Shown here in pieces: positions 1 to 55,534 of a stretch of DNA of 55,534 bases; position 1 is the first letter of the stretch; each line of letters starts with the position of its first letter. The notes beneath the pieces were generated by a model. The model was not told where the DNA came from, searched no databases, and saw nothing but the letters and a program-made list of their open reading frames with translations. A program made the translations under genes and the position numbers. Source of the stretch: a virus (lineage: Duplodnaviria > Caudoviricetes); IMG/VR virus record IMGVR_UViG_3300014613_000031, positions 1 to 55,534 of that record; one strand, written 5' to 3'.

Positions 1-106
1 CAGGACCATAAAGGTTCACGGAGCCCCTGAAAGTCTGGTTGCCAGTCCAGGTAAGATTCCGCTTTATGAGTTGACTTATATAATTCCAACCAAAGTCTCG
101 TGCCAT
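1..106 (-). CDS. 5' part of a gene running off the window (probably virion/head-completion protein)
   Basis: ATG at 106 after an AAGGAGG RBS; open frame MARDFGWNYISQLIKPESYLDWQ... to the window edge. Confidence 0.6.
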   Translation of the reverse strand, partial: MARDFGWNYISQLIKRNLTWTGNQTFRGSVNLYGP

Positions 107-118
107 CTCGATGCCTCC

Positions 119-496
119 TTAGTTGTGCATCAGAGCATAGGTCACCCCAGCCGTACATGTAGCTGCGGCAGCGGTCCTTATGGCTCTGAGTCTTAGGAAT
201 GGAAATAGATCGGGGGCAAACGTCGCTGCATCGGTCCCATTGGAGTCGGGTCCAGTAACGGATGTCCCTGCGATACGGACCTTGTTAGCTCCCGTGGGCT
301 TAATATAGGTAGCTCCACTGCGTACATAACTTCCAGTCCACTCAACATAGCAGGAGCCTCCAGTCTTTCCGAAGTCTCCTTGAATATGTGACCACAGGCA
401 GAAGTCCCCATTGTCAGCGTTTCTTGAGACGTCAATTGGAGTACTCCATGCTGTTGTGGCTGAAGACAGATCCAAGTATCCAGTAACTATTTTCAT
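119..496 (-). CDS. hypothetical virion protein
   Basis: GAGGAGGG RBS; beta-rich T/G/S/A composition; lies downstream of the capsid gene. Confidence 0.6.
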   Translation of the reverse strand: MKIVTGYLDLSSATTAWSTPIDVSRNADNGDFCLWSHIQGDFGKTGGSCYVEWTGSYVRSGATYIKPTGANKVRIAGTSVTGPDSNGTDAATFAPDLFPFLRLRAIRTAAAATCTAGVTYALMHN

Positions 497-601
497 CCTT
501 CCCTCCTCATCACTTCACATCACATATATAGAGTGAAGTCTTCAGCTATTAAGAAGGAGGGGGTCCTATATATAGTCCCTCCCTCCCAGTTATCAAAAAT
601 A

Positions 602-1072
602 TTACGTTCCAATTGCCCAATAGGCTATGGACACCGCTGAGTTGAACACACCACCCTGAGGGGTGGCAAATACATAAAAATCTACATGGGTAACGCCGGA
701 TGCCCAAGCACCAGTCTTCGGCTTCACCACCACAATAGCACATGAAGACACTGCTGCCCTATTGAAACAGGGAACAGCCATCACATGTTTGACCAATGTC
801 AGACCCAGTGCCTGCCTTGCCAACGAAGTTCCTGCACAGTCCAGATATCCTGCCACTGACTTTTCACTAATCGTATCATGGTTCAGAATATAACCCGACG
901 TAGAAGTGGTAATGTTACCAGTTGTAGCAGTAATGGTTGTTGCATTGATGGTTGTAGTGTCGATAGTTGTCCCGTAAATTGTAGTCCCCGAAGGGCTTGT
1001 TTGGAAGGTAACACCAGACACCTTTCCTGTGAATCTCTGTGGCCTGGCGTCATTGTTTTGTCTTGGTCTCAT
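602..1072 (-). CDS. putative head fibre/decoration protein with Thr-rich pentapeptide repeats
   Basis: Immediately downstream of MCP; GTTIY-GTTID-TTTIN-ATTIT-ATTGN repeats; AAGGAGG RBS. Confidence 0.55.
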   Translation of the reverse strand: MRPRQNNDARPQRFTGKVSGVTFQTSPSGTTIYGTTIDTTTINATTITATTGNITTSTSGYILNHDTISEKSVAGYLDCAGTSLARQALGLTLVKHVMAVPCFNRAAVSSCAIVVVKPKTGAWASGVTHVDFYVFATPQGGVFNSAVSIAYWAIGT

Positions 1073-1112
1073 TTTCTCATATCCTCCTTAGTATCAAAAA
1101 TATTTTTATAAG

Positions 1113-1168
1113 GTGGGAGTTCAGGCTTTGGGGAGAAAATGTAACCGCCCTTCTACGTGAACCCCCAT
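1113..1168 (-). terminator. stem-loop after the MCP gene (terminator/attenuator or small structured RNA)
   Basis: gtgggagttca (1113-1123) pairs with tgaacccccat (1158-1168). Confidence 0.35.
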
Positions 1169-1206
1169 TCCTCCAGAATTAGAGTTCCACAGCAAAACCA
1201 CTGGTC

Positions 1207-2277
1207 TTATCCTGTGAACTTAAAGCCGTACTTATCATCTACGCCCGTTATATTTCCAAAGTAACGGACCTTATGGCGGGACTTAATGTCCCTCTCAAAG
1301 TCCTGCTCATGGCCAGGAGCAGCGCTGAATACCTGCAGTGGCCACACCTCCATCCACCAGAACGCCATCTTGAAATCGCCGAGGTACCAGGTGCTGGTGC
1401 TCTGGGCAGTGACGTATGGGGATGTGATAGGAGTGAAGAGGGCCTTGTAAATATTGACCGCGTTCTCACCACTCTCAGGTACGTTCGGGCTACGGACCAT
1501 CTGCAGGGCAGCTCGGTACACATCGAACGGGAACAGCCCAACAAGGTTGCCCTGTGGGATGCCCACATAGTCCCCATTCTCATCCGTCATGTTATGGACG
1601 AGTTTGAGGGCCTGCTCCAACCCAGCTTCACCAAAGGGGGTGGCTGAGCGGGAATTGATCCGACGAATGCCGGAAGCCGCTGTACGGTAGAAGGCCACGG
1701 CAGTTCCACTCACGTTGAACACTGTGCTGTTGATGTCCTGGACCCCTTCAACAATAAGTTTTTCCCGGTGCTGTTTGGCCTTGATTCCAATCCGGTTGGC
1801 CATGGCCAGGATCTGCCCTGTCTTATCGAAATAGATTGCCTCTTCTGTGACCGAGATGAGCCGACCGAACTTCTTGTTGCGGTTGGTCACATACTTCTCA
1901 CCCATGTCGGACTCGTTGTATGGGCGACCCTGCTGTACTTCCTCGGGCATCTCCACAGCATTGAATCCAGCTATGGTATCGACTTCCATCCGGCTGGGGA
2001 CGGTGGTGCAGAGCATATCCCCTACGGCATCAATGGAATTGTACCCCGCGATCACTTTGGCATTGATGAGCTCACCGGTGATTTGAGGGAACATATCAGA
2101 AGACACAGCTTCCGTCACTGACCTTCCGGGCTCACAGGCCTCCCAGATCTCCCTGATGGAGAAGTCCTCCGGTCTCACCTTTCCCTCCCTGAGGGAAGTG
2201 GCTATGACCTTCGGGGTCTGAGTGCCAACTTGCTCAATCAGATCCCTCAGTGCTACTTTCGTCTTATCTTTAAACAT
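1207..2277 (-). CDS. major capsid protein (HK97 fold, Mu gpT-like)
   Basis: 356 aa; KFGRLISVTEEAIYFDKTG and STSTWYLGDFK motifs typical of Mu-gpT-like MCPs; follows protease and decoration genes. Confidence 0.85.
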   Translation of the reverse strand: MFKDKTKVALRDLIEQVGTQTPKVIATSLREGKVRPEDFSIREIWEACEPGRSVTEAVSSDMFPQITGELINAKVIAGYNSIDAVGDMLCTTVPSRMEVDTIAGFNAVEMPEEVQQGRPYNESDMGEKYVTNRNKKFGRLISVTEEAIYFDKTGQILAMANRIGIKAKQHREKLIVEGVQDINSTVFNVSGTAVAFYRTAASGIRRINSRSATPFGEAGLEQALKLVHNMTDENGDYVGIPQGNLVGLFPFDVYRAALQMVRSPNVPESGENAVNIYKALFTPITSPYVTAQSTSTWYLGDFKMAFWWMEVWPLQVFSAAPGHEQDFERDIKSRHKVRYFGNITGVDDKYGFKFTG

Positions 2278-2294
2278 TTTCAGTTTCCTCCTTA

Positions 2295-2825
2295 TCAGTA
2301 ATTGTCTCTGATCAACTCAGAGTGGGCGATGTTGAACATCGTCCATGCCACAAATTCCACTTCCGCTTGGTAATTTCCGCTTCTGACTGCCTTTCCAATA
2401 TTGCCTGAACTTCCACTCATCACTGTCACGACCTGATTGTATAGGGTTGTTCCCGAACCCGCTGGGGCTGCAAAATAACCTACCTTCACTGTTCGAGTGT
2501 TCTTGAGGGGGTACTTGAAGAGCCCTTCAATATGGACGGACACTTTCTCCGTGACCCCACTCTCTGAATGCCACGCTGCCACCCCAATAAAGTTGTTAGC
2601 AGCGAGGGTCTTGTTACTCGCCAAAGTTAGGGTTGAACCACTGACCTTACTGAAGGGATAAGCATAATAGTCTGCCGCTGAAGTCCCCCGGTCCCTCAAG
2701 CCAACTGTTTGGTCAAGGAACAGGAGGTCTCCCTTGTCAACTTCCACGTTGCCGTGAACGTCAACTTCGATGGTGACCACATCACCCCACCCCTCCCTGT
2801 AAAGTCTACGATCATAATTGCCCAC
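2295..2825 (-). CDS. capsid decoration/cement protein, paralog 2
   Basis: Between protease and MCP; V-x-KGDL...FIGVA...G-x-FKYP pattern. Confidence 0.65.
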   Translation of the reverse strand: MGNYDRRLYREGWGDVVTIEVDVHGNVEVDKGDLLFLDQTVGLRDRGTSAADYYAYPFSKVSGSTLTLASNKTLAANNFIGVAAWHSESGVTEKVSVHIEGLFKYPLKNTRTVKVGYFAAPAGSGTTLYNQVVTVMSGSSGNIGKAVRSGNYQAEVEFVAWTMFNIAHSELIRDNY

Positions 2826-2831
2826 AACCTG

Positions 2832-3353
2832 TTACCGCATATATCCGTAACTCACACCACTGAACTGGGTTACCAGGTTGAAGTCCACGTTGGTGGCCCC
2901 AGCCTCTGTCTTCACGACATAACCAATTTGGGTTTGATACTCATCAGTCAGCTCACTCGCGGCCTTGCTAACTACTTGTTGCGTATAGAAAGTCTTTGCA
3001 GCAGAAGTAGCTGGACATACAAGCTGTCCCACCGTCACCCCTGTAGTTGCCACAAGGGGATACCTAAATATGCCCGCTGTAGCCATGGGAATAGTCTGCG
3101 TGGTGCCTGACTTGGAACCCTCCATAGCGATCCCTCCGAACTGGCAGGCGAAGTAATTGGTTGTTGCGTCGGACAGGGTTGTTAAAGGGTAAGCATACCA
3201 GTCCGCTGTGGTCTCCGGGGTCACCGTGACCTTCAGGGTCGAGTTGACTCGCATAATGGCAAGAAGATCCCCTTTCTCAATGACCGTGTGACCATGAACA
3301 GGAACTTCTACTTCTCTTGTTTCACCTCTAAGGTGTCTATTTACTGCAGCCAT
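2832..3353 (-). CDS. capsid decoration/cement protein, paralog 1
   Basis: IEKGDLL...FGGIA...GIFRYP; visibly homologous to 2295..2825. Confidence 0.65.
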   Translation of the reverse strand: MAAVNRHLRGETREVEVPVHGHTVIEKGDLLAIMRVNSTLKVTVTPETTADWYAYPLTTLSDATTNYFACQFGGIAMEGSKSGTTQTIPMATAGIFRYPLVATTGVTVGQLVCPATSAAKTFYTQQVVSKAASELTDEYQTQIGYVVKTEAGATNVDFNLVTQFSGVSYGYMR

Positions 3354-3399
3354 TTGTTTTCATACCTCCTAATAAATTAAATGTATCCCTGGTGGGATC

Positions 3400-4782
3400 T
3401 TAGTCTTTGAGGGTAGACTCAAACTTCTTCCTTGCAGAATCCAGCTTGTCGTCCTCCTCCTTGTTGTCTACCTGACTCTCCCTCTTCTCCTTGAACTCCC
3501 CACCAGCATTCTTGACAGGGGTCCTTTTGCCATTGAACCAGAGGGTCTTACGATCTTCCACGGCTTCCTTAATTTCCTTCTCATCCTTCTTCATCAGGTC
3601 TGACCTGAAGACATCAGAGATGGCTTCTTTCGGAAGTTTGGCTTCTGTGATGGCCTGGGTGATGAGAGCCTCCTTAGCAATGGCCTTATCCTTAGTCTCA
3701 TACTCATCGAGCTTCTTGGTCAAGTCATCCTTCTCTTTCTTGAGGTCCTCATTCTCTTTCTTGAGGATGTCATTTGTAGCTGTGAATGTGTCGATCTTTG
3801 CCTTGAGCTCTTTCAGCTCGTCTTCCATTGTGCTGACTCTGTCAGCATCTTCGATGGATGCCCGAATCTGATCAACGAGATCGGACCTTTCCTTACTCAA
3901 AATTTCCAGAGTTATGTCTTTCAGTTCCATGTCGTTTTTAACCTCCTTGGTGTTTTTGTCCGACTCAACCATCAGGCCACCCCTACTGTCGGAGGTGGAC
4001 TTGGCCTTGCCGGTCATTAAATTGTTTACTTCACTATCGAGATCATCCAGAAGGGCACTAATGTCCTTCTTCTTATCAGGGAAGGGCCTATCCTTGCTGC
4101 GGAAGATGTCTCGTATCATATCTATAACCTCATACTGGAGATCATTGATCGCCTGCTCTACCTTCCGTTCCTTCATCTTATCCTTCAATACCCCCTCTTG
4201 GATGAACCGTGCCTCATCCTCTGACTCATCATCAGCTGACACGTCCGGCAAGTGCTGGAACAGGTCCATTGTAGTAGCAGCCTGGCTAACCAAGTCCACT
4301 GACTTCAATTTCTCTATATCAATGACTGACTCCTTACCCTGCTCGTCCTTATACACACGGACGGTGCTGTTGATAGAACACCCTACCCCCTGGGGCCTCA
4401 TTCGGGAGACATCCTCCACAAGATCCCACCAAGCCGGACGCACCTTCAAGTCAGCGAATATCTTATCTCCCTCCTTGCGGGGCTGGGTAAACACCCCTGC
4501 CCACGTAGACATGGGGCGGACCCCATCAGTCTCCTTTGACAGGCTCTTCGAGGGATGGTCAATGAAAAAACGTGCCCCCTCCACAAGCTGGGACAGCTTG
4601 ACCAGGGCGTTGTCCATGTAAGTATAGCCATTCAGACTTTCCTTCCTGCCGATAATACAAACATTCTGAATGGTGTGGTCCTTCCGATTGAGGTTCTCCT
4701 CAGTAATATCCTGGAAGGGATTTTCCCCCCACTTATCTTCAATGTCTCTGGTCCTTACTAAACGGGCTAAAAATTTTGCCAT
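3400..4782 (-). CDS. prohead protease fused to scaffold
   Basis: ESLNGYTY, FFIDHP, GCSIN, SVDLV protease motifs followed by a long K/E coiled coil. Confidence 0.8.
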   Translation of the reverse strand: MAKFLARLVRTRDIEDKWGENPFQDITEENLNRKDHTIQNVCIIGRKESLNGYTYMDNALVKLSQLVEGARFFIDHPSKSLSKETDGVRPMSTWAGVFTQPRKEGDKIFADLKVRPAWWDLVEDVSRMRPQGVGCSINSTVRVYKDEQGKESVIDIEKLKSVDLVSQAATTMDLFQHLPDVSADDESEDEARFIQEGVLKDKMKERKVEQAINDLQYEVIDMIRDIFRSKDRPFPDKKKDISALLDDLDSEVNNLMTGKAKSTSDSRGGLMVESDKNTKEVKNDMELKDITLEILSKERSDLVDQIRASIEDADRVSTMEDELKELKAKIDTFTATNDILKKENEDLKKEKDDLTKKLDEYETKDKAIAKEALITQAITEAKLPKEAISDVFRSDLMKKDEKEIKEAVEDRKTLWFNGKRTPVKNAGGEFKEKRESQVDNKEEDDKLDSARKKFESTLKD

Positions 4783-4798
4783 CGTTGGCTCCTCCTTT

Positions 4799-5401
4799 TT
4801 ACACTATTCGTCTGTTTGTTACAAGTTTACGTTTCCACGATCGGAGAATGTCCTCCGAACCATGATGATCCACTGCCACAAAACTTTCCTTTTTCACACT
4901 ATCTGCATATTGCCCTATCTTGTGCTTTTTAAGCAACCCATCGAGCTTTTTCTTGACGTCAGCAGGGATGCTCATTGGAGTACCGGAACGGGCACCAGCG
5001 ACGGCAGCGGCTATGGCCCTCAGTGCCCCAAGATTCACATTGCCAGACCCATCCTTGTAGGGTAGGTGCCACTTGTCCTTGGTCTTTCCATCTCCCTCAA
5101 CCCACAGGAAGGCTGACTTAGGGAGCTTTGACTTGTCCACACTGGACCAGGAGGCATCGCTCACCCCTTCCTTAGCCAGGAGCGCCCTCATAAGGGCTTC
5201 TTGCAATCCGTTGAAATATCCCTTCCTGGACTTTGACCTCTCCATGAAGCCAGCCTGCTTCGCAGCGAAGCCCTGAGCGTTGGCCTTCTTTTTAGCGGCC
5301 TTTGCCCCGGCTGTATCCCCAGCAGTGTATGTATAACACTTTCCTGAGCTGCCCCACTTAAATCCTGTCTTCCCACCTTCAGAACATTGTTGAACTGGCA
5401 T
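4799..5401 (-). CDS. head-associated protein with two small domains
   Basis: N-terminal GFKWGSSGKCYTY module plus LPKSAF...WHLPY...VNLGALRA module often seen attached to phage head proteases. Confidence 0.5.
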   Translation of the reverse strand: MPVQQCSEGGKTGFKWGSSGKCYTYTAGDTAGAKAAKKKANAQGFAAKQAGFMERSKSRKGYFNGLQEALMRALLAKEGVSDASWSSVDKSKLPKSAFLWVEGDGKTKDKWHLPYKDGSGNVNLGALRAIAAAVAGARSGTPMSIPADVKKKLDGLLKKHKIGQYADSVKKESFVAVDHHGSEDILRSWKRKLVTNRRIV

Positions 5402-5462
5402 ATCTTATTAATAACTCCTGGTTTCTATATTCTTACTTCAAATTATAATTTATTTGTTTCCA

Positions 5463-5633
5463 TTTTCAAAAATCACTTTGAAAAGGGAATCCAAAAAAAA
5501 TAGAAGGAAGGGTGAATCCTTTTATGGATTCACCCCAATACTCTTCTAAAGAAGAGTATTTTCTTCTTTTTATCATTTCTTTTATTATGCTATAAATTTT
5601 TTTATAGGTTACTTATAAATTTTTTTATAAGTA
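5463..5633. promoter_or_regulatory. AT-rich intergenic region with five inverted repeats upstream of the protease/capsid operon
   Basis: IRs at 5463-5484, 5510-5535, 5537-5560; identical 16-mer tataaatttttttata at 5591-5606 and 5614-5629. Confidence 0.55.
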
Positions 5634-5654
5634 GAACATGTTTACTCTGCCTGT

Positions 5655-5924
5655 TTAGGCCACCAGAAGGGCTATTCCGCCATTGCACTTCATCAGCCCT
5701 TCAACCACTAATCGAGCAACTTCGTTCATCCCATCCACCACTGGCCATTCCACTGATCGGAGTTCCCCAATGAGCTCCTTCAGATCCACTGACATCCCCA
5801 GGTCGATGAAATTCTTGAGGTAGGGGAGCCCTGCCTCCTCAGCCTTGTCATAGAAGAAGTTTGATACGAAGGAATTCCTGAACTCCCCCACCGTCTCGCC
5901 TGTTTCATCCACTATGTAGGTCAT
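5655..5924 (-). CDS. small acidic protein, candidate immunity protein
   Basis: Third of three coupled small genes directly after the MuF cargo gene (ATGA overlap). Confidence 0.5.
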   Translation of the reverse strand: MTYIVDETGETVGEFRNSFVSNFFYDKAEEAGLPYLKNFIDLGMSVDLKELIGELRSVEWPVVDGMNEVARLVVEGLMKCNGGIALLVA

Positions 5925-6106
5925 CTTGCCTTCTCCTCAAACTTGGGACAATCCTCTATTGAGTCTCTCACCTGGGTGGGAATGCCATCAGGATACTGGC
6001 TACAAATCATCCTCCTTAAATCAGCACCCTCCTCCAATACTTGAGGTAGCACCCATTTTAGGGTCTTGCCAAATTTGCACCCTCCGCACTGTAGAACTGG
6101 AATCAT
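5921..6106 (-). CDS. small Cys-rich protein, candidate immunity protein
   Basis: CGGC...CSQYPDGIP...CPKF; paralog of 6103..6312. Confidence 0.5.
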   Translation of the reverse strand: MIPVLQCGGCKFGKTLKWVLPQVLEEGADLRRMICSQYPDGIPTQVRDSIEDCPKFEEKAR

Positions 6107-6312
6107 TCCCGTTCTCCCTTCTCATAGGTGAAATCCCCCATCTGATTGGAATACTTGACCAGGTGCTGGTTGTCCCCGTAAGTGATCTCATTCGGGATGC
6201 CTTCAGGAAATGCCTTGCAAGCATTAGTCTCGGTCAGCTCGGTGCCGTCTGGCTGGATGACCCCTATGTAATGCTTGCACTCCCTCGTCCAACATGTTGG
6301 TTCTGCTAACAT
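6103..6312 (-). CDS. small Cys-rich protein, candidate immunity protein
   Basis: CKHY...CKAFPEGIP...GDNQH motif; directly after the MuF-toxin gene with an AGGAGG RBS. Confidence 0.55.
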   Translation of the reverse strand: MLAEPTCWTRECKHYIGVIQPDGTELTETNACKAFPEGIPNEITYGDNQHLVKYSNQMGDFTYEKGERE

Positions 6313-6317
6313 CTCAT

Positions 6318-9300
6318 TTATCCTCCTTTCTTTATTTGGTCGTAATTAATAAATTCAACTTTTATCTGCTTACTTCCTTTCATTTTTTCAATGAAAATTC
6401 TATGATGGCCATCCATAATATAATTTTTGTTATTTTCTTTAACAATTAGTGGATGATCACTAAATTCTTCCCCCAATCCTTGTAGTTTGTTTATGACCCC
6501 TTCTTTTCTGATCAGATTCTGGGAAGGAATTATTTTATCAATATCAATATTTTTTATCTTGCCCTTCAGCTTCCAATTATCTTCAAGCCAATCACCAAGC
6601 TTACCAGCTTGTTTCTCATCCATTATTTCCTTAAAAAACGGTTTTATATCCACATAATCACCCCTTCCTTGAGGCATTAGTTTCCCCCTTGCAGATAATC
6701 CCGGCAGTTCTTTTATTTTATCCACCAGTTCTTGATCTTTAACTGTTATAGCCTTCTCGATGGGCTTTTTCACCACCTTCACCTCTGCACTGACACCCTT
6801 GGTGACTGGTCTGGCTTTAGTTTTGAGTAAGTCATCGAAGTACCCTTCCAGCGCTTTGGGCAACACCCCTCTACGATATAATGGAGAAGTATAAGCGGAA
6901 AAGACCTCTGCAAAAGCCTCTTCGTCGTTGGTCTGGGCATATTTACTCACTTTTTTGAACAGGTTTGTATTTTTATTAAAAACAACCTCCCATGCTTTTC
7001 TAACTTCTTCTGAAAGTTGTTGAGAAGTTCTATGTCCATACTCATGCCGAATCAAACCAAAATAATCATTTGATGTAAGATACTTCTTATCGCTAAGTTG
7101 CAAAGTGTGCTTCAAGGACTTCCCTCTTGCTGCTATTTGAAGCATAGAATCTTCAAATAAATAAGAACCCACTATATCGTCGCCCATAATACCGGGGAAG
7201 CTTTTTGCATCAACAACAACAAAATCCAGTAAATAATTATGGTGTATCGTTTTCAGTTCTGGAAACTGTTCATGAAGATTGTCTAAACTTTCCATTGCCA
7301 GTTTGGCTAAATTAAGTCCTTCCTCTTTCTTTGTAAACCCCTGTATGGAAACAGTGTCTATACGCAGTCGCTCCTCTGCTACTTTAGATAGTTCATCAAA
7401 GTCAACAGGGTTTTTCCATACAGCCGTTGTTGGTTTTGCAGTTATTTCCTTTATCTTAACAATGGAAGGGGGTTTCTCGACTTTCTTTATTATGGGGGTC
7501 TTTTTTATTTTATCAAAACGAACTCGCATACCTACAAACTTGTCCAATGTTTTAGCCAACTCAGGGGGGGCTTGTCCGGTAGCAACCAAATCTTTGGCTG
7601 TTCTCCATAACTTCACAACATCATCTTGTGGTATATCCAAAGAAGAACTACCAAACTTGGTTACCACTTGCAACTTTGCATCGATTTGTTTCGACAATTT
7701 TATTATGTCTTCTTTGAGTTTCTCCCTTGCTTTGACAGCTTTACTGAGTTCAGCTTTTAAGCCCTTCACTACAGGCTCAATAGCTATCCCACGCCGCCCA
7801 GGCAATCCCTTGCCTATCCGCCTTTCCATCTGATTTATTATCCGTTTGACCACTGGGTGTAGGGCATCCCCATTCATCATCTTGGCCATTGCTTCAGCAT
7901 AGAACTCCCCTTCATTTTTGAAAGCATACTCACTTACGAACCTGGGCATATCGGTGGGACCAATTTCTTTATATAAGTCCTTGACAACAGCCTCCGATAG
8001 GGGACGCGCTGATGTGGCTTCAGTCCCTCCAAGTTGGAAATACTTCTGGTGGGCAAGCTCATGCCGGACGACATGGCCCCTGCTGGATGTGGAAAATCTC
8101 CCCACTTGAAACTGATCCTTGGCCATGATGGTCATATCATCCAGGGACTTGAAGTATTTGGGGTTGAAGGCCACGGTGCCATCCTCAAAGCTCACCCCAG
8201 CCAGACTACGGTTGTTCCCAGTGAAGAAAACATCATTGATCCTGACACTGGTGGGTGTCACCTTGTACTCCTTTGCAATCCCCCCAAGATATTGGTTAAT
8301 GAGCTTGGCAGCACGGTTGTCGATGTCATCATAATCCACTTCCTTCAAGCCGAAGGTCTTCTTGGCGAAGTTCTCCGACTGCTTCAAGGAGGTCGTCTTC
8401 ACTGGGGCTGACTTGGCCACTGGGGGTTGGTCAAACTTCCGGGCACCCTTCTTGAGCAACTGCACGAGGTGGGCATCATCTCTGACTTCAATCATTGTGT
8501 TGAGCCTGTAATTGGCAAACCCCTTCTTGTAGTAGATCTTGCCAAAGTTGGGGGAGCCAGGGGTCTGCTCTATGACTACGGTATGTCCCCGCACCCCATA
8601 CTTCTTCTCAAAAGCTGCCTTACGGGCCTTAGCTGCTTTATCCATCCAGATCTGGTGCTTGGCACCCTCGGTATTATTTAAGATGGTCTTAAACTCAATG
8701 AACTCATTGTCCAGGAACATGTCAAAGGGTTTGGACCCAGTGCTGTGCTCTGCCCCTATCCTCCGAGCCATTTTACGCTCCATGAGTTCAGCTATATCAT
8801 GATCCTGCTTGGTCTTGACCCAGGCATTCTTGTGGGCCGCTACTTGCTTGGGAGACATCTTGGCCAAAAGTTCAGCGGGGATGGGCTTGGTGGGAGGTCC
8901 CTCTTTGTACAGCTTTTGTCTGGCAATACGGATGTAGTCGTCTATGACCAACTTCATATCATCGACTGACATGCCCTCCTGATACATATAGCGCATGACG
9001 TTAAGATCATTGAGGTTGTGCTGGGCAACAGCCAAAGGCTGCTTGGAGAGTACATCGTCCAGATACTTACCCACATCATCCCAGTTCTTGGCCTGAACTG
9101 ACTTGACGAAGTCTCCCATGGTGATAGAGTTGATCAGGTCGGCAGGGGCCCACTGGGGATGGGTGAAGACTTCGGCCTTGACACCCTTGGTGATTGGTTC
9201 AGCTTTGCCCAAAAAATCCACTTCCATTTCCCAAACATCATCAACTTTGTTAACTTTAACAATTCTAAAACTACTGTTTCTTGGAAGAAGCATTTCTAAA

Positions 9301-11180
9301 ACACCCGGATTTTCCTCAATATCATATTCCGGCATTTTCTTAGCAACAGCTTGAAGTGGGTTGACTTTACTACCTTTTGGTACTCGTATTTTATAAAAAA
9401 CTTTTTCTTCCCCCTTCTTAGTAAAAGCAAAATACTCACGAGCTATCCAATCAGTCATTGAAGTAGAAGCATAGGCCTTGTCAGTAAAAACAATTCCAGC
9501 AGCATTATCTAAATTTTTGAGAGCCTTTATTTTAGGTAGAATTTGTTGGTTTGTAGCAGCTCTAAATAAATAAATATTTTCGGGTAATTCCGTTTGAATT
9601 TTATCAAGTATTTTTACCACGTTATTTATTTCATTGGCACTATAAACTCCTACCTTGCCTGTCCGAAGGTAGTTATTAATAGCGTCAAACATGTCAACTG
9701 ACTCGTAGTTTTTAATTGCCTCCAGATCTGAAGTAGATAATTTAGAAGCCCACCTGGAAAAATTCTCCCCTACCCATTTATCAGCTTTATACCAATCATC
9801 AAATTGCCTGTATTCCAGATTCTCAGCCCCGACACCACCAGTGGTGGGCATCTTGGTGAACAGCTTCCCAAGCTCATCCAGCTCTTCCAACGTCAGGAGG
9901 CGGTTGTCCTTAACCATGTCAGCAAAGGTCAGGATGCCGTCCTTCCACGGGCCGTACTTCTGTGAGCCAAGTATCTCCCGCACGAAGTTGGGGTCCTCTA
10001 CATCCATCATCTTGAGCCAGTCGTTGTAACGCATGGTGTCAGGCACTCGCCCCGCCCACTTGGCTGGGTCCCCCCTATATTGAAGCATCTTGCTGGCCAG
10101 GCCCGGAGGTGGTGTCCCCTTGTAGACGAATGGGCGGGAGCCTGGGTATTCTGGATGATCAGTAGTAGCTCCAAGTTCCTTCCACGACTTGGTAATGGGG
10201 ACCAGGATGCAGTTATGGGCCACAAAACCATTTGCAATATAAGACTCATCCTCTTCAACCGCTATGTTATAAAGCATAGTAGCAATAGGATGCCGATCTT
10301 TCCCACCAACTTTTTCAGACCGCCAATTTCTTACGCCAATAACTTCCAGCTCAATAAATTTATATTCCTTTCTGTGATTCATCAGGACTCGTTGAACTTC
10401 ATCACCACAGGATTTGATGTTTGAGTTTATTTCAGTGTCTGTAAACCTCAATACCATCCACCCTAATGACTCTATTTTCTTCTGTCTTTTCAAATCCTTC
10501 TCTCCACTCTGGTATTGCTGTAAGTTGGCTATTGAGTTTTTCTTAGATACGTTTTTCCTGTGCTCTGGATCACTCCATTGTCTATCTGTTATGCCTTTAC
10601 TATTGCATGATTGGGAACAATATATACGATTATAAGGTATTAGCTTGCCGCACCTTTTGCAGTTGGATGCTAAAAACTTTATTTTCTGTCCAACATTAAT
10701 TTCATCAGCTTTTACCCACTCACCCTCTATGAAAAAAGGATGCTCCCTTGTAACTGTTAAGTTTTGTCCTCCCTTTCTATTCTTGCTTTGATTAATCCAA
10801 AAATTTGGAAGTCCAACTGTTATAGTTACAACATCAGGCCAAACCTCCCTGTTCCTTATTACTTCTGAGACTTTCCTAAATCGCCCTTTGTGAGTCAATA
10901 CAAGATCACCAACTTTTATCTTACCTATGGCTCTAAATCCTTTAGAGGTAAAAATGGGAATTTGATGATCTATAAAACAACGGCAGAGGGGATGTAACGG
11001 GGGTTGCTCCACCTTGCTTTTCCCGAATATGTATTGCCTTCCATCTTTTGAGGCGCAGATCATGCAATTATGCGCTATGACTCCTTCTGCAACAAAGGAA
11101 TGGTCATCTTCAATAGTGAGGTCCCAAACTTCCTTCGTTTCTTTAATTTTTTTAATAGATAAAATTTTTATCTTACCCAT
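6318..11180 (-). CDS. C-terminal half of fractured MuF head-morphogenesis protein: IntC, MuF core, cis intein, multi-enzyme cargo (ART, REase, 2 zincins, ParB/Srx)
   Basis: Likely ATG at 11180 (GAGG RBS); ...VIAHN/CMIC...HPLCR/CF...VAHN/CILVP; LFR..STS..LEMLLPR; PFD..IEFK; HELAH; HEYGH; DGHHR. Confidence 0.85.
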   Translation of the reverse strand: MGKIKILSIKKIKETKEVWDLTIEDDHSFVAEGVIAHNCMICASKDGRQYIFGKSKVEQPPLHPLCRCFIDHQIPIFTSKGFRAIGKIKVGDLVLTHKGRFRKVSEVIRNREVWPDVVTITVGLPNFWINQSKNRKGGQNLTVTREHPFFIEGEWVKADEINVGQKIKFLASNCKRCGKLIPYNRIYCSQSCNSKGITDRQWSDPEHRKNVSKKNSIANLQQYQSGEKDLKRQKKIESLGWMVLRFTDTEINSNIKSCGDEVQRVLMNHRKEYKFIELEVIGVRNWRSEKVGGKDRHPIATMLYNIAVEEDESYIANGFVAHNCILVPITKSWKELGATTDHPEYPGSRPFVYKGTPPPGLASKMLQYRGDPAKWAGRVPDTMRYNDWLKMMDVEDPNFVREILGSQKYGPWKDGILTFADMVKDNRLLTLEELDELGKLFTKMPTTGGVGAENLEYRQFDDWYKADKWVGENFSRWASKLSTSDLEAIKNYESVDMFDAINNYLRTGKVGVYSANEINNVVKILDKIQTELPENIYLFRAATNQQILPKIKALKNLDNAAGIVFTDKAYASTSMTDWIAREYFAFTKKGEEKVFYKIRVPKGSKVNPLQAVAKKMPEYDIEENPGVLEMLLPRNSSFRIVKVNKVDDVWEMEVDFLGKAEPITKGVKAEVFTHPQWAPADLINSITMGDFVKSVQAKNWDDVGKYLDDVLSKQPLAVAQHNLNDLNVMRYMYQEGMSVDDMKLVIDDYIRIARQKLYKEGPPTKPIPAELLAKMSPKQVAAHKNAWVKTKQDHDIAELMERKMARRIGAEHSTGSKPFDMFLDNEFIEFKTILNNTEGAKHQIWMDKAAKARKAAFEKKYGVRGHTVVIEQTPGSPNFGKIYYKKGFANYRLNTMIEVRDDAHLVQLLKKGARKFDQPPVAKSAPVKTTSLKQSENFAKKTFGLKEVDYDDIDNRAAKLINQYLGGIAKEYKVTPTSVRINDVFFTGNNRSLAGVSFEDGTVAFNPKYFKSLDDMTIMAKDQFQVGRFSTSSRGHVVRHELAHQKYFQLGGTEATSARPLSEAVVKDLYKEIGPTDMPRFVSEYAFKNEGEFYAEAMAKMMNGDALHPVVKRIINQMERRIGKGLPGRRGIAIEPVVKGLKAELSKAVKAREKLKEDIIKLSKQIDAKLQVVTKFGSSSLDIPQDDVVKLWRTAKDLVATGQAPPELAKTLDKFVGMRVRFDKIKKTPIIKKVEKPPSIVKIKEITAKPTTAVWKNPVDFDELSKVAEERLRIDTVSIQGFTKKEEGLNLAKLAMESLDNLHEQFPELKTIHHNYLLDFVVVDAKSFPGIMGDDIVGSYLFEDSMLQIAARGKSLKHTLQLSDKKYLTSNDYFGLIRHEYGHRTSQQLSEEVRKAWEVVFNKNTNLFKKVSKYAQTNDEEAFAEVFSAYTSPLYRRGVLPKALEGYFDDLLKTKARPVTKGVSAEVKVVKKPIEKAITVKDQELVDKIKELPGLSARGKLMPQGRGDYVDIKPFFKEIMDEKQAGKLGDWLEDNWKLKGKIKNIDIDKIIPSQNLIRKEGVINKLQGLGEEFSDHPLIVKENNKNYIMDGHHRIFIEKMKGSKQIKVEFINYDQIKKGG
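10212..10979 (-). mobile_element. cis-splicing intein (256 aa) with Zn finger and DUF559/Vsr-like endonuclease remnant
   Basis: Starts CFIDHQ, block B VTREHPF, ends YNIAVEEDESYIANGFVAHN/C; internal CKRC..YCSQSC and KDLKRQKKIESLGWMVLRF. Confidence 0.9.
11067..11180 (-). mobile_element. split intein C-fragment (IntC, 38 aa)
   Basis: MGKIKILSIKKIKETKEVWDLTIEDDHSFVAEGVIAHN then Cys+1; blocks F/G only, at the protein N-terminus. Confidence 0.9.
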
Positions 11181-11664
11181 TGACTGCCTCAGCACTACTG
11201 TTTTTATCTTCAACTATATTTTTATAAAACTTTTTCCAACGATCCCTTCTTACATTGGCTCTGGAATTACAGCTATTACACAAGGTTATTAGATTTAAGG
11301 GATGACAATCCAGGTGGTATATTAGATAACACTCTCTGCTACAGCACTTGGCATTTTTATTTCCCGTCCTGAAAGATGCACCACACGCTAAGCATTTAAA
11401 TTCTATAACACCCTTTCCGTGATCAATGAGATAACAAGGTCGCGAACAGAACTGCTGAGAAGAACTATCCCCTTTAAAAAACAACTTGCCACAAGTTTTA
11501 CAACAAACAAGCTTTCCTTTCCTATCTATGTAATCTTTCAGAGGCTGACCTTTCATACTCTTCCAATAACAGACAGGAGAGCAAAACTTTTGTGTCTTGC
11601 CATTACTCAAAAATTCTCTCTTACATACAGGACAAATTGCTTTGTTAGATTCCTTCAATGTCAT
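11173..11664 (-). CDS. free-standing Zn-finger/HNH homing endonuclease, probably degenerate
   Basis: Three CxxC...(F/C)CSxxC fingers then NLITLCNSCN (HNH C-terminal half); ATG 11664 with GAGGGG RBS; sits between IntN and IntC. Confidence 0.7.
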   Translation of the reverse strand: MTLKESNKAICPVCKREFLSNGKTQKFCSPVCYWKSMKGQPLKDYIDRKGKLVCCKTCGKLFFKGDSSSQQFCSRPCYLIDHGKGVIEFKCLACGASFRTGNKNAKCCSRECYLIYHLDCHPLNLITLCNSCNSRANVRRDRWKKFYKNIVEDKNSSAEAVNG

Positions 11665-12604
11665 CCCCCTCACAGAGATTGCCTATTTCCACCCACTCAC
11701 CATTGTGCAAGACAGGATGGTCCGAAGTTATTTTTAATTTCCTCCCATTAGACAACTCCACTTCAAGATACTCTTCAACTACTTTGGGCTGTTTATCTAT
11801 AACCTTCTTCCAATTCTGTTCACGAGTAAAAACAAGATCACCTATTTGAACATCAGCCAATTCCTTGTCCCCGTCCACTGTCAAAATATTGGTTTCTGGC
11901 AATAAACAGGTCCTATCATCAAGGGTACTGACCCACTCCACACCCTTTACTACATCATCGTTGGCCTGGTATATGGCGAGACTCACTTCATTACTAATCC
12001 TCTGTATCTCAGTGCGGGCTATGACTTCAGCCTGGTTGCGTATGCGATTCCCAACAGTGCCCCCGATGACCTCCCCCACCCCAAAAATCCTTCGACTGGC
12101 TTTGGCCATGTCCTCCCCAAGTATCACGGACTGGGTCAGTTCCTGCTTCATATTGAACACGGTGCCCCGGTAGTTCTCCCTCATCCGCTCAGCCCAATCG
12201 GCCCCACCCAGTGGGGTCATTACCATCTGATTCACCTGCTCAAAGGGAATGCGACTGATGTCTACTCCTATCTGTCCGAGTTTACCACCGAGCATGGCCT
12301 GATAGTAAACCGACTCAGACATGGAGAACTGCTGTAGCTGGCTGGAAAGTCCGGTGATGGCGTCACCAGTGGCGTTGTTGAGCACAGTCTCAATTTCACG
12401 CAACTTATCTTGAAGCACTCCAATACGATACTCCTGAGTGAAACCCTGACCCGTGTCTATGAGGGCCTTCATCTTCTCTTGGATTACAACCTTCGCCTTA
12501 GTGTAATGGGAAACAAGCTGGTTGGCTGTTCCATTCTCGAAACGATATGTGTAATGAGACTTCTTGAGAAGAAGGTCTCGGAATTCTTCGTTGATTGTTT
12601 TCAC
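11645..12604 (-). CDS. N-terminal half of fractured MuF (SPP1 gp7/Mu F family) fused to IntN
   Basis: IARTE...EWVSTLDDRT MuF motif, then an intein N-domain and a stop; located just after the portal. Confidence 0.88.
   Translation of the reverse strand: MKTINEEFRDLLLKKSHYTYRFENGTANQLVSHYTKAKVVIQEKMKALIDTGQGFTQEYRIGVLQDKLREIETVLNNATGDAITGLSSQLQQFSMSESVYYQAMLGGKLGQIGVDISRIPFEQVNQMVMTPLGGADWAERMRENYRGTVFNMKQELTQSVILGEDMAKASRRIFGVGEVIGGTVGNRIRNQAEVIARTEIQRISNEVSLAIYQANDDVVKGVEWVSTLDDRTCLLPETNILTVDGDKELADVQIGDLVFTREQNWKKVIDKQPKVVEEYLEVELSNGRKLKITSDHPVLHNGEWVEIGNLCEGDDIEGI
11648..11908 (-). mobile_element. split intein N-fragment (IntN, 87 aa)
   Basis: CLLPETNILTVDG (block A)...ITSDHPV (block B)...GDDIEGI-stop. 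Confidence 0.9.
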
Positions 12605-12885
12605 TTCAGCAAATCCTCAAAGGGAACATCCCTACGGATGGGGTCCTTGTAGTCGTGTTTGGGCATGAACTTGGGCTTATAAGGAACTAAAGGATTGTGA
12701 ACCTCATTGCGTTCCTTCCTGCGTTGGGCCGCGATGCGACGTTCCCTGGCGATAACCAGCCTCAGGTTACAGGCCCTACAGATGGACTGGTAACCATCCC
12801 GAGTTTGGGGGTGGTGAGAGAACTGTGTCACCGGCAGGAGCCTCCTACCCTTGTGATCCTTGTGACTGCAACTTTTTTCTTTCAT
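12601..12885 (-). CDS. hypothetical Zn-finger protein
   Basis: CSHKDH...F...RDGYQSICRAC; coupled to neighbours. Confidence 0.5.
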   Translation of the reverse strand: MKEKSCSHKDHKGRRLLPVTQFSHHPQTRDGYQSICRACNLRLVIARERRIAAQRRKERNEVHNPLVPYKPKFMPKHDYKDPIRRDVPFEDLLK

Positions 12886-13039
12886 CGATCTTGAGCTTCC
12901 TCCCCTTCAATCGTTCCTGACGACGAGCTTCCTTCTCTATACGACGTTGTTTGTTAGCCTCACGGTTACCTTCCTTACGGTAACGCTCACACTTGGCTTT
13001 GTCCTTGCCCGCTTTGCTGTTCGCCTTTGCCTTGCCCAT
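12845..13039 (-). CDS. small basic hypothetical protein
   Basis: K/R-rich; start overlaps the portal stop. Confidence 0.5.
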   Translation of the reverse strand: MGKAKANSKAGKDKAKCERYRKEGNREANKQRRIEKEARRQERLKGRKLKIDERKKLQSQGSQG

Positions 13040-14517
13040 CAGAACTCCTCTTCCTCCTCATATTCGCTGCCAAACTGATTCACCGGGGCAGCTGGCATGG
13101 CAAAAGGTGTGGCATATATATCGTCACCCTTTTCCAGCTCCAGGTTTCTCTTTTCCTCATCGGGATCGAGTCCCTCCTTCATCTGCCAGGTCTTACGACT
13201 CAACACCTTGCTACGGAACTGGATCTCCCGCGCCTTGTTGTTCTTCTCTATGTCTGCCAGGATGAGTGGGGGCCACTCCACCGAGCACTCCTCACTCTCC
13301 CCTTCAGGGATCTTCTTGTCCCCAAACTCCTTGTGTCCACGCACCATCCCTCGGAAGATGTCTGCGTAGAAGAACTCAAAGAAGTCCTGCCAATCTTCGA
13401 TCTCCCTAACGAAGGGGTTCTGAGCTACCATGCTTGAGCTGTAATTGGCGTTGCTGAAATCCGCAGTCAGGAACATCTCTGGAAAACCTACCCCTGCGGC
13501 CACAGCCAGGAGCATTGACCGACCGTCGTCTTTAACGTCCTGGGCATGAATGTTGGGACTGATCATCTGATAACTTATACCCTGGCTGGCCGTCAGGACA
13601 GTTGCCCTCTGGGGCATCTTAAACTTGGCCTTGTCCGCATCTTTGTGCTCAGTACGTTGACTCTCCCTCAAATTGGAAACCGCACCACTTGTGCCATCCA
13701 CCGTGCGAATCAGGGCTATTGCTGACCGTACCTTGTTGAGAGCAATTCGATCATCAAGCCAGTCAGTATATTTGGTTATCATGGGCATTGCGTGGTAGTA
13801 TATGGAAAGACCCCGCTTCATATCACTGTCCACAAGTATCTTTATATGAATAACCTGATCGGCAGGGATCTTCTCAATGAGATTCCCGTCCATCCCACAA
13901 AAGTAATACGTCTTCACATCCTCAATGTCGTCAGGGTTGGTACCTATACCAAAGGTCACCTTTTCATCGGGATTCACTTGCCTATCAGAAGTTGGGTTCT
14001 TTATATTATGGGCCCTCAGGAAACGCAAATCAATGTCCCCTGTTGACTCATCCATGAACTTCCTCAGAAATACCTCCCCATCCCTGAATGACCGCATCAC
14101 CATTTCCTTCTCCCGCAGACTCCACCTGTTCCTGATGCAGAAGGACTTCCAGTAATCCCCAATCAGCTTGTTCTCGGACAACGACTTGAGTGTCGGACCC
14201 TTGCCAAGGACAAACTTGGCGAGATTTCGTACTATTGCCCGACCAAACAGATTGCTTTTATAGAACCCCCAAGCCCTATCCAACATCCTCTGATGATTGA
14301 TCTGAGTAAGCACGAGACTCTCTGGGGAAGTCCCTCCATCCCCACCATAGCCCTGACCTGTAAGTAGCCAACCGCTATCCTCCGCGTCGGGTGCAGGGAC
14401 AAACCTCTGTGCCTCCTTGCCAAAGTACTGGGACAGCACCTTAGTCTGCTCTATTTCAAGCTTCAGTTGCTCTCCCTTGAGAGAAGCCTTCAGCTGCAAA
14501 TTTTTAAATATTCCCAT
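13039..14517 (-). CDS. portal protein
   Basis: 492 aa between TerL and MuF; RDGEVF, VIHIK..RGLS, SNANYSS motifs. Confidence 0.88.
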   Translation of the reverse strand: MGIFKNLQLKASLKGEQLKLEIEQTKVLSQYFGKEAQRFVPAPDAEDSGWLLTGQGYGGDGGTSPESLVLTQINHQRMLDRAWGFYKSNLFGRAIVRNLAKFVLGKGPTLKSLSENKLIGDYWKSFCIRNRWSLREKEMVMRSFRDGEVFLRKFMDESTGDIDLRFLRAHNIKNPTSDRQVNPDEKVTFGIGTNPDDIEDVKTYYFCGMDGNLIEKIPADQVIHIKILVDSDMKRGLSIYYHAMPMITKYTDWLDDRIALNKVRSAIALIRTVDGTSGAVSNLRESQRTEHKDADKAKFKMPQRATVLTASQGISYQMISPNIHAQDVKDDGRSMLLAVAAGVGFPEMFLTADFSNANYSSSMVAQNPFVREIEDWQDFFEFFYADIFRGMVRGHKEFGDKKIPEGESEECSVEWPPLILADIEKNNKAREIQFRSKVLSRKTWQMKEGLDPDEEKRNLELEKGDDIYATPFAMPAAPVNQFGSEYEEEEEF

Positions 14518-14561
14518 ATTGAGTCAATCCTCCTCTATGCCCTCACATATAAATTGAACCA

Positions 14562-14591
14562 CCTTTATTATAATAAAGGGAATCATTTTTT
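14562..14591 (-). promoter_or_regulatory. variant phage promoter with an 18-bp perfect palindrome upstream of the portal
   Basis: cctttattataataaagg (14562-14579) is self-complementary and contains TATAAT; followed by the A-tract of the promoter consensus. Confidence 0.55.
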
Positions 14592-14602
14592 AAAAAATGA
14601 AC

Positions 14603-16450
14603 TTACGAAAACCAATAGCCTGGCTCATCAACCACCTCCGTAATCGGGGTGGCTATCATAGGAATGAATTTGTAAGCACTCTGTACCACATATCGTATGC
14701 AGTCCATCCCATGGTCATCTACAGCGAGGGGGCTGCGGCGGATGGGCTTGCCATCCATACCCCTCGGGTACCTGTATCGCTCAAACTCCGCATCACTGCC
14801 CATGAGGCCGTTGGGGGAATCCAAATATCCATCTATCAGATAGAGCCAACTCTTCACCTTAGCCGAGTCAGTATAGTCAACATAAGACTCCAGGTGGTTT
14901 CGCACAAGGTCTATCCCATCTTCCACTGCATTCACCGCCCCGTGGGTGTCCAAGTTGTAAATTTCAGCCAGATCCACTCGTGACTGCTTGGAAGATGGGT
15001 CAGCAAATATTACCTCCCCAGGCACATAGTGAGGGGAAGCTTTTATAACTGCTGTGTGTTGGGCAAGGGTACCTGACGCAGCCCTATACTCATAGAAGAA
15101 CCAGAACTTCAGTTTGTAATGTATCTCAGTCTGCCCAGGCTTCGCCTCTTCCGTAGCTCGGTAGAAATCCCCAAAGTCCACCCAAGCCTTCTTGTACACG
15201 AAGGGGTGCCCAGGGGAAGAGCCAAAATCTATCGCTGAGATGATCAGAGAGTTAGTTCCAAGCTCTGGCTCCGACCCGGTAGGCAAGTAATGAAGCTCCC
15301 TGTTCCAGTAGCCTCCATAAACTAGAGCCTCCTGGCTGGGCCTGCGGTTGAGCCACTGGGATTCCCACACATCCTTGTTCAGAGTACGGGCCTTGTCGAT
15401 CAAGTCATCTACTTTGTAAAATCCAATGCAATTATGAGCCATACCCTTGCACTTGTCATATATTAGGCAATCCCCATAATGGGAGTCGCCATGGCACTTG
15501 CGGGTGCACTTCTCAAGCACTTCATAAATGCACCAGCAGTATACCTTCATTCCCCGCTCTGCCGACTCACTCAGAAGCCTCTGGAAAGTACCATTGTCAT
15601 ATTTACGTGTTGACAATAGTGTAAGCTGTCCTGCGATATCCCCCTTGCTTAGGGACATGCTGAAGGCTTCCTGCAAGACATCCCATGACATCAGTTCCAC
15701 CTCGTCCACCCGAGCCTTCTGGGGGTGGGGAGAGTTCAGACCGTTCATGCTGCCTGTGATAACTTCCAATTCCGCCCCGGTGGTGTATTCGGTCTTGCTC
15801 TTGGTGGGTACCTTGGAATAGAGACCCTTCACTTCAGGGCTGTTCTTGTGGAACTCCATAAAATACTTATACACCTTGTCTGCCTGCTTAATGATGGAGC
15901 CCGCAGAAGCTACCTCACAGTCCTTCTTGAAGGCCATGTCCAGATGATTCAAGATGGCCACATTAGTGGTCTTACCCCCTGTGCGGTTGGCGAAGGCTAT
16001 GGTGGTACGTTCCCTTTCAAAAAACATGTCCTTGACATAATCAAACGGGGCACAATGGGGATAATCAAACTGTGAGACCTCCGGGTTGTGTAGTTCACAG
16101 GTGGGAATCTTCGGTATACTCTTGCCAAGGTAATAACGGATATACCAATGGAGCACATGTTCATCCCCGATCCCATGCTTCAGCAGACATCCAAACAGTC
16201 GCTTATTGATCCCAAGTTTGTGACGCTGTTTGGGGGTAAATCCCCGCTCCAGTTTCTCAGTAGTAAACTCAAAGCGGGCCACATGACCGAGGACCTCCGG
16301 CTTCTCAAAGAGGTTGTCCGGGATAGTCTGCTTGCGTATGTAGTGTTCAATAATCTGCACTAACACCCAAGCCCACCCCTTGACCCGACGCTTCTGCAAC
16401 AACCACGGGGCAAACCCCGCCGACATAAACTCGTCCTTACTCATCCCCAT
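14603..16450 (-). CDS. terL: terminase large subunit
   Basis: Walker A ANRTGGKT, Walker B ARVDE, nuclease IDFG...ADPS...[10 protein letters not shown]. Confidence 0.92.
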
Positions 16451-16911
16451 CAGCTATCCCCTTCCGGATTGAATCCTGCTGTCCCCTTCTTGCCCGGATC
16501 TATTATGTAGGCCATTCGTAACATCATGTCCAGGGGCATCGATCCCACCCTGACATGGGAGGTGCACCGGGCCACTTCCAGCCCTTCCTGCAGGGGGACG
16601 TCATACTCGCTACACTTGGCCCAGACGGTCAACCCATATCTGGTGGAAGCGAACTGCATGTGCTTACATCCCGAGCACAACCCAAACCCTGCAGGCACCT
16701 GCTGCCCCCTACGACTGGTGGTACTTTCGGCATTTCCACACTCATCCCCCAGACCCATCCGCCAGGTCTCATCCTCCGCCCCATCCATCATAGTCTTCCG
16801 CTCTTCTGCTTCCAACTCCGTAAAACGCTTGGTCGTCAATCCATTACCTCCTCCACTTATTTTAAAAATCTCGCCTGGTTGTACCAACGATCCCTGAGCC
16901 ACTGCTGCCAA
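16450..16911 (-). CDS. hypothetical Cys-containing protein (start uncertain)
   Basis: GLCSGCKH motif; stop overlaps the TerL start. Confidence 0.5.
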
Positions 16912-17699
16912 CTACGGGGTAATATATCAAATACCTCCATCAGGTAATAGTACAGCAACACCTTCCTGTACCACATCCCATCAACGTGGGGCATCCACTT
17001 CTGAACCACCTGGCGACTCTCCACTCGTCGCCTGTGGATCTGACTTATGACACTACCCTCCAGGAGGTAGAGTGTACACAGGGGTGCATCGATGAAATGC
17101 ACCTCATATTCATGGGCCACCTTTAGCCACAGGTCCCAATCATGACTTACGTCCAGAGAGATGTCCATTGGCCCATACTGTTCCCATATGTCCCTGCGTA
17201 TTACCACTGTGGAAGTGGGCATAAAATTCTTCCTGATCAGGTATGGGAATACCCGCCCCGAGTGGCATGTGGAGGTCTTTGACCACAGCTCCCTCCGACC
17301 ATCAGGGTAGTGGATGTGAGCATCGGTATAACTGATGGCTGCCCCGGTAATGTCCATCCACTGGAGTTGGATGGTGAGCTTTCGGGAGTCCCAAGTGTCA
17401 TCTGAATCCAGGGTGGCCAGGTACTCTCCCCGAGCCATGCGACAGCCTATATTGCGGGGGATCACCGGGGAGCCGGACTGTCGGTGGGTATGGGTGATGC
17501 GTAGACCGGGTAGCCTTTGGGGGATCACCCACCCGCTGATTAGGGAGTCCCAGGTTCCGTCTGTGGAGCAGTCGTCCACCACGATGACTTCCACCTCCTC
17601 CGGGGGGAATTCCTGCTGTCGGGTGATGGACTCCAGGGCCCGTCTCAATTGTGGAGCCCGATTGTAGGTGGGGATTATGATGCTGACAAGTTTATCCAT
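16857..17699 (-). CDS. family 2 glycosyltransferase
   Basis: VSIIIPTYNR, VVDDCSTD, LDSDD, HDWDLW. Confidence 0.92.
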   Translation of the reverse strand: MDKLVSIIIPTYNRAPQLRRALESITRQQEFPPEEVEVIVVDDCSTDGTWDSLISGWVIPQRLPGLRITHTHRQSGSPVIPRNIGCRMARGEYLATLDSDDTWDSRKLTIQLQWMDITGAAISYTDAHIHYPDGRRELWSKTSTCHSGRVFPYLIRKNFMPTSTVVIRRDIWEQYGPMDISLDVSHDWDLWLKVAHEYEVHFIDAPLCTLYLLEGSVISQIHRRRVESRQVVQKWMPHVDGMWYRKVLLYYYLMEVFDILPRSWQQWLRDRWYNQARFLK

Positions 17700-18076
17700 T
17701 CACTTAAAGGACCTCCAAAAAAAATATCCAAAAAAAATTCAGGAATGGGGACACATGGCCCTACGACGACAGAGGGGGGTAATACTGGATACAGAATGGG
17801 GGGCAACATGGAGGAAGTCTTTCCCCTGTGTCCTGGTTGCTGAGTCCATACCATTTAAAAAGGGGGCTCCATATGATATTGGAAAAAAAATGGGTTGCCC
17901 TTAAAAAGGAGGGTTGAGGTGGAGGTTGGTTATGTTTGAGACCCCCACCCCACCCAAATCCAAAACCCAAAAGATTCAAATGCTCTCCCCCCTCCCCCAC
18001 GATGGTCATCCGGACAACCCCTTCTCCCTTACTCCCCCCACCAGGGTCACCCAATGACTAACATCCAGCCAGTGTA

Positions 18077-18259
18077 CTATCCCAGTCTGTACCTCCTCTT
18101 CAGTTCAGCGAATCGTCGTTCCCACTGGGCAAACTCCCCCTCCTGCTGGACTGTGGGTACAAACCTCTCATGGAATAACCTCTCTTCCCAGTCACAGCAT
18201 CGCCTTTGGATGTCCAACAACTCCCCCACGTCACTTGCGATCTCTTCATAAATTGTCAT
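18077..18259 (-). CDS. hypothetical protein
   Basis: ATGA overlap with the upstream gene. Confidence 0.45.
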   Translation of the reverse strand: MTIYEEIASDVGELLDIQRRCCDWEERLFHERFVPTVQQEGEFAQWERRFAELKRRYRLG

Positions 18260-18447
18260 CCCCTAAACCTCCCCAGTGCCCTTTCAGCTTGCTCTGCCAC
18301 AGTCACCATGTATACGTAGTATCTCTCGCGTTCCTCTGCAAATCGTTGTAATCTTTTTAGACACCTGGCCATTCTCATATATTGTTGGGCGATTGCTATG
18401 TGCCCAGCAGCCTTTAGATCATCAATGTCCTGTTTTAGTTGGTTCAT
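18256..18447 (-). CDS. hypothetical protein
   Basis: GAGGGG RBS; helical sequence. Confidence 0.45.
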   Translation of the reverse strand: MNQLKQDIDDLKAAGHIAIAQQYMRMARCLKRLQRFAEERERYYVYMVTVAEQAERALGRFRG

Positions 18448-18891
18448 GTTCCCCCCTCTTCCACATAGTCAGATCATTCATAAGTGGGGGTTTCCCCTCC
18501 CCCCACTATACCTATCCAGAAGGCCCAAGAGGGGTGAGTATAGTGGGTTTGAGGTGGGGTTGGGGTCGGCTGGTTGATGTAGAGTTTCACCCTCCCACTC
18601 CATCTCCTACCCACTACCCCTCCAAGTCCTATCACCCCTACTATCCCTCCCCCCTGAAACTCCACCTTAATATCCCCCCCTGCTATATACTCTATATACT
18701 CCCGTCCTGTCTGAGCCCCTCCTCAATCCCAGCTGCGTAACAGAGCCCGGTGTTCTCCAGTATTGTGACCACCTCAGGTCTTCCCGCCCGGAGATCCCTG
18801 TCACCTGACCACTCAACTCTATAACCCTCTCCATCTCCTACCTCCCTTTACCCCGTCCCTTCTGGGTTGGGTGTGCTGACCTTTTTAGATT

Positions 18892-18945
18892 CCTTGTTGA
18901 TTCCATTCACTCCCATTCAATCCCTTGTTGATTCCATTCAATCCC
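18892..18945. repeat. short direct repeats in a non-coding region
   Basis: ccttgttgattccattca at 18892-18909 and 18923-18940; ccattca three times. Confidence 0.7.
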
Positions 18946-18961
18946 AAATGTACACTCCCCC

Positions 18962-19777
18962 TCATATTTCTACGTACCTTTCCCCACTGTGACTGTCTGC
19001 CACCAACACCCTGCCTGCCACCAACTGTTTGAGGGCTCCCACCGTCAACACCACCGTCTGCGTATCAGCCACCAGTGTGAGGTGGCCCCCGCCTGCTGGG
19101 TCCCAAGCCAACATCAGATCCCCCGTGATCCATTGGGCAAAACTCCCAGCTGCCCTTGATTGCTGCCCCCCCGTGGTGCCGGGCTGTGGGGATGACTGCT
19201 GACCCTCCCCAGTGCCCACCACCACAGCTGAGGGTCCTCCCCCACTACTGTAGACAACCCCAGTGGTCCCCAACCACCCCATGGCAGAATCAGGCCACCC
19301 TGTCACTACTGCAGGATCTGCTGCTATTGACCGCTCAAGGCCCCTGGCTAATTCTCCCCCATCCACCAATGGGGCCTCTACCTGAGGACGGAGGTCACCC
19401 ACCCTGAATGTCCAAGCCCAGTCGTCAGTAGGGCCATTCGCAGTACCACTCCCCCCTGAGCCATCAGGCTTGAGGTTACCCAACTTCACTTCATCTCCGA
19501 CGATCCTGCTCACCCTGCCAATATAGGGGTCGTTTCCCCTACCCTGTTGAACCCTCACATAGGCTGACCAACCCATACCCAACGACTTTGATACCACCCT
19601 GACAATGTCTCCCCGTTTGAAGGGGGGTTCTGCCGGGGTCATTCCACGATCATCCTCATCAGGTTCCCAACCCCATTCCAATGCGTAGATCCTTGCCTTC
19701 GTCACGATCATCAAATCCTCATCGAATCGGCCCAAATCAGTAGATACCACCAAATCACCTACCCTGAGTTCTCTCAT
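18962..19777 (-). CDS. hypothetical protein (SH3/KOW-like segments)
   Basis: LRVGDLV, FKRGDIV, FRVGDL repeats; coupled to the upstream gene. Confidence 0.55.
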   Translation of the reverse strand: MRELRVGDLVVSTDLGRFDEDLMIVTKARIYALEWGWEPDEDDRGMTPAEPPFKRGDIVRVVSKSLGMGWSAYVRVQQGRGNDPYIGRVSRIVGDEVKLGNLKPDGSGGSGTANGPTDDWAWTFRVGDLRPQVEAPLVDGGELARGLERSIAADPAVVTGWPDSAMGWLGTTGVVYSSGGGPSAVVVGTGEGQQSSPQPGTTGGQQSRAAGSFAQWITGDLMLAWDPAGGGHLTLVADTQTVVLTVGALKQLVAGRVLVADSHSGERYVEI

Positions 19778-20370
19778 TACTCTCCCTCCTCTATCCCTGG
19801 ACCGTAATCAAACAGGCTCTCCCCATCCTGTTCCAACCCACCATCCACCCCATCTCCCTTACCACTCCCTGCTGTTGGGGGGACCTGTTGGGGTGGAGCT
19901 GGCTTACGTCCCTTCTGATCCTCCAGTCGCTCAAGTAGCCATTGGGCGCTCTTCCAGTCGATCTTCTCCGCGTTGATGAGCTTATTCATGGTATGGTACA
20001 AGTTGGTCAACATCTCATCTGTTAGGGAATCCCACATCTGGGATCTCTCGTTGAGTAGCAAGGCTGCCCTCTGCCGAACTATCCTGGCATTGCCCAGACG
20101 GATGGCCTTCTCCATTGGAATGCCCATGGCCTCAGCCGTCTCATCCACTGTGAAACCCTTGCTCAAATACTCAGCGAAGCTCAGCATTTCCTGGGTCAGG
20201 GTCATGGCCTCCTCAACTGGGGGTCGTCCTGTTCCCTCCCAATAACGGCCCTCCTTGCGTCCCTTGACGCTATCCCCCACCCCAGCTGTTGGGGGTAGTG
20301 GAAGCAGATCCCTGCCCTTGGCTGTCTCCGGTGCTCCCTTCTTTATTATCCCACTACCCTTTCCGGCCAT
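19777..20370 (-). CDS. putative terminase small subunit
   Basis: HTH (GFTVDETAEAMGIP), helical core, DWKSAQWLLER motif and acidic tail typical of TerS. Confidence 0.55.
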   Translation of the reverse strand: MAGKGSGIIKKGAPETAKGRDLLPLPPTAGVGDSVKGRKEGRYWEGTGRPPVEEAMTLTQEMLSFAEYLSKGFTVDETAEAMGIPMEKAIRLGNARIVRQRAALLLNERSQMWDSLTDEMLTNLYHTMNKLINAEKIDWKSAQWLLERLEDQKGRKPAPPQQVPPTAGSGKGDGVDGGLEQDGESLFDYGPGIEEGE

Positions 20371-20639
20371 AGTTCCTCCTCAGTGTAATTTTCCTTGTAA
20401 AGTCGTAGCAACCCCTTCTTGTCCACTACCACATAGGGAACCCCTTTACCCTTGAAGAACTCCATCCACTTCTCCAACACTTCAATATCCTCCTTAGAAC
20501 CACACCTTATTATGGGCAAGAAATCTACCACCTTGTCCTTCTGAGCTTCCAGCTGGTACATCCTGTCCAGCCGATTGAACAGGGCTGCCCCATCACTCCC
20601 TACTGCAATATTGTAACCATGAAAAGTTTGTTGCTCCAT
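20346..20639 (-). CDS. hypothetical protein
   Basis: AAGGAGG RBS; tiles the operon. Confidence 0.5.
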   Translation of the reverse strand: MEQQTFHGYNIAVGSDGAALFNRLDRMYQLEAQKDKVVDFLPIIRCGSKEDIEVLEKWMEFFKGKGVPYVVVDKKGLLRLYKENYTEEELWPERVVG

Positions 20640-20651
20640 AATCCCTCCTTC

Positions 20652-20963
20652 TTACATCGAAACTCCTGACAGATGAAACTTGATCCTCAAGTCCTCATGG
20701 CAGTGCTGACACTTCACTGCCTTCTTGAACACCTTACTACCACAGTAAGGACAGTCCTTCATGGTAGCATCTATTTCCACCCTGTCTATGAGTGAGCCCA
20801 ATATGCCACCTGACTTCCGCTTGCCATCCGATCTCAAGTCTGCTGGACTCATGCCCCCAAGTAGAACCCCAAGCCCTATGGTAGCGACAAAAAACAATGG
20901 GTTGATGGTCAGGGCTATGAATATGCTCCCCACCATCAGTGCTGCAACTATGAATCTTGCCAT
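20652..20963 (-). CDS. membrane protein with C-terminal zinc ribbon
   Basis: Two TM helices then CPYC...KCQHC; start at MARF (AGGAGG RBS). Confidence 0.6.
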   Translation of the reverse strand: MARFIVAALMVGSIFIALTINPLFFVATIGLGVLLGGMSPADLRSDGKRKSGGILGSLIDRVEIDATMKDCPYCGSKVFKKAVKCQHCHEDLRIKFHLSGVSM

Positions 20964-20998
20964 TTCAATATTCCTCCTTAAAATTAAAGATCCATTAC

Positions 20999-21211
20999 TT
21001 AACCATGAACTAGACATATCTCAGTTCCTGTGGTTCTCCCTTTTAAATGACAAGTGCAAGAAGAATAAAATTGATCTTGGACAGTCACCCAACCACAACC
21101 ACCACATCCATGGCAAGGAAGAAATTCATATAAACCAATAGTAGAATACAAATCACCAGTCTTTACTTTGCCAGATCCATTACAAACTGGGCACCTTTCT
21201 GCATGACTCAT
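20999..21211 (-). CDS. DnaJ-type Zn-finger small protein
   Basis: CPVCNGSG...CHGCGGCG. Confidence 0.55.
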   Translation of the reverse strand: MSHAERCPVCNGSGKVKTGDLYSTIGLYEFLPCHGCGGCGWVTVQDQFYSSCTCHLKGRTTGTEICLVHG

Positions 21212-21252
21212 TTCTTCACCTCAACCTAAAAATTTCTGTTGTCCCTTAAAAT

Positions 21253-21331
21253 GTGAGCGGGCAGGGTCACAACTGACCCTACGAAAACAGGAGGGAAAAC
21301 GCAGGGCAGGTCCGGTACCCCACCCGCTCAC
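21253..21331 (-). ncRNA. candidate structured RNA or terminator with a pyrimidine-rich loop
   Basis: Outer stem gtgagcggg/cccgctcac, inner stem agggtca/tgaccct. Confidence 0.4.
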
Positions 21332-21343
21332 GCTGTTTACCGT

Positions 21344-21742
21344 TTATTTAATGCTCTTTTCCTCATCTACAGTAAGCTCCACATCATAAGCACTCTTATA
21401 GCTGAAGAATTCCTTAGACTGTATTTTATACCTTTTATAAAGGGCGGTAGTCTTGATCACCTTCCAGGCCTCCTCCCTCTTTATGGGCTGATCATTGAGT
21501 CCGGAGTTCATCGCCCTGAGCATCCTCCTACGGGACTTTTTAAAACCGTAATTCTCCACGAATCCCACCTCAATCTGGGCCTCTGATAGGCTGCATATGG
21601 CAAGGCCCCTACAGGCGACACCATCCCTGGCACCCACCGTAACGCAGATACGGGGCAGCCCCGTTATATGATCATTTAGTACATAATTTCTTACCACCAC
21701 TTCCTCCGGCAGGTCTCTCTCCCCCAGTTTTTCCCTCATCAC
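21344..21742 (-). CDS. hypothetical protein
   Basis: GGGGAGG RBS; 132 aa. Confidence 0.5.
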   Translation of the reverse strand: MMREKLGERDLPEEVVVRNYVLNDHITGLPRICVTVGARDGVACRGLAICSLSEAQIEVGFVENYGFKKSRRRMLRAMNSGLNDQPIKREEAWKVIKTTALYKRYKIQSKEFFSYKSAYDVELTVDEEKSIK

Positions 21743-21945
21743 ATCCTCCCCTTTCTGTCATTGGGTTATGTTTCCAAAACCTGATTTTCCACCACCACCT
21801 CATAGCCTTCGACCGTAAGATTAACCCATACGTTGATAGCTTCCGGGTATACCCTACTCACCACTTTGCTAATAGTTTCCAAGGTCCCCTCTTCTCCATC
21901 CCCCAGTTCCACCCTGAAAACATCCTTCTTTATTAATTTCACCCT

Positions 21946-22206
21946 TCACCCCTCCTTATTTTGTGGTTTCACAAAAAGAACACCACTATATATTATGAGT
22001 AAAGTACTCAAATTAATCCCCAAATAAGCCGCTTCTGCTGATCCTGGCCAGATTCCCGTCCAGCGAGAAAAGCTCCTATCGTGACCATCACAATCACATT
22101 GCAATCTTTGCCCTCCGCAATAAGAACACCTCTCAATATCGCAACCTTCTTGATGTTTAGCTCCAGGAGCTACTCCACACTCTGGACATTTTTTAAGCTC
22201 ACCCAT
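21946..22206 (-). CDS. Cys-rich hypothetical protein
   Basis: CPECGV..G..H..GCDIERCSYCGGQ. Confidence 0.55.
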   Translation of the reverse strand: MGELKKCPECGVAPGAKHQEGCDIERCSYCGGQRLQCDCDGHDRSFSRWTGIWPGSAEAAYLGINLSTLLIIYSGVLFVKPQNKEG

Positions 22207-22227
22207 AATAAACCCTCCTCCCCCTTT

Positions 22228-22437
22228 TTATTTTCTACCCTCCAGATAATCCTTTATTATCCTCTTTACTCCCCCAACAAAAAGTAAATCAAAGCAAAAG
22301 GCCCCTTGGTACCAACCAAAACTAAATAGAGAAGTCTCATGACAATCCCCATACTCAACAAGACACACCTCTAAAAGGAGAGTGTGGTAGCCTCTCCAAT
22401 ATTCAAAGCTGAAGTTAAATAGGTTTATCTTCTTCAT
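22228..22437 (-). CDS. hypothetical protein
   Basis: ATGA overlap. Confidence 0.45.
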   Translation of the reverse strand: MKKINLFNFSFEYWRGYHTLLLEVCLVEYGDCHETSLFSFGWYQGAFCFDLLFVGGVKRIIKDYLEGRK

Positions 22438-22760
22438 TGCCTACACATATCAAGGAACCTACCATACTCCACCTCCAACATTCTCCGCTTGCCCCTGTCC
22501 CGCTGATCATTCAGCACATAGCGAACCATCTCTTTGGAAAGGGTCAGAACCCCACATACAGTGTTGAAACTGGTAGGGTCCTCCCCATCATCCTCATAAA
22601 TCCACTGTCGGGCTTCCGTGTGAATATCGCTATTCGGTGGGTAGCCCAGCATATCATTGATGGCCTTGTGGAGCAGCTCCTCTGTGAAGTTGATGATCGA
22701 TTCCACACTCACGACCATCTGCTGTTGGGTTGTTGATGACATATTCACTTCCCCAAACAT
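22434..22760 (-). CDS. hypothetical protein
   Basis: ARQWI...SFNTVC motif common in phage proteins. Confidence 0.5.
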   Translation of the reverse strand: MFGEVNMSSTTQQQMVVSVESIINFTEELLHKAINDMLGYPPNSDIHTEARQWIYEDDGEDPTSFNTVCGVLTLSKEMVRYVLNDQRDRGKRRMLEVEYGRFLDMCRQ

Positions 22761-22999
22761 TCCACAATACCCCGCTCCTCTTCATACAAGAGACGTTTTA
22801 CTTCCCATGAAAGGCCCGGCCTAAAAGGATCATCCACATGATGGGATACCAGGTAAGAAAATTTTACTGGTCCACTCTTCCCTCGTACATAAAACACCTT
22901 CGATATATCATCTATAAAACCTACCATTTTTAACATGCCCAATTTCCTCTTATGTTCGAGTATTCCGCAGTAGGACAACCTTAACCACCTTACTCCCAA
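22745..22999 (-). CDS. hypothetical protein (true start likely ~22936)
   Basis: Tiles between neighbours. Confidence 0.4.
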   Translation of the reverse strand: MGVRWLRLSYCGILEHKRKLGMLKMVGFIDDISKVFYVRGKSGPVKFSYLVSHHVDDPFRPGLSWEVKRLLYEEERGIVECLGK

Positions 23000-23549
23000 A
23001 CCGCTTGGCCCGTTCCTTCTTCCACATAAATATATCCACCCTGTTCTTGTGCCTACTGTTCATGAGGTCATTTATCATGAACACACCATGGCCGTTGATG
23101 TAGACCCTCATCCCGAAAGTCCACCCAGCGTCAAATAAATCCCTACTGACGGCCACGGTCCCGAGCCGTACTCCCCTCATGCTGGCTGTAATGGTAGGGT
23201 CTTGGTCGGTTTCCTCTGTACATGGGGTATAGGCAGTAACTGTTACCTTCCTGTTCCAATTGGCCCTGAGAGCACGGATGTTGGCTTCTAAGAACCGTAC
23301 TTTCAACGCTGATAGTTTCAGTGCCACATTTGAGTCAGCCAATCGCACCTCCAAATTGGACACCCTATCCTGCAGGGAGATTATTCTGTTACTATTCACA
23401 TTCACCACCAGTGTCAGTGCCACAAGTGCCACAGCAAGGGCTACCACCATTGCAGCTATCCCTACCACAAACCTCTCAAACATATTCATCATCCACCTTC
23501 TTTGGATTATCCCAATAGAATCGTATCCCATTGTTGGCCAGGTCCCCAA
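22950..23549 (-). CDS. membrane-anchored 3D-domain protein (lytic transglycosylase-like)
   Basis: TM, coiled coil, then VTAYT...TAS...VAVSRD...NDLMN...VDIF; real start probably ~23490. Confidence 0.8.
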   Translation of the reverse strand: MGTWPTMGYDSIGIIQRRWMMNMFERFVVGIAAMVVALAVALVALTLVVNVNSNRIISLQDRVSNLEVRLADSNVALKLSALKVRFLEANIRALRANWNRKVTVTAYTPCTEETDQDPTITASMRGVRLGTVAVSRDLFDAGWTFGMRVYINGHGVFMINDLMNSRHKNRVDIFMWKKERAKRFGSKVVKVVLLRNTRT

Positions 23550-23712
23550 TGAGCTGGGAGACCCTCATATCCTTAAGCTCCTTTGCTGAAAAGCCCTCCC
23601 CAGATCCTCCAGCTGCTTGTATAGCCTGATGAAGACTATCATACATTTCCATTACACTCTGTGCTATATTCCTTCTTATTACATCTATCATTAGTCCTCC
23701 TATTTCACCCAT
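23476..23712 (-). CDS. hypothetical protein
   Basis: First gene after the 23739 promoter. Confidence 0.5.
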   Translation of the reverse strand: MGEIGGLMIDVIRRNIAQSVMEMYDSLHQAIQAAGGSGEGFSAKELKDMRVSQLIGDLANNGIRFYWDNPKKVDDEYV

Positions 23713-23738
23713 CCCTATTAAAATTTCCTTTCCTTTAT

Positions 23739-23768
23739 CCCTATTATATAATATTTTCCTGATTTTTT
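23739..23768 (-). promoter_or_regulatory. conserved phage promoter copy
   Basis: AAAAAATCAGGAAAATATTATATAATAGGG on minus; 28 nt identical to 42191-42218. Confidence 0.75.
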
Positions 23769-23783
23769 ATCTGAAAAAAGATC

Positions 23784-24167
23784 TCAATCTACCTTTTTCT
23801 TCATCCAAGAAATCACTGACTCTCCCATGGCCCTCTGCATATCGTAGGCCAACCCCCACAGCTCCCCCCTCTCCTCCATATCCAGACCCTGATTGGTCAG
23901 GAGATACTTCGTAGCACAGAATGCCTTATAATCAGCCATGGACATGGCAAACTCCTGAAAATCCCGCCTGCACGGGGCACACAGGTAGGCAGGGTAAGAA
24001 TCAGTCAACATTAATTGGGTTGCCCCTTCCTGACCACACCTCTCACAATCATTCCTATCCGGCCCCTGATAAACCACCTGCTTGGCATTGACCTGAATTA
24101 TCGGGAGTGATTCAAGCCAGTCCCTAATCCTGGTCCTCAGTCCCTTTAACATCCCCATTGACTCCAC
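23784..24167 (-). CDS. hypothetical Zn-binding protein
   Basis: CERC...LCAPC. Confidence 0.45.
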   Translation of the reverse strand: MESMGMLKGLRTRIRDWLESLPIIQVNAKQVVYQGPDRNDCERCGQEGATQLMLTDSYPAYLCAPCRRDFQEFAMSMADYKAFCATKYLLTNQGLDMEERGELWGLAYDMQRAMGESVISWMKKKVD

Positions 24168-24336
24168 CTCCTTTAGCCCTCTCCCATACCAGTATCACCC
24201 TCTCTGCCTCTGATATGAACGTCAACTTCCTATGAAAGGGCAGATCATCCCACCCCACCACATCTGGAGGCATACGTGTTTCCCCATAATAGGTGTTCAA
24301 TTCCTTTGCCAACCTCAATTTGAATTCCCCGCTCAC
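24124..24336 (-). CDS. hypothetical protein
   Basis: Tiles the operon; WDDLP motif. Confidence 0.45.
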   Translation of the reverse strand: MSGEFKLRLAKELNTYYGETRMPPDVVGWDDLPFHRKLTFISEAERVILVWERAKGGGVNGDVKGTEDQD

Positions 24337-24513
24337 ATCTCCCCCCTAAATGTATATTCCATCCACGCCTTAAATCGTTCCCACAAAGAGTGCTTGATTA
24401 AGGGATGCCTTGATATTACCGTCCATTCGGCCTGTGAACAAGAGAAATACTCATTACTCCCATCAACAAGATTATCAAAATCAACTTTCAACTCACACCT
24501 CCATCCTTAATCA

Positions 24514-24846
24514 TTACTTATTATCTGTTTCCAACCATCTAATTTTTTTGCCTTTGGATATTGCATATTCTAATTCGCTTCTGGTACTTTCTCCAATATA
24601 CCCTCCAACATTAAGGATCAAAACCTCATCTGATATGTCAATTTTTCGCTTATGAAGCTCATCCAAATTCTTTTTTACTTCATAAAACTCAGCAGGTGTC
24701 ATATCTGAAAAACCCTCATCGTCAGACTTCATATTACATCCAATTGACAAGACAATCTTACCTGACAAAGTTTCTCTAGAATTTTGCTTTACAAATTCAT
24801 CTTTGAATTTTGTACTTCCACAAAGAGTTACGATTATTGGTTTCAC
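24514..24846 (-). CDS. nucleoside deoxyribosyltransferase-like (DUF4406-like) protein
   Basis: IVTLCGSTKF...HKRKIDISD...GYIGESTRSELEYA. Confidence 0.65.
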   Translation of the reverse strand: MKPIIVTLCGSTKFKDEFVKQNSRETLSGKIVLSIGCNMKSDDEGFSDMTPAEFYEVKKNLDELHKRKIDISDEVLILNVGGYIGESTRSELEYAISKGKKIRWLETDNK

Positions 24847-24933
24847 ATCTCCCCCCTCAGCCTAATGACAACGTAGGCCACGATCAAAATTATGAAAATG
24901 GTTAGCCACACTCCTTATCCAATTTTCCCTGAA

Positions 24934-25167
24934 TCATCGTATCCTCCAGCGGGGCTGTCGCTCATTGCCGCATTCAGGACATGCCCATGTAATAGAAACA
25001 TTTGGAATCCTCATTGATCCGCAGTGAGGGCAGTCTGATCGTCGTGTTGGTTTTTCCTCATTTCTGCACCCCACACACATCTGAACAGGGTCCAGATAGA
25101 ATGGTGACTTTTCAGAGAGAATGGTTTCGACGCACTCTTTGGGGATTGTTTTTCTTTTGCAGTTCAT
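24934..25167 (-). CDS. Zn-ribbon hypothetical protein
   Basis: CVGC, CPHCG, CPECG. Confidence 0.5.
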   Translation of the reverse strand: MNCKRKTIPKECVETILSEKSPFYLDPVQMCVGCRNEEKPTRRSDCPHCGSMRIPNVSITWACPECGNERQPRWRIR

Positions 25168-25700
25168 GTTTCCTCCTGAAAATATTTTCTGTTTTTCAAA
25201 TAAAGCTCATGGTTTCCTAATGGTTTTGTCCTTTTTAGATTTTCTTTTACAAGCTCTGTCCAAATAGGCGGAGGAGTGACACCAATACCTTTGCCACTCC
25301 ACTCAACCCAATAATTGCACCACTTCCACCACATAGGGACAACAAGCCATGAACGTTTATCTGCCCTTGATAACCTGCTTTCACAATATCCTGATTCTTC
25401 TGGACAGTGACCTGCGACTAAGTCATGGGATCTATAAGCAAGATACGATCTGCGATGCTGACCCAAATGCCATACAACTTTAAAAGATAAATCAGCACCT
25501 TTCTCCCAATGTCCTATCTTGGCTTTATCATCAGACAGGTATTGCCTTCCGCATACTCCACAGTCATGCAGGAATATGCAGATCAATTCCCACCATTTCG
25601 GCCATGATTTATATTCTAGCCGCCATGCCAATAATACCCATAGCGGATGAAGTAAAAATTGATGACAGCCTATTAGATATGATTTGGTTCCTTCAGTCAT
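25164..25700 (-). CDS. HD-domain-like phage protein
   Basis: GCHQFLLHP...LHDCG...GH...ADK; start at MTEGTKS (AGGAG RBS). Confidence 0.55.
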   Translation of the reverse strand: MTEGTKSYLIGCHQFLLHPLWVLLAWRLEYKSWPKWWELICIFLHDCGVCGRQYLSDDKAKIGHWEKGADLSFKVVWHLGQHRRSYLAYRSHDLVAGHCPEESGYCESRLSRADKRSWLVVPMWWKWCNYWVEWSGKGIGVTPPPIWTELVKENLKRTKPLGNHELYLKNRKYFQEET

Positions 25701-25891
25701 TTTGAATATTTCTCCTACTGCCTTTTCCTTTATTTTTGTTGCCGAGGGCAGGACTTGAACCTGCACGGTAGCATTAGGCGACCTCCACTTAACCTGCTCG
25801 GAACCCCGTCGGGCGTGGACAGTATCTACCTTACGCATAACTAAGTGTCTATTATTCCACCACCTCGGCATAGATTTTACAATCCTCACAT

Positions 25892-26116
25892 TCACCATTC
25901 CTCTCCATGCGGACAATTTGATTGAGGCCATAAGATAATATCACCTCTCCCTGTAAATGCTATCCATGCACATTTAATTCGATGCTTGATCGAAAAATAG
26001 CCTAATGGCCGTGCAGGAATCCATCTTCCTGGTGATATTTCAGATAAGACATTACCATGTAGAATTTGACTGTGAAAACTTTCAAGTTTAAAAATATTGG
26101 GTGCGTTTTCCATCAT
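25892..26116 (-). CDS. hypothetical protein
   Basis: WIPARP...RIKCAWIAFTG motif; ATGA overlap. Confidence 0.5.
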   Translation of the reverse strand: MMENAPNIFKLESFHSQILHGNVLSEISPGRWIPARPLGYFSIKHRIKCAWIAFTGRGDIILWPQSNCPHGEEW

Positions 26117-26472
26117 TCCCCTCCATGCGGGCAATCTTTGCAATCCTTATAGTATTCCTCAACATCAAGACTCGGTATTATTTCACCAGTACCATGACAC
26201 AAACTGCATCGGTTTTTAGTGTTAGGTTCCATAAAGTAATCCAGCAGCATTTCAAACTCGTCCCGGGGCCAGCTCCCTTTGCCACCCTCAGCGATGTATT
26301 TCCGCCAGGCGTCCCAGCGGGACATGAGGTGTTCTCTATTCATTATTCCCTCCACTATAGGTTTTTTATATCCGACTTTTCCCAGATCAATCCTGAGCTG
26401 TTCCTCACTGACATTGTCAAGATATTCATTCATTCTTGCTTTTATCCTCTCAAAACCGTTTGATTGTCTCAT
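26113..26472 (-). CDS. hypothetical protein with CxxCxGxG
   Basis: CSLCHGTG...CKDCPH; ATGA overlap. Confidence 0.5.
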   Translation of the reverse strand: MRQSNGFERIKARMNEYLDNVSEEQLRIDLGKVGYKKPIVEGIMNREHLMSRWDAWRKYIAEGGKGSWPRDEFEMLLDYFMEPNTKNRCSLCHGTGEIIPSLDVEEYYKDCKDCPHGGE

Positions 26473-26777
26473 TCCCCCACCTCGGCATGTTTAGTAGTTT
26501 TTGTCGGTTCCCAATTTCTTAGCAGAAAAAAACTGGATTCATCATTACTTGGATCTCCTCCAGCTGGTCGTAATGGTTCGATTCCACATAACCAGACTGG
26601 CACTCTCTTATAACCCCGCTCTACAAGTCTTCTTGCTATGCAAATAATGCAAAGGAGTCCGCTCCCATCCCCTGTTGGAGAAATATCATTCCATACCCTG
26701 TCAGGAATTATAGCTTCAATCCAACCTGGATCATCATAAGAAAGACCACAATCATAACATCCCACTATTTCTACCAC
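26469..26777 (-). CDS. Cys-rich hypothetical protein
   Basis: CYDCG...VWNDI...LLCIIC. Confidence 0.55.
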   Translation of the reverse strand: MVEIVGCYDCGLSYDDPGWIEAIIPDRVWNDISPTGDGSGLLCIICIARRLVERGYKRVPVWLCGIEPLRPAGGDPSNDESSFFLLRNWEPTKTTKHAEVGE

Positions 26778-26986
26778 CTCGGCATTAGCCTTTTCTGTTT
26801 TTATACAGACTGCACCAATTATTTTTGTTTATTTCTTGCTCCTTAAATGCCTTATGACCACCTTCTGAGATCATGTATTTTCTTCTCCACAATCCCCTCA
26901 TATATAGAATGCTGTATGCTCTATCCCACAGGATAAAGCTCTATCCATTAAATCTGCTTTTATTTTATGATCCTTAATTGAACAAC

Positions 26987-27217
26987 TCATTCCCTCACCT
27001 CGGCATCATGATACTTCTTCACATTGATAAAATTCCTTATGCCAACTACAATATTCTTGTTTCGTAGTCTTCTGCTCCCTGGAAGATGATACGATTTCCA
27101 CCTCCCATGGTGTTTTTTAGCACTCATAAACATAATGACTACGCACATCATCCAAAACCAGGCCCAATTCCGATTAGGCCTTATTGCTCTCCTCACTATT
27201 ATCCAATACAGGCTCAT
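26987..27217 (-). CDS. hypothetical protein
   Basis: Bounded by junction motifs. Confidence 0.45.
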   Translation of the reverse strand: MSLYWIIVRRAIRPNRNWAWFWMMCVVIMFMSAKKHHGRWKSYHLPGSRRLRNKNIVVGIRNFINVKKYHDAEVRE

Positions 27218-27410
27218 TTCTCTACCTCAATACTAACTAATTAGACTGAAACTGTGTATGAATTTCTTCTTCAACTTTCCCAGTTTTTTGGTCACACCGA
27301 TAACTGATGGTTCGTCCCGTAGGTTTTCCATCTTTACCGATTTCCCTCCGGTGACCATACTCCCATTGTGGCTTCTTGTTATCTTTGCTTTTCATCTTTC
27401 CTCCCCTCCC

Positions 27411-27623
27411 TTAAAAATTTGCTGCACACATAGAATTATAAAAAGAACAATTATCACAGCTCTTTACTGGATTAGCTAATATCTGTTTTATAGCCACGCT
27501 TTGACAATCATAACAAAACAGACTACTATTTATTAGATATTGAATACGACATCGTGACCGATTAAATTCTGTTGCTTCTCTCATATCAATACTACCACAC
27601 ACAGGACATTTCCGATTCTTCAT
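27411..27623 (-). CDS. Cys-rich hypothetical protein
   Basis: CPVCGS, CYDC, CDNC. Confidence 0.45.
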   Translation of the reverse strand: MKNRKCPVCGSIDMREATEFNRSRCRIQYLINSSLFCYDCQSVAIKQILANPVKSCDNCSFYNSMCAANF

Positions 27624-27844
27624 TCCACTACCTCGGCTGTGTACAGTTCACAAACCCCTGCACCCAAGGACTTTGACCTTATATCTCGGTATACCCCTTG
27701 CATTGCATAAGGACCATTTAGGAGCAATATTTTTGTCACTTTTATGGTAGCTCTATGTCTTACATTAGGATTTGTACAAAACGAGACAAGAATTCTATTA
27801 GCTTCCTTTTGTAGTGTCTTGTTCTGTTGTTGTTGCCTATTCAT
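27620..27844 (-). CDS. hypothetical protein
   Basis: RBS plus ATGA junction. Confidence 0.5.
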   Translation of the reverse strand: MNRQQQQNKTLQKEANRILVSFCTNPNVRHRATIKVTKILLLNGPYAMQGVYRDIRSKSLGAGVCELYTAEVVE

Positions 27845-27858
27845 TCCCCCTCCTCAGT

Positions 27859-28065
27859 TCAGGGCAATTCTGTTATACGCAAGGCCCAGAAACCATCTTT
27901 TCTCTCGATCCATTCCCCGACATTAATTGATTTACCGTCGTCTGTCTCGACTTCTACAAATCTTCCTGCATAGGAACCTGGTGGACCATCGAATATAATA
28001 TTTATTGGTTGCCCCATAATTCCTATTTTTGTGCTACTTTTAGGCATTGGCATAGCTACTTCCAC
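27859..28065 (-). CDS. hypothetical protein
   Basis: FDGPP...RFVEVE..G.S..GEW motif. Confidence 0.5.
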   Translation of the reverse strand: MEVAMPMPKSSTKIGIMGQPINIIFDGPPGSYAGRFVEVETDDGKSINVGEWIERKDGFWALRITELP

Positions 28066-29633
28066 TTATCCCCATACTGGAGCTTCTTGAGGAACCTGTA
28101 AATTTTGAACTTGTGAGCAATGCACAGTAGGGGCGTCTTGACCAGATCCATCATCCAGCAGATCATATACTGTCCAAACCTCCTTGACCTAAATACCGCC
28201 TTCCAATACAGGCCCTGGAATGGCTTCAAACACCACATCCTCTCAAAGAAAGGATTGACCTTAAAATGCAAGTTCCAACGATCAAGCAGCCCCCACAGAT
28301 CACAGTCATGGATCGCCATGTGGAATCGCCTGTCTGATGGATTCAACCGATTATTTATCAGGAGGGAGTAGTCTTCGGGGCGGAGTCTTGGGTGGCAGAA
28401 CTCGTCGTAAATTTTGGTGCCAGGGTAAGGGGTGGTAACCCCGAAGATTACCCCGGCCGAAGGCTTCAGCTCCTCCAGCAACTTGTAGGTTGCTTTCAAG
28501 TCCTCTTCGGTCTCGGTAGGCAGGTTGAGGAGCATAGTAAAAAACGACCGGAGCCCATACTTCCGGCACCACTCGGTCACCTGTCTCACCTGTTGTAGCG
28601 TAATGCCTTTGTTCATCCGGTCCAGAAGTCGCTGTGCCCCGGTCTCCACTCCTATATCCAATTGCACACAGCCCGTCTCCTTTAATCCCCTGACCATCTC
28701 TTCAGTGGCCACGTCGGCCCTGGTTTGGCAAGCATATGGGATCACCCCCCTGCTATGGGTGGCGATCTCAATTCTCGACTTCTTTTCAAACCACTCCACC
28801 ATCCACTTCTTACTCATACCAAACATATCATCAAAGAGGTAGAAAAAATCTATGTTGTAGTTGTACCTCAGGTGGGCTATCTCAGCTATGACACTCGTAA
28901 CGGGCCTCAGTCTTGCTGCCTTGCCCTTATTGGCTTTCCACACTACATTCGCGGCACAGAACGAGCAGTCGAACGGACAACCACGACCTGCGAACACGCA
29001 CATCATACTCGTGTAAATTCGTCTTATTATTAGCTTCTGAGGCTTCAAATAAAAATTAAGATCCACCAAGTCATAAGCAGGCATAGGCAAGTTATCCAAA
29101 TCCATAAACGGTCTTGGTTCTGTTCTGACATACTCCCCTCCCTTGATAGCGTAGGACATGTAGGCAATGCCCCTAACTTTTCCAAGGGGCCAATCATAAT
29201 CGTCAAGGACAGCCACCCTCTGATTCCATAACTCCCAACATGTCTCCTCTCCCTCCCCTAATATGGCCACGCCAAAGGGGCTTTCCGCATAGATGAAATC
29301 TTTCGGGTCAATCGTCGCGTGAGCGTTGCCAACCAACAATGTGGTGCCCGGTTGTATGCTTTTAATGAGCCCTCCAAGACGAATAATGGCAGCATAATCA
29401 CTATGAAAAGCAGCCACCCCGATAAACACCGACCGATTTTCGTCCTGCCGGAGAGCCACCCCAATCTCCCTATAATGCCCTTCGATGTCATGTGGTCTGT
29501 CACCTCCCTTCGGATCTATAATCTTGACTCTGAGCCCCTTATTGCGCAGATACGCAGCCAGGTACATGAAGTAGTAAGGTGGGTGTGGATTGCGAGCGTT
29601 GGTAGGTGTAGTTATGAATAGAAAGTCAAGCAT
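28056..29633 (-). CDS. cobalamin-dependent radical SAM enzyme (class B methyltransferase-like)
   Basis: N-terminal B12-binding domain (GNAHAT, GEGEET); RGCPFDCSFC; GVETG; TPYPGT. Confidence 0.9.
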   Translation of the reverse strand: MLDFLFITTPTNARNPHPPYYFMYLAAYLRNKGLRVKIIDPKGGDRPHDIEGHYREIGVALRQDENRSVFIGVAAFHSDYAAIIRLGGLIKSIQPGTTLLVGNAHATIDPKDFIYAESPFGVAILGEGEETCWELWNQRVAVLDDYDWPLGKVRGIAYMSYAIKGGEYVRTEPRPFMDLDNLPMPAYDLVDLNFYLKPQKLIIRRIYTSMMCVFAGRGCPFDCSFCAANVVWKANKGKAARLRPVTSVIAEIAHLRYNYNIDFFYLFDDMFGMSKKWMVEWFEKKSRIEIATHSRGVIPYACQTRADVATEEMVRGLKETGCVQLDIGVETGAQRLLDRMNKGITLQQVRQVTEWCRKYGLRSFFTMLLNLPTETEEDLKATYKLLEELKPSAGVIFGVTTPYPGTKIYDEFCHPRLRPEDYSLLINNRLNPSDRRFHMAIHDCDLWGLLDRWNLHFKVNPFFERMWCLKPFQGLYWKAVFRSRRFGQYMICWMMDLVKTPLLCIAHKFKIYRFLKKLQYGDKWK

Positions 29634-29635
29634 GA

Positions 29636-29908
29636 TTACACCACCAAACCTTGCCCTACCAACTCCCTGGATATTTCACTATAAACTGTCCCTGTGAACA
29701 TCATAGCGATCTCACCGGAGAACCTCTTAAAACTATACCTGAGTTCTGTATTCGGCCCACCCGATTGTCGCAATACCTCCAACAGATCCAACCGATTGAA
29801 ACAGTGGAACAATAGTCGTGCTTCCCCCACACTTTCCACCGTCAACTCAAGTACGAAGGGTTTGAACGTCTTTAGATCCACTTCCACAGGTTTGATTTTT
29901 CCTTTCAT
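29636..29908 (-). CDS. hypothetical protein
   Basis: AAGGAG RBS; tiles the operon. Confidence 0.5.
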   Translation of the reverse strand: MKGKIKPVEVDLKTFKPFVLELTVESVGEARLLFHCFNRLDLLEVLRQSGGPNTELRYSFKRFSGEIAMMFTGTVYSEISRELVGQGLVV

Positions 29909-30195
29909 GACTCACTCTCCTTAACTTTGACTTTCCAAGTAAAACTCATAACCCAGCTCAATACAGGATTGCAGACACTCCAGTAAGCTCGGATGGTGGC
30001 CTGTAGCCCCACACCAAAGACCTGATTTGACGATGAATCCTTGATCTTCTTTCACAACCATCCCTATTATTTTATTATCCTTCTTGGCAATGATTACTTA
30101 GAACCTTCCGTGTCTAACACATCATGGATACTGACCTCATTAATGGCATTGAACTTATCTATACCTACTATTTTTTTCATCCTTCCATCCCTCCT

Positions 30196-30414
30196 TTAAA
30201 AAACCTTCTTGCTGAGTTCAAGGGCCTGCCCATCCGTGAAGCCCTGTTCCTTCAGAGCCATGAACTTGGCCCTCTGAAGCTCAGCAGTTAACTTTACATA
30301 AGCTATCAAAACTGGAAGATCCACCTCCATCTTTCGGAGGGCCTCCTTTATCGCATCAGGCATCCCCCCACCCTGCATCATCACTATTTTACCCTTATCA
30401 TCTCCGTCTGACAT
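30196..30414 (-). CDS. hypothetical protein
   Basis: AKFMALKEQGFTDGQALEL motif. Confidence 0.55.
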   Translation of the reverse strand: MSDGDDKGKIVMMQGGGMPDAIKEALRKMEVDLPVLIAYVKLTAELQRAKFMALKEQGFTDGQALELSKKVF

Positions 30415-30592
30415 ATTCTTCCCTCATCTTCTGCAGTCCACATTGCTTAAGACAGGTTGGGCATACCACACCCCACCTATCTACCCTATGTCCGAACCTT
30501 GCATCACACCGACCGCATCGTACTATCAACATATTCACCTTGGGTGTCCACCACGCCCCCACTATCCTATGGATAATCACAGGAAGTCCCAA
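30398..30592 (-). CDS. small Zn-ribbon protein
   Basis: CGRC...CPTC. Confidence 0.45.
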   Translation of the reverse strand: MGLPVIIHRIVGAWWTPKVNMLIVRCGRCDARFGHRVDRWGVVCPTCLKQCGLQKMREEYVRRR

Positions 30593-31893
30593 GCCTTCTT
30601 GTGTTCCCTCGTAGGGCCTGACGATACTATACCAACATTGTAACCCAGATCATTCTGCAGTTCCCGCAAGTAATCCTCTGTGCGGTCAGGGAACCTCTTA
30701 TATGAAGGGACCACTTCCCCCAATATATTGGTCAAGTCCACCTGATAGCTGAGGTCTCCTTTGATGGGGTTCTTGCGTAGTTCATAGATGGGTTGTCCCC
30801 CGTCTCTCTTGTAGCTATTACATACGAAACGGCTACCAAAGTCAGCCCCGAACCGATCAACATTTGTGATGGCCAGAAAATCCACCCCACCACAGACATC
30901 AAGGGCATACTTGGCCAGCACCTCATCGAACCAACCCACTCGAAACTTCCCCTGCCACTGGTGGTTACTGGAGTTGTGGATTTCGTGAAATCCACTGGGG
31001 TTACTACCTTTCATTCCCTCGTCCTCAGTGGGAAAGGGTCCAAGCCCATGCCTTACTCCGTAAGCTCTCAATGCCCCAATCCTTGTGACAGACCCCTGAT
31101 AACCTATCTCTTTCAGTAGGATGTCAGCATTCTCAAATGTACATGTGCTCCATGTGGTGTGGGGATGAAAACCATACCATTCATCCAGCAGCACTCCCTG
31201 GGCACCCTCAAAGATCAGGTCGCTATCCATAGCGAGGTCCTTGAGGTAACCACCCCCTACCATCGTCCAGTCACGAGCCACTTCATACATCCGTTCGGCC
31301 ACGGCAGTGGGAGTACGGCTGGAACCAAAAGAATTTATACAACCTACAAATTGTGAAACCTTCAGATCCCGTATCTCAGACAACTTATAGCGAAGAGTTG
31401 ATATATTCGCAAGGTCCGCCACTCTCACGGAAATCTCAGGACAATACAGGCTGTCATAGACAGTCTCGCCTATCCCTACACCCACACTGCCATGGCGGCA
31501 CTCACCACGGCATTCCCGTTGAAGTTCCCGCCCCCTATTGGCCATAATATGAAATGGGGTCACTACCAGGGCATCTGAATCCACAGTCAGCCTACTGAAG
31601 GGGACACTGAGCCCCAATTGTTTAAGGTGCTGAGCCTCATTCCATAGGGCCAAGGGATCAACCACCATAAACCTTGATAAGTGGGTGGATGCCCCAACAA
31701 GGGCGCCACTACCAAATTGGGCGAACTCATGGTGTGTCCCTGTTGGGGTCACCACATGGTGTGCTGCCTGAGCTCCCCCGTTGAACCTAACCACCACAGA
31801 CTTTGAAGTCCGTCGCCTATCACATAGGAAGTCCACCAGTGAGCCCTTCCCCGCGTCCCCAAAACCCAAGTCAACTATAATGGTAGCAGACAT
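30577..31893 (-). CDS. divergent adenylosuccinate synthetase (PurA-family) protein
   Basis: DLGFGDAGKG, RFNGGAQAAH, FEGAQGVLLD, RHGLGPFPTE, FRVGWFD. Confidence 0.88.
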   Translation of the reverse strand: MSATIIVDLGFGDAGKGSLVDFLCDRRRTSKSVVVRFNGGAQAAHHVVTPTGTHHEFAQFGSGALVGASTHLSRFMVVDPLALWNEAQHLKQLGLSVPFSRLTVDSDALVVTPFHIMANRGRELQRECRGECRHGSVGVGIGETVYDSLYCPEISVRVADLANISTLRYKLSEIRDLKVSQFVGCINSFGSSRTPTAVAERMYEVARDWTMVGGGYLKDLAMDSDLIFEGAQGVLLDEWYGFHPHTTWSTCTFENADILLKEIGYQGSVTRIGALRAYGVRHGLGPFPTEDEGMKGSNPSGFHEIHNSSNHQWQGKFRVGWFDEVLAKYALDVCGGVDFLAITNVDRFGADFGSRFVCNSYKRDGGQPIYELRKNPIKGDLSYQVDLTNILGEVVPSYKRFPDRTEDYLRELQNDLGYNVGIVSSGPTREHKKAWDFL

Positions 31894-31896
31894 GGC

Positions 31897-32823
31897 CTAA
31901 AACCTCACGAAGCGATCTATGACCGGTTTAATAGCAGCACTCACTGAGTCCCTATTGGGTCCCTTGATGCCCATGTCCTTGAGTACGGCCTCAGCATCCT
32001 TCACAGCTTCCAATCCATAAACTATGCCAGCTATGATTTCACAAACCAGGCCCGAGTCCTGTACCTTGACAAAGCGTTCACCAAGCAGCTTGATCCACCC
32101 CAGCTTGATGTCATCCCGGTCCGGGTAGCCACCATCCATACTGAACAAGTGAAACACCTCCCACTGCTTCAAGACTTCCTTTACTAGGGCAGCCACGGGT
32201 TTGTCACTGTCCACCTCTGTCCCGAAGACCCCCTTCAGCTCACTCCTCTTCAGCACAGGCCAAAATGCTTCATCACCCATAGTAAACAGATAACCCTTCT
32301 GTCTCCGCTTCTCCCAGCAGTCAGTAGTAGTATGGTTGGCCGCAAACCAATAGGCCAGCCCATAGGACTCCATCATCTGCCCTCCGCCACCACCCTCAAG
32401 GATGATGTTTCGGAGCTGCTCATCGAACCTGTTGTCCGACTCAAACTGCCCCACCTGGAATGGGAACTGATCTGCATAACTGTCCCCGACAGCTCCCACC
32501 AACACCTGGGGGTCTTTCATCTTGGCCTTATCTACAATGATGTCCATAAGTTTGGTAAGTTTACCCTGCAGCTTCTCAGGTACCGTCCCCATCGATCCGG
32601 TGACATCAAATATAATGGCCACCGGCCTGGAACTGGGGTGCTCTGAACTATCCCTGCTCTCCCTGATCCCACCCTTCATCAGTTTAGGATCGAGGTCAGG
32701 GTGAATCACTTTCACCTTACCTTCCCTGTAACTCTTGGTGTAGGCAAAGTCGTCCATCCCTGTTGCCCGCCGCACACTCGTACTTGACAAGTAACTCACA
32801 TTACTCCAACTTCCACCGCCCAT
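31897..32823 (-). CDS. von Willebrand factor A (VWA) domain protein
   Basis: MGGGSWS N-terminus, MIDAS DVTGSMG, EGGGGG..ESY, GDE. Confidence 0.85.
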   Translation of the reverse strand: MGGGSWSNVSYLSSTSVRRATGMDDFAYTKSYREGKVKVIHPDLDPKLMKGGIRESRDSSEHPSSRPVAIIFDVTGSMGTVPEKLQGKLTKLMDIIVDKAKMKDPQVLVGAVGDSYADQFPFQVGQFESDNRFDEQLRNIILEGGGGGQMMESYGLAYWFAANHTTTDCWEKRRQKGYLFTMGDEAFWPVLKRSELKGVFGTEVDSDKPVAALVKEVLKQWEVFHLFSMDGGYPDRDDIKLGWIKLLGERFVKVQDSGLVCEIIAGIVYGLEAVKDAEAVLKDMGIKGPNRDSVSAAIKPVIDRFVRF

Positions 32824-32837
32824 AATCTACCCTCCTT

Positions 32838-32944
32838 TCTTGTTTTCCTATCTTGTGTTAAAATTAATAAAAGCCTTACCTAACCAAACCCTACCTCACC
32901 GTACCGTACCAGATAAATCTTGTTTTCCTATCTTGTGTTAAAAT
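32838..32944. repeat. 27-bp direct repeat flanking a CCNNA pentamer array
   Basis: tcttgttttcctatcttgtgttaaaat at 32838-32864 and 32918-32944; 8 x CCNNA at 32874-32913. Confidence 0.85.
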
Positions 32945-32946
32945 GT

Positions 32947-33195
32947 TTACTCAACGTCGATGCCCTTGATCTCCCTGAACGGTAGGAAGGTCTCCCGGTC
33001 GCCCTGCTTCACCAGCATCCACTGCAAGATGGGATCAACTTCCTTGACTATGTATCCAGACTCCCGCCCCCAAGCCAACCTGATGGCCACCTTCTTCCCG
33101 ACCACCCTATCAAATATTGAACCCTGCATCACTTCCACTCCATCACTTGCTTTTGCCATAGTTCCTGTTCCTCCTTCTAAGTTAATTTTATCCAT
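32947..33195 (-). CDS. small beta-barrel (Sm/Hfq-like?) protein
   Basis: GKKVAIRL...G.VKEVD...LV...FLPFREIKGI. Confidence 0.4.
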   Translation of the reverse strand: MDKINLEGGTGTMAKASDGVEVMQGSIFDRVVGKKVAIRLAWGRESGYIVKEVDPILQWMLVKQGDRETFLPFREIKGIDVE

Positions 33196-34026
33196 TCATC
33201 TCATCAGTTTAAAAAAATCATCCCTGAACTCACACAGGGCCTTCAACTCCTCCCTATCCATAGAACAGCAGTGGTCAGGGCCGACCGCGCCCTTATCATA
33301 GGTGAAGTGCTTCTCGATGGCCCTGGCCCCGAGCACTATTGCCGCACAGGCTGCCGTGATACCCACTGTGTGATCTGAGAATCCATACCAACCCTTGTCA
33401 AAAGAATTCCTGTGCAAGTCCAACCTCTCAATGGGTGTTGGATACTCCGACACACAGTACATGGGGTAGAACCCACCAGGACCCACCCCCTCATTTAGTC
33501 GCCTCATGGTCGCTTCCAGCCTCTCCACCTCCTCATCCACCATACCGAACGACACAAAGAAGGGCTTCCCAGTAGCCTTCACTGCCTCCACATAACTGTA
33601 ATCATACAGGGAACGGCTTGCCACCTTATGTCTCCTCACCAGCTGTTCTTCCAACCACCCAAGTCGTTCCTCATCAAAGGCACTGGCCATAAACTCTATA
33701 CCCATATGGTTGCAGGTGACTCTCAAGAGTCTTGTGTCATAGTAATCAAGCTCCGACTCCAATATGACCGACCAATCCTCCGGGGAGAAGTCAGAAGGGT
33801 GGAGGCGCTTCTTGGGATCATACAACTGAAACTTTGCTACATCAGCGCCACAGCCCTTGGCAGCCTCTATGAGGGACTTGGCTATATTCATATCACCCTG
33901 GTGATTTATCCCTATCTCCGCTATAATTTCACACCTTGTCACTTTGTAGCCCTCCCTCCTTATTTTTTTTGGTTCACTTTTTCTGCTTGGTTTTCTTTTA
34001 TATTTTGGTTCACTCAATTCCTCCAC
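33196..34026 (-). CDS. neuB: nonulosonic acid synthase (NeuB/PseI family) lacking the C-terminal AFP/SAF domain
   Basis: IIAEIGINHQG, AKFQLY, CVSEYPT, GFSDHT, IEKHFT, GPDH. Confidence 0.92.
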   Translation of the reverse strand: MEELSEPKYKRKPSRKSEPKKIRREGYKVTRCEIIAEIGINHQGDMNIAKSLIEAAKGCGADVAKFQLYDPKKRLHPSDFSPEDWSVILESELDYYDTRLLRVTCNHMGIEFMASAFDEERLGWLEEQLVRRHKVASRSLYDYSYVEAVKATGKPFFVSFGMVDEEVERLEATMRRLNEGVGPGGFYPMYCVSEYPTPIERLDLHRNSFDKGWYGFSDHTVGITAACAAIVLGARAIEKHFTYDKGAVGPDHCCSMDREELKALCEFRDDFFKLMR

Positions 34027-34034
34027 TCCTTTAC

Positions 34035-34064
34035 CCCTATTATATATTATTTTTCCGATTTTTT
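34035..34064 (-). promoter_or_regulatory. conserved phage promoter copy
   Basis: AAAAAATC-N10-TATATAATAGGG, same spacing as 23739. Confidence 0.7.
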
Positions 34065-35268
34065 ATTCAGAAAAAGAGTTCCATAGACTAATCCACTTGT
34101 TCAGTATAACTGAAGGCCGATAAAACTCAGCAAAATCCTCTCTACAATTACCACCCATCCGGCCTATCGCCCTTCTATTCATACCCTCAAAAACAGGGAT
34201 GAACTTTTCACCAGCCTCGGTGTCCACATGGTAGCCGTTGTATCCGTCCACAATAATTTCCTTCAATCCTCCGACAGAAGGATTGACTACAACTGGCCTA
34301 CCATACATCAGGGCTATCAGGATAACATTGGGAAAGTCCTCATCCCTTATGCTCGGAACCACCAACACATCACAGGCGTTAATTATTGAATAGTCATGGA
34401 AGGCAAGGTCTTCCTTTATGTTTGGATTGGTATCATAGGCTTTTGCCCACAACCGTTCCTTATAATGGGAATCACCCCCACTACCCACAATAGTAAATTT
34501 CCACCCATTTTTATCCCACCTGCTGGGGTATTCCAACAGTTGATTCAACAATACATGAAATCCCTTCCTCTCTTCCCACACCCCAAGCGACAGGAACAGG
34601 GTGTCAGCCCTATCAGCACCAAGTGCCGCCCGGACGGTATCCCTATCCTCTGGCTCCCTCCACATCACGGTGTTTGGAATTATGGCCCAATTCTCTAAGG
34701 GATCACGCCAGTCCCCATTCCACAGGAATTCGCTGGCATACATGAGAGTTTCCGAAGCGGTGACGAACCTTGTAACTGACTTCTTCACCCATCCAGTGAT
34801 TGGGCGCTCCCACCACAAGTCCCTCGTGGTAGAGTTGATCATGTAGATAACGGGTACATTAAACAACCCCGCTGCTATCGCTGCTGAGTTGCAACTGGTG
34901 GCCCCTGGGTATCCACCATTGTTGATGTGTACAACGTCAGGCTTTACTACAGAAAACAAATCCTTAAACTTCCTTACTTCCCCCTCCATGCAGGGATACC
35001 TCAGGGCCATGGCTGGGCGGAAGGTCCTGGCCCACTCATACACCCTCGTCACAGGGAGGTGGAGAGGGTAGAAGTTGGCCCCCATCCTACCAACCCACTT
35101 GAACATACCCTTGGTGTACTCAGGGGTGCTGCGGTAACTGAAGGTCACATCAAATTGCTCTGCTACCAAGGGACTGTTCAAAAACACCCCTACCATATTC
35201 TCACTTCCAGCCCACTCTGCGTTATCACTATGTATATGTAATCTCTTCTTCATTAGTTTCTTCTTCAT
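34063..35268 (-). CDS. GT-B family 4 glycosyltransferase
   Basis: PDVVHIN, ERKG, DVLVVPS..EDFPNVILIA, EIIVDGYNG. Confidence 0.85.
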   Translation of the reverse strand: MKKKLMKKRLHIHSDNAEWAGSENMVGVFLNSPLVAEQFDVTFSYRSTPEYTKGMFKWVGRMGANFYPLHLPVTRVYEWARTFRPAMALRYPCMEGEVRKFKDLFSVVKPDVVHINNGGYPGATSCNSAAIAAGLFNVPVIYMINSTTRDLWWERPITGWVKKSVTRFVTASETLMYASEFLWNGDWRDPLENWAIIPNTVMWREPEDRDTVRAALGADRADTLFLSLGVWEERKGFHVLLNQLLEYPSRWDKNGWKFTIVGSGGDSHYKERLWAKAYDTNPNIKEDLAFHDYSIINACDVLVVPSIRDEDFPNVILIALMYGRPVVVNPSVGGLKEIIVDGYNGYHVDTEAGEKFIPVFEGMNRRAIGRMGGNCREDFAEFYRPSVILNKWISLWNSFSE

Positions 35269-35280
35269 TTATACCCCCAT

Positions 35281-35733
35281 TCAGAAATCAAAAAATCTCT
35301 CACTATGCTCTTGCTCAACAGGAGGCACCTTATTATTATCCTCCTGTACAGGAAAACAACTATACACTGTTGGTCCAATCGGAATGATGCTATCCCCAAA
35401 AGTGGAACCTTCATAAAATGTGTACAACACAACTGGCTTCTGTGTTGAAGCAACCACCTCCATCACCCTTACCACGTCCGTTGGGTCCCCGACACTAATG
35501 ATGCTATCCATCCGCAGCCTACCACCAATAATAAAAGCCAACTCATAATCACCATAAGTTATGAATGGTCCCCTGACTATTGATAGCTGGATACCAGATA
35601 TAAACTCCACCATGAGATCCAAGTGTCCAAAAACTTTCTCCCTATGCACAACATTTACAATATTTGCTATTACTGATTTTGGCAATTCCACACCAAGGAT
35701 GTAACTCAGCTCCCCAAATGACATAGTACGCAT
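35281..35733 (-). CDS. hypothetical protein
   Basis: GGAGG RBS; LSIVRG...YELA. Confidence 0.5.
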   Translation of the reverse strand: MRTMSFGELSYILGVELPKSVIANIVNVVHREKVFGHLDLMVEFISGIQLSIVRGPFITYGDYELAFIIGGRLRMDSIISVGDPTDVVRVMEVVASTQKPVVLYTFYEGSTFGDSIIPIGPTVYSCFPVQEDNNKVPPVEQEHSERFFDF

Positions 35734-35803
35734 TATGAAACCTCCCTAAAACACCCTGTCTGACGAGCAAAACATGGGGTAGGCTCAATGATCTCCCCAA
35801 ACC

Positions 35804-36934
35804 TTACCTCATATACCCATTACCCTCTCGATACAGGTTAGCGTCAAGATTCACATTGCTCCAAAACCACTCATTTTCCCTGTACCACTGGATGGTCTTC
35901 TGTATTCCAAAATCAAACCCCTCCCCTTCGAAATACTTCCCCTCCATACCCATCACCCCTTGTACCAATTTGGTGCTGTCGATAGCATACCGGCTGTCGT
36001 TGCCTGGCCTGTTGGGAACTTGATCTACCCACTCTTCAAAAAGTAAATCCTCTTCATCATGAGCGATACAATACCCTCTCGGAAACAATGTAAACAGCAA
36101 AATATCTTGCACCACTCTCTTATTATTTAGTCTAAATCCACTACCAAGATTGTACACTTCCCCAACTATCCCACTGTTCATCACCTCATATAAAGCACTG
36201 ACGCAGTCCTCCACATAGAGCCATTCCCGAACTTCTTTCCCCTCTCCATGCATCAACACCTTCTTGCCCTGAAGCAGCCTTGTGATAGCCATGGGCACAA
36301 GCTTCTCAGGGTACTGATTGGAGCCGTAGTTGTTGCATGGCCTTATAATGATAACTGGAAACCCATAAGTCTTGTAGTAGGAGAGGAGGAGCAGGTCAGC
36401 ACAGGCCTTACTCGCCGAGTATGGTGAGGTGGGGTTGAGTGCCCACGTCTCAGATGCTTCATCGTACACCTCCCAACAATTCACAAGTGTCTGTACTGAG
36501 ATAGGGCCATACACCTCATCTGTGCTGATGTGAATGAACTTCCTCACCCCGAACTCTTTGCTCAGACGGACCAGGTTGAACAACCCCATCACATCAGTCT
36601 GGAGGAACGCCTCAGGCTCCCGTATGGATCTGTCCACATGGGTCTCGGCAGCAAAGTTCACCACCACATCCACTGGAGAGTGCCCATCAAAAACCCAATC
36701 CATAAGATTATCACCTATGTCAACACGGAAGAAAGACAGGCGTGAACTTTCCCAAGAAGAGGCATAGCGAGTAGAAACAGGAAATAAAAAACCAGATGGC
36801 AAATTCCTCACGTTCCCTGCATAGGTGAGCTTATCAACGACCACTATCCGATCATCAGGACATTCAGCCATCAACTTCTTAACAAAATGGGAACCCATGA
36901 ACCCCGCTCCCCCTGTGACCATGATTGTTCTCAT
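35804..36934 (-). CDS. rmlB: dTDP-glucose 4,6-dehydratase
   Basis: GGAGFMG, DKLTYAG, AAETHVDRSI, STDEVYG, YSASK, NNYG..QYPEK. Confidence 0.92.
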   Translation of the reverse strand: MRTIMVTGGAGFMGSHFVKKLMAECPDDRIVVVDKLTYAGNVRNLPSGFLFPVSTRYASSWESSRLSFFRVDIGDNLMDWVFDGHSPVDVVVNFAAETHVDRSIREPEAFLQTDVMGLFNLVRLSKEFGVRKFIHISTDEVYGPISVQTLVNCWEVYDEASETWALNPTSPYSASKACADLLLLSYYKTYGFPVIIIRPCNNYGSNQYPEKLVPMAITRLLQGKKVLMHGEGKEVREWLYVEDCVSALYEVMNSGIVGEVYNLGSGFRLNNKRVVQDILLFTLFPRGYCIAHDEEDLLFEEWVDQVPNRPGNDSRYAIDSTKLVQGVMGMEGKYFEGEGFDFGIQKTIQWYRENEWFWSNVNLDANLYREGNGYMR

Positions 36935-37680
36935 TTCGTCTCCTTATAGAAGCGCAGATCAGGTGGATTTGGCTCAAGTGCTGTCCTCTTCAGTGGGTAG
37001 TAAAACGTGAACGCTTCGGCATATCTGATACCTTCCGGCCTGCCCTGCTCACCTTCAAAGCTCTTCATCCGATCCCACAACATGGTGATGTTGTCGAGTC
37101 CCTGTGACCTATATTGGAATAGGGCCTTGACCTTCCTATCCACCGCCTCCCCTATGTCCACCAACAGGTCGGGGGCCTGTGCCACTCCCGATATCCTTAC
37201 AGACTCGGGCCTGAATTGGACACCAAAGAAATACACCATCGGAACCCAGTGCTTCTCCACATCCACCCAAGGGTACTTCACTGCTGCCTTCAGAGCCCGG
37301 CATACTATCTTGCCACATTCGGCGTGATCCCAGTGGGCGAATTCGTTGGGATGGTGGGTAATGACGATGTCTGGCTTCTGCTGGCAAATATACTTTGCCA
37401 CCTCCCTAACATTCTCGGCAGTCAATATCAAGGGCTCATCACTATTATTAAATAAATAAGTTTCTTTACACCCCAAATAATTGCAAGTACCCTTAAACTC
37501 CTCACACTTCATATCTACTATACTCATCCCGGAGGTAGGTTTGATAGTAGTATGACTATTCATCCCATACGTCATGGTGGCAGCAACCACTTCATCTCCC
37601 CTGTCAGCATGTAAGCACATCGTCCCTCCGGCCAAATCCACTGGATCAGCCGGATGAGCCCCTATCACAAGTAATTTCAT
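36931..37680 (-). CDS. PIG-L/LmbE-family metalloenzyme (HPAD variant)
   Basis: AHPAD, PDIVITH, HWDH, YAEAF; start at MKLLVIG after a GGAGG RBS. Confidence 0.8.
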   Translation of the reverse strand: MKLLVIGAHPADPVDLAGGTMCLHADRGDEVVAATMTYGMNSHTTIKPTSGMSIVDMKCEEFKGTCNYLGCKETYLFNNSDEPLILTAENVREVAKYICQQKPDIVITHHPNEFAHWDHAECGKIVCRALKAAVKYPWVDVEKHWVPMVYFFGVQFRPESVRISGVAQAPDLLVDIGEAVDRKVKALFQYRSQGLDNITMLWDRMKSFEGEQGRPEGIRYAEAFTFYYPLKRTALEPNPPDLRFYKETK

Positions 37681-37870
37681 TTTTTTGCCTCCTTGTTCAA
37701 AATCCCCTTGTCGATGAGTTTTATCTCCAATCGTTGTATTCCCAGTTGCAGTTCCTTCCCATCCCAGTAAGGCCAACCACAATTATCACAAAGCAGGTCC
37801 AACCTACCACATTGTACTGAACTACATCTCTGACATATCAGAGTTCCCATTGGCTTGGTCAGTGTACCCA

Positions 37871-38089
37871 TCACATCCAAATCCATTCGAATCGGACCCA
37901 GTTCACAGTCGCCGGATTCTGCAAACTCATGGCGTAGTTCATAGCCGCCCCCATCCGATCTATATATATCGGAGGATTGTCCAGATCCCACTGGGTAAGT
38001 GACCAGGATCTTGTAAGCTTATTGATCGGCTCACCTGGAACCACCCCTGCCATAACAGTCACCTGACACTTCAATGCCTCCTGATTCAT
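37871..38089 (-). CDS. hypothetical protein
   Basis: ATGA overlap; YAMSLQNP..VNWV. Confidence 0.5.
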   Translation of the reverse strand: MNQEALKCQVTVMAGVVPGEPINKLTRSWSLTQWDLDNPPIYIDRMGAAMNYAMSLQNPATVNWVRFEWIWM

Positions 38090-38649
38090 CCCCGACCTCC
38101 TTGCTCATCTACCCATTGCTCCCTGGTAATCCCCATGCAGACTACATCCATCCTGACACAGTCTTCAAACTGAACATGACTGGGTTTGATCCCTTCCCTA
38201 CAGAATCCTGCCCGCTCCCAAGTCCTCAAAGCCGCAACATTTCCTGCAAAAGTCTCTATACACACATGCCCCATACCCAAGTCGGTGAATGCCCACCACA
38301 GTAGCTTCTTCATCACCCTCACAGCTACACCCCGCGCCTCCACTATATAAATGAAGGCTTCGCAAAATTTGTGGAAGTTATTCACCCCGGACACCCCTGT
38401 CAGGCCAACTGGCTCGCCGTCCGCATAAACCACGAAGGCCCTGTACTTATCGGGATTATCCTTAACCCACAGAAGCCAACAGCGATGCTCATCAAGCTGA
38501 ATCTCATGGTTCTGATACATCCATCTCCGCACTTCCCAACCATTTCGCCAGTCAAGCACCTTCCTTTTGACGGAAGGACTCTCTGACCTCAGGTCAGCCA
38601 GTTCTATCCGGACACCGTCTTCCTTACTGTAGACTTTCATTTCCTTCAT
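38086..38649 (-). CDS. pseH: GNAT N-acetyltransferase, PseH-like
   Basis: WRN..VRRWMY..HEI..DEH..W; N..A..WERAGF..EG. Confidence 0.75.
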   Translation of the reverse strand: MKEMKVYSKEDGVRIELADLRSESPSVKRKVLDWRNGWEVRRWMYQNHEIQLDEHRCWLLWVKDNPDKYRAFVVYADGEPVGLTGVSGVNNFHKFCEAFIYIVEARGVAVRVMKKLLWWAFTDLGMGHVCIETFAGNVAALRTWERAGFCREGIKPSHVQFEDCVRMDVVCMGITREQWVDEQGGRG

Positions 38650-38986
38650 CCCCAAGGGAGTCACCCTCAATATCTGACTCACCCTGAAACTTACTGGACA
38701 GCTCCGTAAACATGGACTCATCTAACTTTTTCCTAACCCCATTCAGGGCATCCGCCAGGACGTCAGTCTTCCCAACCATGCCACACAGCTGGTAAACAAC
38801 ATAGAACAGGGAGAGCATGAGGATGAACTCCACGTTGTCTTCCTTGTCCAATTCTCCCTTGATCCCTACCAATGAAGCAGAAATTGTGCCCTCAAAACTT
38901 GTCTTATCCTCCCCCTCTGCAAAGACTGACTCAACGAATGCTGCGGCAAAGGCCTCAAACTTGGGGTCAAACTTCCTCTCATCCAT
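38624..38986 (-). CDS. acidic hypothetical protein
   Basis: AAGGAGG RBS; coupled. Confidence 0.5.
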   Translation of the reverse strand: MDERKFDPKFEAFAAAFVESVFAEGEDKTSFEGTISASLVGIKGELDKEDNVEFILMLSLFYVVYQLCGMVGKTDVLADALNGVRKKLDESMFTELSSKFQGESDIEGDSLGDEGNESLQ

Positions 38987-39345
38987 TACACAACCTCCTT
39001 CCGCAATGGTTTCGCCAGCAGGGTTTCCACCAGCCTCAACTTAGAAACGAGCCTTCCCTTTTGTCTCTTAAGTCGGTCATGGACCTGCTCAGACAGGGTG
39101 GGATGCTCCATCAGCTTCACCAACTTCTTCTGTGGTCTATTCATCTTGTACACCTCCTTCGCCTTCAAGTATAGGGCCCTGAAAGAACCCTCTGAATTGA
39201 CAATCTGTCCCGTCGTCTTCTGGACTACTCGCCCATCGCCCTGGAGGAACCGCTTCACCGTCCTCAGCACGGAGTAGTCCTTCTGCCGACGAGACAGGCC
39301 CCCATACACTTCCTCCCTCAACCGTTTGGCTACACTATTCCTCAT
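38986..39345 (-). CDS. basic hypothetical protein
   Basis: MRNSVAKRLR...FRALYLKAK. Confidence 0.5.
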   Translation of the reverse strand: MRNSVAKRLREEVYGGLSRRQKDYSVLRTVKRFLQGDGRVVQKTTGQIVNSEGSFRALYLKAKEVYKMNRPQKKLVKLMEHPTLSEQVHDRLKRQKGRLVSKLRLVETLLAKPLRKEVV

Positions 39346-40730
39346 ATGCCCTTCACCCCCGTCTCCTCAATGAACTGTTGATGCCACCCATACACCTTCT
39401 CATCCGATGCCCCGGAACAATTACAGGCAAGAACCCTCCCCTGTTCCCCAAGGCTCTCCACCCACTCCTCAAAAAGAGGCTCAGTATCAAAAACATATTT
39501 GGCCCTCAAATTAATATTGGCCATATCCTTGAACAGTGGGGTGCCTGGGTATGGGGTCATGAAGAACACCGCTGATGGGACCACTCCCATATCTTTACAG
39601 AACTTTATGCTCTCAGAGATGGTTTCGTCAGTCTCTCCCGGTGTCCCCACTATGAAGGTGAAGTCCTCGAAGGGCAAGTACTTCCTCACCAACGCGATGA
39701 ACCTCTCGTACTGCTTCACTGTGGACTTCTTGTTCATAGCTCGGAGCATAGTGGGACTCCCACTCTCCAGCCCCAACCAAAGACCCACACAACCTGCCCC
39801 TGCCACAGCCCTTATGGCTTCTTCACTTAAGGAGGCCCTACCCGTGCAGGACCATGTAAGCCCTTCTACCACCCCACTCTCCTTCCTGCTGAGTTTCATC
39901 TGCCTTGAAAAATTAATTAGATTCTTACCAAAAGCACCAAAGGCATCATCATTAAAGTGGAGGTAATCTACGCCATACTTACTCCGAAGGAACTCCATCT
40001 CACTAATGATTTTGGAAGGCTCCCTCATCCTGTAACCCTCACCCATGTAGCAGTGGAAGCAGTAGCAACAACTAAATGGACACCCACGACTCCCTATGAT
40101 GTTCATACTCTTCACCACTGCTTCTCCCTTACCATCTATCCATTTCCGTTTGTTGTAAGGACCGATTGGATTTCTAATGTAGGTGTACATCGGAAACAGA
40201 TCATAGGCTGGGAAGGGGAGCAAGTCAAGTTGACCTTCAGGTAGGGTGGTAACAGGAGGGAACACCTGTGGACCAGTGGGAGTCTTCACAGCCACCCCTT
40301 CTCTCCCCCTCATTGAATCGAAGGTGGAAGGGAAGAGTCTCAATATGGTTTTCTCCCCCTCACCCATCGCACATAGATCAACCTCTGTATTATTCAATAG
40401 TAACTCAGGGACAGAAGTAGCAAGGGGTCCTCCACAGATTATCTCTACACCCTGTCCACACTGATCCCTGCACATCTTGGCTATCCGTTTCACTTCACCA
40501 TACTGGGTGATGATGCCAGTCAACCCCACCACATCAGGATCATACCTTTGCAGTTCTCTCACCAGAGCTTCATCATCAAGTCGTAGGGCATTCAAGTCCA
40601 GCACGCTGACTATGTGATGTGTAAGCTCACGTAAGGTTGAAGCTATATAGCCGAGACCTGTTGGGAAACAGTTTGGCTCGGCCCACTCCCTGACCACAGG
40701 GTTAATCAGCAGTATCTTCTTAGGCTTCAT
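39342..40730 (-). CDS. cobalamin-dependent radical SAM enzyme (class B methyltransferase-like)
   Basis: PTGLGYIAS, GGP, GEGE, SRGCPFSCCYC, GLESG, TPYPGT. Confidence 0.9.
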   Translation of the reverse strand: MKPKKILLINPVVREWAEPNCFPTGLGYIASTLRELTHHIVSVLDLNALRLDDEALVRELQRYDPDVVGLTGIITQYGEVKRIAKMCRDQCGQGVEIICGGPLATSVPELLLNNTEVDLCAMGEGEKTILRLFPSTFDSMRGREGVAVKTPTGPQVFPPVTTLPEGQLDLLPFPAYDLFPMYTYIRNPIGPYNKRKWIDGKGEAVVKSMNIIGSRGCPFSCCYCFHCYMGEGYRMREPSKIISEMEFLRSKYGVDYLHFNDDAFGAFGKNLINFSRQMKLSRKESGVVEGLTWSCTGRASLSEEAIRAVAGAGCVGLWLGLESGSPTMLRAMNKKSTVKQYERFIALVRKYLPFEDFTFIVGTPGETDETISESIKFCKDMGVVPSAVFFMTPYPGTPLFKDMANINLRAKYVFDTEPLFEEWVESLGEQGRVLACNCSGASDEKVYGWHQQFIEETGVKGI

Positions 40731-41218
40731 TCCTCCTCCCCACCTTTGTAAAGCTTCTCGTAGATGTGGTAGGTAACAGGACCACCCTTCGCATACTGTT
40801 CCTGCTCTTCATCGGACAGCGACGCAAATTCCCATATCAGTTCAGCCCTCTCCATAGCCCATCCAAGAAAACACTCTGTATTACAGAAGTGGGGGCTCCT
40901 ATCTGTGAATCCTGTAGAAGTGGGGATCATATCATCCAGCATGAGACATTTGTTTTCCGGCCCTATTGCCCTCATCTGTAAGTGGCCATTGATATCGCCC
41001 TTGACAAATAGGAACAGGATGGTGCCTGGGTGCCTCCTATGCCTCAGGGTGCCACAGTGGTGACAATTATACTTCTCTGCGGCCTGCAGCTTACTCAACT
41101 TGGCGGGATCATCCGTATAGGTTTCATCACTCATAGCTATCCACTCCTTGATTTTGCCGTCCCTTATGGAACCGTCCGGATTCAAGGCAGCACTCACACT
41201 TTCCCACTCCTCTCCCAC
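40727..41218 (-). CDS. hypothetical protein
   Basis: CHHCG...HFCNTEC. Confidence 0.5.
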   Translation of the reverse strand: MGEEWESVSAALNPDGSIRDGKIKEWIAMSDETYTDDPAKLSKLQAAEKYNCHHCGTLRHRRHPGTILFLFVKGDINGHLQMRAIGPENKCLMLDDMIPTSTGFTDRSPHFCNTECFLGWAMERAELIWEFASLSDEEQEQYAKGGPVTYHIYEKLYKGGEEE

Positions 41219-41925
41219 AGGGCCAAGGCCAGAATATAATCAAGCTCAGTATCGATGTTAATGCCCCTACTGGCAGGCATCTCATATCCGACCATCCCTT
41301 CTATATAAAACTCTTCTTGCTCCTTGAACATCTCTATGTCACAGACATAGACCGCACCGTTGCTGACATACCTATCCAATTTGGTGCCAGATTCAACCCA
41401 CTCCCTATTCCAATCAGGGAAATATCCAATTGGTTCCGTGTAAGGTGACAATTCTCCGGCTTCCCCTGCACGCATTATGGTATTAGGGTTTGCATATGTC
41501 CTGGTCATCGACATCACAGGCTTCCGCCCACATCTCAGGAACAATTCATAGGCCACCTGTATATCGGCTGGCTCACAAAAGGGAGAGGTGGGTAAGGTCA
41601 TGACAAACGAGTCATAATACTTGCCCACCATCTCTATTGAGTGGAGGACAACCTCCACCGCTCGTACATGGGGAGCAGACAACCCCTCAGGCCGAACGAT
41701 GATGTTGATCTCCACAGGGGTGGGTCTTTCAAGGAAGTAGTCAATAATCCAATGGGACTCAGTAGACAAGTAAACCCCTCCTGGGGCCAATCCACTCCAT
41801 ACAGCCCTGTCCACAGCATGCTCCACCAAGGGTTTCCTACCGAGGGGGAGCATATTCTTATTCTTCAACCGTACTGATTCAGCCTTAGCAGGTATCAATA
41901 TAAATGGTTTACCTTCCGTAGTCAT
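41194..41925 (-). CDS. neuA: CMP-nonulosonic acid synthetase (NeuA/PseF cytidylyltransferase)
   Basis: IPAKAESVRLKNKN, PTSPF, NGAVY, INIDTELD; start MTTEGK after GGAGGAG. Confidence 0.88.
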   Translation of the reverse strand: MTTEGKPFILIPAKAESVRLKNKNMLPLGRKPLVEHAVDRAVWSGLAPGGVYLSTESHWIIDYFLERPTPVEINIIVRPEGLSAPHVRAVEVVLHSIEMVGKYYDSFVMTLPTSPFCEPADIQVAYELFLRCGRKPVMSMTRTYANPNTIMRAGEAGELSPYTEPIGYFPDWNREWVESGTKLDRYVSNGAVYVCDIEMFKEQEEFYIEGMVGYEMPASRGINIDTELDYILALALWERSGKV

Positions 41926-41956
41926 ATTACAACTCCTCCAGCCCACATAGTAATTA

Positions 41957-42178
41957 CTATACTTTATCGCTTGGGGATGGCCAATCACGAGCCACAAACT
42001 TCTCAACCTTTGCGTCATAACCACCCGCCATGGACACCAGACTGATGACCTTGTCCTGACTTGTCACCACACTCTCCTCAAGGACTTCCCTGGCATCAGC
42101 CTTGCTCTTAGCCTTTATAATGTAGTATTTTATTTCAAACACTTCCACCAGATCTTGTAATTTTTCTACCATATTCAA
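41957..42178 (-). CDS. hypothetical protein
   Basis: First gene after the 42191 promoter. Confidence 0.45.
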   Translation of the reverse strand: MNMVEKLQDLVEVFEIKYYIIKAKSKADAREVLEESVVTSQDKVISLVSMAGGYDAKVEKFVARDWPSPSDKV

Positions 42179-42190
42179 CTCCTCTTTTTT

Positions 42191-42218
42191 CTATTATATA
42201 ATATTTTCCTGATTTTTT
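42191..42218 (-). promoter_or_regulatory. conserved phage promoter copy
   Basis: Identical to 23741-23768. Confidence 0.75.
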
Positions 42219-42233
42219 TCTTAAATTATTTTT

Positions 42234-42527
42234 TCATCTGTTGGAGGTCCTCAAATTCACAGGATACTCCCCATTTATTTCCTTCATCCCCATCAGATCC
42301 AACCGCTGGTGTCTGATGGCCCTACAATTCCCACTGCAGGTTAGTCGGTCAGCCCAAATCACTATCTTCCCAAGGGACCTACCTGTGGACACAAACACTT
42401 CCTCCTGAAACTTCTTCATAATAGGCTCCCCACAAATCTCGCACCGCCTTCCGATAGGCTCTCCAGTGATGATAGCCCTCACACCTTCACAACTGTTACC
42501 CCATTTTAACAGAACACCATCTGCCAC
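42234..42527 (-). CDS. hypothetical Zn-finger protein
   Basis: CEICG...TCSGNC. Confidence 0.45.
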   Translation of the reverse strand: MADGVLLKWGNSCEGVRAIITGEPIGRRCEICGEPIMKKFQEEVFVSTGRSLGKIVIWADRLTCSGNCRAIRHQRLDLMGMKEINGEYPVNLRTSNR

Positions 42528-42529
42528 TG

Positions 42530-43558
42530 CTACCCCTCCGATGGAATAGACTTAACCAAATTATTCAAATCAGGATAAGTCATAAGCCAATCCCTTGAGC
42601 ACATACTGAAATTCGAGGGTACAGGATGACCCCCCTCGGCAAACCTGCGAGTAAAAAAAGCCAACTTAGGCCTCACCATATAATAGGCCTTGTATTCCAG
42701 AGTGCAATCAACTTCCTCCGGAGCAATCAGCATCTCATGGATCTTCTCACCGGGTCTTATACCCACCTCCTTAATTGACTTATTCCCAAACCCCAGTGCC
42801 GAAATCAACGCCTGCAAATAGGCTGAACCTATCTTGGGTACAAAAATCTCCCCTCCAACCATACCCCCTAATCTATCCAGAACGAACTGTACGCTCTGAG
42901 ACAATGTCCACCAAAAGCGAGTCATCTCAGTGCTGGTAATCTCGAGTTCCCCCTGCTTGGCCTGCTCCTTGAATAGCTGAACCACACTCCCCCTACTGGC
43001 CAAGACGTTTCCATATCGAACCACCGAGAACTTCGTGTAGTCTCTCTGTACTCCCTCAATGGAGACTTCCTTCGCAGAGCTGTGGGCATTGGAAGCCACA
43101 AAAATCTTCTCAGCACACAGCTTAGTAGCCCCATACAGATTCACAGGATTGACCGCTTTGTCCGTACTCAAGGCCATCACTCGATCCACCCCACTGATGA
43201 TGGCTGCCTGAACCACATTGTTGGCTCCAATAATATTGGTCTTCACCGCTTCGAAGGGATTGTACTCACAGAGAGGAACCTGCTTCAGTGCTGCAGCATG
43301 GATCACTATATCCACCCCTCTGAACGCCACAGTCAGCCTGGCCTTGTCCCTCACGTCCCCTATGAAGAAGCGGAGCTTGCCCTTCGGAAAGGAACCAAAC
43401 TTCTCTATCATCTGGCCCTGCTTGAACTCGTCCCTTGAGTATATGATAATCTTCCTCGGCCCGTTCCACAGGGCTAACAGCCGCTCAGTCATGGCCTGGC
43501 CGAAGGAGCCAGTACCTCCAGTTATCAGCACTACCTTATCTTCTAAAATATAACTCAT
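42530..43558 (-). CDS. pseB: UDP-GlcNAc 4,6-dehydratase (inverting), PseB
   Basis: TGGTGSFG, YSRDEFKQ, HAAALKQVP..EYNPFE, STDKA..P.NLYGATK, RYGNV..SRGSV, MTRF. Confidence 0.93.
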   Translation of the reverse strand: MSYILEDKVVLITGGTGSFGQAMTERLLALWNGPRKIIIYSRDEFKQGQMIEKFGSFPKGKLRFFIGDVRDKARLTVAFRGVDIVIHAAALKQVPLCEYNPFEAVKTNIIGANNVVQAAIISGVDRVMALSTDKAVNPVNLYGATKLCAEKIFVASNAHSSAKEVSIEGVQRDYTKFSVVRYGNVLASRGSVVQLFKEQAKQGELEITSTEMTRFWWTLSQSVQFVLDRLGGMVGGEIFVPKIGSAYLQALISALGFGNKSIKEVGIRPGEKIHEMLIAPEEVDCTLEYKAYYMVRPKLAFFTRRFAEGGHPVPSNFSMCSRDWLMTYPDLNNLVKSIPSEG

Positions 43559-43770
43559 CTCGGGAACCTCCATGAAATATCACCATCACTCGCTTCATAT
43601 CCATAAGCCTTCTTCCAAACCTTCCTGGCTGCCTCCCGCATCTCTTCACGTTGCCCTTCACTCGGTAGGAACCTTATCCCACAACCCGCACCAAGGGCAT
43701 CCCTGGATGCGGCCGCTATAAGCACCTGCAAGGCCGTCCGTGTTGTCATCCACCTCTTTTTATTCTCCAC
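43555..43770 (-). CDS. hypothetical protein
   Basis: Coupled between transferase-C and pseB. Confidence 0.45.
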   Translation of the reverse strand: MENKKRWMTTRTALQVLIAAASRDALGAGCGIRFLPSEGQREEMREAARKVWKKAYGYEASDGDISWRFPR

Positions 43771-44294
43771 ATCAATCTCCTCATTGTGGTCCCAATTCCT
43801 GTGGGGTGAATAACTGCAACAGACTCAAGGGGTCCCCCTCCAAGAAGAAAAGAAGACAATTGCCACAAAGTCATATTGGTATACTCCCCCATTGGGACAT
43901 ATTGTATCGTTGTTCCTTTTAAATCATGCCCAGTCCTTGAATACACAGGGCTATCTGTGACAATTGGGGATACACACAACACAGGAAGTCCCACCCTAAC
44001 CGCCTCAAGCAATGGAGTAGATGGGAAGTCCAGGAAGACCATGTCACAGCGTCTCAGCTCACCACCGAGACTCCTGGTACTGTATCTTATACGATTCGAC
44101 TTGAGAAGTCTAATTGGATCAGGAAGGGCGTTGGTGCGAGGGCCAGCCTTCCAAATAGTCTTCTGTCCAATGCTATCCAAAAACGCCCACAGAGATCTCT
44201 GCCACGCATAGTACCAAGTATCCACATTCAGAGGTGGCTGGAATCCCTTATCCCACCGATAAATATTTGGGGCGTATAACAGGACCTTCTTCAT
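43746..44294 (-). CDS. C-terminal Rossmann half of a GT-B (sialyl/nonulosonyl-transferase-like) enzyme
   Basis: KKVLLYAP...WKAGP...DMVFLDFPSTPLLEA..GLPV; ATGA overlap with the upstream gene. Confidence 0.55.
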   Translation of the reverse strand: MKKVLLYAPNIYRWDKGFQPPLNVDTWYYAWQRSLWAFLDSIGQKTIWKAGPRTNALPDPIRLLKSNRIRYSTRSLGGELRRCDMVFLDFPSTPLLEAVRVGLPVLCVSPIVTDSPVYSRTGHDLKGTTIQYVPMGEYTNMTLWQLSSFLLGGGPLESVAVIHPTGIGTTMRRLMWRIKRGG

Positions 44295-45394
44295 ATAACC
44301 TCCGTCATCAGTCCCCACTCCTTAACTTTGCCCCTGTAGAAGTGGGCGTCCTCCACCGTATTACTCAGATATGCATCGAAGAACTTAAACCGAGTCAATT
44401 CACGCTCCCACATATCATAAGCATCCCACCCGTGACGCGCATAGATAGTTGGAATACCATGCTCTCTTACTGCCATCAGAGCAGCATATTGGTAGGGTCT
44501 ATTCCTCCTGTTGAATATCAGACATAGGGGATCAATACCATCGAACTTTAACTGACCAAAGATAGTCGAGTACTTCCCCTTCAGCCACACAATCTTTGGG
44601 ACTATTACATCAAGGAAATAATTTACCTTCCTCTCCAGTATGTCCCTGGCTACTAAATTTAAAGGATAGTAAAACTCATCAAACCTATAAGTGGAAGGCC
44701 AATTCCTTGGCTGTAAAGTTTCAAGAACAGGCAGCAAGCTACACCGATAACCATGAAGCCTCAACCATCTCATCATTCCAGGCATAGGGGAAGCAAACAT
44801 GAAATACTTCCCACGATAAGTAGGCAAGAAGCTAAAGCATCTGAAGTAATCATAGACCCTCCTCAGGATGGGGTTGTCTCTCCACGCCTCCCTGCCTTCC
44901 ACACGGGATGTCACCTCAGACGCAACTACCTTCAATTGAAGCCTTTCCCACCACAGGGCCCTTGCCATAGACAAGTAAAGACTTTGCCCCTTAAAATACA
45001 GCTCATCATCTTCCACATCTCCCAGGCGTCCAGCATCAACAAAATATAAAACCTCATCTGGCTGTTCCGTCTCAGCAATGGTGTTCATCTGGGCATACCT
45101 CCTCGTGAAGGCATCTACCACATTCTTCAACATCGTCAGGCAGTGGGTGCCGACCCTCCACTCTCCACAGCCCTTAAATATCAGATCATCAATGCTGTCC
45201 AGCCAACTACAAAACCACCCTGTGTAACTCGGGGTCTCCTCCCACACCAGGTACTTCTCAGGTATTTTGTACTCCCATCCACGAGCATCAAACTCATACA
45301 TGGCCAGTGGGGTCAAGGCTATGATAGTATCTCCCTTATAAGTTGCGATAGACTCGTCAAAGTCCTCAACGAATATTAATCTTTTAGTTTTCAT
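44291..45394 (-). CDS. N-terminal part of a capsule/surface-carbohydrate transferase-like protein
   Basis: IIALTPLAMY; GIPTIYARHG (compare GIP...QHG motif). Confidence 0.55.
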   Translation of the reverse strand: MKTKRLIFVEDFDESIATYKGDTIIALTPLAMYEFDARGWEYKIPEKYLVWEETPSYTGWFCSWLDSIDDLIFKGCGEWRVGTHCLTMLKNVVDAFTRRYAQMNTIAETEQPDEVLYFVDAGRLGDVEDDELYFKGQSLYLSMARALWWERLQLKVVASEVTSRVEGREAWRDNPILRRVYDYFRCFSFLPTYRGKYFMFASPMPGMMRWLRLHGYRCSLLPVLETLQPRNWPSTYRFDEFYYPLNLVARDILERKVNYFLDVIVPKIVWLKGKYSTIFGQLKFDGIDPLCLIFNRRNRPYQYAALMAVREHGIPTIYARHGWDAYDMWERELTRFKFFDAYLSNTVEDAHFYRGKVKEWGLMTEVI

Positions 45395-45638
45395 CGAGCC
45401 ATTCCCTGACTTTTTTCTCTTTTTCCAGTCTTCTCGGCACCCATGAAGTAGATTTATCAGGGTTAACTTTTAATTCATATTTTACATTTCCACTGATAGC
45501 AGCTATTTGTCCCTGTTTATATCCATCCTTATACCCCAAGAGGTGAACAAGGCAAACAAAAAGCACAAATAACACAATACCAAGTATTGTTACTAACTTA
45601 CCACTCCCCCTATTATTAGAATTTTTCATTCTTCTCAC
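45384..45638 (-). CDS. small membrane protein
   Basis: TM helix then GYKDGYKQGQIAA. Confidence 0.55.
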   Translation of the reverse strand: MRRMKNSNNRGSGKLVTILGIVLFVLFVCLVHLLGYKDGYKQGQIAAISGNVKYELKVNPDKSTSWVPRRLEKEKKVREWLDEN

Positions 45639-45649
45639 CTCCTTTCTTT

Positions 45650-46816
45650 TCAGTCTTCACACTCATAACCACCATGCCCATATACAGCCTTGAAATTATC
45701 TACTACATACCCAATATCATCCTCATCCATACCGGGTCCGAGTGGCAGGGAGCAGGTATGCGCACCTATCCATTCCGCGTTGGGAAACATGTCCTCCCTA
45801 TAACCAAACCTCCTCCTGTAGTAGCTGAACAGATGGACGGGCTTGTAATGGATACCACAGTAAACGCCCCGCTCCTTCATCTTCGCAATAAACCTGTCCC
45901 TATTCCCAACGTACACAGTAAACAGGTGGAGTCCATGATGGAATCCCTCTGGACTGGCATTGGGCCAATCCACAGGCAGACCAACTGACAGTCCCCCGAG
46001 TTCCCTCACGTAGGCGCCCCATATCAATTCTCGTGCATGGTAATTATCATACACACTCTCCAGCTGATACAGGGTGAAGAGGGCCTCAATGTCAGTACAG
46101 TTGGCCTTAAACCCCAAATCCTTCACGTCATAGGTGCCCACCCTATTCACCCTGTCATAAGTCGAGACGTCCATCCCATGCAGTCTCAGGGACTGTAGGG
46201 ACTCAGCCATCCGACGATCCCCCGTCACAACCATCCCCATCTCAGGGGCGGCTATGTTCTTGGTCGGATTAAAGCTGAATACCCCAAGATCGCCAGCCCC
46301 TCCCGCATGGACCCCTCCCAGGGTGGTCTCCACCGCGTGGGCACAGTCCTCTATGATCATGAAGTCCTTTCCCATCTTGGCTCTGTATTTAATTAAGCTA
46401 TACACATCACAGGGGTAGCCAGCGAAGTGGACAGGGATTACCAGGAACGGATCACTAACATCCAACACCTCTTTAACAGTTTCTACATCCATACACTGGG
46501 TCCGCCTATCCACATCTACAAATAGGGGGGTGCATCCGTTATGTAACAGGGCATTAACTGTGGAAACAAAAGTCAACGGGGTCACTACCCCAACCCTACT
46601 GGTGGAATCGGTATTGATCCCTACAGACATCAGCAGACCCATCGAAGCAGAACTCACAGCAATTGCATGGGGGACACCAACATAGCTACTGAACCTCTCT
46701 TCAAGCTGCTTGGTGATGGCTCCCATAGTCCACCAACCACCCCTGATGACACCATCCAGATGGCTGAAGAACCTGTCTGAGAGTCTTTGCTTACAAAGTG
46801 GAACAATCATACTCAT
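45650..46816 (-). CDS. pseC: DegT/DnrJ/PseC-family sugar aminotransferase
   Basis: IEDCAHA, FSFNPTKNI (PLP lysine), GIHYKP, SLPL. Confidence 0.88.
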   Translation of the reverse strand: MSMIVPLCKQRLSDRFFSHLDGVIRGGWWTMGAITKQLEERFSSYVGVPHAIAVSSASMGLLMSVGINTDSTSRVGVVTPLTFVSTVNALLHNGCTPLFVDVDRRTQCMDVETVKEVLDVSDPFLVIPVHFAGYPCDVYSLIKYRAKMGKDFMIIEDCAHAVETTLGGVHAGGAGDLGVFSFNPTKNIAAPEMGMVVTGDRRMAESLQSLRLHGMDVSTYDRVNRVGTYDVKDLGFKANCTDIEALFTLYQLESVYDNYHARELIWGAYVRELGGLSVGLPVDWPNASPEGFHHGLHLFTVYVGNRDRFIAKMKERGVYCGIHYKPVHLFSYYRRRFGYREDMFPNAEWIGAHTCSLPLGPGMDEDDIGYVVDNFKAVYGHGGYECED

Positions 46817-46838
46817 AAAAGCACCCCATATTATAAAT

Positions 46839-46916
46839 TGGAGCGGAAGGCAGGGATTCGAACCCGCGACTATCCCGGTTGGAAACCGAGTGCTCTACCA
46901 ACTGAGCTACTCCCGC
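46839..46916 (-). tRNA. tRNA-Gly(TCC), CCA encoded, slightly atypical
   Basis: GCGGGAG/CTTCCGC acceptor, GCTC/GAGC D stem, CTCGG-TTTCCAA-CCGGG anticodon arm, TTCGAAT loop, U73-CCA. Confidence 0.92.
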
Positions 46917-47111
46917 TTAGTCCTCTACTATATAAGCCTCAAGGCCCTTCTGAACAACAAGCCACATTGGTGTCTCCACCATGTTGCCCGTATCATAGAT
47001 GGTTGAATCCGCCTTAGGAATCCAATGACCCTTGCCATCAAACTCCATCAACCAAGCACCAGGCGAGTTCTCTACCACCAGCCTGTCAAACTGTATGGTT
47101 ACCTTTTTCAT
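46917..47111 (-). CDS. hypothetical protein
   Basis: AWL...WIPK...PMWL phage motif; stop abuts the tRNA 5' end. Confidence 0.55.
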   Translation of the reverse strand: MKKVTIQFDRLVVENSPGAWLMEFDGKGHWIPKADSTIYDTGNMVETPMWLVVQKGLEAYIVED

Positions 47112-47932
47112 ATATCAAGGAACCTCTCCTTCCCGTTGACCATTGTAACCCCTTCGACATTGATCTTCTCCCCACCTAAGGTCTCCACCAACGTCCTCCC
47201 ATCCTCCCTCTTCCAGGTAAATTGATTAAAGCCTTCGGCCTCCAAAAACATTATCATGTCCCGCACCCGACCCTCCACATAGTCCATCCGATTCTTCTGG
47301 GACAGCCCCAGTTCCTTCTCTATCGTTGGCCAAAGCATAGGGGCCCATGGCCCCCTCGGCCTCTCAAGTACCTGTAACACTTCTATATGAGGAGGCAAAG
47401 GAGTTACCCTCACAAGGTGGTAATTCCTAAACTTCCAAGACTCATGAGGCTGAGAACAATCCAGCAACAGAGACCCTGGTTTGCACCAGGCCCCATACAG
47501 ATTCAGAAACTCTCCCAAAATAGAATAACCGTCCATCACTGAAGTATCAAGTCCGGTGACTGTCTTTATCCAACCCCCATGTTCCCTCGAGAAGGTTGAC
47601 AGCTTCTTCCCAACAGCCCGCGCTAAATCATCGGGGGATAACTCACCCTTCTTGTTGAAACGCATTGACCCCTTAATCGACAATTGTGGGGGTTCATCTA
47701 CCAAATCATACTTGACAGAGGACTTCCCCCTCCCTGGGGCAGGTGATTTCTTTTTCGATTGATAGTTCATATCTCCCTTCTTCCTCTTCCCATAAATACC
47801 TGGCTTCTTTTCCTCAAGTTTCTCTTCCTCAAGCTTTTTCCAATCCTCAAGTTTCTTCCAAGGGGCCATATTTGCTACCCACTCATCATCTGGGTCCACC
47901 CCGAACAATTCATTCATCATTCCCTTCATCAC
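47108..47932 (-). CDS. hypothetical protein
   Basis: GGWIKTVTGLD...GYSILGEF; AAGGAGG RBS after the promoter. Confidence 0.6.
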   Translation of the reverse strand: MMKGMMNELFGVDPDDEWVANMAPWKKLEDWKKLEEEKLEEKKPGIYGKRKKGDMNYQSKKKSPAPGRGKSSVKYDLVDEPPQLSIKGSMRFNKKGELSPDDLARAVGKKLSTFSREHGGWIKTVTGLDTSVMDGYSILGEFLNLYGAWCKPGSLLLDCSQPHESWKFRNYHLVRVTPLPPHIEVLQVLERPRGPWAPMLWPTIEKELGLSQKNRMDYVEGRVRDMIMFLEAEGFNQFTWKREDGRTLVETLGGEKINVEGVTMVNGKERFLDI

Positions 47933-47941
47933 CTCCTTTAT

Positions 47942-47972
47942 CCCTATTATATAATATCTACCCGATTTTTTT
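47942..47972 (-). promoter_or_regulatory. conserved phage promoter copy
   Basis: AAAAAATC-N10-TATATAATAGGG. Confidence 0.7.
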
Positions 47973-48681
47973 ATCCCAAAAAATGGGGTAACTCCACATC
48001 GTCTACTTCTTCCACAGTTGATACCCCTCCCTCCTGAACCACCTGCAGCAACTTGTCCGCTGACTCAATAATCTTGGGTAGGTGGGATATCATTATGATC
48101 TGTAGACCAAGCTTCTCACTCACCCTCTTTATCATGGCAGAACACTTGGACTGCAAGTCCACCGACACATTCCTCATCGGCTCATCAAGCAGCATGATAG
48201 GACGTCCCCTACGTTTGGACTTGAGGTTGTAAAAGGCACACCGCAGAGCAAACGAAGCCACATCACAAGCCCCACCACCAGCGCTGTCGATTGGATTCAT
48301 CCTCTCGCCCCCCTTGACAAACCATAGATCACACTCGGTCTTCCCCCGCCTCATCTCAAACGAGACCGCAAACTCATATGGATCAGGAAACACTGCCGCT
48401 TCCGCCATGGACACCAAATTACTTATCCTAAACTCCAAGTTCTTCTGGGTGTCCTGAGCCACCTTCTGCAGAAACTTCACTGCCTTTGCCCCATTCTCGC
48501 ACCGGGTAGTATAATACTTCAGATCCTTCTTAGCAGTTGCGAGACGGGTTTCCTTCTCCTGCTTGGCCCCCTTCAGGGCATCCACCCTCGACCTCAGACC
48601 CTTGATGTCCTCAAGGGTCATCATCTGATAGGGGCTTTGTGTTGGAGATGTCCCTGTAGCGTCAAAGCGATAATCCCCCAC
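47971..48681 (-). CDS. Rad50/SbcC (gp46-like) C-terminal half
   Basis: Coiled coil, signature SAGGG, Walker B LLDEP, ISH loop; GTG at 48681 after AGGAGG. Confidence 0.85.
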   Translation of the reverse strand: MGDYRFDATGTSPTQSPYQMMTLEDIKGLRSRVDALKGAKQEKETRLATAKKDLKYYTTRCENGAKAVKFLQKVAQDTQKNLEFRISNLVSMAEAAVFPDPYEFAVSFEMRRGKTECDLWFVKGGERMNPIDSAGGGACDVASFALRCAFYNLKSKRRGRPIMLLDEPMRNVSVDLQSKCSAMIKRVSEKLGLQIIMISHLPKIIESADKLLQVVQEGGVSTVEEVDDVELPHFLG

Positions 48682-48691
48682 GCGACTCCTC

Positions 48692-48871
48692 CTACCTACG
48701 ACTGCCACGGTCCCCCCCTTCATTCATCCACTTATCCACCTTCTCCTTATCAAACCGCCACAGCCTTCCCACCTTCATACAGGGGATACGATCCTCATGG
48801 GCAAGCCGCCGTACTATCTCATACCCCACATGTAAGTATTGTGATACTTCCTTCAATGTCATAAGTGCCAT
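48692..48871 (-). CDS. excisionase-family HTH (HTH_17) protein, 59 aa, absent from the ORF track
   Basis: Hand translation: MALMTLKEVSQYLHVGYEIVRRLAHEDRIPCMKVGRLWRFDKEKVDKWM...; GGAGGG RBS. Confidence 0.8.
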   Translation of the reverse strand: MALMTLKEVSQYLHVGYEIVRRLAHEDRIPCMKVGRLWRFDKEKVDKWMNEGGDRGSRR

Positions 48872-48876
48872 ATCTC

Positions 48877-49137
48877 TTATCCCTCCAAATTGTATTTTGA
48901 CTTCATTGCTTCATACAAATCATTGATACTCTTGTTCCTACGAGTTATCTGCACATCAAGATTGCCTATCCTCTTGCGTCCCTCCTCCCGAGTCTTCACC
49001 CCAAAACGATCCCTAAGGTCCCTCATAATAGCATCACTCTCACCAATCTTACGATCTCTCTTTGCCTTGGCCTCGGCAATGCTTTCATTTATAGCATTAC
49101 ACTTCCTGAGTATGGTCTCAGGTGTCAACTCGCTCAT
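48877..49137 (-). CDS. small coiled-coil protein of the Mre11/Rad50 cluster
   Basis: Heptad-rich; LRDRFGVKTREE. Confidence 0.55.
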   Translation of the reverse strand: MSELTPETILRKCNAINESIAEAKAKRDRKIGESDAIMRDLRDRFGVKTREEGRKRIGNLDVQITRRNKSINDLYEAMKSKYNLEG

Positions 49138-50047
49138 CTTCCAATACCTCCTCTACTATCTCTCGAACTCCACTACCTACTCTTGGTAGGGCCTTCATTA
49201 TATTATCCAAATAGTTGAGTTCCAAATCCTCCTGACTACCCAGCTCCTCCACAAACACTTCAAGCTTCTTGTCACGCTCCCTCTCCTTCTTGGCCATGGC
49301 AAAGTCAAGAACCTTTGCTGCAGGCTCAACCTCCAGAAACTGCACACCTAACTGCTTGGTTAAAGTGTCATAGATGTAACAGCAGGGACGGTGAGTCCCC
49401 TGGTCGGCATTAGCCCTCATCAGGGAACCACAGTTCACCAGGTGCTTGCTACCAGACCCTTCTGTAAAGCATTGATGGTTGTCTCCACACACGAACAGGT
49501 CATAATCAGGGTACTTTCTAAACATCAATCCACTCAGTAGATACCCTTCCTGCCCTACCCACATTTCCTCTGGGGATACCATCTTATGTAGCACGAGGAT
49601 CTTACAGCCACCCCCCACCTTTGGATCAGGTAGCTCAAGCTCATTCCACGACCACCCAAAGAAGGAAATTGGTAACTTCCCTTCATAAACAATCAATGGC
49701 TGAGATGTGAGAACTCTAACCACTCCCGCCCTCTCCAATACAGCAAGGGGAGTGTTCTTTATATTCTTGCTATGGTATCGTAGGTCATGCTGACCCCTCA
49801 CAACCAACGTCTCCACACCAGGCCGATACCCCCTTATTAAGCCTACATAGTGCTGAACCACAAACCAAGGGACGTCAACACCGTCGAAAAAATCCCCTGG
49901 CTGCACTAAATATCGACAACCCTCTCTAACAGCAATATCATACAACTGACGTACCTTACCCTGTTGGGTATCAAAATATGACTCGTCCAACCTTCTTCGT
50001 GGGCGCTTGTACCTAAGCTGAAAATCCCCTGCCAGAAGTATCTTCAC
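49118..50047 (-). CDS. Mre11/SbcD (gp47-like) nuclease
   Basis: GDFQ, PGDFFD, GQHD, LHK, GDNH, NCGSL. Confidence 0.88.
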   Translation of the reverse strand: MKILLAGDFQLRYKRPRRRLDESYFDTQQGKVRQLYDIAVREGCRYLVQPGDFFDGVDVPWFVVQHYVGLIRGYRPGVETLVVRGQHDLRYHSKNIKNTPLAVLERAGVVRVLTSQPLIVYEGKLPISFFGWSWNELELPDPKVGGGCKILVLHKMVSPEEMWVGQEGYLLSGLMFRKYPDYDLFVCGDNHQCFTEGSGSKHLVNCGSLMRANADQGTHRPCCYIYDTLTKQLGVQFLEVEPAAKVLDFAMAKKERERDKKLEVFVEELGSQEDLELNYLDNIMKALPRVGSGVREIVEEVLEDERVDT

Positions 50048-51111
50048 ATCGGCCCCCCACAGAATGGACAAATATCAATTTGCACCTTAATCTTTGCCAG
50101 CTCCTCCTCCAACACTTCAATCTCATAATTAAGTCCCTCAATTTCCTCATCCACACTTGTAGAACGCTCCACCAAACCGACGACCACCTGCTCGTCATAC
50201 AACCATTTCTTGTGGGTCCTTACCATACTAGCAAGTTTGATAACCGCTTGCTCTGGTAGAATGAAGTCCTCAAAACTCTGGACTTCCCTATCCAAATCCT
50301 CATACAGGCTGAGCTTGGAATCCAGAAACTCCCTCAATCGTAGCTCGTCATTGAGTAAGGAAACTTCCTTGAAAAACTCCTGTGATTCGAGCTCTAACCT
50401 CAAAAATGTATCGTAGTAATCTATATCATTGTCTAACTTATCTGCTGACAAGATTCCCCTGGTGAGTTCCCTGCGCTCTTCCCTCTTTATATCCCGCTCA
50501 CCCAGCAACTGCTCCAACTGGGTTGTGTCCTTGTCAAGTGCGTCCACAAACTCATAATCCTTCAGTTCCTCCCCCAGTAGAGCGAGGTCCCGCTCTGTCT
50601 GTTGAAGGCCCTGGTTGGCTTTCCTCACAAGACTGTCCGCCCGCTTAACCACCCTATCAATGATGTCAATCCCCACCACTTCATTCAGCATCCGTCCCAC
50701 TTCACCCGGGGTGCTTTGAAGCAGAAAGTACCGGTCATGTTGACTCTGAACACAATAGTCATCTATGTTTATCACAGAAGAGACTTCTGCTGGAACATCC
50801 CCCCGCAGAGCCTCAAGGGGTCCATCACTGGTGGAAACCTCATAACAGTTCTCGGTGTTTGACCTCCTCCTCACGACCCAGGAACCATCAGAGAATGAAA
50901 TAGCCCCACTAGTACTCCCATCCTTTCCCACAAAGTTAGATTGGAAGGCGAAACCCATTGGCCTATTGTCACGGACCCAGCGCAACAACCTCATGATACT
51001 ACTTTTCCCTGAGTCGGAAGGACCTGCAATCATGTTCACCCCTTCTGACAACTCCACCACGGACATGGCATGGCTCTGAAAGTTCTCTATCTCTATTGTA
51101 TCTATAGTCAT
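50044..51111 (-). CDS. Rad50/SbcC (gp46-like) N-terminal half ending in the zinc hook
   Basis: IENFQSH, Walker A GPSDSGKS, Q-loop QSQHD, coiled coil, terminal CPFCG. Confidence 0.88.
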   Translation of the reverse strand: MTIDTIEIENFQSHAMSVVELSEGVNMIAGPSDSGKSSIMRLLRWVRDNRPMGFAFQSNFVGKDGSTSGAISFSDGSWVVRRRSNTENCYEVSTSDGPLEALRGDVPAEVSSVINIDDYCVQSQHDRYFLLQSTPGEVGRMLNEVVGIDIIDRVVKRADSLVRKANQGLQQTERDLALLGEELKDYEFVDALDKDTTQLEQLLGERDIKREERRELTRGILSADKLDNDIDYYDTFLRLELESQEFFKEVSLLNDELRLREFLDSKLSLYEDLDREVQSFEDFILPEQAVIKLASMVRTHKKWLYDEQVVVGLVERSTSVDEEIEGLNYEIEVLEEELAKIKVQIDICPFCGGPM

Positions 51112-51130
51112 TGCGTAGGGTCCCCCAAGG

Positions 51131-51340
51131 TTACTTGCCCTTCCGTTCGTTCTTTATGGTGGTAACCGTATCCCTGGCAATCTTTATCAATACCTTAATT
51201 TCCTGCAAGGCCCCCCTCACCCTGGTACCCGCAGAACTATTGCCTTCCATAAACTTCTGACCATCCAATTCCGCACCATCCAAGAGTTCTCTCATCTGCG
51301 AAATCGGTCCCATAATACTCAACTCAACTTTCTTTGCCAT
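51131..51340 (-). CDS. histone H1/Hc1-like nucleoid protein
   Basis: KF.EGNSSAGTRVRGALQEIK motif. Confidence 0.75.
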   Translation of the reverse strand: MAKKVELSIMGPISQMRELLDGAELDGQKFMEGNSSAGTRVRGALQEIKVLIKIARDTVTTIKNERKGK

Positions 51341-51593
51341 TCTTCAGTTTCTCCTTTGTTATTGGTTTATTAACCTCCCTGAAATCCCCTCCAGCATCCA
51401 ACTCCCGACGCATTCTGTTCCACTCATATCCAACAGCATGCATGAGATTGGTCACCATTGCATAATGCTCTGGTGTGGCCCGTGTTATCTGTAACCTGCT
51501 CACGCATCTATGCATGAGCATCCCAAGCTCCACCTCCCAAGGTGGATTATAGGTTATATGGTGAATTTGAATTATTGCCATTCTACCTTCCAA
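51324..51593 (-). CDS. hypothetical protein, HNH-like remnant
   Basis: QIHHITYNP..EVEL...H. Confidence 0.4.
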   Translation of the reverse strand: MEGRMAIIQIHHITYNPPWEVELGMLMHRCVSRLQITRATPEHYAMVTNLMHAVGYEWNRMRRELDAGGDFREVNKPITKEKLKNGKES

Positions 51594-52452
51594 CCCTCAT
51601 ATTGAAACGTTCCCTCCATAGGGCCTCCTGTGCCTTCAGGCTGTTGAACTCATACTCGTCCCAGAAGTACAAGAAGTCCTCGAGCCTAAACTTCTCCTCC
51701 ACTTCCTTGCTGAGTCGAAAGTAATCCGTGGCTGGAAGGGGTAGTGTCACAAGAAACTTATTATACTTTGCTATCCTCTTCCCTGCAGTACTGGTAATGT
51801 TCTTGTAGGTCTTGTAGTGTTCCTTCAAGGCCCCCTTCAAGTACTGAGCTGCTGACTTGTTCCCAACCCCAGGTACTCCCTTGACCTTGTCTCCCGAACA
51901 ACCAGCTATCGCCTTGACCTCTGCCCATCTGCCCGGCGGAAGCCCCCATTCACCCTCAAAATCCTCTGCCGTGTATTTCCTCTTGCTCTTAACACTGTAC
52001 ATGTAATGGTTCTTCGAAAGGAGTTGCCACAGGTCATTGTCATTGCTCAAAATTACCACCTGTCGGTTTGGGTAGGTCTTACAGATACGGGCTATGATGT
52101 CATCGGCCTCTATTCCCTCTTGGAAAAATATGTTTTTAAAACCCAACCTCGGGAGCACCATATCCTTCAACTCCTCAAACTGCTTGAAGCCGTCCCGCTC
52201 ATCCCTGACGTCCTGTGGAGTCTTCTCCACTTCCCTCCGATCCTTGTAACCCGAATAATACAACTTGCGAAGGCTCTTCCTGCTATCCCAGACAAAAGCA
52301 AACTCAGTACTGTCAAACGCCTGGGCCAACACCAGCAGTTCCCTCATGAACCCGAACAGAACCCCTGTGGCCTTGCCCTTGCTATTGACGAAGCCCCTGA
52401 ACCTATTCATCTGTATATGGCACAAGTGGTTACAATCAACAAGTATAAGCAT
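51583..52452 (-). CDS. 5'-3' exonuclease / flap endonuclease (T4 RNase H-like)
   Basis: LVDCN, VWDS..R...YK..R, EADDII, SNDNDL.Q, GCSGDKVKGVPGVG. Confidence 0.9.
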   Translation of the reverse strand: MLILVDCNHLCHIQMNRFRGFVNSKGKATGVLFGFMRELLVLAQAFDSTEFAFVWDSRKSLRKLYYSGYKDRREVEKTPQDVRDERDGFKQFEELKDMVLPRLGFKNIFFQEGIEADDIIARICKTYPNRQVVILSNDNDLWQLLSKNHYMYSVKSKRKYTAEDFEGEWGLPPGRWAEVKAIAGCSGDKVKGVPGVGNKSAAQYLKGALKEHYKTYKNITSTAGKRIAKYNKFLVTLPLPATDYFRLSKEVEEKFRLEDFLYFWDEYEFNSLKAQEALWRERFNMRVGR

Positions 52453-53498
52453 CACTCGTACCTCGGCGGGCGGTCCGTCCGTATGGATTCTTCCAGGGCC
52501 AGCCAACTGTCGGCCATCACTTCCGTCAATTGCCAAACCAAATCATTCTCCTCTATATAAGATATCAACTTGGGCATGGTGGCATCGATGAAGTCACTTC
52601 CCGTCTTTATTACCAACTTCCCCTTCTCCTGCTTCCAATAGCCCTCCGCCACAAGCCACTCAATCATCGGGGTGACATCATCCACCCCATAGTCAAAGTA
52701 GATGTAGGTCTCGAACTCCCTGAGCTTCCCAGTCAGGTGGTTCTTCTTCGTCTTGCCCCTTATGCGAACACCCACTTCTCGATCCTTCCTCTTTATGTGA
52801 CCCTTAACAGCAAGCCAGACCTCATGGAGGCAGTAAAACTTCAAAGCTCTTCCTCCACTCCTCGTCTTCTTATCCCCAAAAGTCACACCTATCGCATCTC
52901 TGGTCTGACTGACCACCAAAAAGAATGAGCGGGTATTCCTAATGTCCCCACAGATCTTCCTAAGCATCTCTGATGCGAGACGGGGCTTGGCAGGGTAGTC
53001 ACGTTTGAGTTCCTCCTTAGCCCGCTCCTCCACATCAGACAGGGCATCAAAGGAGTCAATGACATAGATGAAGGGGCGCTTCCCCTTCAGCAGAGCCCTT
53101 ATACTCTTATCCATCTCCTCTATGGTGGCACTGCTGGTGATGTCCACCCGCTCTATCTGCTTGCCAAAGAGTTTGACTAAAGGGAGTTGCAGCTTTGATT
53201 CCGCATCATCATATATGAGATCATACCCATCAAAGCCATTATCCCTGACCACTTCTGCAAACATATTCCATGCCAGTACCGTCTTCCCTGCGCTACTATC
53301 ACCCACGAGGTTGGCCATACTCCCGATGGAGTATCCCCCGTAGGGGTTGTCGCTGAGGGCCAAGTTCAGTAAAACAGAGCCTGTTGGGATTAAATTTCCC
53401 CTGCTCCTTGAGGCTTTTCCCAGCGCCACCCCTACGGGAGAACTTGTAGCCACATCCTCTTCCAGTGGCAAGCCTATGTCCAATAACTCACCCATCAC
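52452..53498 (-). CDS. recA: RecA/UvsX recombinase
   Basis: PTGS..LNLAL, GDSSAGKT, VIDS, SQTR...SGGRALKFY. Confidence 0.9.
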   Translation of the reverse strand: MMGELLDIGLPLEEDVATSSPVGVALGKASRSRGNLIPTGSVLLNLALSDNPYGGYSIGSMANLVGDSSAGKTVLAWNMFAEVVRDNGFDGYDLIYDDAESKLQLPLVKLFGKQIERVDITSSATIEEMDKSIRALLKGKRPFIYVIDSFDALSDVEERAKEELKRDYPAKPRLASEMLRKICGDIRNTRSFFLVVSQTRDAIGVTFGDKKTRSGGRALKFYCLHEVWLAVKGHIKRKDREVGVRIRGKTKKNHLTGKLREFETYIYFDYGVDDVTPMIEWLVAEGYWKQEKGKLVIKTGSDFIDATMPKLISYIEENDLVWQLTEVMADSWLALEESIRTDRPPRYE

Positions 53499-53501
53499 TC
53501 A

Positions 53502-54701
53502 TCACCTTCTCGACGGTGGGCGACGACGGGTAGTTGTGGGTTCTTCATCCTTGGGCCCCCGCTCTATCTGACCCCTTCCAGCAGATCGATCCACCCCTTT
53601 GCTCGGAGATTCTTCAAGGCGGCGGGTCTTTTCCTTCAGGCAAGCATCCCACACCTCCTGAGGGCACTCTTCATCACATCTTGTAATTTCCTGATTACTT
53701 ATACCAAAACAATCAGCAAACTCAGGGGGCATCTCAAAATCTGACGACCCCTTTGCTGGTTCAGTACGCACAGTGTCTGTACGGACCGCCCGCCCTCCTC
53801 TGAACCTTGATTCTGTGGAAGAATCCTGACCTCTACTGTCACTGGCATCAAAGGGAACATCATCTCCAGATGCCCTATTCGCTGAAGTCCCCCTACGGGC
53901 CCCCATCATCTCCAGAATCTCATTAAAGGGCTTAACCTCTATAATATCCTCCAAGGGATAGGACATATCATACAGAGCATCAAGATCCTTCTGATTGAAT
54001 TTATCCTCCTCCCTCCTCTCCAAAATCTCTATCGCCCGATACTCCGTGTTGAGGCCTGTCCCCTTCTTCTCAAACCACACATTCCAATTCTCCTCCGGCA
54101 CCGTATAAAGCTTCTTCTCACCCGTGCGCTTATTCTTGTACTGCTCACTGAGGACATCCTCTATCGAAGCATGCGGAGCTTCCCATACCTGAACACCCTT
54201 TTCCATTTCCTTCTTGGAGTCGAAGACGAAGACATTATAAATCGCTCGCTTGGAAGGGCTACAGGCCCGAACCTCATCACTATTGTTATCATAACCATCC
54301 TTGAGTAACCGTTCCTTCTCCTCACAAATGGGGCAAGGTTCCTTAATGGTCCTCGGACACAGTACGGCATCCTGGTTGACCCCGATGTTACCATGTATCA
54401 GGACCGTAAGTTTGTGATCCCAACAGTCATCCCTCTCAATTTCATCGGTATCAAATGGTGCGTTAAATATAGTGTTTCTCCGAAAGGGACTGTCCTTTGC
54501 CTTGGCCTTATCCACCTTGTAAGGGAAGATGCAAAACTCATGTTCTGCCTGGCCTGTCTTCCATAGGACCACATCCGTATTGTACACATTACCATACTTC
54601 CCGAGTTCCCCACGATGATCATAACTATGATCCAACCTCTTCTCTGCATTATTGAGGCTGGGTCTCCTCCTTGTTGCTGTTTCTCTTGGCATAATTATCA
54701 C
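53502..54701 (-). CDS. single-stranded DNA-binding protein (gp32-like)
   Basis: H..IG...CP....PCPICE zinc site, YNV, KKGTG..TEY, acidic low-complexity tail. Confidence 0.75.
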   Translation of the reverse strand: MIIMPRETATRRRPSLNNAEKRLDHSYDHRGELGKYGNVYNTDVVLWKTGQAEHEFCIFPYKVDKAKAKDSPFRRNTIFNAPFDTDEIERDDCWDHKLTVLIHGNIGVNQDAVLCPRTIKEPCPICEEKERLLKDGYDNNSDEVRACSPSKRAIYNVFVFDSKKEMEKGVQVWEAPHASIEDVLSEQYKNKRTGEKKLYTVPEENWNVWFEKKGTGLNTEYRAIEILERREEDKFNQKDLDALYDMSYPLEDIIEVKPFNEILEMMGARRGTSANRASGDDVPFDASDSRGQDSSTESRFRGGRAVRTDTVRTEPAKGSSDFEMPPEFADCFGISNQEITRCDEECPQEVWDACLKEKTRRLEESPSKGVDRSAGRGQIERGPKDEEPTTTRRRPPSRR

Positions 54702-54705
54702 TCTC

Positions 54706-55254
54706 CTATAAATCTAATTTTTTGGTTCTTGATGACCTACTACCTCTTGTCTCTTTACGCAAATCATCCCTTGCCTTCTCCCTACTGGCAAGTTCCTCTG
54801 ACAACACAGGGGCCACCGAGCTATAATATCCTCCTTTCCACAGCTCCCCTTCTCCCTTGAGCAATTCCTTCCTTTGCTCAAATGATTTCATTATCCCTTC
54901 CAATACATGGGACAGGGCATACACCTTATTTGCATGATCCTCCTTCTCCCTAACCTTCTCATTACCATTGATCACATCCTTGACAGATGTCTCCGTGGGC
55001 TTCTTATCAAGTCCGTAAATTTCAGGTGAAGCTTTAATTTTCAAAGATAACTCCGACCGAGCCCGCTCAACCTCCTTATCCACCTGCTTGCGAGCCGCAA
55101 GTGACTGGCCATAAAACTTAGCCCACTTCTTGTAAAGCTCCGGCTGTGTAATGAATTCCTCATCAAGCCTGTACTTGTTGAATGGAAGTTCCTTATCACT
55201 CCACCCATCATAATAGGCTACGCTTGCTTCTGGGTTAAAATCTTCTGTACTCAT
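54706..55254 (-). CDS. UvsY-like recombination mediator
   Basis: LDEEF..QP.LY..W, KPTE, SFEQRK..L......GYYS; beside SSB and RecA. Confidence 0.6.
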   Translation of the reverse strand: MSTEDFNPEASVAYYDGWSDKELPFNKYRLDEEFITQPELYKKWAKFYGQSLAARKQVDKEVERARSELSLKIKASPEIYGLDKKPTETSVKDVINGNEKVREKEDHANKVYALSHVLEGIMKSFEQRKELLKGEGELWKGGYYSSVAPVLSEELASREKARDDLRKETRGSRSSRTKKLDL

Positions 55255-55270
55255 AACTCAACTCCTTTAC

Positions 55271-55300
55271 CCTTATTATAGAATATTTTTTTATTTTTTT
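55271..55300 (-). promoter_or_regulatory. variant phage promoter copy
   Basis: A-tract...ATATTCTATAATAAGG then a GGAG RBS. Confidence 0.55.
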
Positions 55301-55311
55301 AAATTTTTTCT

Positions 55312-55533
55312 TTAAAAAATAAAGCCTTTAAGAACTTTCCCATCCACTTCTCTTTCTGCTCTTTTTAAATTTTTTATGGCCTCAAAAAAATAACTTTTCT
55401 TCAATTCCACCCCAAGCCCCTTCCTCCCCATCTTAACAGCCATATAAAGCTCACTGCCTATTCCAGCAAAGGGACTAAACACCACATCACCAGGTCTCGT
55501 CCACAACTCCAAACAACGCTCAATTACATCCAA
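55312..55533 (-). CDS. C-terminal end of an N6/N4 DNA methyltransferase (partial)
   Basis: PGDVVFSPFAGIGSE...GLGVELK..YF. Confidence 0.85.
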   Translation of the reverse strand: MDVIERCLELWTRPGDVVFSPFAGIGSELYMAVKMGRKGLGVELKKSYFFEAIKNLKRAEREVDGKVLKGFIF

Positions 55534-55534
55534 C

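Follow-up and report, generated by a model that had tools for sequence, protein, structure and literature searches.

A MuF head-protein gene divided between two genes by a predicted split intein in an uncultured groundwater phage

The window analysed here is a stretch of 55,534 nucleotides from an uncultured groundwater phage, in which the MuF head protein is split over two genes that each carry half of a predicted self-splicing intein. The features of the locus are as follows.

12604..11645, minus strand: gene 1, MuF-N plus IntN, 319 aa (232-aa N-extein and 87-aa IntN)
11909..12604, minus strand: N-extein, the N-terminal 232 aa of a MuF/gp7-type head-morphogenesis protein, ending ...STLDDRT (PHROG and L004 homology)
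11908..11648, minus strand: IntN, 87 aa (Cys1 ... TSDH ... EGI), TAA stop at 11647..11645
11173..11664, minus strand: ORF2, 163 aa from ATG, or 166 aa if GTG 11673 is the start
11180..6318, minus strand: gene 3, IntC, 29-aa extein, second intein and cargo, 1620 aa, ATG at 11180
11187..11190, minus strand: GAGG, a Shine-Dalgarno-like motif 6 nt 5' of the IntC ATG, within the 3' end of ORF2
11067..11180, minus strand: IntC, 38 aa, MGKIKILSIKKIKETKEVWDLTIEDDHSFVAEGVIAHN, ending ...VIAHN and followed by the +1 Cys (CMIC...), matched by TIGR01443 and Pfam Intein_splicing
10980..11066, minus strand: middle extein, 29 aa, CMICASKDGRQYIFGKSKVEQPPLHPLCR, the Cys/His motif of the MuF domain, aligned to L004 residues 238-268
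10212..10979, minus strand: second intein, contiguous, 256 aa (CFIDHQ...VAHN), gene 3 residues 68-323, after HPLCR
6318..10211, minus strand: C-extein, 1297 aa plus stop, remaining MuF core and polyvalent cargo (ART, two HExxH-type modules, weak ParB-like C-terminus)
13039..14517, minus strand: portal gene (phrog_21, E 4.6e-30)
14603..16450, minus strand: terminase large subunit (phrog_9 and phrog_5653; weak, E about 1e-4)

The gene order of terminase, portal and MuF is the usual one, with the portal gene directly upstream of the MuF gene. Gene 1 reads ...WVSTLDDRT|CLLPET...ITSDHPV...GDDIEGI*, and IntN and IntC lie on separate genes, each with its own stop or start, as they also do at the DNA level in three relatives (L006, L008 and L011). 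The distance from the IntN stop to the IntC ATG is 464 nt, close to the 470 bp or so given in a first-pass annotation of this DNA, whose gene ends and starts, 87-aa IntN and 38-aa IntC were all reproduced. The start coordinates of gene 1, ORF2 and gene 3 modulo 3 are 1, 0 and 2, so the genes occupy three different frames, and the two downstream ones each have a ribosome-binding site and ATG of their own, also as first described; read from the sequence, these are GAGG-N6-ATG at the IntC start and GAGGGGG abutting the ATG of ORF2. ORF2 overlaps gene 1 by 20 nt and gene 3 overlaps ORF2 by 8 nt (ATGGGTAA, which is ATGGATAA in the same three relatives, where the Shine-Dalgarno-like motifs and the overlap of ATG and stop are also present). 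GC content is 0.31-0.43 over 10200-11900 compared with 0.49-0.57 in the flanking extein DNA. With both inteins left out, the exteins sum to 232+29+1297 = 1558 aa, the length originally proposed.

Assembly error does not account for the break. Positions 10000-12700 are matched with 0 differences by a 23.8-kb contig (depth 16) from run X2, which may be where the window came from. Pieces of run X3 from another study (11226-11697 and 11684-12385), also with 0 differences, reach across both the stop codon of IntN and the junction of extein and IntN; the runs were compared as contigs, and the two that contain this region in full may have given rise to the window. Over 11060-11910, where a coverage check had been proposed, the run X2 contig is continuous, but the independent run X3 has a gap at 11042-11225, with no bridge over the end of ORF2 and the start of IntC. 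The same proteins are present in Logan/ENA and JGI assemblies. An Rfam search of 9800-13000 matched no family, so there is no intron model in that interval.

Homology identifies the exteins as parts of a MuF protein. Residues 1-233 of gene 1 match phrog_241, head morphogenesis (E 4.3e-30), and the N-extein is 45% identical to residues 3-239 of an uninterrupted 832-aa homologue, L004. The Pfam Phage_Mu_F profile aligns with the N-extein over positions 3-78 of 112, where it is cut at the intein, and the score of 23.1 for Pfam MuF (PF04233) falls short of the 29.6 cut-off, the domain being interrupted. On the phrog_2841 profile the N-extein ends at 270 and the middle extein continues at 268-301. 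Removal of both inteins had been said to restore the MuF motif, a claim borne out by intein-less homologues. The D-x-R-T-C...H-P-x-C-R-C motif that results agrees with L004, P0004, P0006 and P0007, and L004, an intact MuF protein of the kind suggested as a check on the split, runs through both sites without an intein (LDDRT-CIVCGSRDG...PPLHPLCR-CVFCPLTKSW). The C-extein and the L004 protein share 52% identity over 470 aa, the L004 protein being without the ART part. In the window this ADP-ribosyltransferase domain occupies gene 3 residues 466-646 (9243..9785; ADPrib_exo_Tox, E 1.2e-18), and ATLF and ParBc_2 matches on the cargo are below their cut-offs. A single MuF match was found in the record; as its completeness is estimated at 49%, another MuF gene may lie elsewhere.

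The halves themselves score above the cut-offs of intein HMMs, a check called for by the first-pass annotation. TIGR01445 (intein_Nterm) gives 28.4 bits on gene 1 residues 233-299 (cut-off 24.5), and TIGR01443 (intein_Cterm) matches gene 3 in two stretches with E 5.6e-16 (58.2 against a cut-off of 15.6). The Pfam intein families exceed their cut-offs on gene 3, where positions 122-155 of the Intein_splicing profile align with IntC residues 5-38, and fall below them on gene 1, as half a domain would. The nucleophile C233 directly follows DDRT and is invariant in all 12 inteins aligned at this site (site a); in the same 12 sequences T293 is invariant and D295 and H296 nearly so, within T293-S-D-H296, the Thr-x-x-His motif of intein block B. 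At the end of IntC (...VIAHN|C, Blocks F/G), H37, N38 and C39 are invariant in 3/3 split relatives. With Cys1, Thr-x-x-His, His-Asn, +1 Cys and the HMM scores, the two halves have the sequence hallmarks of a class 1 intein. Among PDB structures, IntN is matched best by the gp41-1 split intein 6qaz (E 5.2e-5; residues 5-81 against 8-84, ungapped over 77 residues), and the break after residue 87 is at the gp41-1 break position. The gp41-1 intein has 125 residues in all, with Asn125 (10.1101/546465), and IntN and IntC together have the same number (87+38). In both sequence likeness and place of the break the halves resemble gp41-1-like split inteins, and the type and fragment sizes first suggested hold.

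The gene between the halves had been called an HNH gene, and this stands as to family. ORF2 consists of Cys-rich zinc-ribbon repeats and the C-terminal part of an HNH module, and aligns with the 355- and 347-aa genes of L006 and L008 with about 190 residues missing. The profile phrog_1271 ('HNH endonuclease') matches ORF2 with E 4.7e-7 and the L006 gene with E 5.9e-18, but a Pfam search of ORF2 gave no HNH match and the gene is shortened. Residues C107, C112, H117, C120, N124, C129, C132, N133 and N137 align with invariant columns, but a deletion joining a zinc-ribbon repeat to the HNH tail has made the spacing shorter, and in the AlphaFold model residues 99-137 have pLDDT < 50. Judged by these alignments, ORF2 is a shortened derivative of the free-standing HNH homing-endonuclease gene of the relatives, and its endonuclease is possibly inactive. 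The second intein matches Pfam PT-HINT, Intein_splicing and DUF559 (23.1 bits, cut-off 20.6, over profile positions 64-108 only). It holds one zinc ribbon and, in frame, a C-terminal remnant of a DUF559/Vsr-like endonuclease domain, and is 62% and 56% identical to the second intein of P0023, of which 138 residues (571-708 of P0023) are missing.

The relatives show every stage of this arrangement: no intein, a contiguous mini-intein, a split with a full 355-aa HNH gene, and a split with a 60-aa remnant. A contiguous intein occupies the DDRT|C site in P0004, P0023, P0025, P0046 and P0061. In L006 and L008 the DNA runs from an IntN stop through the 355/347-aa HNH gene to an ATG-IntC, and in L011 the same split retains only the 60-aa remnant. 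Besides the window's own, 3 of the 13 proteins found (P0002, P0003 and P0005; 48-57% identity) end 0-4 residues from the same point, the ends of P0002, P0005, P0035, P0040 and P0062 being known from proteins of short contigs and not from flanking DNA. A word search for C-terminal partners found the window's own protein alone. Both intein halves are under purifying selection in relatives: between L006 and L008, dN/dS is 0.12 for IntN (89 codons), 0.04 for IntC (38 codons) and 0.06 for the N-extein, values that apply to that pair and not to the window's own halves since the window's synonymous sites are saturated against its split relatives (pS 0.65-0.90). The HNH gene of the relatives also has a dN/dS of 0.12.

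The net charge of IntN is -10 and that of the first 20 residues of IntC is +3, the putative pairing strands being an acidic EEYLEVELS on IntN and a Lys-rich KILSIKKIK on IntC. The IntN strand is basic in 10/12 site-a inteins and acidic in the window and P0061. Where both halves are known, they carry opposite charges in 8/9 inteins, P0046 being the exception; that one apart, an acidic IntN has a basic IntC (2/2) and a basic IntN an acidic IntC (6/6). Relative to most relatives, then, the window's charge is inverted on both halves, and this paired inversion supports association of IntN and IntC. The pair IntN-49/IntC-10, which is E/K in the window and K/E in L006 and L008, is listed as a contact by a complex model built from our own alignments, which places IntC residues 5-12 against IntN 279-284. 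The model scores 0.63 for IntN with IntC, against 0.00 for the best of 3 controls, although this pass may reflect likeness to known structures because solved split inteins exist. The mark was reached by 58/80 solved complexes and 2/110 mismatched pairs; runs agree in at least 89% of contacts, with partner pLDDT of at least 67.

Taken together, the HMMs, gp41-1 match, motif, recurrence, selection, charge and model, which comprise every computational test run, support the split-intein reading, and we give a probability of roughly 85% to a fractured MuF gene whose split intein acts by trans-splicing to yield a 1558-aa MuF-cargo protein. An ancestral mini-intein would have occupied DDRT|C in the one MuF gene detected in the phage, and a free-standing HNH homing-endonuclease gene may have invaded the intein loop that normally carries an endonuclease, its 5' end providing the IntN stop codon and its 3' end the IntC ribosome-binding site and ATG. 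One late transcript would probably give MuF-N-IntN (319 aa), the shortened endonuclease (163 aa) and the IntC-extein-intein2-cargo protein (1620 aa). IntN and IntC would then pair through their two long, oppositely charged beta-strands into one HINT domain that would splice in trans via Cys1, Thr-x-x-His, His-Asn and the +1 Cys. The second intein would splice in cis, and the product would be packaged.

It is very improbable, in our view, that the endonuclease invasion instead killed the intein, leaving a phage that survives without full-length MuF-cargo or a defective genome. The endonuclease genes of both inteins have decayed and the record is incomplete, as such a history would have it, but both frames are intact, including 1620 codons 3' of the break, and all the splicing residues are retained. 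Moreover, the split persists under purifying selection in diverged relatives despite near-complete loss of the endonuclease gene, the charge changes are paired across both halves, and samples from separate studies and years contain the identical sequence. We also doubt strongly that IntN and IntC simply dimerise and hold MuF-N and cargo together without a peptide bond. The complex model backs association and not chemistry, and precedent exists for fractured genes whose products function as two separate chains, as the NrdA pieces of phage Aeh1 do (PMC2677866, in the part cited). However, Cys1, Thr-x-x-His, His-Asn and the +1 Cys would be useless to a dimeriser yet are invariant or nearly so, and an unexcised 125-residue HINT domain would sit inside the MuF Cys/His motif beside the second intein. 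That the split is an error of sequencing or assembly, or that an intron or programmed frameshifting brings back a single frame, is scarcely credible, even though the window is a metagenome assembly compared with contigs only: correction would have to extend to three frames, two stops and two starts, more than the single error already argued to be insufficient, contigs of two studies agree over the IntN stop without a difference or indel, Rfam gave no match, and L006, L008 and L011 share the layout at 48-52% protein identity.

The split-intein reading has close precedents, and the novelty claimed at first was rated too high, since the literature already has the architecture, a PolB fractured by an HNH gene, split inteins in TerL and contiguous inteins in MuF; what stands is that the host is a virion protein. 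The architecture is that of the fractured genes of Dassa, London, Stoddard, Schueler-Furman and Pietrokovski 2009 (gp41-1, NrdJ-1, IMPDH-1), an arrangement described there as found mainly in phage, in which the 3' end of the endonuclease overlaps the IntC start by 6-69 bp compared with 8 nt in the window. The eight host enzyme types described there serve DNA synthesis or repair whereas the window's host is a virion or ejected MuF polyvalent protein, and the window is unlike the cases as described in having a second, contiguous intein 29 residues downstream (PMC2677866). In Pseudomonas jumbo phage MIJ3 an HNH gene separates the halves of a split PolB intein, as in the window's relatives, but the gene interrupted there encodes DNA polymerase B, the intein starts with Ser and the account cited describes no tandem second intein (PMC6892783).

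Inteins in MuF-like minor capsid proteins of actinobacteriophages share the host protein family but are contiguous, and minor capsid inteins are reported there with non-canonical antisense or out-of-frame endonucleases, whereas the window's Vsr/DUF559 remnant is in frame (10.1101/2025.01.02.630785, Gosselin, Arsenault & Gogarten, as far as cited). Guernseyvirinae such as Escherichia phage Snoke and vB-Eco-KMB36 also have contiguous MuF-like inteins (GenBank annotation). The HPxCRC motif that holds the window's second intein also holds the Snoke intein, which is at HPN|C, as against DDRT|C for the window's split intein. The host gene of AceL-TerL and GOS-TerL is, as their names indicate, the large terminase. 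Like the window's intein, these are naturally split, lie outside replication enzymes and come from environmental sequence, but they are atypical in the source cited, their IntN being very short (25-37 aa), whereas the window's is of the canonical gp41-1 type (87 + 38 aa) (PMC11766414). Polyvalent MuF proteins and MuF polymorphic toxins, as described in the works cited, have an N-terminal MuF followed by a string of enzymatic cargo (PMC5512222, PMC5576092), as does the window, whose cargo domains are ART, metallopeptidase-like and ParB-like; here, however, the MuF N-terminal part would be joined to its cargo after translation. The window has the fractured-gene layout in a virion protein instead of an enzyme of DNA metabolism.

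The locus is in our view a genuine fractured MuF gene whose product is most likely assembled by predicted protein trans-splicing, a reading to which we give a probability of roughly 0.85. The virus record is linear and 55.5 kb long, with an estimated completeness of 49%, and all of the ORFs relied on here lie on its minus strand. The large terminase gene is followed by the portal gene, a 94-aa ORF and then the fractured MuF region, arranged as follows (IntN and IntC are the N- and C-terminal halves of the split intein).

14603..16450, minus strand: large terminase, the start of the terminase-portal-MuF region
13039..14517, minus strand: portal (phrog_21, E 4.6e-30)
12604..11645, minus strand: gene 1, 319 aa; its first 232 residues are a MuF/gp7-type head-morphogenesis protein (phrog_241, E 4.3e-30)
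C-terminal end of gene 1, minus strand: IntN, 87 residues, first residue Cys, ending ...GDDIEGI before the stop, joined directly to MuF-N
ATG 11664, stop 11173, minus strand: ORF2, sharing 20 nt with the end of gene 1
ATG 11180, stop 6318, minus strand: gene 3, 1620 aa, with GAGG-N6 ahead of the ATG
Start of gene 3, minus strand: IntC, 38 residues ending ...VIAHN, then the +1 Cys
After IntC, minus strand: middle extein, 29 residues, CMICASKDG...PPLHPLCR, beginning with the +1 Cys
10212-10979, minus strand: second intein, contiguous, 256 residues, CFIDHQ...VAHN
After the second intein in gene 3, minus strand: cargo, 1297 residues

Gene 1, ORF2 and gene 3 occupy three different frames, and the end of ORF2 overlaps gene 3 by 8 nt (ATGGGTAA). 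The first-pass annotation had described a MuF gene broken by a split intein with an HNH gene in between; every one of its sequence statements was reproduced from the DNA, the only corrections concerning the gene overlaps and the nature of ORF2. Searching the whole record with Pfam PF04233 revealed no MuF gene besides this one. The small Cys-rich 94-aa ORF (12601-12885, minus strand) has a weak Lar-like PHROG match (E 3.7e-5) and is kept in relatives at this position between portal and MuF, with counterparts at 5697-6005 and 282-581 of the related metagenome loci L004 and L007. Just upstream of the packaging genes is a 280-aa ORF (16857-17699, minus strand) beginning MDKLVSIIIPTYNRAPQL..., which we take to resemble a family-2 glycosyltransferase.

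The DNA across the break recurs outside the record. Positions 10000-12700 are complete in two groundwater runs, possibly the source, and partial in runs of other studies; a 23.8-kb contig (depth 16) spans the stretch without a difference. A run from an independent study holds identical pieces over 11226-11697 (IntN stop and ORF2 start) and 11684-12385 (extein/IntN junction), with no piece over 11042-11225; these comparisons at the break are of contigs, not reads. The same two proteins are present in Logan/ENA (79.6 kb contig) and JGI (70.9 kb) assemblies, and runs X5-X12 share small parts of the window's words, of which X9 alone was compared further. Other high-depth contigs from three groundwater runs carry 35-43-nt pieces (4-7 differences) matching 10938-10980 and 11141-11175, where the coding sequences of the second intein and IntC begin, and these probably stem from related inteins of other organisms in the same communities.

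Both halves are recognised as intein. NCBIfam intein_Nterm scores above its cut-off on gene 1 residues 233-299 and intein_Cterm matches two stretches of gene 3 (E 5.6e-16); Pfam intein families are above their cut-offs on gene 3 and below them on gene 1, as expected because only half a domain is there. Together IntN and IntC amount to 125 residues, the size of gp41-1, whose last residue is given as Asn125 in 10.1101/546465. The closest uninterrupted homologue, the 832-aa L004 protein, reads ...LDDRT-CIVCGSRDG...PPLHPLCR-CVFCPLTKSW..., and the three extein pieces of the window align with it end to end. Profile coordinates likewise continue across both breaks for phrog_2841 (up to 270, then from 268) and phrog_241 (up to 239, then from 268 after the 29-residue piece). 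The region around ORF2 was also screened for a group I intron or another RNA element; there is no Rfam match at E up to 1 over 9800-13000, so no known intron family is detected there.

Several observations suggest that the split form works. Between L006 and L008, two related loci that are both split, dN/dS is 0.04 in IntC, 0.06 in the N-extein and 0.12 in both IntN and the HNH gene; these figures concern that pair, synonymous sites being saturated between the window and its relatives. Across 12 sequences Cys1 and the block B Thr are invariant and the His nearly so; the His-Asn and +1 Cys are invariant in the three split relatives whose IntC is known. The pairing strand of the window's IntN is acidic (KVVEEYLEVELS, net -3; -10 for the whole IntN) and the first half of IntC is Lys-rich (+3). 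A basic strand is found in 10 of the 12 inteins at the same MuF site, DDRT/C (slash, insertion point). Where both halves are known, opposite charges are paired in eight of nine inteins, the combinations being acidic-N with basic-C (2/2, the window and the related protein P0061) and basic-N with acidic-C (6/6), with P0046 as the exception. Extensive charge interactions on the pairing strands are described for gp41-1 and have been exploited to engineer orthogonal pairs (10.1101/546465). A model of the complex joins these strands (IntN 279-284 against IntC 5-12) and scores 0.63 vs 0.00 for the best of three controls, with contact agreement between runs of at least 89% and partner pLDDT of at least 67; 58 of 80 solved complexes attain the mark applied, as do 2 of 110 mismatched pairs. 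Given that the model was built on our own alignments and that split inteins are already among solved structures, its pass shows a likeness to split inteins rather than proof. No promoter-like site was predicted in 10900-12900, the only terminator-like site (12640-12627) is upstream of gene 1 and thus none separates the three genes, and RNA folds at the ORF2 and IntC starts are no better than shuffles (z +1.5 and -1.6), so co-transcription of gene 1, ORF2 and gene 3 is something we infer. RNA run X9 contains one contig of 213 nt that matches 10447-10659, within the second intein, without a difference, and two short unlike pieces; as DNA carry-over is possible, it was set aside as evidence of expression.

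Related metagenome loci prove the split in relatives at the DNA level. A contig search yielded 10 loci out of 127 candidate stretches. L006 and L008 have IntN, a stop, a Cys-rich gene of 355 and 347 aa whose C-terminal part is an HNH module (phrog_1271 'HNH endonuclease', E 5.9e-18), then ATG-IntC (38 aa) and the C-extein; both lack the second intein. L011 shares this IntN and IntC, around a middle gene reduced to 60 codons. In all four loci, the window included, the middle-gene ATG lies within the last IntN codons and the IntC ATG, behind an SD-like motif, overlaps the middle-gene stop, which matches the proposal of Dassa et al. (PMC2677866) that the invader supplies both the stop codon that ends the upstream piece and the start codon of the downstream one. 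L007 encodes MuF without interruption, L014 enters IntN at DDRT/C before the contig ends, and the matches of L009 and L010 stop at residue 233/234, which fits an empty site.

A word-based protein search returned 13 proteins, the window's own among them. Three (P0002, P0003 and P0005; 318-323 aa, 48-57% identity) are MuF-N plus IntN, ending 0-4 residues from the window's end, and in P0004 (486 aa) a contiguous mini-intein of 132 residues occupies DDRT/C without a second intein. Eight of the 13 match by the N-extein only, and six are seen to be intein-less (P0006, P0007, P0008, P0010, P0011, P0012). For proteins starting with IntC and the middle extein, the same type of search gave the window's own only among 19 candidates, which weighs little either way. 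In P0023 (920 aa), which comes from the HMMER search described below, both inteins are contiguous. An N-extein tree of 19 rows, P0010 left out, has 13 of 16 inner branches unresolved and yields no order of events; a single supported clade holds all three forms (split, contiguous, empty), and the split P0002 clusters with P0006 and P0008, both of them empty (91/97). This scatter is sporadic, as would be expected of a mobile element.

An exhaustive HMMER search with IntN reached 957 proteins at E up to 1e-3, and among 153 stored proteins matched by phmmer the IntN-like part is C-terminal in 32. The MuF ...LD.RT/C motif precedes it in eight of these and ...H.N/ in nine, the latter motif being one that we read as the second MuF site (HPxCRC). 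In those nine (P0072, P0088, P0085, P0118, P0121, P0142, P0143, P0152, P0157) IntN follows PP.H.N at the protein end, which suggests that the second MuF site, too, can carry a split intein; in four (P0085, P0118, P0143, P0157) Ala replaces Cys as the first intein residue. Of three tried, Pfam finds MuF in P0072 and P0088 and not in P0142. In other C-terminal cases the preceding motif is DnaE-like (P0050 contains PHP and DNA_pol3_alpha domains) or, by eye only, a radical-SAM-like Cys motif. Among cultured phages, gene 1 matched 202 records, all below 60% identity, and IntN matched 24 at 29-36% (RNR, UvsW helicase, portal and Gordonia MuF-like proteins), with no close relative or evident split MuF in either set.

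ORF2 aligns with the first zinc-ribbon repeats and last ~40 residues of the L006/L008 gene, about 190 residues being missing, so that a ribbon motif (CSRECYLIYH) is fused to the HNH tail. Cys/His columns invariant in eight family members are occupied, with shortened spacing; Pfam gives no HNH match on ORF2, and its structure model, with a mean pLDDT of 56 that drops below 50 at residues 99-137, is not good enough for a fold search. ORF2 would thus appear to be a decaying, probably inactive endonuclease gene. The second intein shares 56-62% identity with that of P0023 and lacks 138 of its residues, including most of a DUF559/Vsr-like domain. Both mobile elements and some cargo modules have a GC content of 0.30-0.43 vs 0.49-0.57 in conserved extein DNA.

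The second intein begins CFIDHQIPIFTSKG and its P0023 counterpart nearly alike (CFIDHQIPIFTSRG), with the window insertion two codons further downstream (flanks HPLCR/C...HN/CILVP in the window and HPY/C...HN/CRCVLAP in P0023); the same intein lineage thus sits before either Cys of the CRC motif. Its DUF559/Vsr-like remnant is encoded in frame, as is a fuller copy in P0023 (DUF559, E 2.7e-17), whereas published MuF inteins are reported with antisense or out-of-frame endonucleases and Dassa et al. 2009 knew Vsr-like genes only as free-standing. Within the cargo, an ADP-ribosyltransferase domain (9243-9785, minus strand; ADPrib_exo_Tox, E 1.2e-18) is absent from the otherwise 52%-identical L004 protein and lies in low-GC DNA (0.32-0.37), which suggests a recently acquired module. 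The C-terminal cargo (6318-7800, minus strand; GC 0.30-0.41) has two HExxH-type motifs and weak Pfam matches below cut-off, ATLF-like (E 9e-5) and ParB-like nuclease (ParBc_2, E 0.019); the metallopeptidase-type and ParB-like matches are only hints at function. Residues 650-1130, in the cargo part of gene 3, have no Pfam match.

The locus has the fractured-gene architecture of Dassa et al. 2009 (PMC2677866). Phage MIJ3 is reported to have a split PolB intein with an HNH ORF (PMC6892783), AceL-TerL and GOS-TerL are naturally split (PMC11766414), and actinobacteriophages carry contiguous inteins in MuF-like minor capsid proteins (10.1101/2025.01.02.630785). Snoke and KMB36 have contiguous MuF-like inteins by annotation, that of Snoke at HPN/C whereas the window's split intein is at DDRT/C. 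Our literature search found no paper describing a split intein in MuF, and lists in supplements may hold one.

Naturally split inteins of the gp41-1 type would now extend to a virion or ejected polyvalent protein, and one gene family holds all proposed stages of split-intein origin and fate: an empty site, a contiguous mini-intein, and a split with an intact endonuclease gene, with a half-deleted one or with a 60-aa remnant. The invasion-and-decay model of Dassa 2009 thereby becomes testable on natural alleles. The charge inversion relative to the L006, L008 and L011 pairs leads us to propose that the window pair is a natural, charge-inverted and hence orthogonal version of their MuF-site split intein, an idea we consider improbable as matters stand. 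If it were true, pairing-strand polarity would decide which MuF head pieces and cargo pieces can be ligated to each other in co-infected cells, split inteins would permit phages to exchange capsid-targeting modules and ejected cargo at the protein level or prevent them from doing so, and the MuF family would offer ready-made orthogonal ligation pairs. Paired charge inversion among close relatives parallels, in nature, the charge engineering by which orthogonal split inteins have been made (10.1101/546465), and points to new ligation tools. The value of the locus lies in this natural series of evolutionary stages together with the charge-inverted pair.
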